39,727 bases of DNA from positions 1 through 39,727 of the forward strand of contig CANROY010000004.1 in NCBI GenBank assembly GCA_947632355.1, written 5' to 3'. This DNA comes from an uncultured Bacilli bacterium. GTDB lineage: Bacteria > Bacillota_I > Bacilli_A > RF39 > UBA660. Position numbers and translations under genes: made by a program. Positions 1-39,727 of the stretch are shown one piece after another. Each line of letters begins with the position of its first letter. The stretch's first letter is position 1. Below the pieces are notes generated by a model. It did no database searches. It was given only the letters and a program-made list of their open reading frames with translations, and was not told where the DNA came from.

Positions 1-288
1 TTTAAATTTTACTTAATAATTATATTAAATAACCAATTTTAAAAGATATAAAATAAAGGTAAAAGTATTTAAATAAATTTAGAAGTGCGTGAATACTAAC
101 CGCCCCCAAATTATAAAAGATAAAAATTGTAGTAGCGCCACCCTTTCTCGGTAACGGTGAGTTATTATATACATTCTTTTTCTAATTTCAAGCGTTTCGA
201 CACAACTAGAAGAAACTTATCAATCTACGACAAAAATCGCAACTTTACGGCTACCTACGCATAAAAGTGTTGCGATTTCAATAAAATA

Positions 289-297
289 TGGTATAAT
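289..297 (+). promoter_or_regulatory. Extended -10 element (TGgTATAAT) ahead of rpmE
   Basis: tg at 289-290 and tataat at 292-297, about 55 nt upstream of the rpmE ATG. Sequence motif only. Confidence 0.45.
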
Positions 298-352
298 ACA
301 TTAGAAAGAAATTACTATACCTAGGAATTAGGTATGGCGAAAGGAGCGTAAT

Positions 353-571
353 ATGAAAGCAAATATTCATCCAGAAATGAAAGAAACAACAATTAAATGT
401 GCTTGTGGTGCTTCATTTAAAACAAGATCAACAAAAGAAAATATTGAAGTTGAAATTTGTAGTGAATGCCATCCTTTCTATACAGGAAAACAAGGAAACG
501 CAAAGAGAACTGGAAATATTGAAAAATTTAACCGTAAATATGGTATAAACAATGATAATAAAACTGCATAA
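353..571 (+). CDS. rpmE: 50S ribosomal protein L31 (Zn-ribbon type)
   Basis: 72 aa, MKANIHPE start, CxC...CxxC cysteines and HPFYTGKQ motif. SD aaaggag upstream. Confidence 0.95.
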
Positions 572-634
572 TTGTAGTTTTTTTATGCTACAATTTAAAT
601 AGATAAATATTTTCTATATGAAAGGAAAGTGAAT

Positions 635-1090
635 ATGAAACTATTTATTGGTTCAGACCACAGAGGTGCAGATTTAAAAAAGGAAATTATGAAAATCCTT
701 AATGAAGATGGATTTTTGTTAGAAGATACAAAACTAGAAAATAACGAATTAGATGATTATCCAGACTTTGCTTTTGAAGTTGGAGAAAACGTTATAAAAA
801 ATGAAGATGCTTTAGGAATACTTATTTGTGGAAATGGGATTGGTATTAGTATTGCTGCCAATAAAGTAAAAGGAATACGTTGTGCAAGAGTATTAAATGA
901 AGATGATGCTTTTAAAGCTAAGAATCATAATGGAGCAAATGTGATTGCAATTGCAGGAGATTTACCACTTGATAAAGCGATGGAAATTATTAATGTTTTC
1001 ATCAGTACAAAACCTGCAAGTGAAGAAAGACATTTAAAAAGAGTAAATAAAATCATAAAATATGAAAGTGGACAATATAATGAACTATAA
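635..1090 (+). CDS. rpiB: Ribose-5-phosphate isomerase B (RpiB/LacA/LacB family)
   Basis: MKLFIGSDHRG... ICGNGIGISIAANKVKGIRCA motifs. ATG 635 sits 7 nt after aggaaag, so it is preferred over GTG 629 from the ORF track. Confidence 0.9.
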   Translation: MKLFIGSDHRGADLKKEIMKILNEDGFLLEDTKLENNELDDYPDFAFEVGENVIKNEDALGILICGNGIGISIAANKVKGIRCARVLNEDDAFKAKNHNGANVIAIAGDLPLDKAMEIINVFISTKPASEERHLKRVNKIIKYESGQYNEL

Positions 1091-1277
1091 GTTAATTATT
1101 TATTTTGTGAACATTATGTTATGTATTTTTGCATTAAGTGGTATTCATTATGAAAAGTTTATTAAAAAAAATAAAGTTTGGGAAACGAGAATACTTGTTT
1201 TAATACTAGCTTTTGTTCTTGCTTATTTATTAACAAACTTTATCTTTGATTTTTTAGAATGTAGTCAAATTGTATAA
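1062..1277 (+). CDS. Small two-TM membrane protein, YwzB/DUF1146-like by size and position
   Basis: About 65-71 aa, two hydrophobic segments, located directly upstream of spoIID as ywzB is in the B. subtilis region. Start is ambiguous (ATG 1062 or ATG 1080). Confidence 0.5.
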   Translation: MKVDNIMNYKLIIYFVNIMLCIFALSGIHYEKFIKKNKVWETRILVLILAFVLAYLLTNFIFDFLECSQIV

Positions 1278-1288
1278 AAGGAGAGACT

Positions 1289-2203
1289 ATGAAAAATAAA
1301 ATACTATTAGGTATTATCTTTATTTTAAGTATTGTGTTAATTGGAGTGGTTGGATTAAAAAAGAATAACCACTCTTTTTTAAACGATGAAGAACAAAAAA
1401 TTAAAGTAAAAACAAGAGAAGAGGAAATTAAAGAATTAAAAATTGAAGAGTACTTAGTAGGAGTTCTTGCGGGAGAAATGCCTGCATCATTTGAAATGGA
1501 AGCCTTAAAAGCCCAAGCCGTTGCTTCACGTAGTTACGCTATGTATAAGATTTTGCATAACGAGACGAATAATTTTGATGTTTTATCCGATATTACGAAT
1601 CAAGTCTATCTTACGGAAGAAGAAATGCAAGAAAAGTGGGGAAGTGAATATCCCATCTATTTAAATAAAATAAAGAATGCCATTTCTGCAACAGAGGATG
1701 AAGTCATGTACTACGATAATGAAATTATAGAGGCTTTCTATTTTTCTATGAGTAATGGAGCAACGGAGGATGCCAAAAGCGTATTTGAAGAATACTTACC
1801 TTATATAAAACCTGTTACCTCTTCTTGGGATAATGAATCGTTAAATAATTTTAAAGTTACTACAACTTTTACGAGAGAAGAATTTTGTAAACAATTAAAT
1901 TTGGAAGACTGTCAAAGTGTTACGATTGATAACATCAATTATAGTGCAAGTCATCGTATTAATTCCCTAATGGTAAACAACAAAACCTTTAAAGGAACGG
2001 AAGTTCGCCAGTTACTAAACCTTCGCTCTACGGATTTTTCGATCGAACAAAATAATGATACTATCCAAATTACAACCAAAGGCTATGGCCACGGTGTTGG
2101 TATGAGTCAGTATGGTGCAAATGGTATGGCAAAAGAAGGATATACCTATAGAGAGATATTAAACTACTACTATAACGATATCACAATTAATAAAATGGTA
2201 TAA
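1289..2203 (+). CDS. spoIID: Stage II sporulation protein D (SpoIID/LytB domain)
   Basis: N-terminal TM. SpoIID-type motifs AQAVASRSYA and YGHGVGMSQYGANGMAKEG. SD aaaggagag. Confidence 0.9.
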   Translation: MKNKILLGIIFILSIVLIGVVGLKKNNHSFLNDEEQKIKVKTREEEIKELKIEEYLVGVLAGEMPASFEMEALKAQAVASRSYAMYKILHNETNNFDVLSDITNQVYLTEEEMQEKWGSEYPIYLNKIKNAISATEDEVMYYDNEIIEAFYFSMSNGATEDAKSVFEEYLPYIKPVTSSWDNESLNNFKVTTTFTREEFCKQLNLEDCQSVTIDNINYSASHRINSLMVNNKTFKGTEVRQLLNLRSTDFSIEQNNDTIQITTKGYGHGVGMSQYGANGMAKEGYTYREILNYYYNDITINKMV

Positions 2204-2247
2204 ATTTTCATCTTTTGGTTGAAACTATCTAACAGGAAGGTGAAGAA

Positions 2248-2880
2248 ATGACCAAAAGAAGATTAAGAAAGGAAGTAAAAGTAGCACTATTTATCATTAG
2301 TATTAGTACGATACTATTATTTTCAGCAACTATTATTCGTAATTTAAAACCATCAAATGAAGAGGAGAGCGGAAAGTATGTAATGAATTCTTTATTAGAA
2401 CCCATTACACCGGTAGCAAATATTACGGAGACAACAAAATTTATAAAACCTTACACAAGTGATAAAGTAAGTATCAATCGTTATTTTTATGATAAAGATG
2501 CAACAAGTGAACAACAAGAAAAATCATTAATTTATTATGAAAATACGTATTTACAAAATAGTGGAGTTGTTTATAGCAGTGAAGAAGAATTTGATGTCGT
2601 AAGTGTTTATGATGGAACCATTTTAGATATCAAACAAGATGATATTCTAAGTACAATAGTGTATGTATCTCATAATTCTAGTCTTACAACCATCTATTAT
2701 GGACTTAAGGATGTAAATGTAAAAGTAAACGATACAATCACCCAAGGTACAGTACTTGGTAAAAGTAATACCAATAAATTTAGTCAAAGCAACAATTCCA
2801 TGCTATTTGAAGTAAATTTTGATGGAAAAGTCATCAATCCTGAAAGTTTTTATCAAATGGATATCAATGAATTAAATTAA
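2248..2880 (+). CDS. Membrane-anchored degenerate LytM (M23) domain protein, SpoIIQ-like
   Basis: N-terminal TM plus M23 fold. The metal ligands appear lost: NSGVVYSS replaces HxGxD, YYGL replaces YxHL, and MLFEV replaces HLHFE. Sits between spoIID and spoIIID. Confidence 0.65.
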   Translation: MTKRRLRKEVKVALFIISISTILLFSATIIRNLKPSNEEESGKYVMNSLLEPITPVANITETTKFIKPYTSDKVSINRYFYDKDATSEQQEKSLIYYENTYLQNSGVVYSSEEEFDVVSVYDGTILDIKQDDILSTIVYVSHNSSLTTIYYGLKDVNVKVNDTITQGTVLGKSNTNKFSQSNNSMLFEVNFDGKVINPESFYQMDINELN

Positions 2881-2927
2881 GAATAGAAAACCCCAAAAAA
2901 CAATATAGTTAGTAAGGGGTTGTTTTT

Positions 2928-3185
2928 ATGAATAAATTATTAAAGGATCGCGTGTTAGAGGAAGCAAATTACATTGTGAACACCAAAAAGACTATACGGG
3001 AAGTAGCAGACTATTTTCATTTAAGTAAGAGTACCATTCATAAAGATATACAAGAAAGGTTACCAAGAGTTTCTCCCATACTCTATCAAAGGGTGCGTTT
3101 TATATTAGAAGAACATTTATTAGAACGCCATATAAGAGGTGGAGATGCAACAAAACAAAAATATTTAAAGAAACAAGTGAGTTGA
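2928..3185 (+). CDS. spoIIID: Sporulation transcriptional regulator SpoIIID
   Basis: 85 aa. HTH TIREVADYFHLSKSTIHKDI and C-terminal RHIRGG motif typical of SpoIIID. Confidence 0.9.
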   Translation: MNKLLKDRVLEEANYIVNTKKTIREVADYFHLSKSTIHKDIQERLPRVSPILYQRVRFILEEHLLERHIRGGDATKQKYLKKQVS

Positions 3186-3189
3186 TATT

Positions 3190-3786
3190 ATGAAAAAAAT
3201 TCATTTTACTATCTATGTTTGTGATAATGAATTCTTTTTACAAAAAGAAAATGGACAAGTTATAAAGGAAAACTTTAAAAGTTTGGAATGTGAAGAGATT
3301 AAGGATAGTTCATTATTTCAAGAAGAGTTTAGTAAGTTCTTACAAAAACATTCGATTCGGATTTCTTTGTTTGGCAAAAATATTGTGTTTATCAAAAACA
3401 AAAATTTAAGTCCTTTAACCCAAGAAAAATACAAAGAAATTTTTAATGATTATTTTCGTAAAATTGAATTCATAGATTTAGAAGATATATTTCAAATCGA
3501 TAATGAAAATGGTGTTCTATTTCTAACCAAAAAATATTTGGATTATTACTATAGGAAGAAAAATAAAAAAGAGCAAATCCGTATCGATTTAAAAATATTT
3601 AATGATAGCAATACGAAAGCAATTCAACATGTAATGAACAATTTATACAAACCAAAAAATTTAATTGTGTTAGGGCCTATAGAAAATATAGCCTCCATAA
3701 CCGATGAAATTCATAAAAAATATAACGTAGAAACAACGTTTCCAGAGGCATATTTTACCTATATATTCGAAGAATGCAAAAAATAG
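3190..3786 (+). CDS. Hypothetical protein (198 aa)
   Basis: Long ORF tightly following spoIIID. No motif recognised by eye. Confidence 0.5.
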   Translation: MKKIHFTIYVCDNEFFLQKENGQVIKENFKSLECEEIKDSSLFQEEFSKFLQKHSIRISLFGKNIVFIKNKNLSPLTQEKYKEIFNDYFRKIEFIDLEDIFQIDNENGVLFLTKKYLDYYYRKKNKKEQIRIDLKIFNDSNTKAIQHVMNNLYKPKNLIVLGPIENIASITDEIHKKYNVETTFPEAYFTYIFEECKK

Positions 3787-3790
3787 CAAA

Positions 3791-3820
3791 TTTTGTGTTC
3801 TTTTTTTTAATTTTTGTGTT
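3791..3820 (+). promoter_or_regulatory. Pair of 9-bp direct repeats TTTTGTGTT-N12-TTTTGTGTT (candidate LytTR/AgrA-type box) overlapping an extended -10 (TG 3817-3818, TATAAT 3820-3825)
   Basis: Identical 9-mers at 3791-3799 and 3812-3820, 21-bp period, directly upstream of the LytTR regulator gene. The motif is T-rich, so chance occurrence is possible. Confidence 0.35.
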
Positions 3821-3857
3821 ATAATTGCAAATGGTAAACTATATAGAGGTGAAGTGT

Positions 3858-4583
3858 ATGATTAAGATAATTGTCGTTGAAGATGAAAAAGAAACACAAC
3901 TAACAATCAAGAATCTTTTAAGAAAAATGGATTTCTTAAAGGATGAAGAAATTAAAGTGGAATACTTTACAAAATATACAAATGCTTTAAAAGAGGTTAT
4001 CTTAGATAAGGAAGAACGTAAAATTTATATTTTAGATATTGAATTGGATAGTAAAGTAAGTGGCATTGATATTGCCCGTTTTATCCGTGACAATGATTGG
4101 GATAGTGAAATCATATTTATAACGAATCACGATAAAATGTTTGAGACGGCTTATCGTTCTGTCTATGAAGTTTTTGACTTTATTGAAAAATTTCATGATT
4201 TAGAACAAAAGTTAAAGAAAGACTTAAAAGCGATTTTTAAAAAGAACTTTGATAATAAAATGTTTAAGTTTGAAAGTAGAAATCTAAATTTACAAATTTT
4301 CTATCGTTCCATAACCTATTTGTATCGTGATACAGAAGAAAGAAAATTAATTATTAATACGGATAAGACAAGTTATGCAATCTATATGAATGTACAAGAT
4401 TCTTTAAAATATTTGGATAATCGTTTTCTTATGGTACATAGGGCATGTGTTGTAAATATGGATTGTGTTGAAGAATTTAATTGGTCAAAAGGATACTTTG
4501 TATTGAATACTGGCGAAAAAGTACACTTATTATCTAGAAAATATAAGAAAGAAGTTGAAGAGTATTATGCAAGAAATAGTTAG
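3858..4583 (+). CDS. LytTR-family response regulator (AgrA-like)
   Basis: Receiver domain (VVEDE, ILDIEL) plus a C-terminal LytTR-like domain. ATG 3858 follows SD gaggtga. The ORF-track start 3825 is probably too far upstream. Confidence 0.85.
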   Translation: MIKIIVVEDEKETQLTIKNLLRKMDFLKDEEIKVEYFTKYTNALKEVILDKEERKIYILDIELDSKVSGIDIARFIRDNDWDSEIIFITNHDKMFETAYRSVYEVFDFIEKFHDLEQKLKKDLKAIFKKNFDNKMFKFESRNLNLQIFYRSITYLYRDTEERKLIINTDKTSYAIYMNVQDSLKYLDNRFLMVHRACVVNMDCVEEFNWSKGYFVLNTGEKVHLLSRKYKKEVEEYYARNS

Positions 4584-5838
4584 CTGGTTTTTATACATTA
4601 TTTCAATTATTTTTACATATATTATTTATAATATTTGCTATGTAAAATTAAACAATGCTGAATTTAAATTGACTTTTTATAATCTTATGAATGTAGTAGT
4701 TACATGTTTATTAGTTCTATTAAATAATAGTTATAATAATTTATGGTTAAAATTTATTATCGTTCCAATTATTACATGTATATCTTTCAAGTTGTTATAT
4801 CATGATAATTGGAAAAAAGTAATAATTTCTTACATTTTTATATTTTTAATAACTATTGTTATAGAATTTGTACTTACAAATTTATTAAATTTCTTTGGAA
4901 TTTTAAATAGCTATATTTTAGTAATATCTATAACAATCACAAAAGCGATTTTATCTATAATAGTAGTTGTTTGTGAATGTTTGTTAATTTCCAATAAATA
5001 TATAAATAAGTTTTGTAAAAAATTAATTGACAATTTAATAACTACTATTAATATTATGAATATAATGTATTTATTATATTTTACTATTGCAATATTTAGC
5101 ATTTTAAATGTAATTAATTTTGCTACAAAAGATTCTATAAAGCTACTTTTAATTTTGTTAATATTATTTATAGTATTATTTGCATTAATAATAAGTTTAA
5201 AATCTAAAGAAAAAGTATTGATTTTATCAAATCAAAAATTAATAGAATACAATACAAAATATGGAACATTTTTAGATGAATACAAAATATACAAACATAA
5301 TATAAATCATAAATTACATGCAATGAAAGCATTTGGAAATAAGAAAATAAACTCTTTAATTGATGAATTAGTGAATGAAGAAAATAATTTTGATATAAAA
5401 AACAATAACCTGTATAATATTCCAAATGGTATTAAAGGTATAGTAGCTGAAAAACTATATAATGCCAATATCGAAGTAATTATTAATAATAATATTAAAT
5501 TTGATCCGTTTAAAACTTTATCTCCAAAATTATTTAATTCTATTTCTGAATGTTTAGGAATAGCATTAGATAATGCAGTTGAAGCTTGTAAGGAAACAAA
5601 TAATCCGATTATAACAATGGATTTATTTGAAAAGAAAGAAATTATTTATATAAAAATTGGTAATAATTTTAAAAATTCAATAGATTTAAATAAACTTGGA
5701 GAAAAATATTATTCTACTAAAAATAGAGGTAGTGGGCTTGGATTATTTTCTATAATGAGAAATAAGGCAGTTAAAGAGAAAATAAGTATTATTAATAATT
5801 TTTATTATATTGAATTGCAAGTAAAAAAAGCGCGTTAG
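4567..5838 (+). CDS. Multi-TM sensor histidine kinase, AgrC-like (GHKL ATPase)
   Basis: About 6 hydrophobic helices, then H-box region YKHNINHKLH, N-box LDNAVEA and G-box GSGLGL. Start is either ATG 4567 or TTG 4555. Confidence 0.8.
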   Translation: MQEIVSWFLYIISIIFTYIIYNICYVKLNNAEFKLTFYNLMNVVVTCLLVLLNNSYNNLWLKFIIVPIITCISFKLLYHDNWKKVIISYIFIFLITIVIEFVLTNLLNFFGILNSYILVISITITKAILSIIVVVCECLLISNKYINKFCKKLIDNLITTINIMNIMYLLYFTIAIFSILNVINFATKDSIKLLLILLILFIVLFALIISLKSKEKVLILSNQKLIEYNTKYGTFLDEYKIYKHNINHKLHAMKAFGNKKINSLIDELVNEENNFDIKNNNLYNIPNGIKGIVAEKLYNANIEVIINNNIKFDPFKTLSPKLFNSISECLGIALDNAVEACKETNNPIITMDLFEKKEIIYIKIGNNFKNSIDLNKLGEKYYSTKNRGSGLGLFSIMRNKAVKEKISIINNFYYIELQVKKAR

Positions 5839-5859
5839 TAATTAATACTGCGCGTTTTT

Positions 5860-6570
5860 GTGTAAGAAAACCCCCAGATAGTCTGGGGGTTCGGTAGAGC
5901 TTAAGCGGTGAGTTGAAAATAAAAACTCCTTCTAATATAATATTGATTGCGACCGCCAGGAAGCAACAATAATATTAGAAGGAGGACATTTAAATGAAAA
6001 ATATTCAAATAAATGATATAAAAAGTTTAGCACATACACAATGGAATTGTAAATACCATATAGTATTTGCACCAAAGTATAGGCGCAAAGTGTTTTATGA
6101 AAGTAAAAGATTAGAAATAGGACAAATATTGAGACAGCTATGTGAATGGAAAGGAATAACAATAATAGAAGCAGAAGTATGCCCAGACCATATACATATG
6201 TTGGTGGAGATACCGCCAAAATATAGTGTATCAAGCGTAATGGGATTTTTGAAAGGGAAAAGTAGTTTGATGATCTATCAAAAATGGGCAAATATGCGCT
6301 ATCAATATAGAAATAGAGAATTCTGGTGTAGAGGGTACTATGTGGATACAGTAGGAAAAAATACAAAGAAAATAAAAGAATACATACAAAATCAATTAAA
6401 AGAAGATCAATTAAGCCATCAAATGACGATGGAAGAATTTGACCCTTTTCTAAAAGGGTAGCAAGTAAAAGATGCGACTGGCGGTCAAAGAAAGGCCACT
6501 TTAGTGGAGGCCAATAGTAAAGCCTTTTAGGCGCAAATGAAAAACCACCAGCTATGCTGGTGGATATTTA
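5860..6570 (+). mobile_element. IS200-group (IS200/IS605 family) insertion sequence, about 0.7 kb
   Basis: Single Y1 transposase gene. Left-end GC hairpin cccccag/ctggggg (5871-5889). A 13-bp hairpin (5926-5938 with 5972-5984) buries the tnpA SD aaggagg. Right-end hairpin ccaccagc/gctggtgg (6545-6563). A 9-bp inverted match, gaccgccag (5951-5959) with ctggcggtc (6478-6486), links the two ends. Boundaries are approximate. Confidence 0.75.
5994..6461 (+). CDS. tnpA: IS200/IS605 family transposase TnpA (HUH/Y1)
   Basis: 155 aa. Has YHIVFAPKYRR, the HUH motif DHIHMLVEIPPKYSVS, and GYYV near the C-terminus. Confidence 0.92.
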   Translation: MKNIQINDIKSLAHTQWNCKYHIVFAPKYRRKVFYESKRLEIGQILRQLCEWKGITIIEAEVCPDHIHMLVEIPPKYSVSSVMGFLKGKSSLMIYQKWANMRYQYRNREFWCRGYYVDTVGKNTKKIKEYIQNQLKEDQLSHQMTMEEFDPFLKG

Positions 6571-6578
6571 TTTAAAAA

Positions 6579-6698
6579 TTATAATAATTCTTCAGGACAG
6601 TCTGATTCATCCCAAGCTCCCCACCAAGTAAATGTTGAAACTCCGTTGTTAACAACACCAGCTAAAGCAGATAATACACTTGCTAAAATACTAGCCAT
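6579..6698 (-). CDS. AgrD-like autoinducing-peptide precursor (39 aa), not in the supplied ORF track
   Basis: Translation is MASILASVLSALAGVVNNGVSTFTWWGAWDESDCPEELL. SD aaggaggg lies 7 nt upstream. The ORF starts 56 nt downstream of agrB on the same strand. It has an amphipathic N-terminus and an acidic tail DESDCPEEL that aligns with S. aureus AgrD DEVEVPKEL. Confidence 0.7.
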   Translation of the reverse strand: MASILASVLSALAGVVNNGVSTFTWWGAWDESDCPEELL

Positions 6699-6754
6699 TC
6701 TTCTTCCCTCCTTTCTTTGTTTAAAACTATTAAATAAAATAATTTAAACCACAA

Positions 6755-7351
6755 TTATTTTTTATAATGCAAATAGTTTTTGCATGGAATATGAAATAAT
6801 TTATAAGTAATTGGACAAATACAAATTGATTCTATAAGTAATGTAAAGAACACAATTTCAGAATAATTGCTATTTTTAAAATAGAAGCAACTAATTAAAT
6901 AAATACTTGCTAATGATAGAGTAATTATTTTGTTAGTTTCTCTTTTTTTCTTATTTAATAATGGTCGTGAAGGTGTATCAGCAGGTGCCCATAAGATAAA
7001 GGCGAGTATACTGATTCCAAAAAATATATATAGAATTGTATTTGGTATAGTTACATATTTAATACATAGTGGAACAATAACATAAACACTTAAGGTAACA
7101 ATCCAACAATAACTATTTTTTGTAGCATGTATGCCGAATGCAAATCCTCTTAAAATGGAGTATAAGAGTATCATGGTAAGAGTTATGGGAAATGTTTTTA
7201 AAAATATAGATAAAATAAGAACAACACTTGTTTTTGTTATTAAAGAATATAAAGATTCTAAGGTGTAACGAAAAATGTTTTTTTGCTTTTCAGTACAAGC
7301 ATTATTTCTTATTAAATACTCTAATGAATGAGTTACAAACGCATTTTTCAT
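6755..7351 (-). CDS. agrB: Accessory gene regulator B (AgrB) membrane peptidase
   Basis: 198 aa polytopic protein. GIHATKNSYC reproduces the catalytic His...Cys pair with the same 7-residue spacing as S. aureus AgrB H77/C84. Also has APADTPSRP followed by a KKKR basic loop. Confidence 0.85.
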   Translation of the reverse strand: MKNAFVTHSLEYLIRNNACTEKQKNIFRYTLESLYSLITKTSVVLILSIFLKTFPITLTMILLYSILRGFAFGIHATKNSYCWIVTLSVYVIVPLCIKYVTIPNTILYIFFGISILAFILWAPADTPSRPLLNKKKRETNKIITLSLASIYLISCFYFKNSNYSEIVFFTLLIESICICPITYKLFHIPCKNYLHYKK

Positions 7352-7475
7352 ACTACCACCAACGATTCTATAATAGCATTTTTTTAGTTATAAAAACTGT
7401 AATTAAGAACTAATTAAAATCTTTTTTGTCTAAAATAATAATTTAAAGATAAGAAAGAAATTGAAGGTTTAGAAT

Positions 7476-7505
7476 AAAACAAAAATGATAAGATTTTAGA
7501 CAAAA
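7476..7505 (-). promoter_or_regulatory. 9-N12-9 direct repeats TTTTGTCTA-N12-TTTTGTTTT (minus-strand reading) upstream of agrB. Candidate LytTR box.
   Basis: 9-mers at 7505-7497 and 7484-7476, 21-bp period, about 125 nt upstream of the agrB ATG. Same architecture as, and 7/9 and 8/9 identity to, the repeats at 3791-3820. Confidence 0.4.
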
Positions 7506-7618
7506 AGACTTGCGTGCGAACTTTGTCGATTGTATTTTATTGTTTGCGTGCCTATTTAGTGGTATGGTTAAGTTGTAAGCAGTAAGAAGTAAATTTAAGA
7601 AGAAAAGAGGTGGCAGTG

Positions 7619-7831
7619 ATGCGTGGTAAAGTAAAGTGGTTCAATAACGAAAAAGGCTATGGCTTTATTGAATGTAATGACTTAGAAGATATCTTTGTTC
7701 ATTATTCAGCAATTGCAAAAGAAGGCTACAAAACTCTTAAAGAAGGCGATATTGTTGATTTTAAACTAATTGAAACTTCTAAAGGTTTACAAGCAGTGGA
7801 TGTTGTATCCACAGAATTAACTACTGTTTAG
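7619..7831 (+). CDS. Cold-shock protein (CspA family)
   Basis: MRGKVKWFNNEKGYGFIE with RNP1/RNP2 motifs. ATG 7619 follows SD aagaggtgg. Long 5' leader. Confidence 0.93.
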   Translation: MRGKVKWFNNEKGYGFIECNDLEDIFVHYSAIAKEGYKTLKEGDIVDFKLIETSKGLQAVDVVSTELTTV

Positions 7832-7882
7832 TAGTTTTTTTTATCTTGTTGTGATATAATTTCTATAAGGAAGGTGATTCAT

Positions 7883-8413
7883 ATGGAAATAAGTATAAGA
7901 GGGGATAAGATTGTTGTTACAGATGCAATAAGAGATTATGTAACAGAAAAATTTGAAAGACTTGATAAATACTTTGAAACACCAGAAGAAATTAAAGCTT
8001 ATGTGAATGTAAAGGTGCAAAATTTAGAACAAATTATTGAGGTAACGATTCCAACAACAAAATTTACATTAAGAGCAGAAGAAAGACACGAAGACTTATA
8101 TGCAGCCATTGATTTAGTGATGGATAAACTAGAAAGACAAATAAGAAAAAATAAAACGAGAATTAAAAACAAATATAAAAATAATGAAGTAGGTTTAAAC
8201 TTAGACTTTGAAGTAGAAAGCCATGAAGTTAATGATAATAAAATAGTAAAAAGAAAAACGATTGAAATGAAACCAATGGATGAAGAAGAAGCCATTTTAC
8301 AAGCAGAACTATTAGATCATGATTTCTTTGTTTTTAAAAATGTTGATGAAGAATGTGTATCTGTTTTATATAAAAGAAAAGATGGAAAATATGGTATTCT
8401 AAATGTGAAGTAA
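7883..8413 (+). CDS. hpf: Ribosome hibernation promoting factor, long form
   Basis: MEISIRG...ITDAIRDYV N-terminal domain plus a C-terminal dimerisation domain. Positioned upstream of secA, like B. subtilis yvyD. Confidence 0.9.
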   Translation: MEISIRGDKIVVTDAIRDYVTEKFERLDKYFETPEEIKAYVNVKVQNLEQIIEVTIPTTKFTLRAEERHEDLYAAIDLVMDKLERQIRKNKTRIKNKYKNNEVGLNLDFEVESHEVNDNKIVKRKTIEMKPMDEEEAILQAELLDHDFFVFKNVDEECVSVLYKRKDGKYGILNVK

Positions 8414-8437
8414 AGAAATTTACTTCCTTTTTATTTT
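8407..8437 (+). terminator. Rho-independent terminator after hpf
   Basis: 8-bp stem gaagtaaa/tttacttc, loop gaaa, then a T-rich tract. Confidence 0.7.
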
Positions 8438-8507
8438 AGTAAGATTAAAAAACTTTAGTTTTCCTAAGAACTATGTTATAATACTTTGCAGTGGAAGGTG
8501 AGACAAG

Positions 8508-10997
8508 ATGGGATTTTTAAGAAAATTAATTGATTCCGAATATAAAGAATTAAAAAGATTCGAAGGTATTGCTGATAAAATAGTAGCCTTAGATGAAGAA
8601 ATGCAAAAACTATCCGATGAGGATTTAAAAAAGAAAACAGAAGAATTTAAGAAAGAATTAGAAAATGGTACATCTTTAGATGACTTAATTGTACCTGCTT
8701 TTGCTGTCGTACGTGAAGCAGCGTATCGTGTTATTGGAGAAAAACCATTCTATGTACAAATTCTAGGTGGACTTGCAATTCATTTTGGTAATATTGCTGA
8801 AATGAAAACTGGTGAAGGTAAAACGTTAACAGAAACGATGCCAGCTTACTTAAATGCTTTAACCGGTAAAGGTGTTCACATTGTAACCGTAAACGAATTC
8901 TTAGCCAAACGTGACTCTGAATGGATGGGAAATATTTTTAGATTCTTAGGTTTAACAGTTGGTTTAAATTTACGTGATTTATCTCCAAAAGAAAAACAAG
9001 AAGCCTATGCTTGTGATATTTTATATTCAACGAATAATGAAATAGGTTTCGACTACTTAAGAGATAATATGGTTGTAGATGCTGGCGATCGTGTACAAAG
9101 ACCTCTTCATTTTTGTATCGTTGATGAAGTAGACTCTATCTTAATCGATGAAGCAAGAACACCACTTATTATTTCCGGTGGACAAGCCAATAATGGTAGT
9201 TTATATGTAGATGCCGATCGTTCTGTTAAAAGTTTAAAAAATGAAGAAGACTATACAATCGATGAAAAGATTAAGAATGTTTCTTTGACAGAAGCCGGTA
9301 GTAAAAAAATAGAAAAGTTCTTTCATATTGATAACTTATATGATATGAACAATACCAATTTAGTGCATCACGTAAATCAAGCCTTAAAAGCCAATTATGC
9401 GTTTAAAAAGGATATTGATTATGTTGTAAGTGATGACCAAGTTATTATCGTTGACCAATTTACTGGGCGTTTAATGCAAGGACGTCAATTTAGTGATGGA
9501 CTTCATCAAGCCATTGAAGCAAAAGAGCGTGTTACTATTAATATAGAAACCAAAACAATGGCAACGATTACATTCCAAAACTTATTTAGAATGTATGAAA
9601 AATTATCAGGTATGACTGGTACGGCTAAAACGGAAGAAGAAGAATTTAGAAATATCTATAATATGTACGTTATTCAAATTCCAACCAATAAACCAATTGC
9701 TCGTGTCGATTTACCGGATTTAGTTTATGCAACCATGAATGGAAAATATAAGGCAATTGTAAATACAATTAAGGAAATTCATTCCACTGGGCAACCAATT
9801 CTAGTAGGTACAATTTCCGTAGAAGCCAATGAACATTTAAGTAAGTTACTTACGAAAGCTGGACTAAAACACGAAGTTTTAAATGCAAAGAATCATGAAA
9901 GAGAAGCCGAAATTATTGCAAAAGCCGGAGAAAAAGGTGCGATTACCATTGCAACCAATATGGCAGGTCGTGGTACCGATATTAAACTTACTGATGAAAC
10001 AAAAGAACTAGGTGGATTATATGTTATAGGTACTGAAAGACACGAATCTCGTCGTATTGATAACCAATTACGTGGACGTAGTGGACGTCAAGGAGATGTT
10101 GGTACAAGTCAATTCTTTGTATCATTTGATGATGACTTAATGCGTATGTTTGGTACAGATAGAATTAAACAAATTGTTCAAAGTCTTGGTATGACCGATG
10201 ATCAATCGATTCGTTCAAAAGCGATTACAAGAAGTATTGAAACAGCACAAAAGAAGGTTGAAGGTAACAACTTTGATATGCGTAAGAGTCTTCTTGATTA
10301 CGATAATGTTGTAAATGAACAAAGAACAATCATTTATGAAAAAAGAAATGAAGTTCTAGATAATGAGAACATTCATGAAAGTATTTTAGACATCTTTAAG
10401 AATACAATTGTAACATTAGTTGAAAATCATATTGAACCAGAAGGCTACTTAACAGATGATGATAAGAGCGAAATTGTAGAGTTTGTAAATACAAATTACA
10501 TTAAAAATAACCTTATTGAAGTAAGTGAAATCGAAGATAAAAAAGAGGAAGAAATTGAAGAATACTTAAGTGATCGTATTATTAAGGATTATGAAAAGAA
10601 AATTAGTATTGCTCCAAATTTCCACGAATTTGAACGTGCTATCTCTTTAAGAATTATTGATTCTTTATGGGTAGACCATATTAGCGAGATGGAACATTTA
10701 AAAGAAGGAATTATGTTACGTGGTTATGGTCAAGTAAATCCATTACAAGCCTATACAATTGAAGGATTTGAATTATTTGAAAACTTACTTGATAAAATAG
10801 ATGAAAATACGGCGAGTTTCTTGCTTAAAGCGAATATTGAACAAAATACCGAACGTAAACAAACGAATGTAGGAATTGCTAATGATGGAAAAGAAAAAGT
10901 AAAACAAACTCCTAAAAAAGCCGAAAAGAAAATTGGTCGTAATGACCCATGTTGGTGCGGCAGCGGCAAAAAATATAAGCAATGCCACGGAAAATAA
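8508..10997 (+). CDS. secA: Preprotein translocase ATPase SecA
   Basis: 829 aa with Walker/DEAD motor motifs (MKTGEGKT, DEVDSILIDEARTPLIIS) and a C-terminal zinc motif CWCGSGKKYKQCHG. Confidence 0.98.
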   Translation: MGFLRKLIDSEYKELKRFEGIADKIVALDEEMQKLSDEDLKKKTEEFKKELENGTSLDDLIVPAFAVVREAAYRVIGEKPFYVQILGGLAIHFGNIAEMKTGEGKTLTETMPAYLNALTGKGVHIVTVNEFLAKRDSEWMGNIFRFLGLTVGLNLRDLSPKEKQEAYACDILYSTNNEIGFDYLRDNMVVDAGDRVQRPLHFCIVDEVDSILIDEARTPLIISGGQANNGSLYVDADRSVKSLKNEEDYTIDEKIKNVSLTEAGSKKIEKFFHIDNLYDMNNTNLVHHVNQALKANYAFKKDIDYVVSDDQVIIVDQFTGRLMQGRQFSDGLHQAIEAKERVTINIETKTMATITFQNLFRMYEKLSGMTGTAKTEEEEFRNIYNMYVIQIPTNKPIARVDLPDLVYATMNGKYKAIVNTIKEIHSTGQPILVGTISVEANEHLSKLLTKAGLKHEVLNAKNHEREAEIIAKAGEKGAITIATNMAGRGTDIKLTDETKELGGLYVIGTERHESRRIDNQLRGRSGRQGDVGTSQFFVSFDDDLMRMFGTDRIKQIVQSLGMTDDQSIRSKAITRSIETAQKKVEGNNFDMRKSLLDYDNVVNEQRTIIYEKRNEVLDNENIHESILDIFKNTIVTLVENHIEPEGYLTDDDKSEIVEFVNTNYIKNNLIEVSEIEDKKEEEIEEYLSDRIIKDYEKKISIAPNFHEFERAISLRIIDSLWVDHISEMEHLKEGIMLRGYGQVNPLQAYTIEGFELFENLLDKIDENTASFLLKANIEQNTERKQTNVGIANDGKEKVKQTPKKAEKKIGRNDPCWCGSGKKYKQCHGK

Positions 10998-11690
10998 TAG
11001 GTTTTAAAAGAGTTTGCGAAACATTGACTTTTGAAAAAATCTTAAAAAATACCATTTAAAACTATAAAAATGTGCTCAAAATGTGCACAAAAAATTCAAT
11101 TTGTTCCCAAAAATACCAAAAAACCCCGTAAAATCAAGGGTTTTCCAATGATAACATTTTATAACATTGTAAATCAGCATTTGTGCTGGTTTTTCTTTTG
11201 TTTATTAAAAAATGATTTACTATGCTATTAACGACAACAATAAATTAGAAAAAGTAAATTAGTTAGCAGTGTTAAGGAGTGAAAAATAAAAAACACTCCT
11301 TTTAAAGTGAAAAAAATAACAAAAGAAAAAAAACAAAAAAATTTTGGCCACTACTAAAATGTAACATTTAGACTTATATAATAAAATTTAAAATAAAAAT
11401 ATGATATAGACTGTTCAGTATTATACGTGATATAATTTTCATTGGTAAAAACCTGCTTTCTATTGTTTATTATTTCAATTCAATTATAAAGCACTTTTTA
11501 GGTTTTTACCTTTTTATTTGATTTATAAGGCTTTCTTTTTCATATCTCCCCACTTTGGAAACACTATCGTGAACGTCTTTTTAAATGTCTTCTTTTAGAA
11601 CTTATGGTATACTTAAAACATAAATCTGTTTTTTCTTTAATCTTCATTTAATAAAAATAGAGTAAACTCATTTAGAGAGAAGGAATAAGT

Positions 11691-12374
11691 ATGAGAATAT
11701 TAATTGTTGAAGATGAAAAAACACTTGCAGAAGTAATGTCTAGTAGTTTAAAAAAAGAAAAGTATTCGGTTGATATGGCATTTGATGGTGAAACCGGTTT
11801 AGATGATGCTTTAAGTGGGATCTATAATTTAATTATTCTAGATATAATGCTTCCCTTTATTGATGGAATTGAAATATTAAAACAAATTAGAGAAAATAAA
11901 ATCGATACAAAAGTCATTATGCTTACAGCCAAAAGCGAATTAGAGGATAAACTAAATGGTCTTTATAGTGGAGCAGATGATTATATGACCAAACCCTTTC
12001 ATATCGAAGAATTAATTGCTAGAGTAAATGTGCAACTACGTAAGAATGAAGCTCAAAAAGTAGCAGATGAAATAGAAGCCTATGATCTAAAACTAAATGT
12101 TAAAAAATCAGAACTTCTTTGTACGACAACGAATGAAACTATTGAAGTAGGGTATAAAGAGTTCTTGCTTCTTGAATACCTAATGCAAAACAAAAATATT
12201 ATCGTATCAAAAGAACAAATTTATGATAAAGTTTGGGGAATTAACAATACAAGTGAATCCAATAACTTAGAAGCCTATCTATCTTTCTTACGTAAAAAGT
12301 TAAAGGCAATCGATTCAAATGTAACCATAAGAGCCATACGAAATCTTGGCTATAAATTGGAGGAAAAGCAATGA
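11691..12374 (+). CDS. OmpR/PhoB-family response regulator
   Basis: Receiver domain (MRILIVEDE, ILDIMLP) plus a winged-helix C-terminus (RNLGYKL). Confidence 0.9.
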   Translation: MRILIVEDEKTLAEVMSSSLKKEKYSVDMAFDGETGLDDALSGIYNLIILDIMLPFIDGIEILKQIRENKIDTKVIMLTAKSELEDKLNGLYSGADDYMTKPFHIEELIARVNVQLRKNEAQKVADEIEAYDLKLNVKKSELLCTTTNETIEVGYKEFLLLEYLMQNKNIIVSKEQIYDKVWGINNTSESNNLEAYLSFLRKKLKAIDSNVTIRAIRNLGYKLEEKQ

Positions 12375-13582
12375 AAAAATTAAAAATGAAAATCTTTTGG
12401 ACTATTTTTATCATTCTATCTTTTTTCTCTTTAAGTGTCCTTATGCTTTTTCAAGTACAAAATTATCGTAAAGAAAAAATAAACATTCAAGAAAACTTAA
12501 GTCGTTTGGGAAATGAGCCAGTTAAAAATGTTTTAAATGAATCGGATAAATTCAATAATCCCAAAAGATTTTTAGATGTTACGATGTATACAATTCTCCT
12601 AAATCGAGACAATACCGTTTTAGGAGTCATCAGCCATACAGAAGATGGAAGTGTTTATGAAGAAATAGAAGAGTTAGCAGAAAAGATTGTAAAAGAAAAC
12701 AAACAAAGCAAAAACAAAATAGGCAATTTGTATCTAAATCGTTATTCTTACTCTTATTCGCCTAGCAATCGTATTATCATTATTGATAATCAAGAAGTAC
12801 AAGAAAGACTTTTCGATTTACTTTCTATTTCCATTGCTTTTTATTTCCTTATAGAAATGTGTATCTTTATTGTTTCGAAATTCTTATCTAGATGGATTTC
12901 AAAACCTGTAGAAGAAAGTTTTAACAAACAAAAACAATTTATAGCAGATGCTTCTCACGAACTAAAAACACCTCTTGCTGTTATAATGGCTAGTAGTGAT
13001 GCGTTAAAATCGAACCCAAAAGAAAAGAAATGGTTAGAAGCAATTGAAACAGAAGCAGAACGTATGAACAAACTAATTACAAATTTACTTGATTTAGCAA
13101 AAGTAGAAAATAAAAAAGAAATAGTAGAAGAAGAAATCAATTTTAGTAAGTTAGTCGAAAAATCCCTTCTTACTTTAGAAAGCCTACTTTATGATAGTAA
13201 GATTGCTTTAGAAGAAAATATCGAAAAAGAAATTAATATAAAAGGAAATAGTGAAGAATTAAAACAACTCCTATCTATTTTAATGGATAATGCGATTAAA
13301 CATAGTAGCAAAAAAGGGAAAATAAAAGTAGAACTAAAACAAATAAAAAATCAAATTTATTTAACGGTTAGCAATAAAGGAAAACCAATTCCAAAAGAGG
13401 AAGAAGAAAAAATATTTGAAAGATTTTATCGAGGAGATGCTTCTCATAATCGAGATAGTAATCGTTATGGTTTAGGGCTTGCTATAGCAAAAAGCATTGT
13501 AGAGAATCATCACGGTACGATTAAGTGTTCAAGTAATAACGACTATACGACCTTTACGGTTTCTTTTAAGAAAGAAAAATAA
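12371..13582 (+). CDS. Two-TM sensor histidine kinase (HisKA + HATPase_c)
   Basis: ATGA overlap with the regulator gene. H-box FIADASHELKTPL, N-box MDNAIKH, G-box YGLGLAIAK. Confidence 0.9.
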   Translation: MKKLKMKIFWTIFIILSFFSLSVLMLFQVQNYRKEKINIQENLSRLGNEPVKNVLNESDKFNNPKRFLDVTMYTILLNRDNTVLGVISHTEDGSVYEEIEELAEKIVKENKQSKNKIGNLYLNRYSYSYSPSNRIIIIDNQEVQERLFDLLSISIAFYFLIEMCIFIVSKFLSRWISKPVEESFNKQKQFIADASHELKTPLAVIMASSDALKSNPKEKKWLEAIETEAERMNKLITNLLDLAKVENKKEIVEEEINFSKLVEKSLLTLESLLYDSKIALEENIEKEINIKGNSEELKQLLSILMDNAIKHSSKKGKIKVELKQIKNQIYLTVSNKGKPIPKEEEEKIFERFYRGDASHNRDSNRYGLGLAIAKSIVENHHGTIKCSSNNDYTTFTVSFKKEK

Positions 13583-13636
13583 TTGCATTCCGATTTGTTT
13601 TTCGATAAAATAATATTGTATATTCAGGAGGGAACT

Positions 13637-14830
13637 ATGGAAGAAAAAATAACTGCCAAAGTAATTGGCATCACAACAACTGATGAAGAAGTCATAAAAA
13701 ATACAAATGTAAAAGATTTAGAAATAAATGGGGGACATGCAGCAAATATTTGCTATACACAAAAAAGTTATGAAGAAATTTTAAAAGAACCTATTGAGAA
13801 AACCGTAGCAAGAGCAGAAGGAAATAAAAAGAATAGACATCATTCTGTCTTTGGCCATGATACCATTCAAATCTATTTTGAAGGCATTCCTAAAATCATT
13901 GCTATGATGATTAATAATGAAAAAGAGTACAACACATCAGAAAAATCTGGAAGATTTACAACTATGTTTGGTACCGAAGAAGAAAATGAATTGTATAATA
14001 AATGGAAGGCGATTTTCGTTCAAGAAATTAAAAAAGCGTATCCTAATGAAAATTATTTAAGTGATACAATGATTGAAAAGAAAGCCAAAGAAAATGCTCG
14101 TTACTTATTGTCTATTTTTATGAGAACGAAAATGAAATATACAACTTCTTTTAGACAATGGAATTATCTATATGATTTTACCGAAAAAATGATTCAAGAA
14201 GAAACTGATAATCCACTTAAAATAGCATTAAAACCTTATTTGGAAGAATTTAGAGATGCTTTGGAAAAAACCGGATTTATAACAAATGATATAAAGGATT
14301 ATCGAAATAGAAGTTTTTCATTAATTCAAGAGGATAACACTTTTGATACACATTTTAGTAGAAGTTACTCTATCAATTATGATGCAACAATCCCTGCACT
14401 TGCTGACTTACAAAGACATAGATCACTTGACTACTCTTTCTCTTTAAAAGAGAAAAAAGAATTTTATGTTCCGCAAATTATAAGACCAAGAAAAGATTTA
14501 ACAGAGGAATGGTTAGATGACATTTCTTCTATTTCTGAATTCCCTCAAGGAATGCTTGTCAATGTAAATGAAACAGGAAAATATGAAGATTTTATTTTAA
14601 AATTATATGAAAGAATTTGCACAGCTCCTCAACTAGAAGTTATGCAAATTACAAAACAAGTCTTAAACCAATATGTAAGTACTTTAGAGCAATCTAAAAG
14701 TGAAAACGATAAAAAGATTTTAAAAGAATTACTTCTTTATATAAAAGCTGCAAGATGTTCTTTTCCAAATTTTACTTGTACCGATCCATGTAGATTTAAG
14801 GAAGGAATCGAATTAACAAGAAAAATATAA
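13637..14830 (+). CDS. ThyX-fold (FAD-dependent thymidylate synthase family) protein, apparently a tandem-duplicated divergent form
   Basis: The N-half has HHSVFGH and SEKSGRFT (ThyX HxSxxEH and SxRY-like) but no RHR. The C-half has ALADLQRHRS (RHR motif) but no SxRY. ATG 13637 follows SD aggaggg. Confidence 0.55.
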   Translation: MEEKITAKVIGITTTDEEVIKNTNVKDLEINGGHAANICYTQKSYEEILKEPIEKTVARAEGNKKNRHHSVFGHDTIQIYFEGIPKIIAMMINNEKEYNTSEKSGRFTTMFGTEEENELYNKWKAIFVQEIKKAYPNENYLSDTMIEKKAKENARYLLSIFMRTKMKYTTSFRQWNYLYDFTEKMIQEETDNPLKIALKPYLEEFRDALEKTGFITNDIKDYRNRSFSLIQEDNTFDTHFSRSYSINYDATIPALADLQRHRSLDYSFSLKEKKEFYVPQIIRPRKDLTEEWLDDISSISEFPQGMLVNVNETGKYEDFILKLYERICTAPQLEVMQITKQVLNQYVSTLEQSKSENDKKILKELLLYIKAARCSFPNFTCTDPCRFKEGIELTRKI

Positions 14831-14935
14831 AGCACTTTGTTGCTTTTTTCTTTTGGAATGATAATAAATTTGCTTCCAAATATTGACAAAATTTGCTCTA
14901 AAAAGTAAAATAAACTTAAAGAAGGAGAGTAGTAA

Positions 14936-15850
14936 ATGAAAAAAGAAAAAGCCAAAAAAGAAGCAAAAGAGGTTAAAACACAAAAAGCATTAGTTACATC
15001 AAGAATTTTATTTATTTCTGTTCTAGATAAGATTTACTTAATCATTTTAGGATTATGGTTCTTAATTGGAACAATTGGAATTTTTAGAGGACATATTTCA
15101 AGCTTAAACTATGGATTCTTTAGTAGAGTAGGACGTGAAATTTTATTCTTAATTGTTTTATTCATTGCCTATTTAATACTAAACTGGTTCTACAGATGTG
15201 CTGCAAAAACAATGTTATGCTTAACAAAAAATGAGGTGTATAAAGAACATTACATTCCATTTAAAAGAAGTGAAGAAAGCATTCCATTAAATAAAATTAC
15301 GAAAGTATCAACAATCAATGTTTTCTGGATTTTTAGAACATTGATTATTCATCAATATCATAGTTTTCCACTTGTATTTATGACTTGGAACAACCAAGAA
15401 TTTAAAGACAAATTAAATGAATTAATTACAACAGATTCTGAAAAAGTAGAAAATGAATATGAAAGTAGAAATATTGTTACACAATCTATGTATAAATACT
15501 TAAGTTATGTAGGTATGGCTTTAGCAGGTATTGTTGTATTACTTGGTATTGTTCGCTTCTTTACTTATATCTTTAATGGAGAAAGAAAATTAGCAGGTAC
15601 TTATACATATGAAGAAAATACAATTAAATTAAATAAAAATGGAAGTTGTGAAATTACTGGACTTGTAGATGATGTTACAGATTGTGATTGGACTTATGAT
15701 AGTGATAGTAAAACGGTAACTTTAGATTATCAATATGAATATAGTTATTATTTCTCTAAATATAAAACAACCAATGATGGAACAAAATCTTTAAAATACA
15801 ATTCTAGTGATAAATCATTAGAACTTGGTGGAAATAAATATACAAAATAG
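14936..15850 (+). CDS. Membrane protein with a bPH (YdbS/YdbT-like) module and an extracytoplasmic C-terminal domain
   Basis: Lys-rich N-terminus, then a 2-TM hairpin followed by an ~80-aa region (LTKNEVYKEHYIPFKRSEESIPLNKITKV), a third TM and a Tyr/Asp-rich tail. Own promoter ttgaca-17-taaaat at 14883-14911. Confidence 0.5.
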   Translation: MKKEKAKKEAKEVKTQKALVTSRILFISVLDKIYLIILGLWFLIGTIGIFRGHISSLNYGFFSRVGREILFLIVLFIAYLILNWFYRCAAKTMLCLTKNEVYKEHYIPFKRSEESIPLNKITKVSTINVFWIFRTLIIHQYHSFPLVFMTWNNQEFKDKLNELITTDSEKVENEYESRNIVTQSMYKYLSYVGMALAGIVVLLGIVRFFTYIFNGERKLAGTYTYEENTIKLNKNGSCEITGLVDDVTDCDWTYDSDSKTVTLDYQYEYSYYFSKYKTTNDGTKSLKYNSSDKSLELGGNKYTK

Positions 15851-15855
15851 TTTGT

Positions 15856-15891
15856 AAGAGCTTGGAACAATTTCCAAGTTCTTATTTTTTT
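15856..15891 (+). terminator. Rho-independent terminator before prfB
   Basis: 12-bp stem aagagcttggaa/ttccaagttctt (one G-U pair) plus a T-run. Followed by extended -10 TGcTATAAT at 15891-15899. Confidence 0.75.
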
Positions 15892-15917
15892 GCTATAATA
15901 CTTCTAGGTGATGCAAA

Positions 15918-17007
15918 ATGGATAAAAAAGAATTAATAAGTAGTTTAAATACATTGTTAGATAAAATAAATGATTTAGGGAGGTCCCTTTGACTTAGAAC
16001 AAAAGGAAGAAGAAGTAAAAAGACTAGAAGAAATAGTAAATAGGGAAGATTTTTGGCAAGATGTAGAAAGTGCTACACGTACAAACCAAGAACTAACCTC
16101 TTTAAAAAAAGAATTAGCAAAATTTAAAGATACGAAAAAAAATATTGTGGATAATTTAGAACTTATCAACATAGTAGAAGAGAATGAATTAGAAACACTA
16201 CAAACAGAAGTAGAAAAATTAGAAAAAGAAATTGATGAGTTAGAAATAAGTTCTTTACTAAATGGTATTCACGACAAATTAAACTGTTATTTAGAAATTC
16301 ATCCGGGAGCAGGAGGAACAGAATCTTGTGATTGGGCTAGTATGCTTGCCCGTATGTATACGAGATTTTGTGAAAATAATGGGTATACCTATGAAATTAT
16401 TGAGAGCCAAAAAGGTGAAGAAGCAGGACTTAAAAGTTTTACGCTTTATATAAAAGGACTCTATGCGTATGGGTATTTAAAATGTGAAAAAGGCGTTCAT
16501 CGTTTAGTACGTATTTCTCCATTTGATTCGAATGCACGTCGTCATACCTCTTTTGCATCAGTTTTAGTAACACCAGAATACAATCAAGAGATTAACATAG
16601 AAATAAAAGAAAGTGATTTAAAAATTGATGTATACCATTCAAGTGGAGCAGGAGGACAAAGCGTTAATACTTCCAATTCTGCAGTTCGTATTACCCATTT
16701 ACCAAGTAAAATAGTGGTTACTTGTCAAAATGAGAGAAGCCAAATGCAAAATAAAGAACAAGCGATGAAAATGTTAAAAAATAAACTTTATGAACTAGAA
16801 TTACAAAAAATAGAACAAGAACAAAACAACTTAAAAGGAACAATGGAAAACATTAATTTTGGAAGTCAAATTCGTAGTTATGTTTTAGAACCTTATAAAA
16901 TGGTAAAAGATAATCGTAGTAGATATGAAACTAGTAATGTTTTAAAGGTTTTAGATGGAGATTTACTACCCATTATGGAATCTGTATTAAAAAGTAAGAT
17001 AGAGTAA
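15918..17007 (+). CDS. prfB: Peptide chain release factor 2, expressed through a programmed +1 frameshift (15918..15989 joined to 15991..17007)
   Basis: Frame 0 reads MDKKELISSLNTLLDKINDLGRSL then in-frame TGA. Frame +1 continues DLEQKEEEVKRLEEI... through SPF and the GGQ motif (SGAGGQSVN). Confidence 0.95.
15978..15993 (+). promoter_or_regulatory. prfB recoding site: internal SD-like GGGAGG, 3-nt spacer, slippery CTT TGA C
   Basis: gggagg at 15978-15983 and ctt tga c at 15987-15993, the same architecture as the E. coli/Bacillus prfB frameshift site. Confidence 0.9.
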
Positions 17008-17058
17008 TTGCAATTTTTAAGATTTCGTTTTACAATAAGAAACAATTTAGGTGGTTGT

Positions 17059-18405
17059 ATGAAAAGGACATTGGAATTTTTACGAAATACTTTAGAAAAA
17101 AATACTACCGTTGTACTAGGACTTTCCGGAGGCCCTGATTCAATGTGTCTTTTTTATGTGCTCTTATCTTTAAAAGAAGAATACAACTTAAATATTGTAT
17201 GTGCCCATATCAACCATAACGTAAGAAAAGAAAGTAAAGAAGAAGAACTGTTTGTAAAAGAGCAAGTAGAACAAAATCATTGTCGTTTTGAAACAAGAAC
17301 CTTAAGTTTAAACCAAGATAAAAACTTTGAAGCCAATGCAAGAAAAGAAAGATATCGTTTTTTTGAAGAGTTAGCAAAAAAATATAAAGCCAAATACGTA
17401 ATGACCGCTCATCACGGCGATGATTTAATGGAAACCATTTTAATGCGTATGACAAGAGGAAGCAACTTAAATGGGTACATTGGATTTAAAAAGAAAACAG
17501 AATGTGGTGATTATTCTTTAGTAAGACCACTGATTTATACAACCAAAGAAGAGATTTTATCCTATTGTAAGGAACAAAATATTCCTTATTGTATTGATAA
17601 ATCAAATGAAAGTGATGAACATACAAGAAATCGCTATCGCAAAAAAGTACTTCCTTTTTTAAAGGAAGAAAATAAAGAGGTTCATTTAAAGTTTTTAAAA
17701 TTTAGTGAAGAATTGGAAATGGCAAGTAATTACTTACAAAAAAAGACATTAGATGCCTTGACACAAACTAGGAGTTTTGGTAAAGTAAACTTGCACGAAT
17801 TTAATAAGTTAGAACCACTTATAAAAAAACGTGTAATTGAGTATATATTAAAAGAGGAATATCAAAACGATATTGACTTAATTCAAGATATTCATACCCA
17901 AAGTATTTTAAAATTATGTACTTCAACGGATTCTTTTAAAGAACTACATTTACCTCTTAGAAAAACAATTGTAAAAGAATATGATACGCTTTTCTTTGCT
18001 CATAAAAAAGAGGAAAAAAGAGAAGAATATATACTAGAAGAAAAAGTAGTTTTAAAAAAGAACGAATGGATAGAAAAAGTAGAAGCAACAACGATAGATA
18101 AAAGCAATTTTTTCACTCGTTTGAACTCGAAGGAATTATCACTACCTTTAAAGGTACGCCCTATTAAAGAAGAAGATGTCATGGAAGTGAAAAACTTAGG
18201 AGGGCATAAAAAAGTAAAGGAAATCTTAAGGGATGCCAAAATTCCGAAGAGCAAAAGAGAAAATCTATTTGTTGTTGTGGATCATCAAGAAAATGTACTT
18301 TGGTTACCAGGCTTAAAAAAGTCAAAGTTTGATAAAAATAAAGATGAATTTTATGATATAATATATAAGTACGTAATTATGAAGGAGGAAGAAAATGAAA
18401 AATAA
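17059..18405 (+). CDS. tilS: tRNA(Ile)-lysidine synthetase
   Basis: PP-loop SGGPDS near the N-terminus, about 450 aa, located directly upstream of ftsH. ATG 17059 follows aggtgg. Confidence 0.9.
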
Positions 18406-20371
18406 TAACGCATTTAAAAATTTATTTCCTTATTTAGTATTAATAGTGGTTATCTTTTTTGTCTTAACCGTATTAAATTTTGGAGGTTCAATTAATCATA
18501 ACCTAACAACAGGAGAACTATTAACGGAACTAGAAAAAAGTAATGTAACGGAGATTACCATTACACCAAAGAGTAATGATTCAGTTTACTATATTGAAGG
18601 TAAGTTGGCAAACTACAAAGAAAAAGAAAGTTTTTCTGCTAAAGTAGTAGAAGAGGACTTAACGGAAATCACGAATTATGCAAAAGAACACGATTTGAAT
18701 GTATATGAAACGAATAAAGATCCAGGATCAATTTCTTTAGTCTATATCATTGTTAATTTCTTACCATTAGTTCTTATTATTGGGGCATCCTATATATTAA
18801 TTACAAAGATGGCAGGAAGTAATAAAAATTCAATGGATTTTGGTAGAAGCCGTGCTAGACTTTCTGAAGATGGTGGAACTACAAAATTTAGTGATGTAGC
18901 AGGACTTAAAGAAGAAAAAGAAGAAGTTGCTGAACTTATCGATTTCTTAAAAAATCCAAAGAAATTCCAAAAATTAGGTGCAAGAATTCCAAAAGGTGTC
19001 TTATTAGTAGGCCCTCCAGGAACTGGTAAAACTTTACTAGCAAAAGCTGTTGCCGGAGAAGCCAATGTACCATTCTACTATATTAGTGGATCTGATTTCG
19101 TAGAATTATTCGTTGGTGTCGGTGCAAGCCGTGTAAGAGATATGTTTAAAGAAGCCAAGAAAAATGCTCCTTGCTTAATCTTTATTGATGAAATTGATGC
19201 CGTTGGTCGTCAACGTGGAGCAGGACTTGGTGGTGGTCACGATGAACGTGAACAAACATTAAACCAATTACTTACGGAAATGGATGGATTTGGAGCAAAT
19301 GAAGGTATTATCATTATTGCTGCAACCAATAGACCGGATGTTTTGGACCCAGCCCTTTTAAGACCAGGAAGATTTGATAGACAAGTTACTGTTAATTTAC
19401 CGGATACAAAAGAACGTGAAGCGATATTAAAAGTTCACGCTCGTAATAAAGTGTTAGATGAATCTGTTAGTTTAGAAAACGTAAGTGCAAGAACTCCAGG
19501 ATTTAGTGGAGCAGACCTTGAAAACTTACTAAATGAAGCTGCACTACTTGCTGTTCGTAAAGATGAAGAAGCGATTACAATTGAAGATATTGATGAAGCA
19601 ACGGACCGTGTCTTAATGGGACCTGCAAAAACAAGTCGTAAAATCACTGATAAAGAAAAGAAACTTGTAAGTATTCACGAATCAGGTCATGCCGTTATTG
19701 GTATTAAATTAGAAGATGCAAATGAAGTTCATAAAATAACCATTATTCCACGTGGTATGGCTGGTGGTTATACAATGATGCTTCCAAAAGAAGAAAAAAT
19801 CTCTGTTATGACTGAAAAAGAATTACTTGCAACGATTACAGGTTTACTTGGAGGACGTGCTGCTGAAGAATTATTCTTAGGAGAAATTACAACAGGTGCA
19901 AGTGATGACTTTAAGAAAGCAACCAATATTGCTCGTAGTATGGTATCTGAATACGGTATGAGTGAACTTGGTCCAATGCAATATGAACAAAAAAGTGAAG
20001 GTGTTTTCTTAGGAAGAGATTATAACAAAACGAAAAACTACTCTGACCAAGTTGCTTTAGAAATTGATAGAGAAGTTCGTAAAATTATTGAAAATTGTTA
20101 TAAAGATGCTAAGAAAATCTTAAGTGAAAATAAAGACTTAGTGATGACGTTAAGTAAAGCTTTAATCGAAAGAGAAACCTTAACAAAAGAGGAAATTGAA
20201 TCTCTTGTAACAACTGGTAAAATTAGTGAAGATTTAGAACCTTTAAAAGAAGATGAACCTTCTTTACTAAAACTAAGAGAAATCGCCAAAGCCAATAAAA
20301 TTAAAGGCTATACAAAAATGACTAAAGAAGAACTTGAAGAAGCATTAAAAGAATTAGATGATATGGAATAG
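18395..20371 (+). CDS. ftsH: ATP-dependent zinc metalloprotease FtsH with an extra C-terminal Rho_N/HeH-like tail
   Basis: Two TM segments, AAA motifs GPPGTGKT and DEIDA, SRH region, and Zn site HESGHA. Confidence 0.97.
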
Positions 20372-20372
20372 T

Positions 20373-20591
20373 CTAATTCTTTTTATCTTGAATAATAATT
20401 TCTAAATTAAATTGTTTTGCAATTTCTAATAACAGTTCAACATCATAGTTTCTTTGACCATATTCATAAAATTGGATCGCATTGCGACTTCTTTTTATTT
20501 TTTTACCAAATTCTTCTTGCGTTAAACCACTATTTTCTCGGATAAATTTAATTAATTCATTTGCTTTATATTGATTTGCTACTAGTTTCAT
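20373..20591 (-). CDS. XRE-family HTH regulator (72 aa)
   Basis: MKLVANQYKANELIKFIRENSGLTQEEFGKKIKRSRNAIQFYEYGQ. SD gaggtgg upstream of ATG 20591. The remainder of the 211-aa track ORF is antisense to the neighbouring gene. Confidence 0.8.
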   Translation of the reverse strand: MKLVANQYKANELIKFIRENSGLTQEEFGKKIKRSRNAIQFYEYGQRNYDVELLLEIAKQFNLEIIIQDKKN

Positions 20592-20622
20592 AAATAAACC
20601 ACCTCTTGACAAGCATACAAAA

Positions 20623-20653
20623 TGTTGGTATTCTTTTATAGAGAATACCAACA
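20623..20653. promoter_or_regulatory. 12-bp perfect inverted repeat (tgttggtattct N7 agaataccaaca), candidate XRE operator overlapping the divergent promoter region
   Basis: Arms at 20623-20634 and 20642-20653. A ttgaca -35 box at 20606-20611 lies just upstream. Sits between the divergent genes. Confidence 0.6.
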
Positions 20654-20676
20654 AAGCGTGGCGTTGAGGTGAGCAA

Positions 20677-20841
20677 ATGAAACTGCAAAAATTTATAAAG
20701 AATAAGAAACAAAAAGGAATAGTAATAGGAAGTATAGTAGGAATACTACTATTAATAGGAGGTATAAGTTTATACCGAAGTTTTGCGTTGTATAAAGTGG
20801 AAAAAACGTTTGATGTTTTAGAAGGAACAGTACCTGATTTT
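20677..20841 (+). repeat. Copy 1 of a dispersed 165-nt repeat encoding the shared N-terminal module
   Basis: Colinear with 37983-38147 and gap-free. 45/55 encoded residues are identical. The core ggaggtataagt...ggaacagtacctga is nearly identical at DNA level. Confidence 0.9.
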
Positions 20842-21909
20842 AATAGTGGAGATGTAACTCTTGCATTTACAATAAATAATAGAAAAACAAATGGTGTGCC
20901 TTTTCCAAATTCAGATGAAGGATTTACAAGTAAAGAAACAAAATGTGAAGAAGGAGTACAAGCCGAATGGATCGATACAAATTGGGCATTAAAAGTAATA
21001 AATAGCAATAATCAAAGTAGAATAAAATGTACAATAGATTTTAATGCACCAACTTTTTCAACTTATTTAAAATCAAAGGTAACAAGTGTTGCAGATGGAG
21101 GAAGCGGATTCATAAAACAAGAGCATGAAGCAACGGAACAAACCCAAAGTAATGCTACAACAGACTATCGATTTATAGGAGTAAATCCAAACAATTATAT
21201 CTGTTTAGAAGAAAGTGGACAATGTAATGATGAGAGCTTATATAGAATTATTGGTGTTATACCAACCCAATCAAGTGATAGTGGAAACTATGAAGATCGA
21301 GTAAAATTAATTAAAAATACAAGTATTGGTAAATATCCATGGAGTGGTAGTACAGATAATAATAGTAATGATTGGACGCAAAGTACATTAAATATAGATA
21401 CACTTAATAAAACGTATTGGGACAGTATAAGTTCATATCAAAAATATATTGAAAATGCTAAGTGGTATTTAGGGTCTTATTGGGAAGATGACAGGGAAAC
21501 TCGTAATATTACTGATTTTTATATTAGTGAAAGAGGAAAACGAGAAAATACGGGTGAATCTACTATTAATTACATCTTAACAAAAATTGGTTTAATTTAT
21601 GAAAGTGATTTTGTTTTTGCAACTAGTATGAAAAATGAGTGCTCAGTAATAGGCTCTTGGAATACAAATTGTAGTAATAATGATTGGCTATATAAAACAG
21701 AAAAATATCAGTGGTCTATAACTGCACAAAAATTTACTCTAAATCAAGTTTGGTTCATAACCAATTCAAGTATAGAGAAAACAATTGGTCTAAATACCTC
21801 TACAAATGAAGATATTGATGTTTTTCCGGCTTTTTATCTCAAATCGAATGTATTATTTCAAAATGGAAATGGAACAAAAAGCAATCCTTATAGAATATCC
21901 ATAAATTAA
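20677..21909 (+). CDS. Membrane-anchored or exported protein: conserved 55-aa N-terminal module plus a Cys/Trp-rich C-terminal domain of unknown function
   Basis: Lys-rich N-terminus, TM IVIGSIVGILLLIGGISLY, then YKVEKTFDVLEGTVPDF. C-terminus ends in VFPAFYLKSNV...GNGTKSNPYRI. Paralogous to the N-terminus of 37983..39428. Confidence 0.75.
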   Translation: MKLQKFIKNKKQKGIVIGSIVGILLLIGGISLYRSFALYKVEKTFDVLEGTVPDFNSGDVTLAFTINNRKTNGVPFPNSDEGFTSKETKCEEGVQAEWIDTNWALKVINSNNQSRIKCTIDFNAPTFSTYLKSKVTSVADGGSGFIKQEHEATEQTQSNATTDYRFIGVNPNNYICLEESGQCNDESLYRIIGVIPTQSSDSGNYEDRVKLIKNTSIGKYPWSGSTDNNSNDWTQSTLNIDTLNKTYWDSISSYQKYIENAKWYLGSYWEDDRETRNITDFYISERGKRENTGESTINYILTKIGLIYESDFVFATSMKNECSVIGSWNTNCSNNDWLYKTEKYQWSITAQKFTLNQVWFITNSSIEKTIGLNTSTNEDIDVFPAFYLKSNVLFQNGNGTKSNPYRISIN

Positions 21910-21960
21910 ATTAAAAAAAAGTAAAAAAATACCAATTTTAACGAAATTGGCTCAAAAAAG

Positions 21961-21989
21961 GTAAATTGTCACGACAATTTGCCTTTTTC
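21961..21989 (+). terminator. Rho-independent terminator
   Basis: 10-bp stem ggtaaattgt/acaatttgcc (one G-U pair), loop cacg, then ttttt. Confidence 0.75.
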
Positions 21990-22132
21990 TCATGAGAATT
22001 TGAGCAAAAGTTGCTAGAAATCGCAAAATTGATGATTTGCATTTTCTTTTTTTCTTTGCTAAAGTGTTTCTGCGAGCCGCAAAAGTAATGGGTTTGCCAC
22101 CTAAATTTTAAAAGAAATCGAGGTGGTCACGA

Positions 22133-22216
22133 ATGACAAAAAAAGATTTTTTAATTGCAGCATTGATCGTGATAATTATTTTATTGATCATTTTCTTGAT
22201 AGTTAGCACTTGTTAA
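22133..22216 (+). CDS. 27-aa hydrophobic peptide (candidate type I toxin-like small membrane protein), not in the ORF track
   Basis: MTKKDFLIAALIVIIILLIIFLIVSTC. Strong SD gaggtgg 6 nt upstream of the ATG. Confidence 0.45.
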   Translation: MTKKDFLIAALIVIIILLIIFLIVSTC

Positions 22217-22241
22217 AAATTGGGGTTTTGGTTGATAATTT

Positions 22242-22312
22242 AAAAAAAGACACCATCTCTTTATTGAGTGGTGCAACCCTTTAAAGGCAAGCACTATACT
22301 TAGTGGCTCGCT
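22242..22312 (-). ncRNA. Candidate ~70-nt convergent sRNA (possible antitoxin RNA)
   Basis: Minus-strand promoter ttgcaa (22348-22343), 17 nt spacer, tataat (22325-22320). Minus-strand terminator with stem 22251-22259/22266-22273 (one bulge) followed by a 7-T run (22248-22242). Ends 26 nt beyond the peptide stop codon. Confidence 0.4.
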
Positions 22313-22366
22313 TTAGTTGATTATAAAGCATTTTATATAAAATTGCAAAGGGTTTTGGTGATAAGT

Positions 22367-22837
22367 ATGCAAAATTTAGTAACAAAGAAAAAATTTATGA
22401 TGATTTTTAGCAATGTTGTGTATCGCAAAAAATTAGATACATTGCTTTTAAACTTTTTTGGTTTAGAAGCAAGTGCGTTAACAGAAAAAGAAATGGTGGA
22501 AGATGCGAACACCATAGAATTTATTCTTCTATTAAATACCGAGAAATTATTAAGTATAGTGGTAAAAGATACCAAGCATCTTTTTCATTCCTCTAAAAAA
22601 ATCTATATCAATCTAAGTTATCGTGAGGTGCCGAAACATTTTGAAGTTTTAATACCTTGTTATTATGAAATCTATATTCCTTATCTTTTTCATCATCAAA
22701 AAGAAAATCCTAAGTTCTATCTTTTAGTCTCTTTATTCTATTGTAAGACAGTACGAAAGGCACAAAACTTATTAAAGAAAATGGAAATCTTTAATCAAGA
22801 AGAAATAGAGGACATTCTAAAAATAATCAAAAAATAG
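22367..22837 (+). CDS. Hypothetical protein, possibly a degenerate Rpn/PD-(D/E)XK 'putative transposase' family remnant
   Basis: N-terminus FMMIFSNVVYRKKLDTLLLNFFGL weakly recalls the FKKIFG...LLISFLNAIL start of that family. No catalytic motif recognised. Confidence 0.35.
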   Translation: MQNLVTKKKFMMIFSNVVYRKKLDTLLLNFFGLEASALTEKEMVEDANTIEFILLLNTEKLLSIVVKDTKHLFHSSKKIYINLSYREVPKHFEVLIPCYYEIYIPYLFHHQKENPKFYLLVSLFYCKTVRKAQNLLKKMEIFNQEEIEDILKIIKK

Positions 22838-22913
22838 TGTTGTTTTAGTAAAGACAAATATAGTTTAATGTGTTAAAATATTTCTAGTAACTAAATTTAA
22901 GAAGGATGATCGT

Positions 22914-23699
22914 ATGGCAAAAGTTATTTCAATCGTAAATCAAAAAGGTGGTGTTGGTAAAACAACAACGAGCATTAATCTTGCTGCTGCTTTAGGAAAT
23001 GAAGGAAAGAAAACTCTAATTATTGACCTAGATTCTCAAGGAAATGCTTCCAATAGTTTAGGTTTAAATACGAGTGATTTCGAAAATGATATTTACGATG
23101 CAATAACAGGTGTTTGTTCTATAAAAGATGCTATTATTAAAACGCAATTTAAAAACCTATCCATTATACCTTCTACCATTAACCTAGCTGGTATGGAAGT
23201 GGAATTTGTTAAAAAAATGTTAGAAGATAAAACATTTAGACAAAATGACCAATTGCGTTTGAAACTAAATGAAATCAAAGAACAATACGACTACATATTA
23301 ATTGATTGCCAACCTTCTTTAGGAGTATCTACAATGAATGCTTTAGTTGCTAGTGATTCAGTGATTATTCCTGTACAATGTGAATATTATGCACTAGAAG
23401 GAATTAATCAATTACTAAATTCTATTATTTTAGTCCAAACAGAAATGAATCCTGATTTAAGAATTGAAGGTGTACTTCTAACGATGCTAGATGGAAGAAC
23501 GAACATTGGACTTGAAGTAATGGAAGAAGTACGTAAATATTTTAAAAATAAAGTTTTCAATACCATAATTCCTAGACTTGTTCGTTTAGTAGAAGCACCA
23601 AGTCATGGAAAACCAGTAAATGCGTATGACCCAACAAGTCGTGCAACACTTGCATACGCAAATTTAGCAAAGGAAGTGATTAGTAGAGATGGAAACTAA
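22914..23699 (+). CDS. soj: Chromosome partitioning ATPase ParA/Soj
   Basis: Deviant Walker A NQKGGVGKTTT. 261 aa. Followed by parB with an overlap. Confidence 0.95.
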   Translation: MAKVISIVNQKGGVGKTTTSINLAAALGNEGKKTLIIDLDSQGNASNSLGLNTSDFENDIYDAITGVCSIKDAIIKTQFKNLSIIPSTINLAGMEVEFVKKMLEDKTFRQNDQLRLKLNEIKEQYDYILIDCQPSLGVSTMNALVASDSVIIPVQCEYYALEGINQLLNSIILVQTEMNPDLRIEGVLLTMLDGRTNIGLEVMEEVRKYFKNKVFNTIIPRLVRLVEAPSHGKPVNAYDPTSRATLAYANLAKEVISRDGN

Positions 23700-24579
23700 A
23701 AGAAAGGCATTGGGAAAAGGTTTAGAACAATTATTTTCAAATGAAGTCATTGACTTTGATAGTTTTGAAAAAAAGATTGTGGATACTGCTAAAGGAAATG
23801 ATATTGTGGAAATCCCTTTAAGTGAGATTCGTAGTAATCCTTATCAACCTAGAAAAACATTTAATGAAGAAAAGATTCAAGAACTTGCCGATAGTATCAA
23901 AGAATATGGTATCGTTCAACCAATTATCGTTAAAAAAGCCGTTAAAGGCTATGAATTAATTGCTGGTGAACGCCGTACAAAAGCTGCACGTATTGCGGGA
24001 CTTACAACCATACCTGCTATTATCAAAGAATTTGATGACCAAGAAATGATGGAAATTGCTCTAATTGAAAATATTCAAAGAGAAGATTTAAATCCAATTG
24101 ATGAAGCCATTGCTTATGAAAACATTATAAAATTAAACAATATGACCCAAGAAGAGTTTGCTCATCGTTTTGGCAAAAGTAGAAGTTATGTTACCAATAT
24201 GTTAGGTTTGTTAAAGCTTCCAAATGCAACGAAAAAACTTGTAGAAGAAAACAAAATCAGTATGGGACATGCTCGTGCTTTAAGTAAACTTAGTGATGAA
24301 GAACAAATAAATACTCTTGCAGATAAAATTTTAAAAGAAAATTTAAGTGTTCGTGAGATAGAAAAATTAATTTCCGATAGTCATTTAGAAAAAACAAATA
24401 AAATTACAAGAAAGACAGAAGAACATAATACCCACTATGCTATTTATGAAAATATTATGCGTGAAAAAATTGGTTCAAAAGTAAAAATTAAAAAAAATAA
24501 AATTGAAATACCTTTTGACCGTGAAAAAGATTTAGAAAGAATTTTAGAAATTTTAGGAATAGAAATAACGGGTGATTAG
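23689..24579 (+). CDS. spo0J: Chromosome partitioning protein ParB/Spo0J
   Basis: ParB box GERRTKAARIAG, an HTH region, and NPYQPRK near the N-terminus. Confidence 0.95.
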   Translation: METKRKALGKGLEQLFSNEVIDFDSFEKKIVDTAKGNDIVEIPLSEIRSNPYQPRKTFNEEKIQELADSIKEYGIVQPIIVKKAVKGYELIAGERRTKAARIAGLTTIPAIIKEFDDQEMMEIALIENIQREDLNPIDEAIAYENIIKLNNMTQEEFAHRFGKSRSYVTNMLGLLKLPNATKKLVEENKISMGHARALSKLSDEEQINTLADKILKENLSVREIEKLISDSHLEKTNKITRKTEEHNTHYAIYENIMREKIGSKVKIKKNKIEIPFDREKDLERILEILGIEITGD

Positions 24580-25395
24580 ATGGAAATGGTAAAAGGGGTT
24601 CTTACATTTTTATCCCAAAAACAAGTTTATGGGTTAGCACTAATTCTTTTTATTGGAATCGTTTCCTATTACTTTGGTAAAATTGCCATACAAAAAATAA
24701 TTAATGCTGGAAAAAGTGCTTATGAAAAAAAGAAGAGAAATACAATTGTAAAATTGATTTCCAACATCTTAAAATATGTCATTTTTATTATCCTATTACT
24801 TGCCATATTGAATCTTTATGGAGTGGATACCAAAGCCCTAATTGCTAGTTTAGGTGTTGTAGGTGCTGTACTTGGTCTTGCTCTACAAGATACAATAAAA
24901 GATTTTATTAGTGGAATTACAATTATTATGGATAACTTCTTTGTAGTTGGAGATATTGTTACCTTTAATGGTTTTACAGGAGAAATCATTGAACTTGGCT
25001 TAAAAACAACTAAAATTAAAAAAGTAAATGGTGAAGTACTTGTTATTTCCAATCGTAACATTGACCAAATTATCAACATTAGTCAAGAACTTGCCAATAT
25101 TTATATCGATATTCCAACGGCTTATGAAGAGAAAATGAGCAAAGTAGAAAAAGCAATCGATAAAATCTTAAAAGAAATTAAAACCATCCCCGGTGTTAAA
25201 AAAGAACCTGAATATTTAGGTATCTCTGAACTTTCTGATAGTGCTGTAAAATATACAATAAGTTTTAATTGTATACAAGAAAAACAATGGCAAATCAAAA
25301 GAGATGCTTTAAAAATAATCAAAACAATCTATGATAAAGAAAACATTAAAATACCATATACACAAATCGAGGTGCATAATGAACAAAGAGTATAA
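24580..25395 (+). CDS. Small-conductance mechanosensitive channel (MscS family)
   Basis: Three TM segments plus the conserved pore and beta-domain region LGLALQDTIKDFISGITIIMDNFFVVGD. Confidence 0.85.
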   Translation: MEMVKGVLTFLSQKQVYGLALILFIGIVSYYFGKIAIQKIINAGKSAYEKKKRNTIVKLISNILKYVIFIILLLAILNLYGVDTKALIASLGVVGAVLGLALQDTIKDFISGITIIMDNFFVVGDIVTFNGFTGEIIELGLKTTKIKKVNGEVLVISNRNIDQIINISQELANIYIDIPTAYEEKMSKVEKAIDKILKEIKTIPGVKKEPEYLGISELSDSAVKYTISFNCIQEKQWQIKRDALKIIKTIYDKENIKIPYTQIEVHNEQRV

Positions 25396-25579
25396 ATTAA
25401 ATGATTATGTTATAATGAAAAAGCCTCATGCTTGTAAAACCAATCTTTGGATGATTACAAGAATGGGTGTTGATATCAAAATTAAATGTGTCCATTGTGG
25501 AAGAGAAATTATGATGGACCGTTTGGAATTTCAAAAAAAATTAAAAAAAGTAGTAGGTGATCCGAATGAATGTAAATAA
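25379..25579 (+). CDS. DUF951 family small protein (YyzM-like)
   Basis: YVIMKKPHACKTNLWMITRMGVDIKIKCVHCGREIMM. ATG 25379 follows SD gaggtg. Confidence 0.75.
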   Translation: MNKEYKLNDYVIMKKPHACKTNLWMITRMGVDIKIKCVHCGREIMMDRLEFQKKLKKVVGDPNECK

Positions 25580-27110
25580 AATAAAAGAAAAATTAACCCT
25601 ACATCCTATTATGAGCCTTTTAATGATGATAGGAATTACGATTGTTCTAAGTGGCATTATGTCTATTTTAGGTATTCAAGCTACTTCTAGAAGAATTAGT
25701 ACAACTTCTTTAGAATATAATACGTATATTGCAGAAGTAACTTCTTTGTTTAGTTTTAGTGGGCTAAAATATATTTTCACAAGTACCATTTCGAACTTTA
25801 TGTCCTTTGCTCCATTAAGTAGTTTTATTATTATTCTAATCGGAATTGGAATTATGCAAAAAAGTGGATTTTTAAAAGTAGCGTTTACCTTACTTACTAA
25901 GAACGCAAAAAAAGTAAATGTTACCTTTGTTCTTGTTTTAATATGCATTCTACTTGGTATGATAGGTGATTTATCCTTTATCATTATGCTTCCTTTAAGT
26001 GCTATTCTATTTGAAACCGGAAAACGAAATCCAACGTTGGGAATTATTACCTCGTTTGCAGGACTTACTTGTGGATATGGAATTAATATTATTTTTACGA
26101 GTATTGATTCTTCTTTAGTATCCCTAACAACTCTTGCTTCCCACGTTTTAGATGTAAACTATGTGATTGAAACAACAAGTTTCTTGCTTATCATGCTTGT
26201 TGCGGTTTTACTACTTGCTTTCTTAATCACTCGTATTACGGAGAAATATTTGGTTTATAAATTAGATAAGTATGAATTTACAGAAGAAGAACTAGAAGAA
26301 GAAGTTACGCTAGACAAAAAACAAAAAAAAGGACTTGCTCTTGCGTTTCTAGCCTTCTGTGTTTACTTCTTAATCTTCTTATACAATATCATACCGGGAC
26401 TTCCTTTTTCAGGAAAATTCTTGGATAATAGTCAAGTGTTCTATATTGATAAATTATTTAGTTATAATTCTTTCTTTAGTAGTGGATTTGTCTTTATTAT
26501 CACCTTTGGTATGATTATCATTGGCTTCTTCTACGGAATAGGGGCTAGAACTATAAAGAACCATCACGAACTTTGCGATGATTTAGGGCATTCTCTAGAT
26601 GGTATTGGAAGAATATTAGTTTTAATTCTATTTGCTTCTATTTTAATCAATGTCTTTAAGTATACCAATATTGGTACCGTGATTGTGACATTCTTATCTA
26701 CGTTAGTTAATAACACTACTTTTACGGCCATCCCGCTTATTATTTTACTGTTCATCATAAGTGCTGTTTCAACTATTTTTGTCCCTTCTTCGGTACAACG
26801 TTGGAGTATTCTTTCAGGGGTAGTTGTTCCTGTTTTTATGAACGCTGGATTATCTCCTGAATTTACCCAAGTCATCTTCCGTTTTGGAGAATGTACAACA
26901 TTAGGAATTACGCCTTTATTTGCTTACTTTGTTATTTACTTAGCCTTACTTGAAAAATACAATCAAAAAAAACAACCGGTGAATTTCTTAAAAGCCGTCA
27001 AGTATCAAGTCCCTTATATTGCCATGACTTTTGCTCTTTTATTGACAATTTTAATTGTGTGGTATATAGTAGGACTTCCAATCGGTATAGGGGTATTCCC
27101 AACATTATAA
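25566..27110 (+). CDS. AbgT-family (aminobenzoyl-glutamate transporter-like) membrane transporter
   Basis: About 515 aa polytopic protein whose N-terminal layout matches the AbgT/YdaH family as I remember it. ATG 25566 follows SD aggtga. Confidence 0.6.
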   Translation: MNVNKIKEKLTLHPIMSLLMMIGITIVLSGIMSILGIQATSRRISTTSLEYNTYIAEVTSLFSFSGLKYIFTSTISNFMSFAPLSSFIIILIGIGIMQKSGFLKVAFTLLTKNAKKVNVTFVLVLICILLGMIGDLSFIIMLPLSAILFETGKRNPTLGIITSFAGLTCGYGINIIFTSIDSSLVSLTTLASHVLDVNYVIETTSFLLIMLVAVLLLAFLITRITEKYLVYKLDKYEFTEEELEEEVTLDKKQKKGLALAFLAFCVYFLIFLYNIIPGLPFSGKFLDNSQVFYIDKLFSYNSFFSSGFVFIITFGMIIIGFFYGIGARTIKNHHELCDDLGHSLDGIGRILVLILFASILINVFKYTNIGTVIVTFLSTLVNNTTFTAIPLIILLFIISAVSTIFVPSSVQRWSILSGVVVPVFMNAGLSPEFTQVIFRFGECTTLGITPLFAYFVIYLALLEKYNQKKQPVNFLKAVKYQVPYIAMTFALLLTILIVWYIVGLPIGIGVFPTL

Positions 27111-27130
27111 AAAACAAGAGGTGAATTGAT

Positions 27131-28231
27131 ATGTCATTAAAAGCCGGAATTGTAGGATTACCAAACGTAGGTAAATCTACCTTATTTAATGCAATTACAA
27201 AGAAAAATATTTTAGCAGCCAATTATCCATTTGCAACGATTGACCCAAACATTGGTGTTGTAACCGTACCGGATAAGAGACTCGAATTTTTAGAAAATTT
27301 ATATATTCCAAATAATTTAGTTCCAACTACTTTCGAATTTACGGATATAGCAGGACTTGTAAAAGGTGCAAGTAAAGGAGAAGGTTTAGGAAATAAATTC
27401 TTATCTCATATTAGAGAAGTTGATGCAATCGTTGAAGTTGTTCGTTGTTTTAAAGATGAAAACATTATTCACGTAGAAGGTGGAGTGGACCCTATTCGTG
27501 ATATCGAAATCATTAATTTAGAACTTATTCTTGCTGATTTAGAAATCATTGAAAATCGTATTGAAAAGATAGCCAAGAAAGCTGAAACAACAAAAGATAA
27601 AGAAGCATTAAAAGAAGTAGAAGTTTTAACAAAATCAAAAGATGCGCTACTTAAAAATGTTCCTTTGCGTTTAATTTCCTTTGATGAAGAAGAATTACTC
27701 ATTTTAAAACCTTTTAACTTTATTACTTTAAAACCTTTAATCTATGTTGCGAATGTATTAGAAGATGATATTGTTTTAGGAGAAAATGAATTTACGAAAC
27801 AAGTTTGTGATTATGCAGAAAAAGAGAACGCTAGTGTGATTGTCATGTGTGCCAAAATTGAATCCGAACTAGCCGAACTAGAAGAAAGCGACAAAATGGC
27901 TTTCTTAAAAGATTTAGGGATTAATGCAAGTGGTCTTGATCGACTTATATTTGCTACCTATGATTTACTTGGTTTAGAAACGTTCTTTACCGTTGGAAAA
28001 GATGAAGTACGTGCTTGGACTTTTAAAAAAGGTACAAATGCCAAGAAATGTGCTGGACTTATCCATAGCGATATTGAAAGAGGTTTCATCAAAGCTGAAA
28101 TTATGAAATTTGATGATTTAGAAAATTTAAAAGATGAAAAGAAAGTACAAGAAGCAGGAAAATTATACTTAGAAGGTAAAGACTATATTATGCAAGATGG
28201 GGATATTGTGTACTTTCGATTTAATGTTTAG
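27131..28231 (+). CDS. ychF: Ribosome-binding ATPase YchF
   Basis: GIVGLPNVGKSTLFNA, the DIAGLVKGAS G-motifs and a C-terminal TGS-like domain. 366 aa. Confidence 0.95.
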   Translation: MSLKAGIVGLPNVGKSTLFNAITKKNILAANYPFATIDPNIGVVTVPDKRLEFLENLYIPNNLVPTTFEFTDIAGLVKGASKGEGLGNKFLSHIREVDAIVEVVRCFKDENIIHVEGGVDPIRDIEIINLELILADLEIIENRIEKIAKKAETTKDKEALKEVEVLTKSKDALLKNVPLRLISFDEEELLILKPFNFITLKPLIYVANVLEDDIVLGENEFTKQVCDYAEKENASVIVMCAKIESELAELEESDKMAFLKDLGINASGLDRLIFATYDLLGLETFFTVGKDEVRAWTFKKGTNAKKCAGLIHSDIERGFIKAEIMKFDDLENLKDEKKVQEAGKLYLEGKDYIMQDGDIVYFRFNV

Positions 28232-28282
28232 AAAAGACATAAAATATGCTATACTAAATATAGTTAGAAAAGGAGGGCATTT

Positions 28283-28933
28283 ATGTCAAATAAATTAATG
28301 AGTAAAACATTTTTGTGGATGTTTATCGGTTTACTAGTAACCTTTTTAACAGGGTTTATCGTTGCCCATAACGAAACCATGCTAGTCAATATTTTTTCCG
28401 GACCTATGTATTTAATTTTTTGTATAGTAGAATTAGTATTGGTAATTGTCTTATCCGCTAGAGTTAGAAAAATGAATAAAAACGTTGCACGTATTTTCTT
28501 TCTACTTTATAGTTTTGTTTCAGGTTTAACATTCTCATCTATCTTTGTTGTGTATGAAATGACATCTATCTTATATATTTTTCTACTTGCTTCTATCATA
28601 TTCTTAGTTTTTGGTCTAATCGGTTATTTTACAAAACTTGATTTAACCAAACTTGGAACATTCTTACTAATGGCTTTATTTGCAGTTCTTATTTGTTTTA
28701 TCGTCAATATATTTTTGAACAATTCTACTTTTGATTTAATTGTAACCAGTATTAGTTTATTAATCTTTATTGGGTTTACTGCTTATGACGTTCAAAAACT
28801 AAAAAGATTATCAGAGATGGAAATCGATATACCTGAAGATAATTTAAGTATTATTAATGCACTTAATATTTATTTAGACTATATTAATATTTTCTTACAT
28901 TTATTAAGTTTATTTGGAAATTCAAGAGATTAG
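28283..28933 (+). CDS. Bax inhibitor-1/YccA family membrane protein
   Basis: 7-TM, 216 aa, with the typical N-terminal FLWMFIGLLVT region and a C-terminal FLHLLSLFG motif. Confidence 0.8.
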   Translation: MSNKLMSKTFLWMFIGLLVTFLTGFIVAHNETMLVNIFSGPMYLIFCIVELVLVIVLSARVRKMNKNVARIFFLLYSFVSGLTFSSIFVVYEMTSILYIFLLASIIFLVFGLIGYFTKLDLTKLGTFLLMALFAVLICFIVNIFLNNSTFDLIVTSISLLIFIGFTAYDVQKLKRLSEMEIDIPEDNLSIINALNIYLDYINIFLHLLSLFGNSRD

Positions 28934-29114
28934 GAAACTAATTTCTTTTTTTTGTAAGAAATAATCAGTTTTTTTAATCTTTATGAATATGATGAAATAG
29001 GTAAAAAAATAATTTACAACAGAGTATTTTTTTGCTATAATCTTTAACGAGTATGAATTTACTCCTTGCTTTAAAGAGATTTTAAAGCCAAATAGACCAT
29101 AAGGAGGTGTAGAA

Positions 29115-29405
29115 ATGAAAAAATATGAAGTAATGTTCATTGTAAAATCTACAAATGAAAGTGATGTAGTAAAAAGTACTGCAGAAGCAATGAAAGGCTA
29201 TGTTACTGAAAACAAAGGAAAAGTTGTAGAATTTAATGAATTAGGTGAAAAAACTTTAGCTTATCCTATCAAAAAGGAAGTAAATGGATACTATTACGTA
29301 ATGCAAATTGAAGCAGATAATAATGCTGTCAGTGAATTAAATCGTAAAGCATCTATTAATGAAAATATTTTAAGACATCTAATCATTCGATTAGACGAGG
29401 AGTAA
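29115..29405 (+). CDS. rpsF: 30S ribosomal protein S6
   Basis: MKKYEVMFIV start. Part of the rpsF-ssb-rpsR operon order. Extended -10 TGcTATAAT lies about 80 nt upstream. Confidence 0.95.
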   Translation: MKKYEVMFIVKSTNESDVVKSTAEAMKGYVTENKGKVVEFNELGEKTLAYPIKKEVNGYYYVMQIEADNNAVSELNRKASINENILRHLIIRLDEE

Positions 29406-29409
29406 GAGT

Positions 29410-29871
29410 ATGAATAAAGTAATTTTAATTGGAAGACTTGCAAGAGACCCAGAAATGCGTACTACAAATAGTGGTACAAGTGTAACTCGTTTTACACTTG
29501 CTGTAACACGCCCTTTCCAAGACCAAAATGGAGAACGTGGTGCAGATTTTATAAATTGTGTAGCATGGCGTAGACAAGCCGAAAATATTGCAAAATATTG
29601 TTCTAAAGGTAGCCAAGTGGCTATAGAAGGTAGAATTCAAACCGGCAGTTATGATGCACAAGATGGAACCAAAAGATATACGACAGATATTATTTGTGAT
29701 AACTGTACCTTCTTAGGTTCTAGAAATACAAATAATGATAATGGAAGTAGTTCTAGTTTTGAGCCAACGAATGATGCTCCACTAGATATGCCAACTTCTG
29801 ATATTTCAGAAGATCCATTTAAAGACTTTGGAGAAGAAATTGCTCTAAGTGATGATGACTTACCATTCTAA
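29410..29871 (+). CDS. ssb: Single-stranded DNA-binding protein
   Basis: MNKVILIGRLARDPEMR OB-fold and an acidic C-terminal tip DDDLPF. Confidence 0.96.
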   Translation: MNKVILIGRLARDPEMRTTNSGTSVTRFTLAVTRPFQDQNGERGADFINCVAWRRQAENIAKYCSKGSQVAIEGRIQTGSYDAQDGTKRYTTDIICDNCTFLGSRNTNNDNGSSSSFEPTNDAPLDMPTSDISEDPFKDFGEEIALSDDDLPF

Positions 29872-29888
29872 GAAAGGAGAAATGAATA

Positions 29889-30104
29889 ATGGCAGAATTT
29901 CGTAGAAAAAAGAAAAAAATATGTCAAATGTGTGCTGGAAAAAGCGTTGATTATAAAGATGTAATGATTATCAATAAATATATTAATGAAAAAGGTAAAA
30001 TTATGCCTAGACGTATGACTGGTGCATGTGCAAAACATCAAAGACATATTGCTGAACAAGTAAAATATGCTCGTTTTATGGCTTTAATTCCATTTGTAAA
30101 GTAA
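29889..30104 (+). CDS. rpsR: 30S ribosomal protein S18
   Basis: KKICQMC...IDYKDV...ITEKGKI-type S18 sequence. 71 aa. Confidence 0.95.
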   Translation: MAEFRRKKKKICQMCAGKSVDYKDVMIINKYINEKGKIMPRRMTGACAKHQRHIAEQVKYARFMALIPFVK

Positions 30105-30127
30105 ACATCTATTTAGATGTTTTTTTA
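30103..30127 (+). terminator. Rho-independent terminator of the rpsF operon
   Basis: Stem aaacatct/agatgttt, loop attt, then a T-run. Confidence 0.8.
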
Positions 30128-30167
30128 TTGCCCAAGTGTTATAATGAAAATAGAAAGAAGAGTGTAT

Positions 30168-30515
30168 ATGAAAATAGAAGAATTAAATGAACAAGAAAAA
30201 TATGCTATTGCTTGTTTTGAAAAAGTATTACAAAATCGTCATATCAATTCTCATTTTTTTAGTTTTGGTGTTTATGCAGACCAAAAAATATGTTTAGAAA
30301 AAAATAGTGAAGGCATTTATGTTACGTATCTTGCAGATGATGGTGTTCATAGATGTGAAGAATACTTTTTAACTATTGATGCAGTTCTAAAAGATTTTAT
30401 TGGAAAATGCGCTGAAACCGTAACGGAAACAGAAGAAATGTTTCAAGAATATCAAAACTACTATAAAATGAATGCAAATATTGAGGAAGAACAAAGCCAA
30501 AGATTTAGTAGATAA
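30168..30515 (+). CDS. Hypothetical protein (115 aa), monocistronic
   Basis: Extended -10 TGtTATAAT at 30137-30145 implies ATG 30168 is the start. Terminator aaacactc/gagtgttt plus T-run at 30524-30551. No motif recognised. Confidence 0.5.
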   Translation: MKIEELNEQEKYAIACFEKVLQNRHINSHFFSFGVYADQKICLEKNSEGIYVTYLADDGVHRCEEYFLTIDAVLKDFIGKCAETVTETEEMFQEYQNYYKMNANIEEEQSQRFSR

Positions 30516-30654
30516 GACTTTTTAAACACTCGAGAAATAGAGTGTTTTTTTGTGCTAAAATTCTTCGAAAAATTGTCTCAAAAATATAGATTTTCTTCTT
30601 CTCCTATGCTATAATTTTAATGGATAAAAAGAATAGAAAAAGGGATGTGTGAAA

Positions 30655-32268
30655 ATGAAAATACTAGTTGGATTATCTAAAGGTTTAAAACAAGAAAATA
30701 TTCCTTACCAAATGTTTATGGTAGATGTAGATTCTACTGAACCTTTAAAACAAGAATGGATGGAAGTAACCCCTCAAGCATTAAGTAGTTGTTCTAATGT
30801 TCGAGTTAATTTAGGAAAATATAAATCTATTACGCAAAATCCTGTAGAATATTTAGAGGCTGATTTTGATTTAACTCGTTTAATAGATGTTACGGCAAAT
30901 AATAATGATTTCCAAATTATTAATGTTTATCAAGATAGCAATGGAGAGCCGATTTTATATCGTAGTGTTAACGCGAGTGGAGAAGTAAAAATTCATCATA
31001 TAACGGAACTTCTTTACAACAAAATGTTTAGTATTTATGGAACAGATTTGAAAAATTTACCTGCTTATGTTAAAACGTCTAATGTAGAAGAAGCATACCA
31101 ATATTGGGATAGTTTAGATAAAGTAAAAGTAAATAGAAGAACAACTCGTTTTGTATATGAAAACTTTGATACAAATGAAGAAATGCCTATTCAACTTTTC
31201 TATCATTATTTAACAGGAGTTAAAGGATTTCAACTAGGTTATCATACCGTAAGTGATGTGGAAAACAAAGTTGGAGAAGTTGAAAAATTACACGAATATT
31301 TCTTATTTAAAGATACTGCAAATATTAAATTAAAAGAAAGCATTAAAGAAAATGAAGAAGTAGAAGAAGTTGCTATGTTTGGTAATAAAAATCCATATCC
31401 TGATACAAGAAAATTAGGTTACTATGGTGCTACAATGTCCTTAATTTGTAATCGTAAAAACTATCCAGCATTTGATGTCTATACAAGACCAACTTCAGAA
31501 GCCAACTATGATGCTGAAGGAATAGAAGTTACCATTGATTTAACGGATGGTAATATGGCTGTTTATAATAAATATGAAGAAGCAAACTGTATTTCACCAA
31601 CTTGGAGACTTGGAGATGCTCATAACTTTTTTGGTGTAACCCTTGCTAGTTTACTTTCAGAAAAATTAATTGGTTTAAGTAAAAAATTTCAAAATGAAAA
31701 AGAAAGAGTAGACTTTGGACACTGGGGTACACAAAATACAAACGATTGGTTCTTTGTAATGGAATTTGCTTTATCTACTCAATACTATACAAAAGAATTA
31801 AGAAATAGTTTAGGAGAAATTTTAAATGATTTCCAATATTTATTCTCTTTAAAACTATCTGAAATGATTGAACGTATTAGTGCAAAAGATGCATTAGAAA
31901 CAATGAAGTGGGCATCTGAACAAGTGGAAAGAGTAATTTCAACTGTTTCTTATATGAGTGCAGATGGTAATTTACAATCTTCTACGATTACGGTAGAACA
32001 AATGAAAAATTTATTTACATTCAAACGTAATAATTTAGATTTACCAGATTGGCTACAAATTTATTCACCTGCTACCATTGAAAAATTAGGTGGTGTTGAA
32101 TACTTACAACAATTTATTGCAACGAGAGGGGAAGAATCAGCAGAACTATTCTTATCTATGTGGGCTGAAAAAATTGAAACAGAACAAAAATATGTAGTAA
32201 AAGAATACAAACAAGCAATTGAACAAGAAGCTGTTGAAGAATTAGACACAAATGCTGAAGCAAAATAA
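30655..32268 (+). CDS. Hypothetical protein (537 aa), no recognisable domain
   Basis: Long uninterrupted ORF with its own extended -10 (TGcTATAAT, 30607-30615). No TM segment or signal peptide. Acidic C-terminus. Confidence 0.6.
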   Translation: MKILVGLSKGLKQENIPYQMFMVDVDSTEPLKQEWMEVTPQALSSCSNVRVNLGKYKSITQNPVEYLEADFDLTRLIDVTANNNDFQIINVYQDSNGEPILYRSVNASGEVKIHHITELLYNKMFSIYGTDLKNLPAYVKTSNVEEAYQYWDSLDKVKVNRRTTRFVYENFDTNEEMPIQLFYHYLTGVKGFQLGYHTVSDVENKVGEVEKLHEYFLFKDTANIKLKESIKENEEVEEVAMFGNKNPYPDTRKLGYYGATMSLICNRKNYPAFDVYTRPTSEANYDAEGIEVTIDLTDGNMAVYNKYEEANCISPTWRLGDAHNFFGVTLASLLSEKLIGLSKKFQNEKERVDFGHWGTQNTNDWFFVMEFALSTQYYTKELRNSLGEILNDFQYLFSLKLSEMIERISAKDALETMKWASEQVERVISTVSYMSADGNLQSSTITVEQMKNLFTFKRNNLDLPDWLQIYSPATIEKLGGVEYLQQFIATRGEESAELFLSMWAEKIETEQKYVVKEYKQAIEQEAVEELDTNAEAK

Positions 32269-32373
32269 AGGAGCTAAGAAAGTTCCTTTTTTTGTGTGTT
32301 CATTTTCCATAAGTTATAATGACAAACTATAGAAGAATATGATATAATAAAAAACGAATTGGAGGGTTTAAAA

Positions 32374-32817
32374 ATGAAAGTAATACTCTTACAAGATGTA
32401 AAAAAGCAAGGCAAAAAAGATGATATACTAGAAGTTAGTGATGGTTATGCCATTAACTTTTTAATTAAAAATAAACTAGCAGTTCCGTATTCTAAAAAAA
32501 GTAAGGAAGTTTTAGATAGTGAAATTAAAACAAGGCAAGAAAATGAGGAACAATTAATTCTAGAGTGTGAAGCCCTTAAAAAAGAAATTGAAAAGAAAAA
32601 AATAAGTTTTCTTTTAAAATCTGGTAAAGATGGAAAAACATTTGGTTCTATTTCAACCAAACAAATTAGTGATGAATTAAAACAAGTAGGAATTACTATT
32701 GATAAAAAACGTATTCATCTATTTGAACCATTGGATACCATTGGGTATCATAAAGTAGAAATTGAACTACATAAAAAAGTAAAATGTATGCTAAATATTG
32801 AAATTAAAGAAAAATAA
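32374..32817 (+). CDS. rplI: 50S ribosomal protein L9
   Basis: MKVILLQDVKKQGKKDDILEVSDGYAINFL. ATG 32374 follows SD ggaggg. Confidence 0.95.
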   Translation: MKVILLQDVKKQGKKDDILEVSDGYAINFLIKNKLAVPYSKKSKEVLDSEIKTRQENEEQLILECEALKKEIEKKKISFLLKSGKDGKTFGSISTKQISDELKQVGITIDKKRIHLFEPLDTIGYHKVEIELHKKVKCMLNIEIKEK

Positions 32818-32831
32818 AAGAAGGTGAAGAA

Positions 32832-34187
32832 ATGGCTGCAAAACAAATGCCTCAAAATACTGAAGCAGAAATGAGTGTTTTAGGTGTATGTTTTTTAAAC
32901 AAATATGCACTTGAAAAAGTAATGGATGAACTAGATACATCAATGTTTTATAACGAGGCGAATAAAAAAATATTTGAAGCCTTAACAGAACTTTATAAAA
33001 CGGCAACACCTGTTGATATAACAACAGTAAAAAATGAATTAGATAAACAAAAAAACTTAGGGGCCATTGGTGGTATTGAATATATTAGTGAAGTGATTGA
33101 TTCCGTTGCAACAACTGCCAACTTAGAATCCTATATCAAAATTGTTAAAGAAAAAGCAATACGTCGTAAATTAATTGATACCGCAACCAATATTATTACG
33201 GATACCTATGAAGAAGAAAGACCTCTTGAAAGTTTACTAGATAACTCAGAAAGAAAGATATTAGATGTAGCAAAAGCAAGAACGGTTTCTGAGTTAACAC
33301 CTATTCAAGATGCTTTACGAAATGCCCAAGAAAAATTAGAACTTCTTGCTAAATCTGGAAGCGAAATAACTGGTCTTCCCACTGGATTCTATGATTTGGA
33401 TCGTGCCACAACCGGAATGCATCCGGAAGAATTAATCATTATTGGTGCTCGTCCTGCTATGGGTAAAACAGCCTTCGCATTAAATATTGCGGTCAATGCT
33501 GCTATGAAAACCGATAAAGCAGTTGCTATTTTTAACCTTGAAATGTCTAGTGAAATGCTTGTAAATCGTATGATTAGTGCTGTAGGTAGTATTGAAGGAG
33601 ATAAATTAAAAACCGGTCGATTGGATAGTAAAGATTGGAAAAAATACAATGAAGCCTTGAGTCAACTTGCTGCGACCAATATTTACATTGAAGATGATGT
33701 ATCTGTAACCATGCCCGAAATTAAAGCCAAATGTCGTCGCCTTGCGAATGACGAAAAAGGCCTAGGTTTAGTTGTAATCGATTATTTGCAGTTATTAAAT
33801 ATGGGTGGAAAAAGTGAATCTCGTCAAATAGAAGTATCAGAAATTTCTCGTAGTCTTAAAAAAATGGCAGTAGAACTACAAGTTCCGGTTGTTGCTCTTG
33901 CCCAATTAACCCGTGGTGCGGAACAAAGAAAAGATACAACTCAACCAAGATTAGTAGATTTACGTGAATCAGGGTCTATTGAACAAGATGCCGATATTGT
34001 ATTATTTATCAATCGTCAAGATTACCACGAAGATAAAACCGATTTAAATAAACAAAAGATAGTTCCAACGGATATTATCATTGCAAAACATCGTCAAGGA
34101 AGTACCGGAGCTATTCAATTATTATTTGAATTAGATAAAGGATGCTTTAAAAACTATCAAAAAGTGGATATAGAAGAACCAGTTTAA
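32832..34187 (+). CDS. dnaB: Replicative DNA helicase (DnaB family; named DnaC in Bacillus)
   Basis: PQNTEAEMSVLG N-terminus, Walker A GARPAMGKT, and the DYLQL and RESGSIEQDAD motifs. Confidence 0.97.
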   Translation: MAAKQMPQNTEAEMSVLGVCFLNKYALEKVMDELDTSMFYNEANKKIFEALTELYKTATPVDITTVKNELDKQKNLGAIGGIEYISEVIDSVATTANLESYIKIVKEKAIRRKLIDTATNIITDTYEEERPLESLLDNSERKILDVAKARTVSELTPIQDALRNAQEKLELLAKSGSEITGLPTGFYDLDRATTGMHPEELIIIGARPAMGKTAFALNIAVNAAMKTDKAVAIFNLEMSSEMLVNRMISAVGSIEGDKLKTGRLDSKDWKKYNEALSQLAATNIYIEDDVSVTMPEIKAKCRRLANDEKGLGLVVIDYLQLLNMGGKSESRQIEVSEISRSLKKMAVELQVPVVALAQLTRGAEQRKDTTQPRLVDLRESGSIEQDADIVLFINRQDYHEDKTDLNKQKIVPTDIIIAKHRQGSTGAIQLLFELDKGCFKNYQKVDIEEPV

Positions 34188-34192
34188 AAAGG

Positions 34193-35704
34193 GTGATAGA
34201 ATTGAAAAAGAATGATATTGTAAAAACAATTTTAATGACTTGTATTATTGGAGTTTTATTTTTTATCGTTGGTTTAACAACCCGTGATTTTGATTATGCC
34301 AAAAAAGTATATCAAGTCTATTTAAATGGAACGAAACTTGGTCTTATTGAAAGTAAAGAGGAATTATATGCTTTAATCAATGATGAACAAAAAGAAATAA
34401 AAGAAGAATACAAAGTAGATAATGTCTATCCACCCAACGGATTTGTGATAAAAGAATACAATACGTATGATGAAAATATTACGACAGCTAAAAATATATA
34501 TGACACCATTAAAGATAAAGATGATTTTACTGTAGAAGGCTATACAATTAAAATTAAATCAAATGAAGAAGGAAAAGAAGATTTAACAATTTATGTTTTA
34601 GATGAACAAGTATTTAAAAATGCTCTACTTAGTTTAATTACTGCTTTTGTCGATAAAGACGATTTTAATAACTATATACATGATACCCAAGAACCTATAG
34701 AAGAAATTGGTCAAATTATAGAGGACATGTATTTTAGAGAAACGATTACGATTAAGCCAGCTCATATTAGTGTCAAAGAAAAAATCTATACCGACGAAGC
34801 AGAACTTTCACAATACTTACTATTTGGAAATAGTGATAAAAAAGATAAATATACTGTACAAAAAGGAGATACAATTGCATCCATTGCAGAAGCCAATAGT
34901 TTGAATCCACAAGAATTTTTAATTGCTAATCCTAAATTTCGTGGAGAAGATAGTATTTTAACCATTGGAGATAAAGTGGATATTACGTTAGTAAATCCAG
35001 TTCTTACTTTAGTAGAAGAGATACATTCTGTTTCGGATGAAGAACAAGCTTATGAAAAAGAAGAAAAATATGATACGACAAAACCTTATTCTTTTAATGA
35101 AGTTACACAAAATGGTATTACAGGAATAGAACGTATTACAAAAGATATAGAAGTCGTAAACGGAGAACAAAATCAAGGTGTTGGTAAGATGTCCAGTATT
35201 ACGATTCGAGAAGTACAAAATGAAATTGTTACCAAAGGTGGTTATAGACCAACAGGAACTTATGTAAATACTGGTGGAAGTTGGGGCTGGCCAACCCAAC
35301 GTCCTTATACAATTACTTCCTGGTTTGAATATCGTAAAGGATCATTCCATAATGCTTTGGATATTTCGATTTATCCAACAGGTTCTCCAATATATGCTTC
35401 TCGTGATGGTGTTGTTGTTGAAATGGAAAATACGTGTGCAGATATTGGCTATTATCGTAGTCAATGTGGAGGGACATATGGAAATCACGTTATAATAGAA
35501 CATAGTAATAATTTCTATACAATGTACGCCCATATGTTACAAAATGTTGAAGTAAATGTTGGAGATTCCGTAAAACGTGGTCAAATAATAGGATATATGG
35601 GAAGTAGTGGTTCATCAACAGGTACGCACTTACACTTTGGTGTTTCAAATGGTTATCCAAATAAAGGTGGCTCTTGGATAAATCCTATGAACCTATTTAG
35701 ATAA
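34193..35704 (+). CDS. Membrane-anchored LysM + G5-like + catalytic M23 peptidase
   Basis: N-terminal TM. LysM segment YTVQKGDTIASIAEANSL. Intact M23 ligands HNALDIS, YAHM and GTHLHFG. Confidence 0.85.
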   Translation: MIELKKNDIVKTILMTCIIGVLFFIVGLTTRDFDYAKKVYQVYLNGTKLGLIESKEELYALINDEQKEIKEEYKVDNVYPPNGFVIKEYNTYDENITTAKNIYDTIKDKDDFTVEGYTIKIKSNEEGKEDLTIYVLDEQVFKNALLSLITAFVDKDDFNNYIHDTQEPIEEIGQIIEDMYFRETITIKPAHISVKEKIYTDEAELSQYLLFGNSDKKDKYTVQKGDTIASIAEANSLNPQEFLIANPKFRGEDSILTIGDKVDITLVNPVLTLVEEIHSVSDEEQAYEKEEKYDTTKPYSFNEVTQNGITGIERITKDIEVVNGEQNQGVGKMSSITIREVQNEIVTKGGYRPTGTYVNTGGSWGWPTQRPYTITSWFEYRKGSFHNALDISIYPTGSPIYASRDGVVVEMENTCADIGYYRSQCGGTYGNHVIIEHSNNFYTMYAHMLQNVEVNVGDSVKRGQIIGYMGSSGSSTGTHLHFGVSNGYPNKGGSWINPMNLFR

Positions 35705-36462
35705 TGCGTGTTGTCGTATTAGCAAGTGGTAGTGATGGAAACTCCACTTACATAGAAACCGAAAATACAAAACTATTAATTGATATGGGCAGAAATGCCA
35801 AATATATCAAAGAAAAATTAGAAAGCATAGGAATTTCTCCTGAAGAAATTGATACCATTTTGATTAGCCATACCCATAAAGACCATGTAAGTGCCCTTAA
35901 AACATTTGTAAATCGTTATAAAACCCCCGTTTTATTAAGTAGAGAAATGTTTTATGAACTAGAAGATATTAAAGATTATGAAAATATTACGATTTATGAA
36001 GATGTAATTTATTTTAATGATTTAAAAATAAAAACGATAAAATCTTCCCACGATGCTCCAGATGCTAGAAACTTTATCATTGAAAATAAAGAAAACTCTG
36101 TTGTTTATGTAACAGATACTGGTTATGTCAATCGTAAATATTTTGATTTACTAAAAGATAAAGAAATCTATTTATTTGAAAGTAACCACGATGTCGAAAT
36201 GCTTATGAATGGGCCTTATCCAAAATACTTAAAAAATAGAGTTGTAGGAAGTTATGGACACTTATCTAATAAGGATGCTTCCTTTTACTTAAGTAAATTA
36301 ATCGGTCCTCATACCAAAAAAATTGTTCTAATGCACTTAAGCAATGTTAACAACACAAAAGAGATAGCATTAAGTACAATTAAGGATACATTTAAAGAAT
36401 ACGATATTTCTTTTGAAGATATAGAGTGTGCCAATCGTTCTGAAATTACAGAGGTGGTTTAG
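35704..36462 (+). CDS. MBL-fold metallo-hydrolase (YycJ/WalJ-like)
   Basis: HTHKDH motif. 252 aa. TAATG overlap with the preceding gene. Located upstream of rlmH as in Bacillus. Confidence 0.85.
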   Translation: MRVVVLASGSDGNSTYIETENTKLLIDMGRNAKYIKEKLESIGISPEEIDTILISHTHKDHVSALKTFVNRYKTPVLLSREMFYELEDIKDYENITIYEDVIYFNDLKIKTIKSSHDAPDARNFIIENKENSVVYVTDTGYVNRKYFDLLKDKEIYLFESNHDVEMLMNGPYPKYLKNRVVGSYGHLSNKDASFYLSKLIGPHTKKIVLMHLSNVNNTKEIALSTIKDTFKEYDISFEDIECANRSEITEVV

Positions 36463-36900
36463 TTGATAAAAATTATTTGTTTAGGAAAGTTAAAAGAAAA
36501 GTATTTAGTGGATTTCGTAAATGATTATTTAAAAAGAATAAGTCGTTATCATAAAATAGAAATCATTGAATTAAAAGATGAAGAAACTTTAGAACAAGAA
36601 GAAAAACAAATTGTAAAATATATTCAAGAAAAAGATTATGTGATTACATTAGAAATTGAAGGAAAAGAAATAAGCAGTGAAGAATTCTCTTCTTTAATAG
36701 AAAATACGTTTATTACAAATAGTACCATTACATTTGTTATTGGAAGTTCTTTAGGACTTTCTAAAACGATAAAAGAACGAAGTAACTATGCTTTATCTTT
36801 TTCTAAAATGACATTTCCTCACGGCGTATTTCGAGGAATACTTTTAGAACAAATTTATAGAGCATTTAAAATTATGAATCACGAGAGTTACCATAAGTAG
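36463..36900 (+). CDS. rlmH: 23S rRNA (pseudouridine1915-N3)-methyltransferase RlmH
   Basis: SPOUT-type protein of about 145 aa. Has IICLGKLKEKY and a C-terminal FPHGVFRGILLEQIYRAF motif. TTG start. Confidence 0.85.
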   Translation: MIKIICLGKLKEKYLVDFVNDYLKRISRYHKIEIIELKDEETLEQEEKQIVKYIQEKDYVITLEIEGKEISSEEFSSLIENTFITNSTITFVIGSSLGLSKTIKERSNYALSFSKMTFPHGVFRGILLEQIYRAFKIMNHESYHK

Positions 36901-36914
36901 TAGGAGGTTTTATT

Positions 36915-37585
36915 ATGATTAATAATGATTGGGATGATGTATTAAAAGTTGTCTTTGAAGGAGAAGGATTTAAAAAATTTTATGAGATTGTGGAACAAGA
37001 ATATAAGACAAAACAATCTATCCACCTAAAAATTATATCTTTAATGCATTAAAACTAACACCCTATAAAGATGTAAAAGTGGTGATTGTAGGACAAGACC
37101 CTTATCACGGAGAAGGAGAAGCACATGGACTATCTTTTTCCGTTCAAAAAGGAATCAAACTACCACCATCACTTAAAAATATTTATAAAGAATTAGAAAA
37201 TGATTTAGGAATTCCACCATATCCAGAGGGAGATTTAACGTATTGGGCAAAACAAGGTGTACTGTTACTTAATGCAGTACTTACTGTTGTAAAAGACACA
37301 CCTGCTAGTCATAAAGATTTAGGTTGGGAACGTTTAACGGATTATATTATTAAAACCTTAAATAATAAAGAAGAACCGGTAGTATTTATTCTTTGGGGTA
37401 ATTTTGCAAAAGCCAAAAAAGACTTCATTACCAATCCAAAACATTTAATTATTACCTCTGCTCACCCAAGTCCATTTTCCGCAAATTATGGTTTCTTCGG
37501 AAGTAAACCTTTTTCAAGAACCAATGAATTTTTAAAACAAAATAATTTAACACCAATAGATTGGGATTTAAAAAACAACCACTAG
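36915..37585 (+). pseudogene. ung: Uracil-DNA glycosylase interrupted by a 1-nt frameshift in an A4 run
   Basis: Frame 1 reads MINNDWDDVLKVVFEGEGFKKFYEIVEQEYKTK then runs into a stop at 37050-37052. From 37013 another frame reads TIYPPKNYIFNALKLTPYKDVKVVIVGQDPYHG...HPSP, which is the rest of UNG. One extra A in the run 37010-37013 would restore the frame. Confidence 0.8.
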
Positions 37586-37614
37586 GTTGCTTTTTTTACT
37601 AAAAAAGTTAAGCA

Positions 37615-37642
37615 AAGTTTTTGAAAAATTTTTCAAAAACTT
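37615..37642. repeat. Perfect 28-bp AT-rich palindrome between convergent ung and the XRE gene
   Basis: aagtttttgaaaaa/tttttcaaaaactt. Could act as a weak bidirectional terminator. A separate hairpin, caacc/ggttg plus T7 (37576-37597), follows ung. Confidence 0.6.
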
Positions 37643-37648
37643 ATTGAA

Positions 37649-37870
37649 CTAATTTTTAGGATATGGCTTTCTTTCATTCGTACGGCCAACTAAATAATCA
37701 ATACTAGTATTATAATAATTTGCTAAAATATCTAACTTTTCAATAGGAATCACTCTTATTCCATTTTCGTATAAACTTACTTGCTTTTGACTAGTTTTTA
37801 AAACTTTAGCAATATCTATTTGTTTTAAATCTTTATCTTCCCTTATTTCTTTTAATCTTTGTATGTTCAT
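37649..37870 (-). CDS. XRE-family HTH regulator (73 aa)
   Basis: MNIQRLKEIREDKDLKQIDIAKVLKTSQKQVSLYENG...SIDYLVGR. SD aaggagg upstream. The rest of the 201-aa track ORF is antisense to the neighbouring gene. Confidence 0.85.
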   Translation of the reverse strand: MNIQRLKEIREDKDLKQIDIAKVLKTSQKQVSLYENGIRVIPIEKLDILANYYNTSIDYLVGRTNERKPYPKN

Positions 37871-37914
37871 AACTTCCTCCTTATAAAATTTTCTCATATA
37901 CCCTTTTGAGAATA

Positions 37915-37972
37915 TTGACAATATTACTGCATGGTAATATAATAAAACTACAATATTATCAGATGGTAATAT
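37915..37972 (+). promoter_or_regulatory. Consensus sigma-A promoter (ttgaca-17-tataat) overlapped by two 23-nt direct repeats, each with an ATTAY-N6-GTAAT core. Candidate operators.
   Basis: -35 at 37915-37920 and -10 at 37938-37943. Repeats are acaatattactgcatggtaatat (37918-37940) and acaatattatcagatggtaatat (37950-37972). Confidence 0.6.
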
Positions 37973-37982
37973 GGAGGAATGA

Positions 37983-38147
37983 ATGAAATTAAAAAAATTC
38001 ACAAAGAATAAGAAAATAAAAACAATCTTTATAGGAAGCATAATAGGAATTTTGCTTGTTGTTGGAGGTATAAGTCTATACCGAAGTTTTGCCATGTATA
38101 AAGTAGAAAAAACGTTTGATGTTTTACAAGGAACAGTACCTGACTTT
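37983..38147 (+). repeat. Copy 2 of the dispersed 165-nt repeat encoding the shared N-terminal module
   Basis: See 20677-20841. Confidence 0.9.
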
Positions 38148-39428
38148 AGAAAAAAAATATATACTGAAAAATTACTTAATGGAGCAGATCCGGTATTAGA
38201 TGAAGAAGGAGAACTTGTACCAGTAAAAATAGGAAATAATGGAGAAGTAACCAAAGCCGATATAACACAAGAATGGTATAGTTATGAAAAGAAAGAATGG
38301 GCAAATGCCGTTATATTAACTGATGCAGGAAAACAACAAAACATAGGAGTTAATGAAAAAATAGAAGAACAATATATCGAAAGTTATTTTGTATGGATAC
38401 CAAAATATCGATATAAATTATTTGATATGGGAAATTATCAAAATTACTCAAGTACTATTGTTGATAAGGGACCAACAAATGCAATTGCAATCGAGTTTGG
38501 ACTTACTGACACCGTGGATGATGAAACAAAAGAAGAATATAAACAATGTGAAACTCCAATGAATGAAGATAAAACACAAGGAGTATCGGGTGCAAGTGGT
38601 AACTGTCATGAAGGAGATTGGATGACCCATCCTGCTTTTATAAGTTTTAAAACAAATGGTTTATGGGTAGGAAAGTTTGAAACAGGGTATAAAAATGCAA
38701 CAACAACACAAGGAGCTCAACAAAATAATAGTACTTCAGCAAATATAGTAATAAAACCAGATCAATTTAGTTGGAGAGATATAACAATAGGAAACTCTTA
38801 TACTGCAAGTCTTAATTATAAAAAAGAATTATTAAGTCATAATATGAAAAATACGGAATGGGGAGCCGTTGCTTATTTAACGCAAAGCATATATGGAAGA
38901 TGTTCTAATAATGGAAATGGAACTACTTGTACAGAAGTTGCTCAAAATACTAATTCGAATTTTAAAACAGGTTATAATAATAATACTGTAGCGTATCCAA
39001 ACAGTAAAAATGCAAGTACAACAGGGAATAATACAGGAATCTTTGATATGAATGGTGGAGCATATGAACAACAAGTTAGTGTTGGAAGAAGCCCAAATAG
39101 TGATACACCCTATTGGAGTTCAAGTGGATTAAATGGTGATATTTTAAATGATGAAAGATACTATGATCTTTATAATTATAGGATTTATGCTGACTATTTT
39201 GACATGAGAATACTTGGTGATGCCACAGTGGAAATGGGACCATTTAAAGACTCAATGAGTTCTTATTTTTACGACCAAGCGAATATTATTTATAATGCAA
39301 CCCCTTGGTTCTATCGTGGTTGTCATTATTATTGTAATAGTGTCGCAAGTGGAATCTTTGCGTTTTGGCCTTATTTTGGAAATGCGGTTGTCTATGATGG
39401 TTTTCGTATTGTTTTAGCCCCAAAATAA
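37983..39428 (+). CDS. Membrane-anchored or exported protein: conserved 55-aa N-terminal module plus an FGE/SUMF1-like (DUF323-type) C-terminal domain
   Basis: N-terminus is 45/55 identical to 20677..21909. C-terminal motifs TGIFDMNGGAYE and WFYRGCHYY...GFRIVLAP resemble the GxYDMxGNxWE and RGGSW...GFRxV signatures of the FGE-sulfatase fold. Confidence 0.7.
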   Translation: MKLKKFTKNKKIKTIFIGSIIGILLVVGGISLYRSFAMYKVEKTFDVLQGTVPDFRKKIYTEKLLNGADPVLDEEGELVPVKIGNNGEVTKADITQEWYSYEKKEWANAVILTDAGKQQNIGVNEKIEEQYIESYFVWIPKYRYKLFDMGNYQNYSSTIVDKGPTNAIAIEFGLTDTVDDETKEEYKQCETPMNEDKTQGVSGASGNCHEGDWMTHPAFISFKTNGLWVGKFETGYKNATTTQGAQQNNSTSANIVIKPDQFSWRDITIGNSYTASLNYKKELLSHNMKNTEWGAVAYLTQSIYGRCSNNGNGTTCTEVAQNTNSNFKTGYNNNTVAYPNSKNASTTGNNTGIFDMNGGAYEQQVSVGRSPNSDTPYWSSSGLNGDILNDERYYDLYNYRIYADYFDMRILGDATVEMGPFKDSMSSYFYDQANIIYNATPWFYRGCHYYCNSVASGIFAFWPYFGNAVVYDGFRIVLAPK

Positions 39429-39458
39429 AAAAAGAAAACTTCATACCATTAGTAAGTA

Positions 39459-39680
39459 TCAGTTTTCTTCTTGTTTTAACTTTTCAATTTGTTCTTGTGG
39501 TAAACCTGTACACCTTTCAATAACATCTAAAGCAATATTTTCCTCAAGCATCTTCTTTGCTGTTTCTATTTGAAATTTATATCGAATACCACAATTATCA
39601 AGATATTCTTTGTCATAGTATAACCATTGATTTAGAAATGCTTGATAGTCATCTATTTTGTCATTTACCTTCTTCATCAT
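39459..39680 (-). CDS. Small protein resembling the C-terminal helical tail of Rpn/YhgA-like 'putative transposase' proteins
   Basis: ...IETAKKMLEENIALDVIERCTGLPQEQIEKLKQ recalls that family's C-terminus. Its ATG overlaps (ATGA) the stop of a partial upstream minus-strand ORF (...YVEIKGYEKRFMGRVK*, 39677-39727) that runs off the window. Confidence 0.4.
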   Translation of the reverse strand: MMKKVNDKIDDYQAFLNQWLYYDKEYLDNCGIRYKFQIETAKKMLEENIALDVIERCTGLPQEQIEKLKQEEN

Positions 39681-39727
39681 TTCACTCTCCCCATAAACCT
39701 CTTCTCGTAGCCTTTTATCTCCACATA

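Follow-up and report, generated by a model that had tools for sequence, protein, structure and literature searches.

The structures of autoinducing peptides (AIPs) are usually predicted by the rule 'Cys (or Ser) plus four residues'. In Staphylococcus aureus, which makes a five-residue thiolactone from an agrBDCA operon, the precursor AgrD is cleaved between M32 and D33, with D33 and E34 being essential for this cleavage, and the AgrB residues R70, G75, H77, and C84 are required for proteolysis (PMC10196373). Other ring types are already known as well: Cys can close a ring of six residues, and Ser forms oxygen esters in rings of five or nine residues. For the AgrD of Clostridium acetobutylicum, whose core is CVLVTL, the synthetic peptide R6T0 with a six-membered ring is bioactive, and relatives of this precursor have been described as six-ring systems (PMC10301443). 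Similarly, Rc-AIP1 of Ruminiclostridium cellulolyticum (CWFWSY) has been detected by mass spectrometry as a six-residue macrocycle (PMC8251862). In Clostridium (Hungateiclostridium) thermocellum, the pentapeptide S25-F29 is followed by Y30, and the conserved Pro is P35 (PMC5322536). As Ser replaces Cys in the AIPs of Staphylococcus intermedius and C. thermocellum, AgrB-type enzymes can evidently make esters. The Agr-type pheromone GBAP of Enterococcus faecalis, derived from FsrD, is also a lactone (oxygen ester), formed by Ser within a much larger ring.

In this study, we analysed a 39,727-nt stretch of DNA, hereafter the window, from an uncultured Bacilli bacterium (contig CANROY010000004.1 of assembly GCA_947632355.1) that carries a locus related to these systems. 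With the six-ring clostridial AgrD proteins, the precursor encoded in the window shares a register that consists of a nucleophile position, five hydrophobic or aromatic residues, and a follower of the form [D/Y]-E-x-x-x-P-E-E-L-L, and with their loci it shares a cognate AgrB as well as a kinase and a regulator in a separate transcription unit. Unlike them, however, the peptide has Thr (T24) instead of the Cys nucleophile that is typical of this subgroup, a short leader of 23 residues, and a Phe before the nucleophile; moreover, no LanM-like gene lies nearby, and the host belongs to the uncultured gut Bacilli rather than to Clostridium. A predicted oxygen nucleophile in place of Cys is a feature shared with the Ser-lactone AIPs of S. 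intermedius and C. thermocellum, and in the C. thermocellum precursor the conserved Pro is likewise at position 35. However, those AIPs have Ser, a five-residue ring, and a nucleophile 10 residues before the Pro, whereas the window's peptide has Thr, six-residue spacing, and a putative nucleophile 11 residues before it. In common with S. aureus AgrD-I and AgrB, the window's proteins have the leader-core-acidic follower organization, a predicted cleavage before a D-E pair, and conserved AgrB residues (R, G, H, and C) at equal spacing. In the window, a six-residue ester rather than a five-residue thiolactone is predicted, and agrBD and the regulator and kinase genes converge instead of being joined in an agrBDCA operon. 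The oxygen ester would also be shared with GBAP, although the conservation pattern in the window's family points to T24, not to S21, as the residue involved.

The agrBD genes and their neighbourhood

The precursor gene, an agrD-type ORF of 39 codons and a stop at 6579..6698 on the minus strand, translates as MASILASVLSALAGVVNNGVSTFTWWGAWDESDCPEELL. It begins 56 nt after the end of agrB on the same strand, and a strong Shine-Dalgarno site (aaggaggg, 6706..6713, minus strand) precedes its ATG at a spacing of 7 nt, all of which the initial annotation had read correctly from the sequence. The predicted peptide can be divided into a leader, M1-F23 (6630..6698), which consists of the amphipathic segment MASILASVLSALAGVV followed by the conserved NNGVSTF and has low column entropy among 83 clade members; a predicted core, T24-W29 (TWWGAW, 6612..6629), with T24 as the predicted nucleophile, hypervariable residues 25-28, and W29 as the predicted C-terminal ring residue; and a follower, D30-L39 (DESDCPEELL, 6582..6611), which contains C34 and P35, has conserved columns with counterparts in S. 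aureus, and is the part predicted to be released by AgrB. The AgrD-like propeptide proposed in the initial annotation, built from leader, core, and acidic follower, is supported by the homologues after agrB described below.

The same arrangement of agrB followed by a small ORF is found in all 14 related loci that contain agrB (L001-L012, L015), and in every related locus examined the ORF is identical in length to the window's agrD. The initial annotation had raised the question of whether small ORFs after orthologous agrB genes keep W25 and the TWWGAW core; the ORF is present throughout, but both W25 and the core are variable. In a genome scan with AgrB, two genomes of uncultured gut Bacilli, one from a mouse catalogue and one from a rabbit, were each found to carry a locus with a 39-codon ORF at the same place, and a scan of metagenome contigs with AgrB gave a single locus, L003; the contigs bearing peptide P0184 end before agrB. 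On the peptide side, a padded search gave eight further agrD-type peptides, a profile of diverse family members gave 794 matches at E<=10, and HMMER, run exhaustively against 1.84 billion cluster representatives, returned 262 matches at E<=1e-3. The window's own clade, recognized by N-N-G-V-S-T-F/Y-[T/S/C], comprises 86 retrieved peptides (85 distinct) with 74 different five-residue cores; across the clade the leader and the acidic tail are kept, while residues 25-28 are hypervariable.

A codon comparison of the window with its relatives L001 and L002 revealed the same pattern, with an overall pS of ~0.5 and pN of ~0.2, the strongest constraint in the tail (pN/pS ~0.1-0.2), and pN >= pS at codons 25-29, i.e., purifying selection on the leader and the tail. 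Both alternative frames at the ORF are closed. On the basis of the homologues, the selection pattern, and the closed frames, the ORF is a real AgrD-type precursor with a diversifying signal segment, and its family assignment is secure. We infer that the diversifying residues 25-28 set signal specificity.

The AgrD family model, which had been suggested as a check, does match, but not above its threshold: NCBIfam TIGR04223 (AgrD, cyclic lactone autoinducer peptide) scores the window's peptide at 16.6 bits (E 0.0066), just below the curated cutoff of 19, and a Pfam search with the peptide gave no match. Among its clade mates, P0153 and P0122 have no match and P0165 reaches 18.4 bits, whereas peptides of sister clades score 19.8-33.4 bits and the C. 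acetobutylicum AgrD 38.8 bits; homology from the window's peptide to the members that pass is continuous. Two sister-clade peptides, P0197 (a Thr form, named by JGI) and P0192 (a Ser form, named by NCBI), already carry the name 'cyclic lactone autoinducer peptide'; for the window's clade, we found no name in public sources. A one-residue length difference relative to TIGR04223 was considered as evidence for a longer ring and then dropped, as the six-ring P0197 and C. acetobutylicum AgrD both match the model without a net indel.

The agrB gene (6755..7351, minus strand; Pfam PF04647, E 3.8e-33) encodes an integral-membrane cysteine peptidase and cyclase. Its residues R68, G73, H75, and C82, which correspond to R70, G75, H77, and C84 of S. 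aureus minus two in numbering, are invariant or at least 97% conserved among 106 homologues. An AlphaFold model of the protein is all-helical with a pLDDT of 88.8. Searches of the PDB with AgrB by sequence and by profile gave nothing relevant, and Foldseek with the confident model gave no significant match; hence, these searches offered no solved AgrB structure on which the substrate register could be modelled. The protein also contains a motif I-C-I-C-P (C177 and C179) that precedes a conserved P180-x-T-Y, and residue 177 is Cys in 92 of the 106 homologues, the remainder having L, M, A, or S. A covariation of C177 with oxygen nucleophiles, perfect in 11 pairs, was refuted by two further loci: L011 has a ring-Cys peptide and retains C177, and in L015 an AgrB with S177 is paired with a Thr peptide.

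Convergent with agrBD are the genes for an AgrC-like sensor histidine kinase with a polytopic N-terminal half and a GHKL domain (4555..5838, plus strand; Pfam HATPase_c_5, E 3.8e-11) and an AgrA-like response regulator with a receiver and a LytTR domain (3825..4583, plus strand, with an approximate start codon; Pfam Response_reg and LytTR). An AgrB with the catalytic His and Cys and the accompanying Arg and Gly stands alongside an AgrC-type polytopic kinase and a LytTR regulator. The best NCBIfam match of the regulator is quorum_RR_AgrA, far below its cutoff, and because scores on the staphylococcal equivalog models are this low, the kinase and the regulator are best viewed as family-level relatives only. 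In comparison with L001 and L002, the sensor (membrane) half of the kinase is 39-40% identical and the catalytic half 72-75%, and the C-terminal part of AgrB is 63-66% identical and the N-terminal part 84%. Such a divergence pattern is that of a specificity-determining region centred on agrD. The fast-diverging kinase sensor half and AgrB C-terminal half resemble the hypervariable region of staphylococcal agr loci.

The kinase and regulator genes are syntenic in all related loci, and the order of the locus, with secA-hpf-cspA on one side of agrB-agrD and the convergent histidine kinase and LytTR regulator genes, a 198-aa ORF, and spoIIID on the other, is kept even where AgrB is merely 36-41% identical to that of the window. 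Pfam offers no convincing family for the 198-aa ORF (3190..3786, plus strand), whose neighbours are spoIIID (2928..3185) and the agr response regulator gene; in the distant syntenic loci L004 and L006, an unannotated ORF of similar size takes its place. The region between agrB and cspA (7352..7612) contains blocks that are near-invariant in the window, L001, L002, and L003 (...AAAATAC[A/G]NTCGACAAAGTTCGCA... and TTTTGTCTAAAAT) and hold an inverted GACAAA / TTTGTC pair ~20 nt apart. They could represent a site for a regulator or belong to the leader of the divergent cspA gene; upstream of agrB we found conserved blocks but no clear LytTR-type direct repeat.

A full-length IS200/IS605-type element (~5852..6575) lies between the stop codons of agrD and the kinase gene. 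Over 97% of its length, it is 64-65% identical to IS1541/IS200 copies at the nucleotide level, and it includes an Rfam STnc490 element (5869..5981, plus strand) and a Y1 transposase gene (5994..6461, plus strand). The insertion site is the 21-23 nt spacer that separates the convergent agrD and kinase stops in L001 and L002, and neither gene is disrupted. A terminator-like hairpin with a T-run at the end of the inserted copy (6545..6563), 15 nt past the agrD stop, now reads as a minus-strand terminator after agrD, and the ancestral shared hairpin remains beside the kinase stop (~5828..5860). Elsewhere in the window, an Rfam L31-Firmicutes ribosomal protein leader was found at 315..346 (plus strand; 33.6 bits, just over the gathering score).

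Predicted cleavage site, ring register, and the nucleophile column

The follower of the window's peptide has the D-E pair of AgrD proteins at the cleavage site and a Pro five residues later. Among the best 150 cluster representatives of the family, D30 is found in 139, E31 in all 150, and P35 in 143. Since D30 and E31 are near-invariant and are the counterparts of S. aureus D33 and E34, AgrB is predicted to cleave after W29, which would make W29 the C-terminus of the signal. The initial annotation had placed the cleavage at the same position by aligning the tail with DEVEVPKEL, which it gave as the tail of S. aureus AgrD-I; a literature search for this string found no paper.

The position of the ring-forming residue is a different matter. 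The annotation had noted, correctly from the translation, that C34 is the only Cys and that W25 lies 10 residues before P35, and it had applied the rule that the nucleophilic Cys is found 10 residues before the conserved Pro. This rule holds for five-residue rings, but not for the six-ring subfamily represented in the window, in which the nucleophile is 11 residues before the Pro. Accordingly, the description of a Trp in place of the ring-forming Cys arose because a five-residue ring was assumed; the six-residue register puts T24 there. Position 25 of the window's clade (n=86) is occupied by W in 18 peptides, L in 18, Y in 17, I in 12, F in 10, and V in 8, and W25 is the first variable ring position.

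To define the columns, the register was anchored on the near-invariant follower D/E-E-x-x-x-P, with the nucleophile taken as the sixth residue before the follower. Between positions 20 and 35, indels affect only 3 of the 150 best cluster representatives, the other 147 having none, and peptides from the AgrB-anchored loci were aligned by MAFFT without gaps. The core and follower of C. acetobutylicum AgrD (...GK-C-VLVTL-YEPKMPEELL) and of the window's peptide (...TF-T-WWGAW-DESDCPEELL) are also alignable without a gap. Twelve loci (the window, L001-L010, and L015) were found through AgrB alone and are hence unbiased toward the peptide. In all 12, the T24 column contains exclusively C, S, or T: T in the window, L001, L002, L003, L006, L007, and L015, S in L004, and C in L005, L008, L009, and L010. 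The best 150 cluster representatives have C in 116, T in 19, S in 14, and G in 1 (C/S/T in 149 of 150); the profile for the searches that gave 794 and 262 matches already had C/S/T at this column and slightly favours such sequences, a bias that the AgrB-anchored loci avoid. Within the window's clade, the column is T in 81, S in 4, and C in 1 (n=86). In one pair, P0184 and P0192, C and S, respectively, precede the identical ring VGWIW.

Taken together, the AgrB-anchored register, the composition of the column, the gap-free alignment with C. acetobutylicum AgrD, and the six-residue Rc-AIP1 show that T24 is the homologue of the ring-forming Cys. The window's peptide belongs to an AgrD subfamily with six-residue rings, in which the nucleophile, predicted to be T24 in this case, is positioned 11 residues before the conserved Pro.

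Several peptides of the family have additional Cys residues near this column. The Thr-type P0128, P0131, P0140, P0142, P0155, and P0168 contain an extra Cys in the variable ring positions (e.g., T-VFCAW and T-ILVCW), and in P0228, P0254, and P0368 a Cys directly precedes the Ser or Thr of the nucleophile column (ASTCT..., ASTCS..., and ASVCS...). These two groups are ambiguous with respect to both ring size and nucleophile.

Immediately before T24, the window's clade has Phe or Tyr (VSTF|T), whereas most of the family have small residues at -1 and -3 (GSQA|C and ATTG|C). Because of this difference, leader processing may differ from that of most of the family, and both the conserved VSTF block and the Phe at -1 point to another processing site.

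The sole Cys of the peptide, C34, encoded at 6597..6599 on the minus strand, directly precedes P35 and is invariant in the window's clade. As the annotation had expected, it falls within the follower that AgrB would remove, beyond the D-E cleavage determinants. Across the best 150 representatives, position 34 is C in 69, M in 61, T in 9, A in 7, and I in 2. Since Cys or Met is found here across the family, position 34 is a tolerant hydrophobic follower position before the Pro, and C34 is neither a ring former nor a catalytic residue. A follower Cys is present in 28 of 33 Thr/Ser forms and in 41 of 116 Cys forms (Fisher p = 4e-7, uncorrected for relatedness). The idea that C34 compensates for the missing ring Cys was rejected as a general rule, as many ring-Cys peptides carry ...ECP... 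and some Thr/Ser peptides carry ...EMP....

A predicted six-residue threonine macrolactone and its alternatives

We propose that the window's locus is an agr-type quorum-sensing system whose most likely product, with a probability of about 0.6, is the six-residue Thr24-to-Trp29 macrolactone TWWGAW. The restriction of the T24 column, the register, the reality of the gene, and its membership of the family are directly supported; the Thr-linked product is what we infer from the sequence. Among the outcomes listed in the initial annotation, a Thr lactone of non-standard size at T24 is hence the favoured one, and the use of S21, T22, or C34 as well as a linear peptide are disfavoured. In the proposed pathway, AgrB, using C82 with H75, R68, and G73, would cut between W29 and D30 and release DESDCPEELL, whereas the N-terminal part of AgrD would stay on C82 as a thioester through W29. 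The side-chain hydroxyl of T24 would then attack this thioester to give the macrolactone T-W-W-G-A-W, and the leader would be removed afterwards, leaving a product with a conserved exotail from ...VSTF or without any. The hypervariable membrane domain of the convergent kinase would detect the mature peptide, and the kinase would signal through the LytTR regulator.

If there is no exotail, an O-to-N rearrangement of the ester to cyclo(TWWGAW) would be expected, because an analogous S-to-N shift occurs in tail-less clostridial peptides (PMC8251862). It is possible, although rather unlikely in our estimation, that this homodetic cyclopeptide is itself the signal, with the leader being cut right before T24 and the free amine next to the ester causing the acyl group to move spontaneously from O to N. 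Neither of the two native clostridial peptides that have been detected carries an N-terminal extension, the six-residue Rc-AIP1 exists as a lactam, and the fate of extension-less Ser-lactone peptides has been stated as still open (PMC8251862); furthermore, a 'traceless' nucleophile would explain the free interchange of C, S, and T at the T24 column. However, the clade has Phe or Tyr before T24 rather than the small -1 and -3 residues of most family members, and the conserved VSTF block fits a retained exotail at least equally well. The nucleophile itself may be questioned too, as the Thr hydroxyl is a weaker nucleophile than the Cys thiol and no Thr-linked AIP is documented in the literature searched. 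From this, one could suppose that AgrB merely trims its substrate to a linear Trp-rich peptide ending at W29, with T24 being kept for receptor binding or processing. Such an outcome seems improbable to us, given that the T24 column is limited to three nucleophilic residues that switch between near-identical peptides and that linear forms of related peptides were inactive where tested (C. thermocellum L5, PMC5322536).

Ring closure by another residue of the peptide is also conceivable. GBAP has a ring of nine residues. The segment S21-W29 likewise spans nine residues, and S or T occupies position 21 in 135 of the 150 best representatives, which would suit a nine-residue lactone closed by S21, or an eight-residue one closed by T22, like E. 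faecalis GBAP. Position 21 is, however, equally conserved in the Cys-nucleophile majority, so that ring closure does not account for its conservation; Q, V, N, or K often occurs at position 22, and position 24 would be expected to vary freely under this arrangement, yet it is T, S, or C in 149 of 150. We thus hold a ring through S21 or T22 to be very improbable. A role of C34 as a functional thiol, whether it closes a ring in an unusual way or relays an acyl group within the follower, could be read from its invariance in the window's clade and from the enrichment of Cys at this position among Thr/Ser forms, but scarcely any weight can be given to it: the family has Cys and Met in comparable use there (69 and 61), Thr/Ser forms with Met at 34 exist (P0232, P0336, P0341, and P0365), a follower Cys also accompanies a ring Cys (L009 and the GSxA-C...DEPECPESLIK clade), and the residue lies past the D-E cleavage determinants, in the part that, in the S. 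aureus model, is cut off before the ring closes.

Implications for AIP prediction and AgrB chemistry

Thr, the putative nucleophile of the predicted six-residue macrolactone, is a secondary alcohol. When the six-ring subfamily is clustered at 50% identity, ~13% of the clusters have Thr at the nucleophile position, and so does nearly all of one large unannotated clade from gut Bacilli. We found no AIP cyclised through Thr in the searchable literature, an absence that is not in itself proof. On balance, we lean towards the view that, in this lineage, AgrB uses the secondary alcohol of Thr to close rings of six residues, and that Thr-ester AIPs, or the cyclopeptides formed from them by O-to-N rearrangement, are a widespread undescribed chemotype.

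With respect to the rule by which AIP structures are usually predicted, the window's locus shows three limits. A large subfamily has a six-residue register, and the five-residue rule, if applied there, picks the wrong residue. Besides Cys and Ser, Thr is often present in the nucleophile column as a third alternative. Furthermore, the whole precursor clade lies under the TIGR04223 cutoff and is therefore missed by tools built on that model, such as PGAP naming and the antiSMASH-based agrD searches (as used in PMC12180512). If the Thr ester is real, it would broaden the known chemistry of AgrB and would provide concrete peptide structures to synthesise for signalling studies in uncultured gut bacteria.
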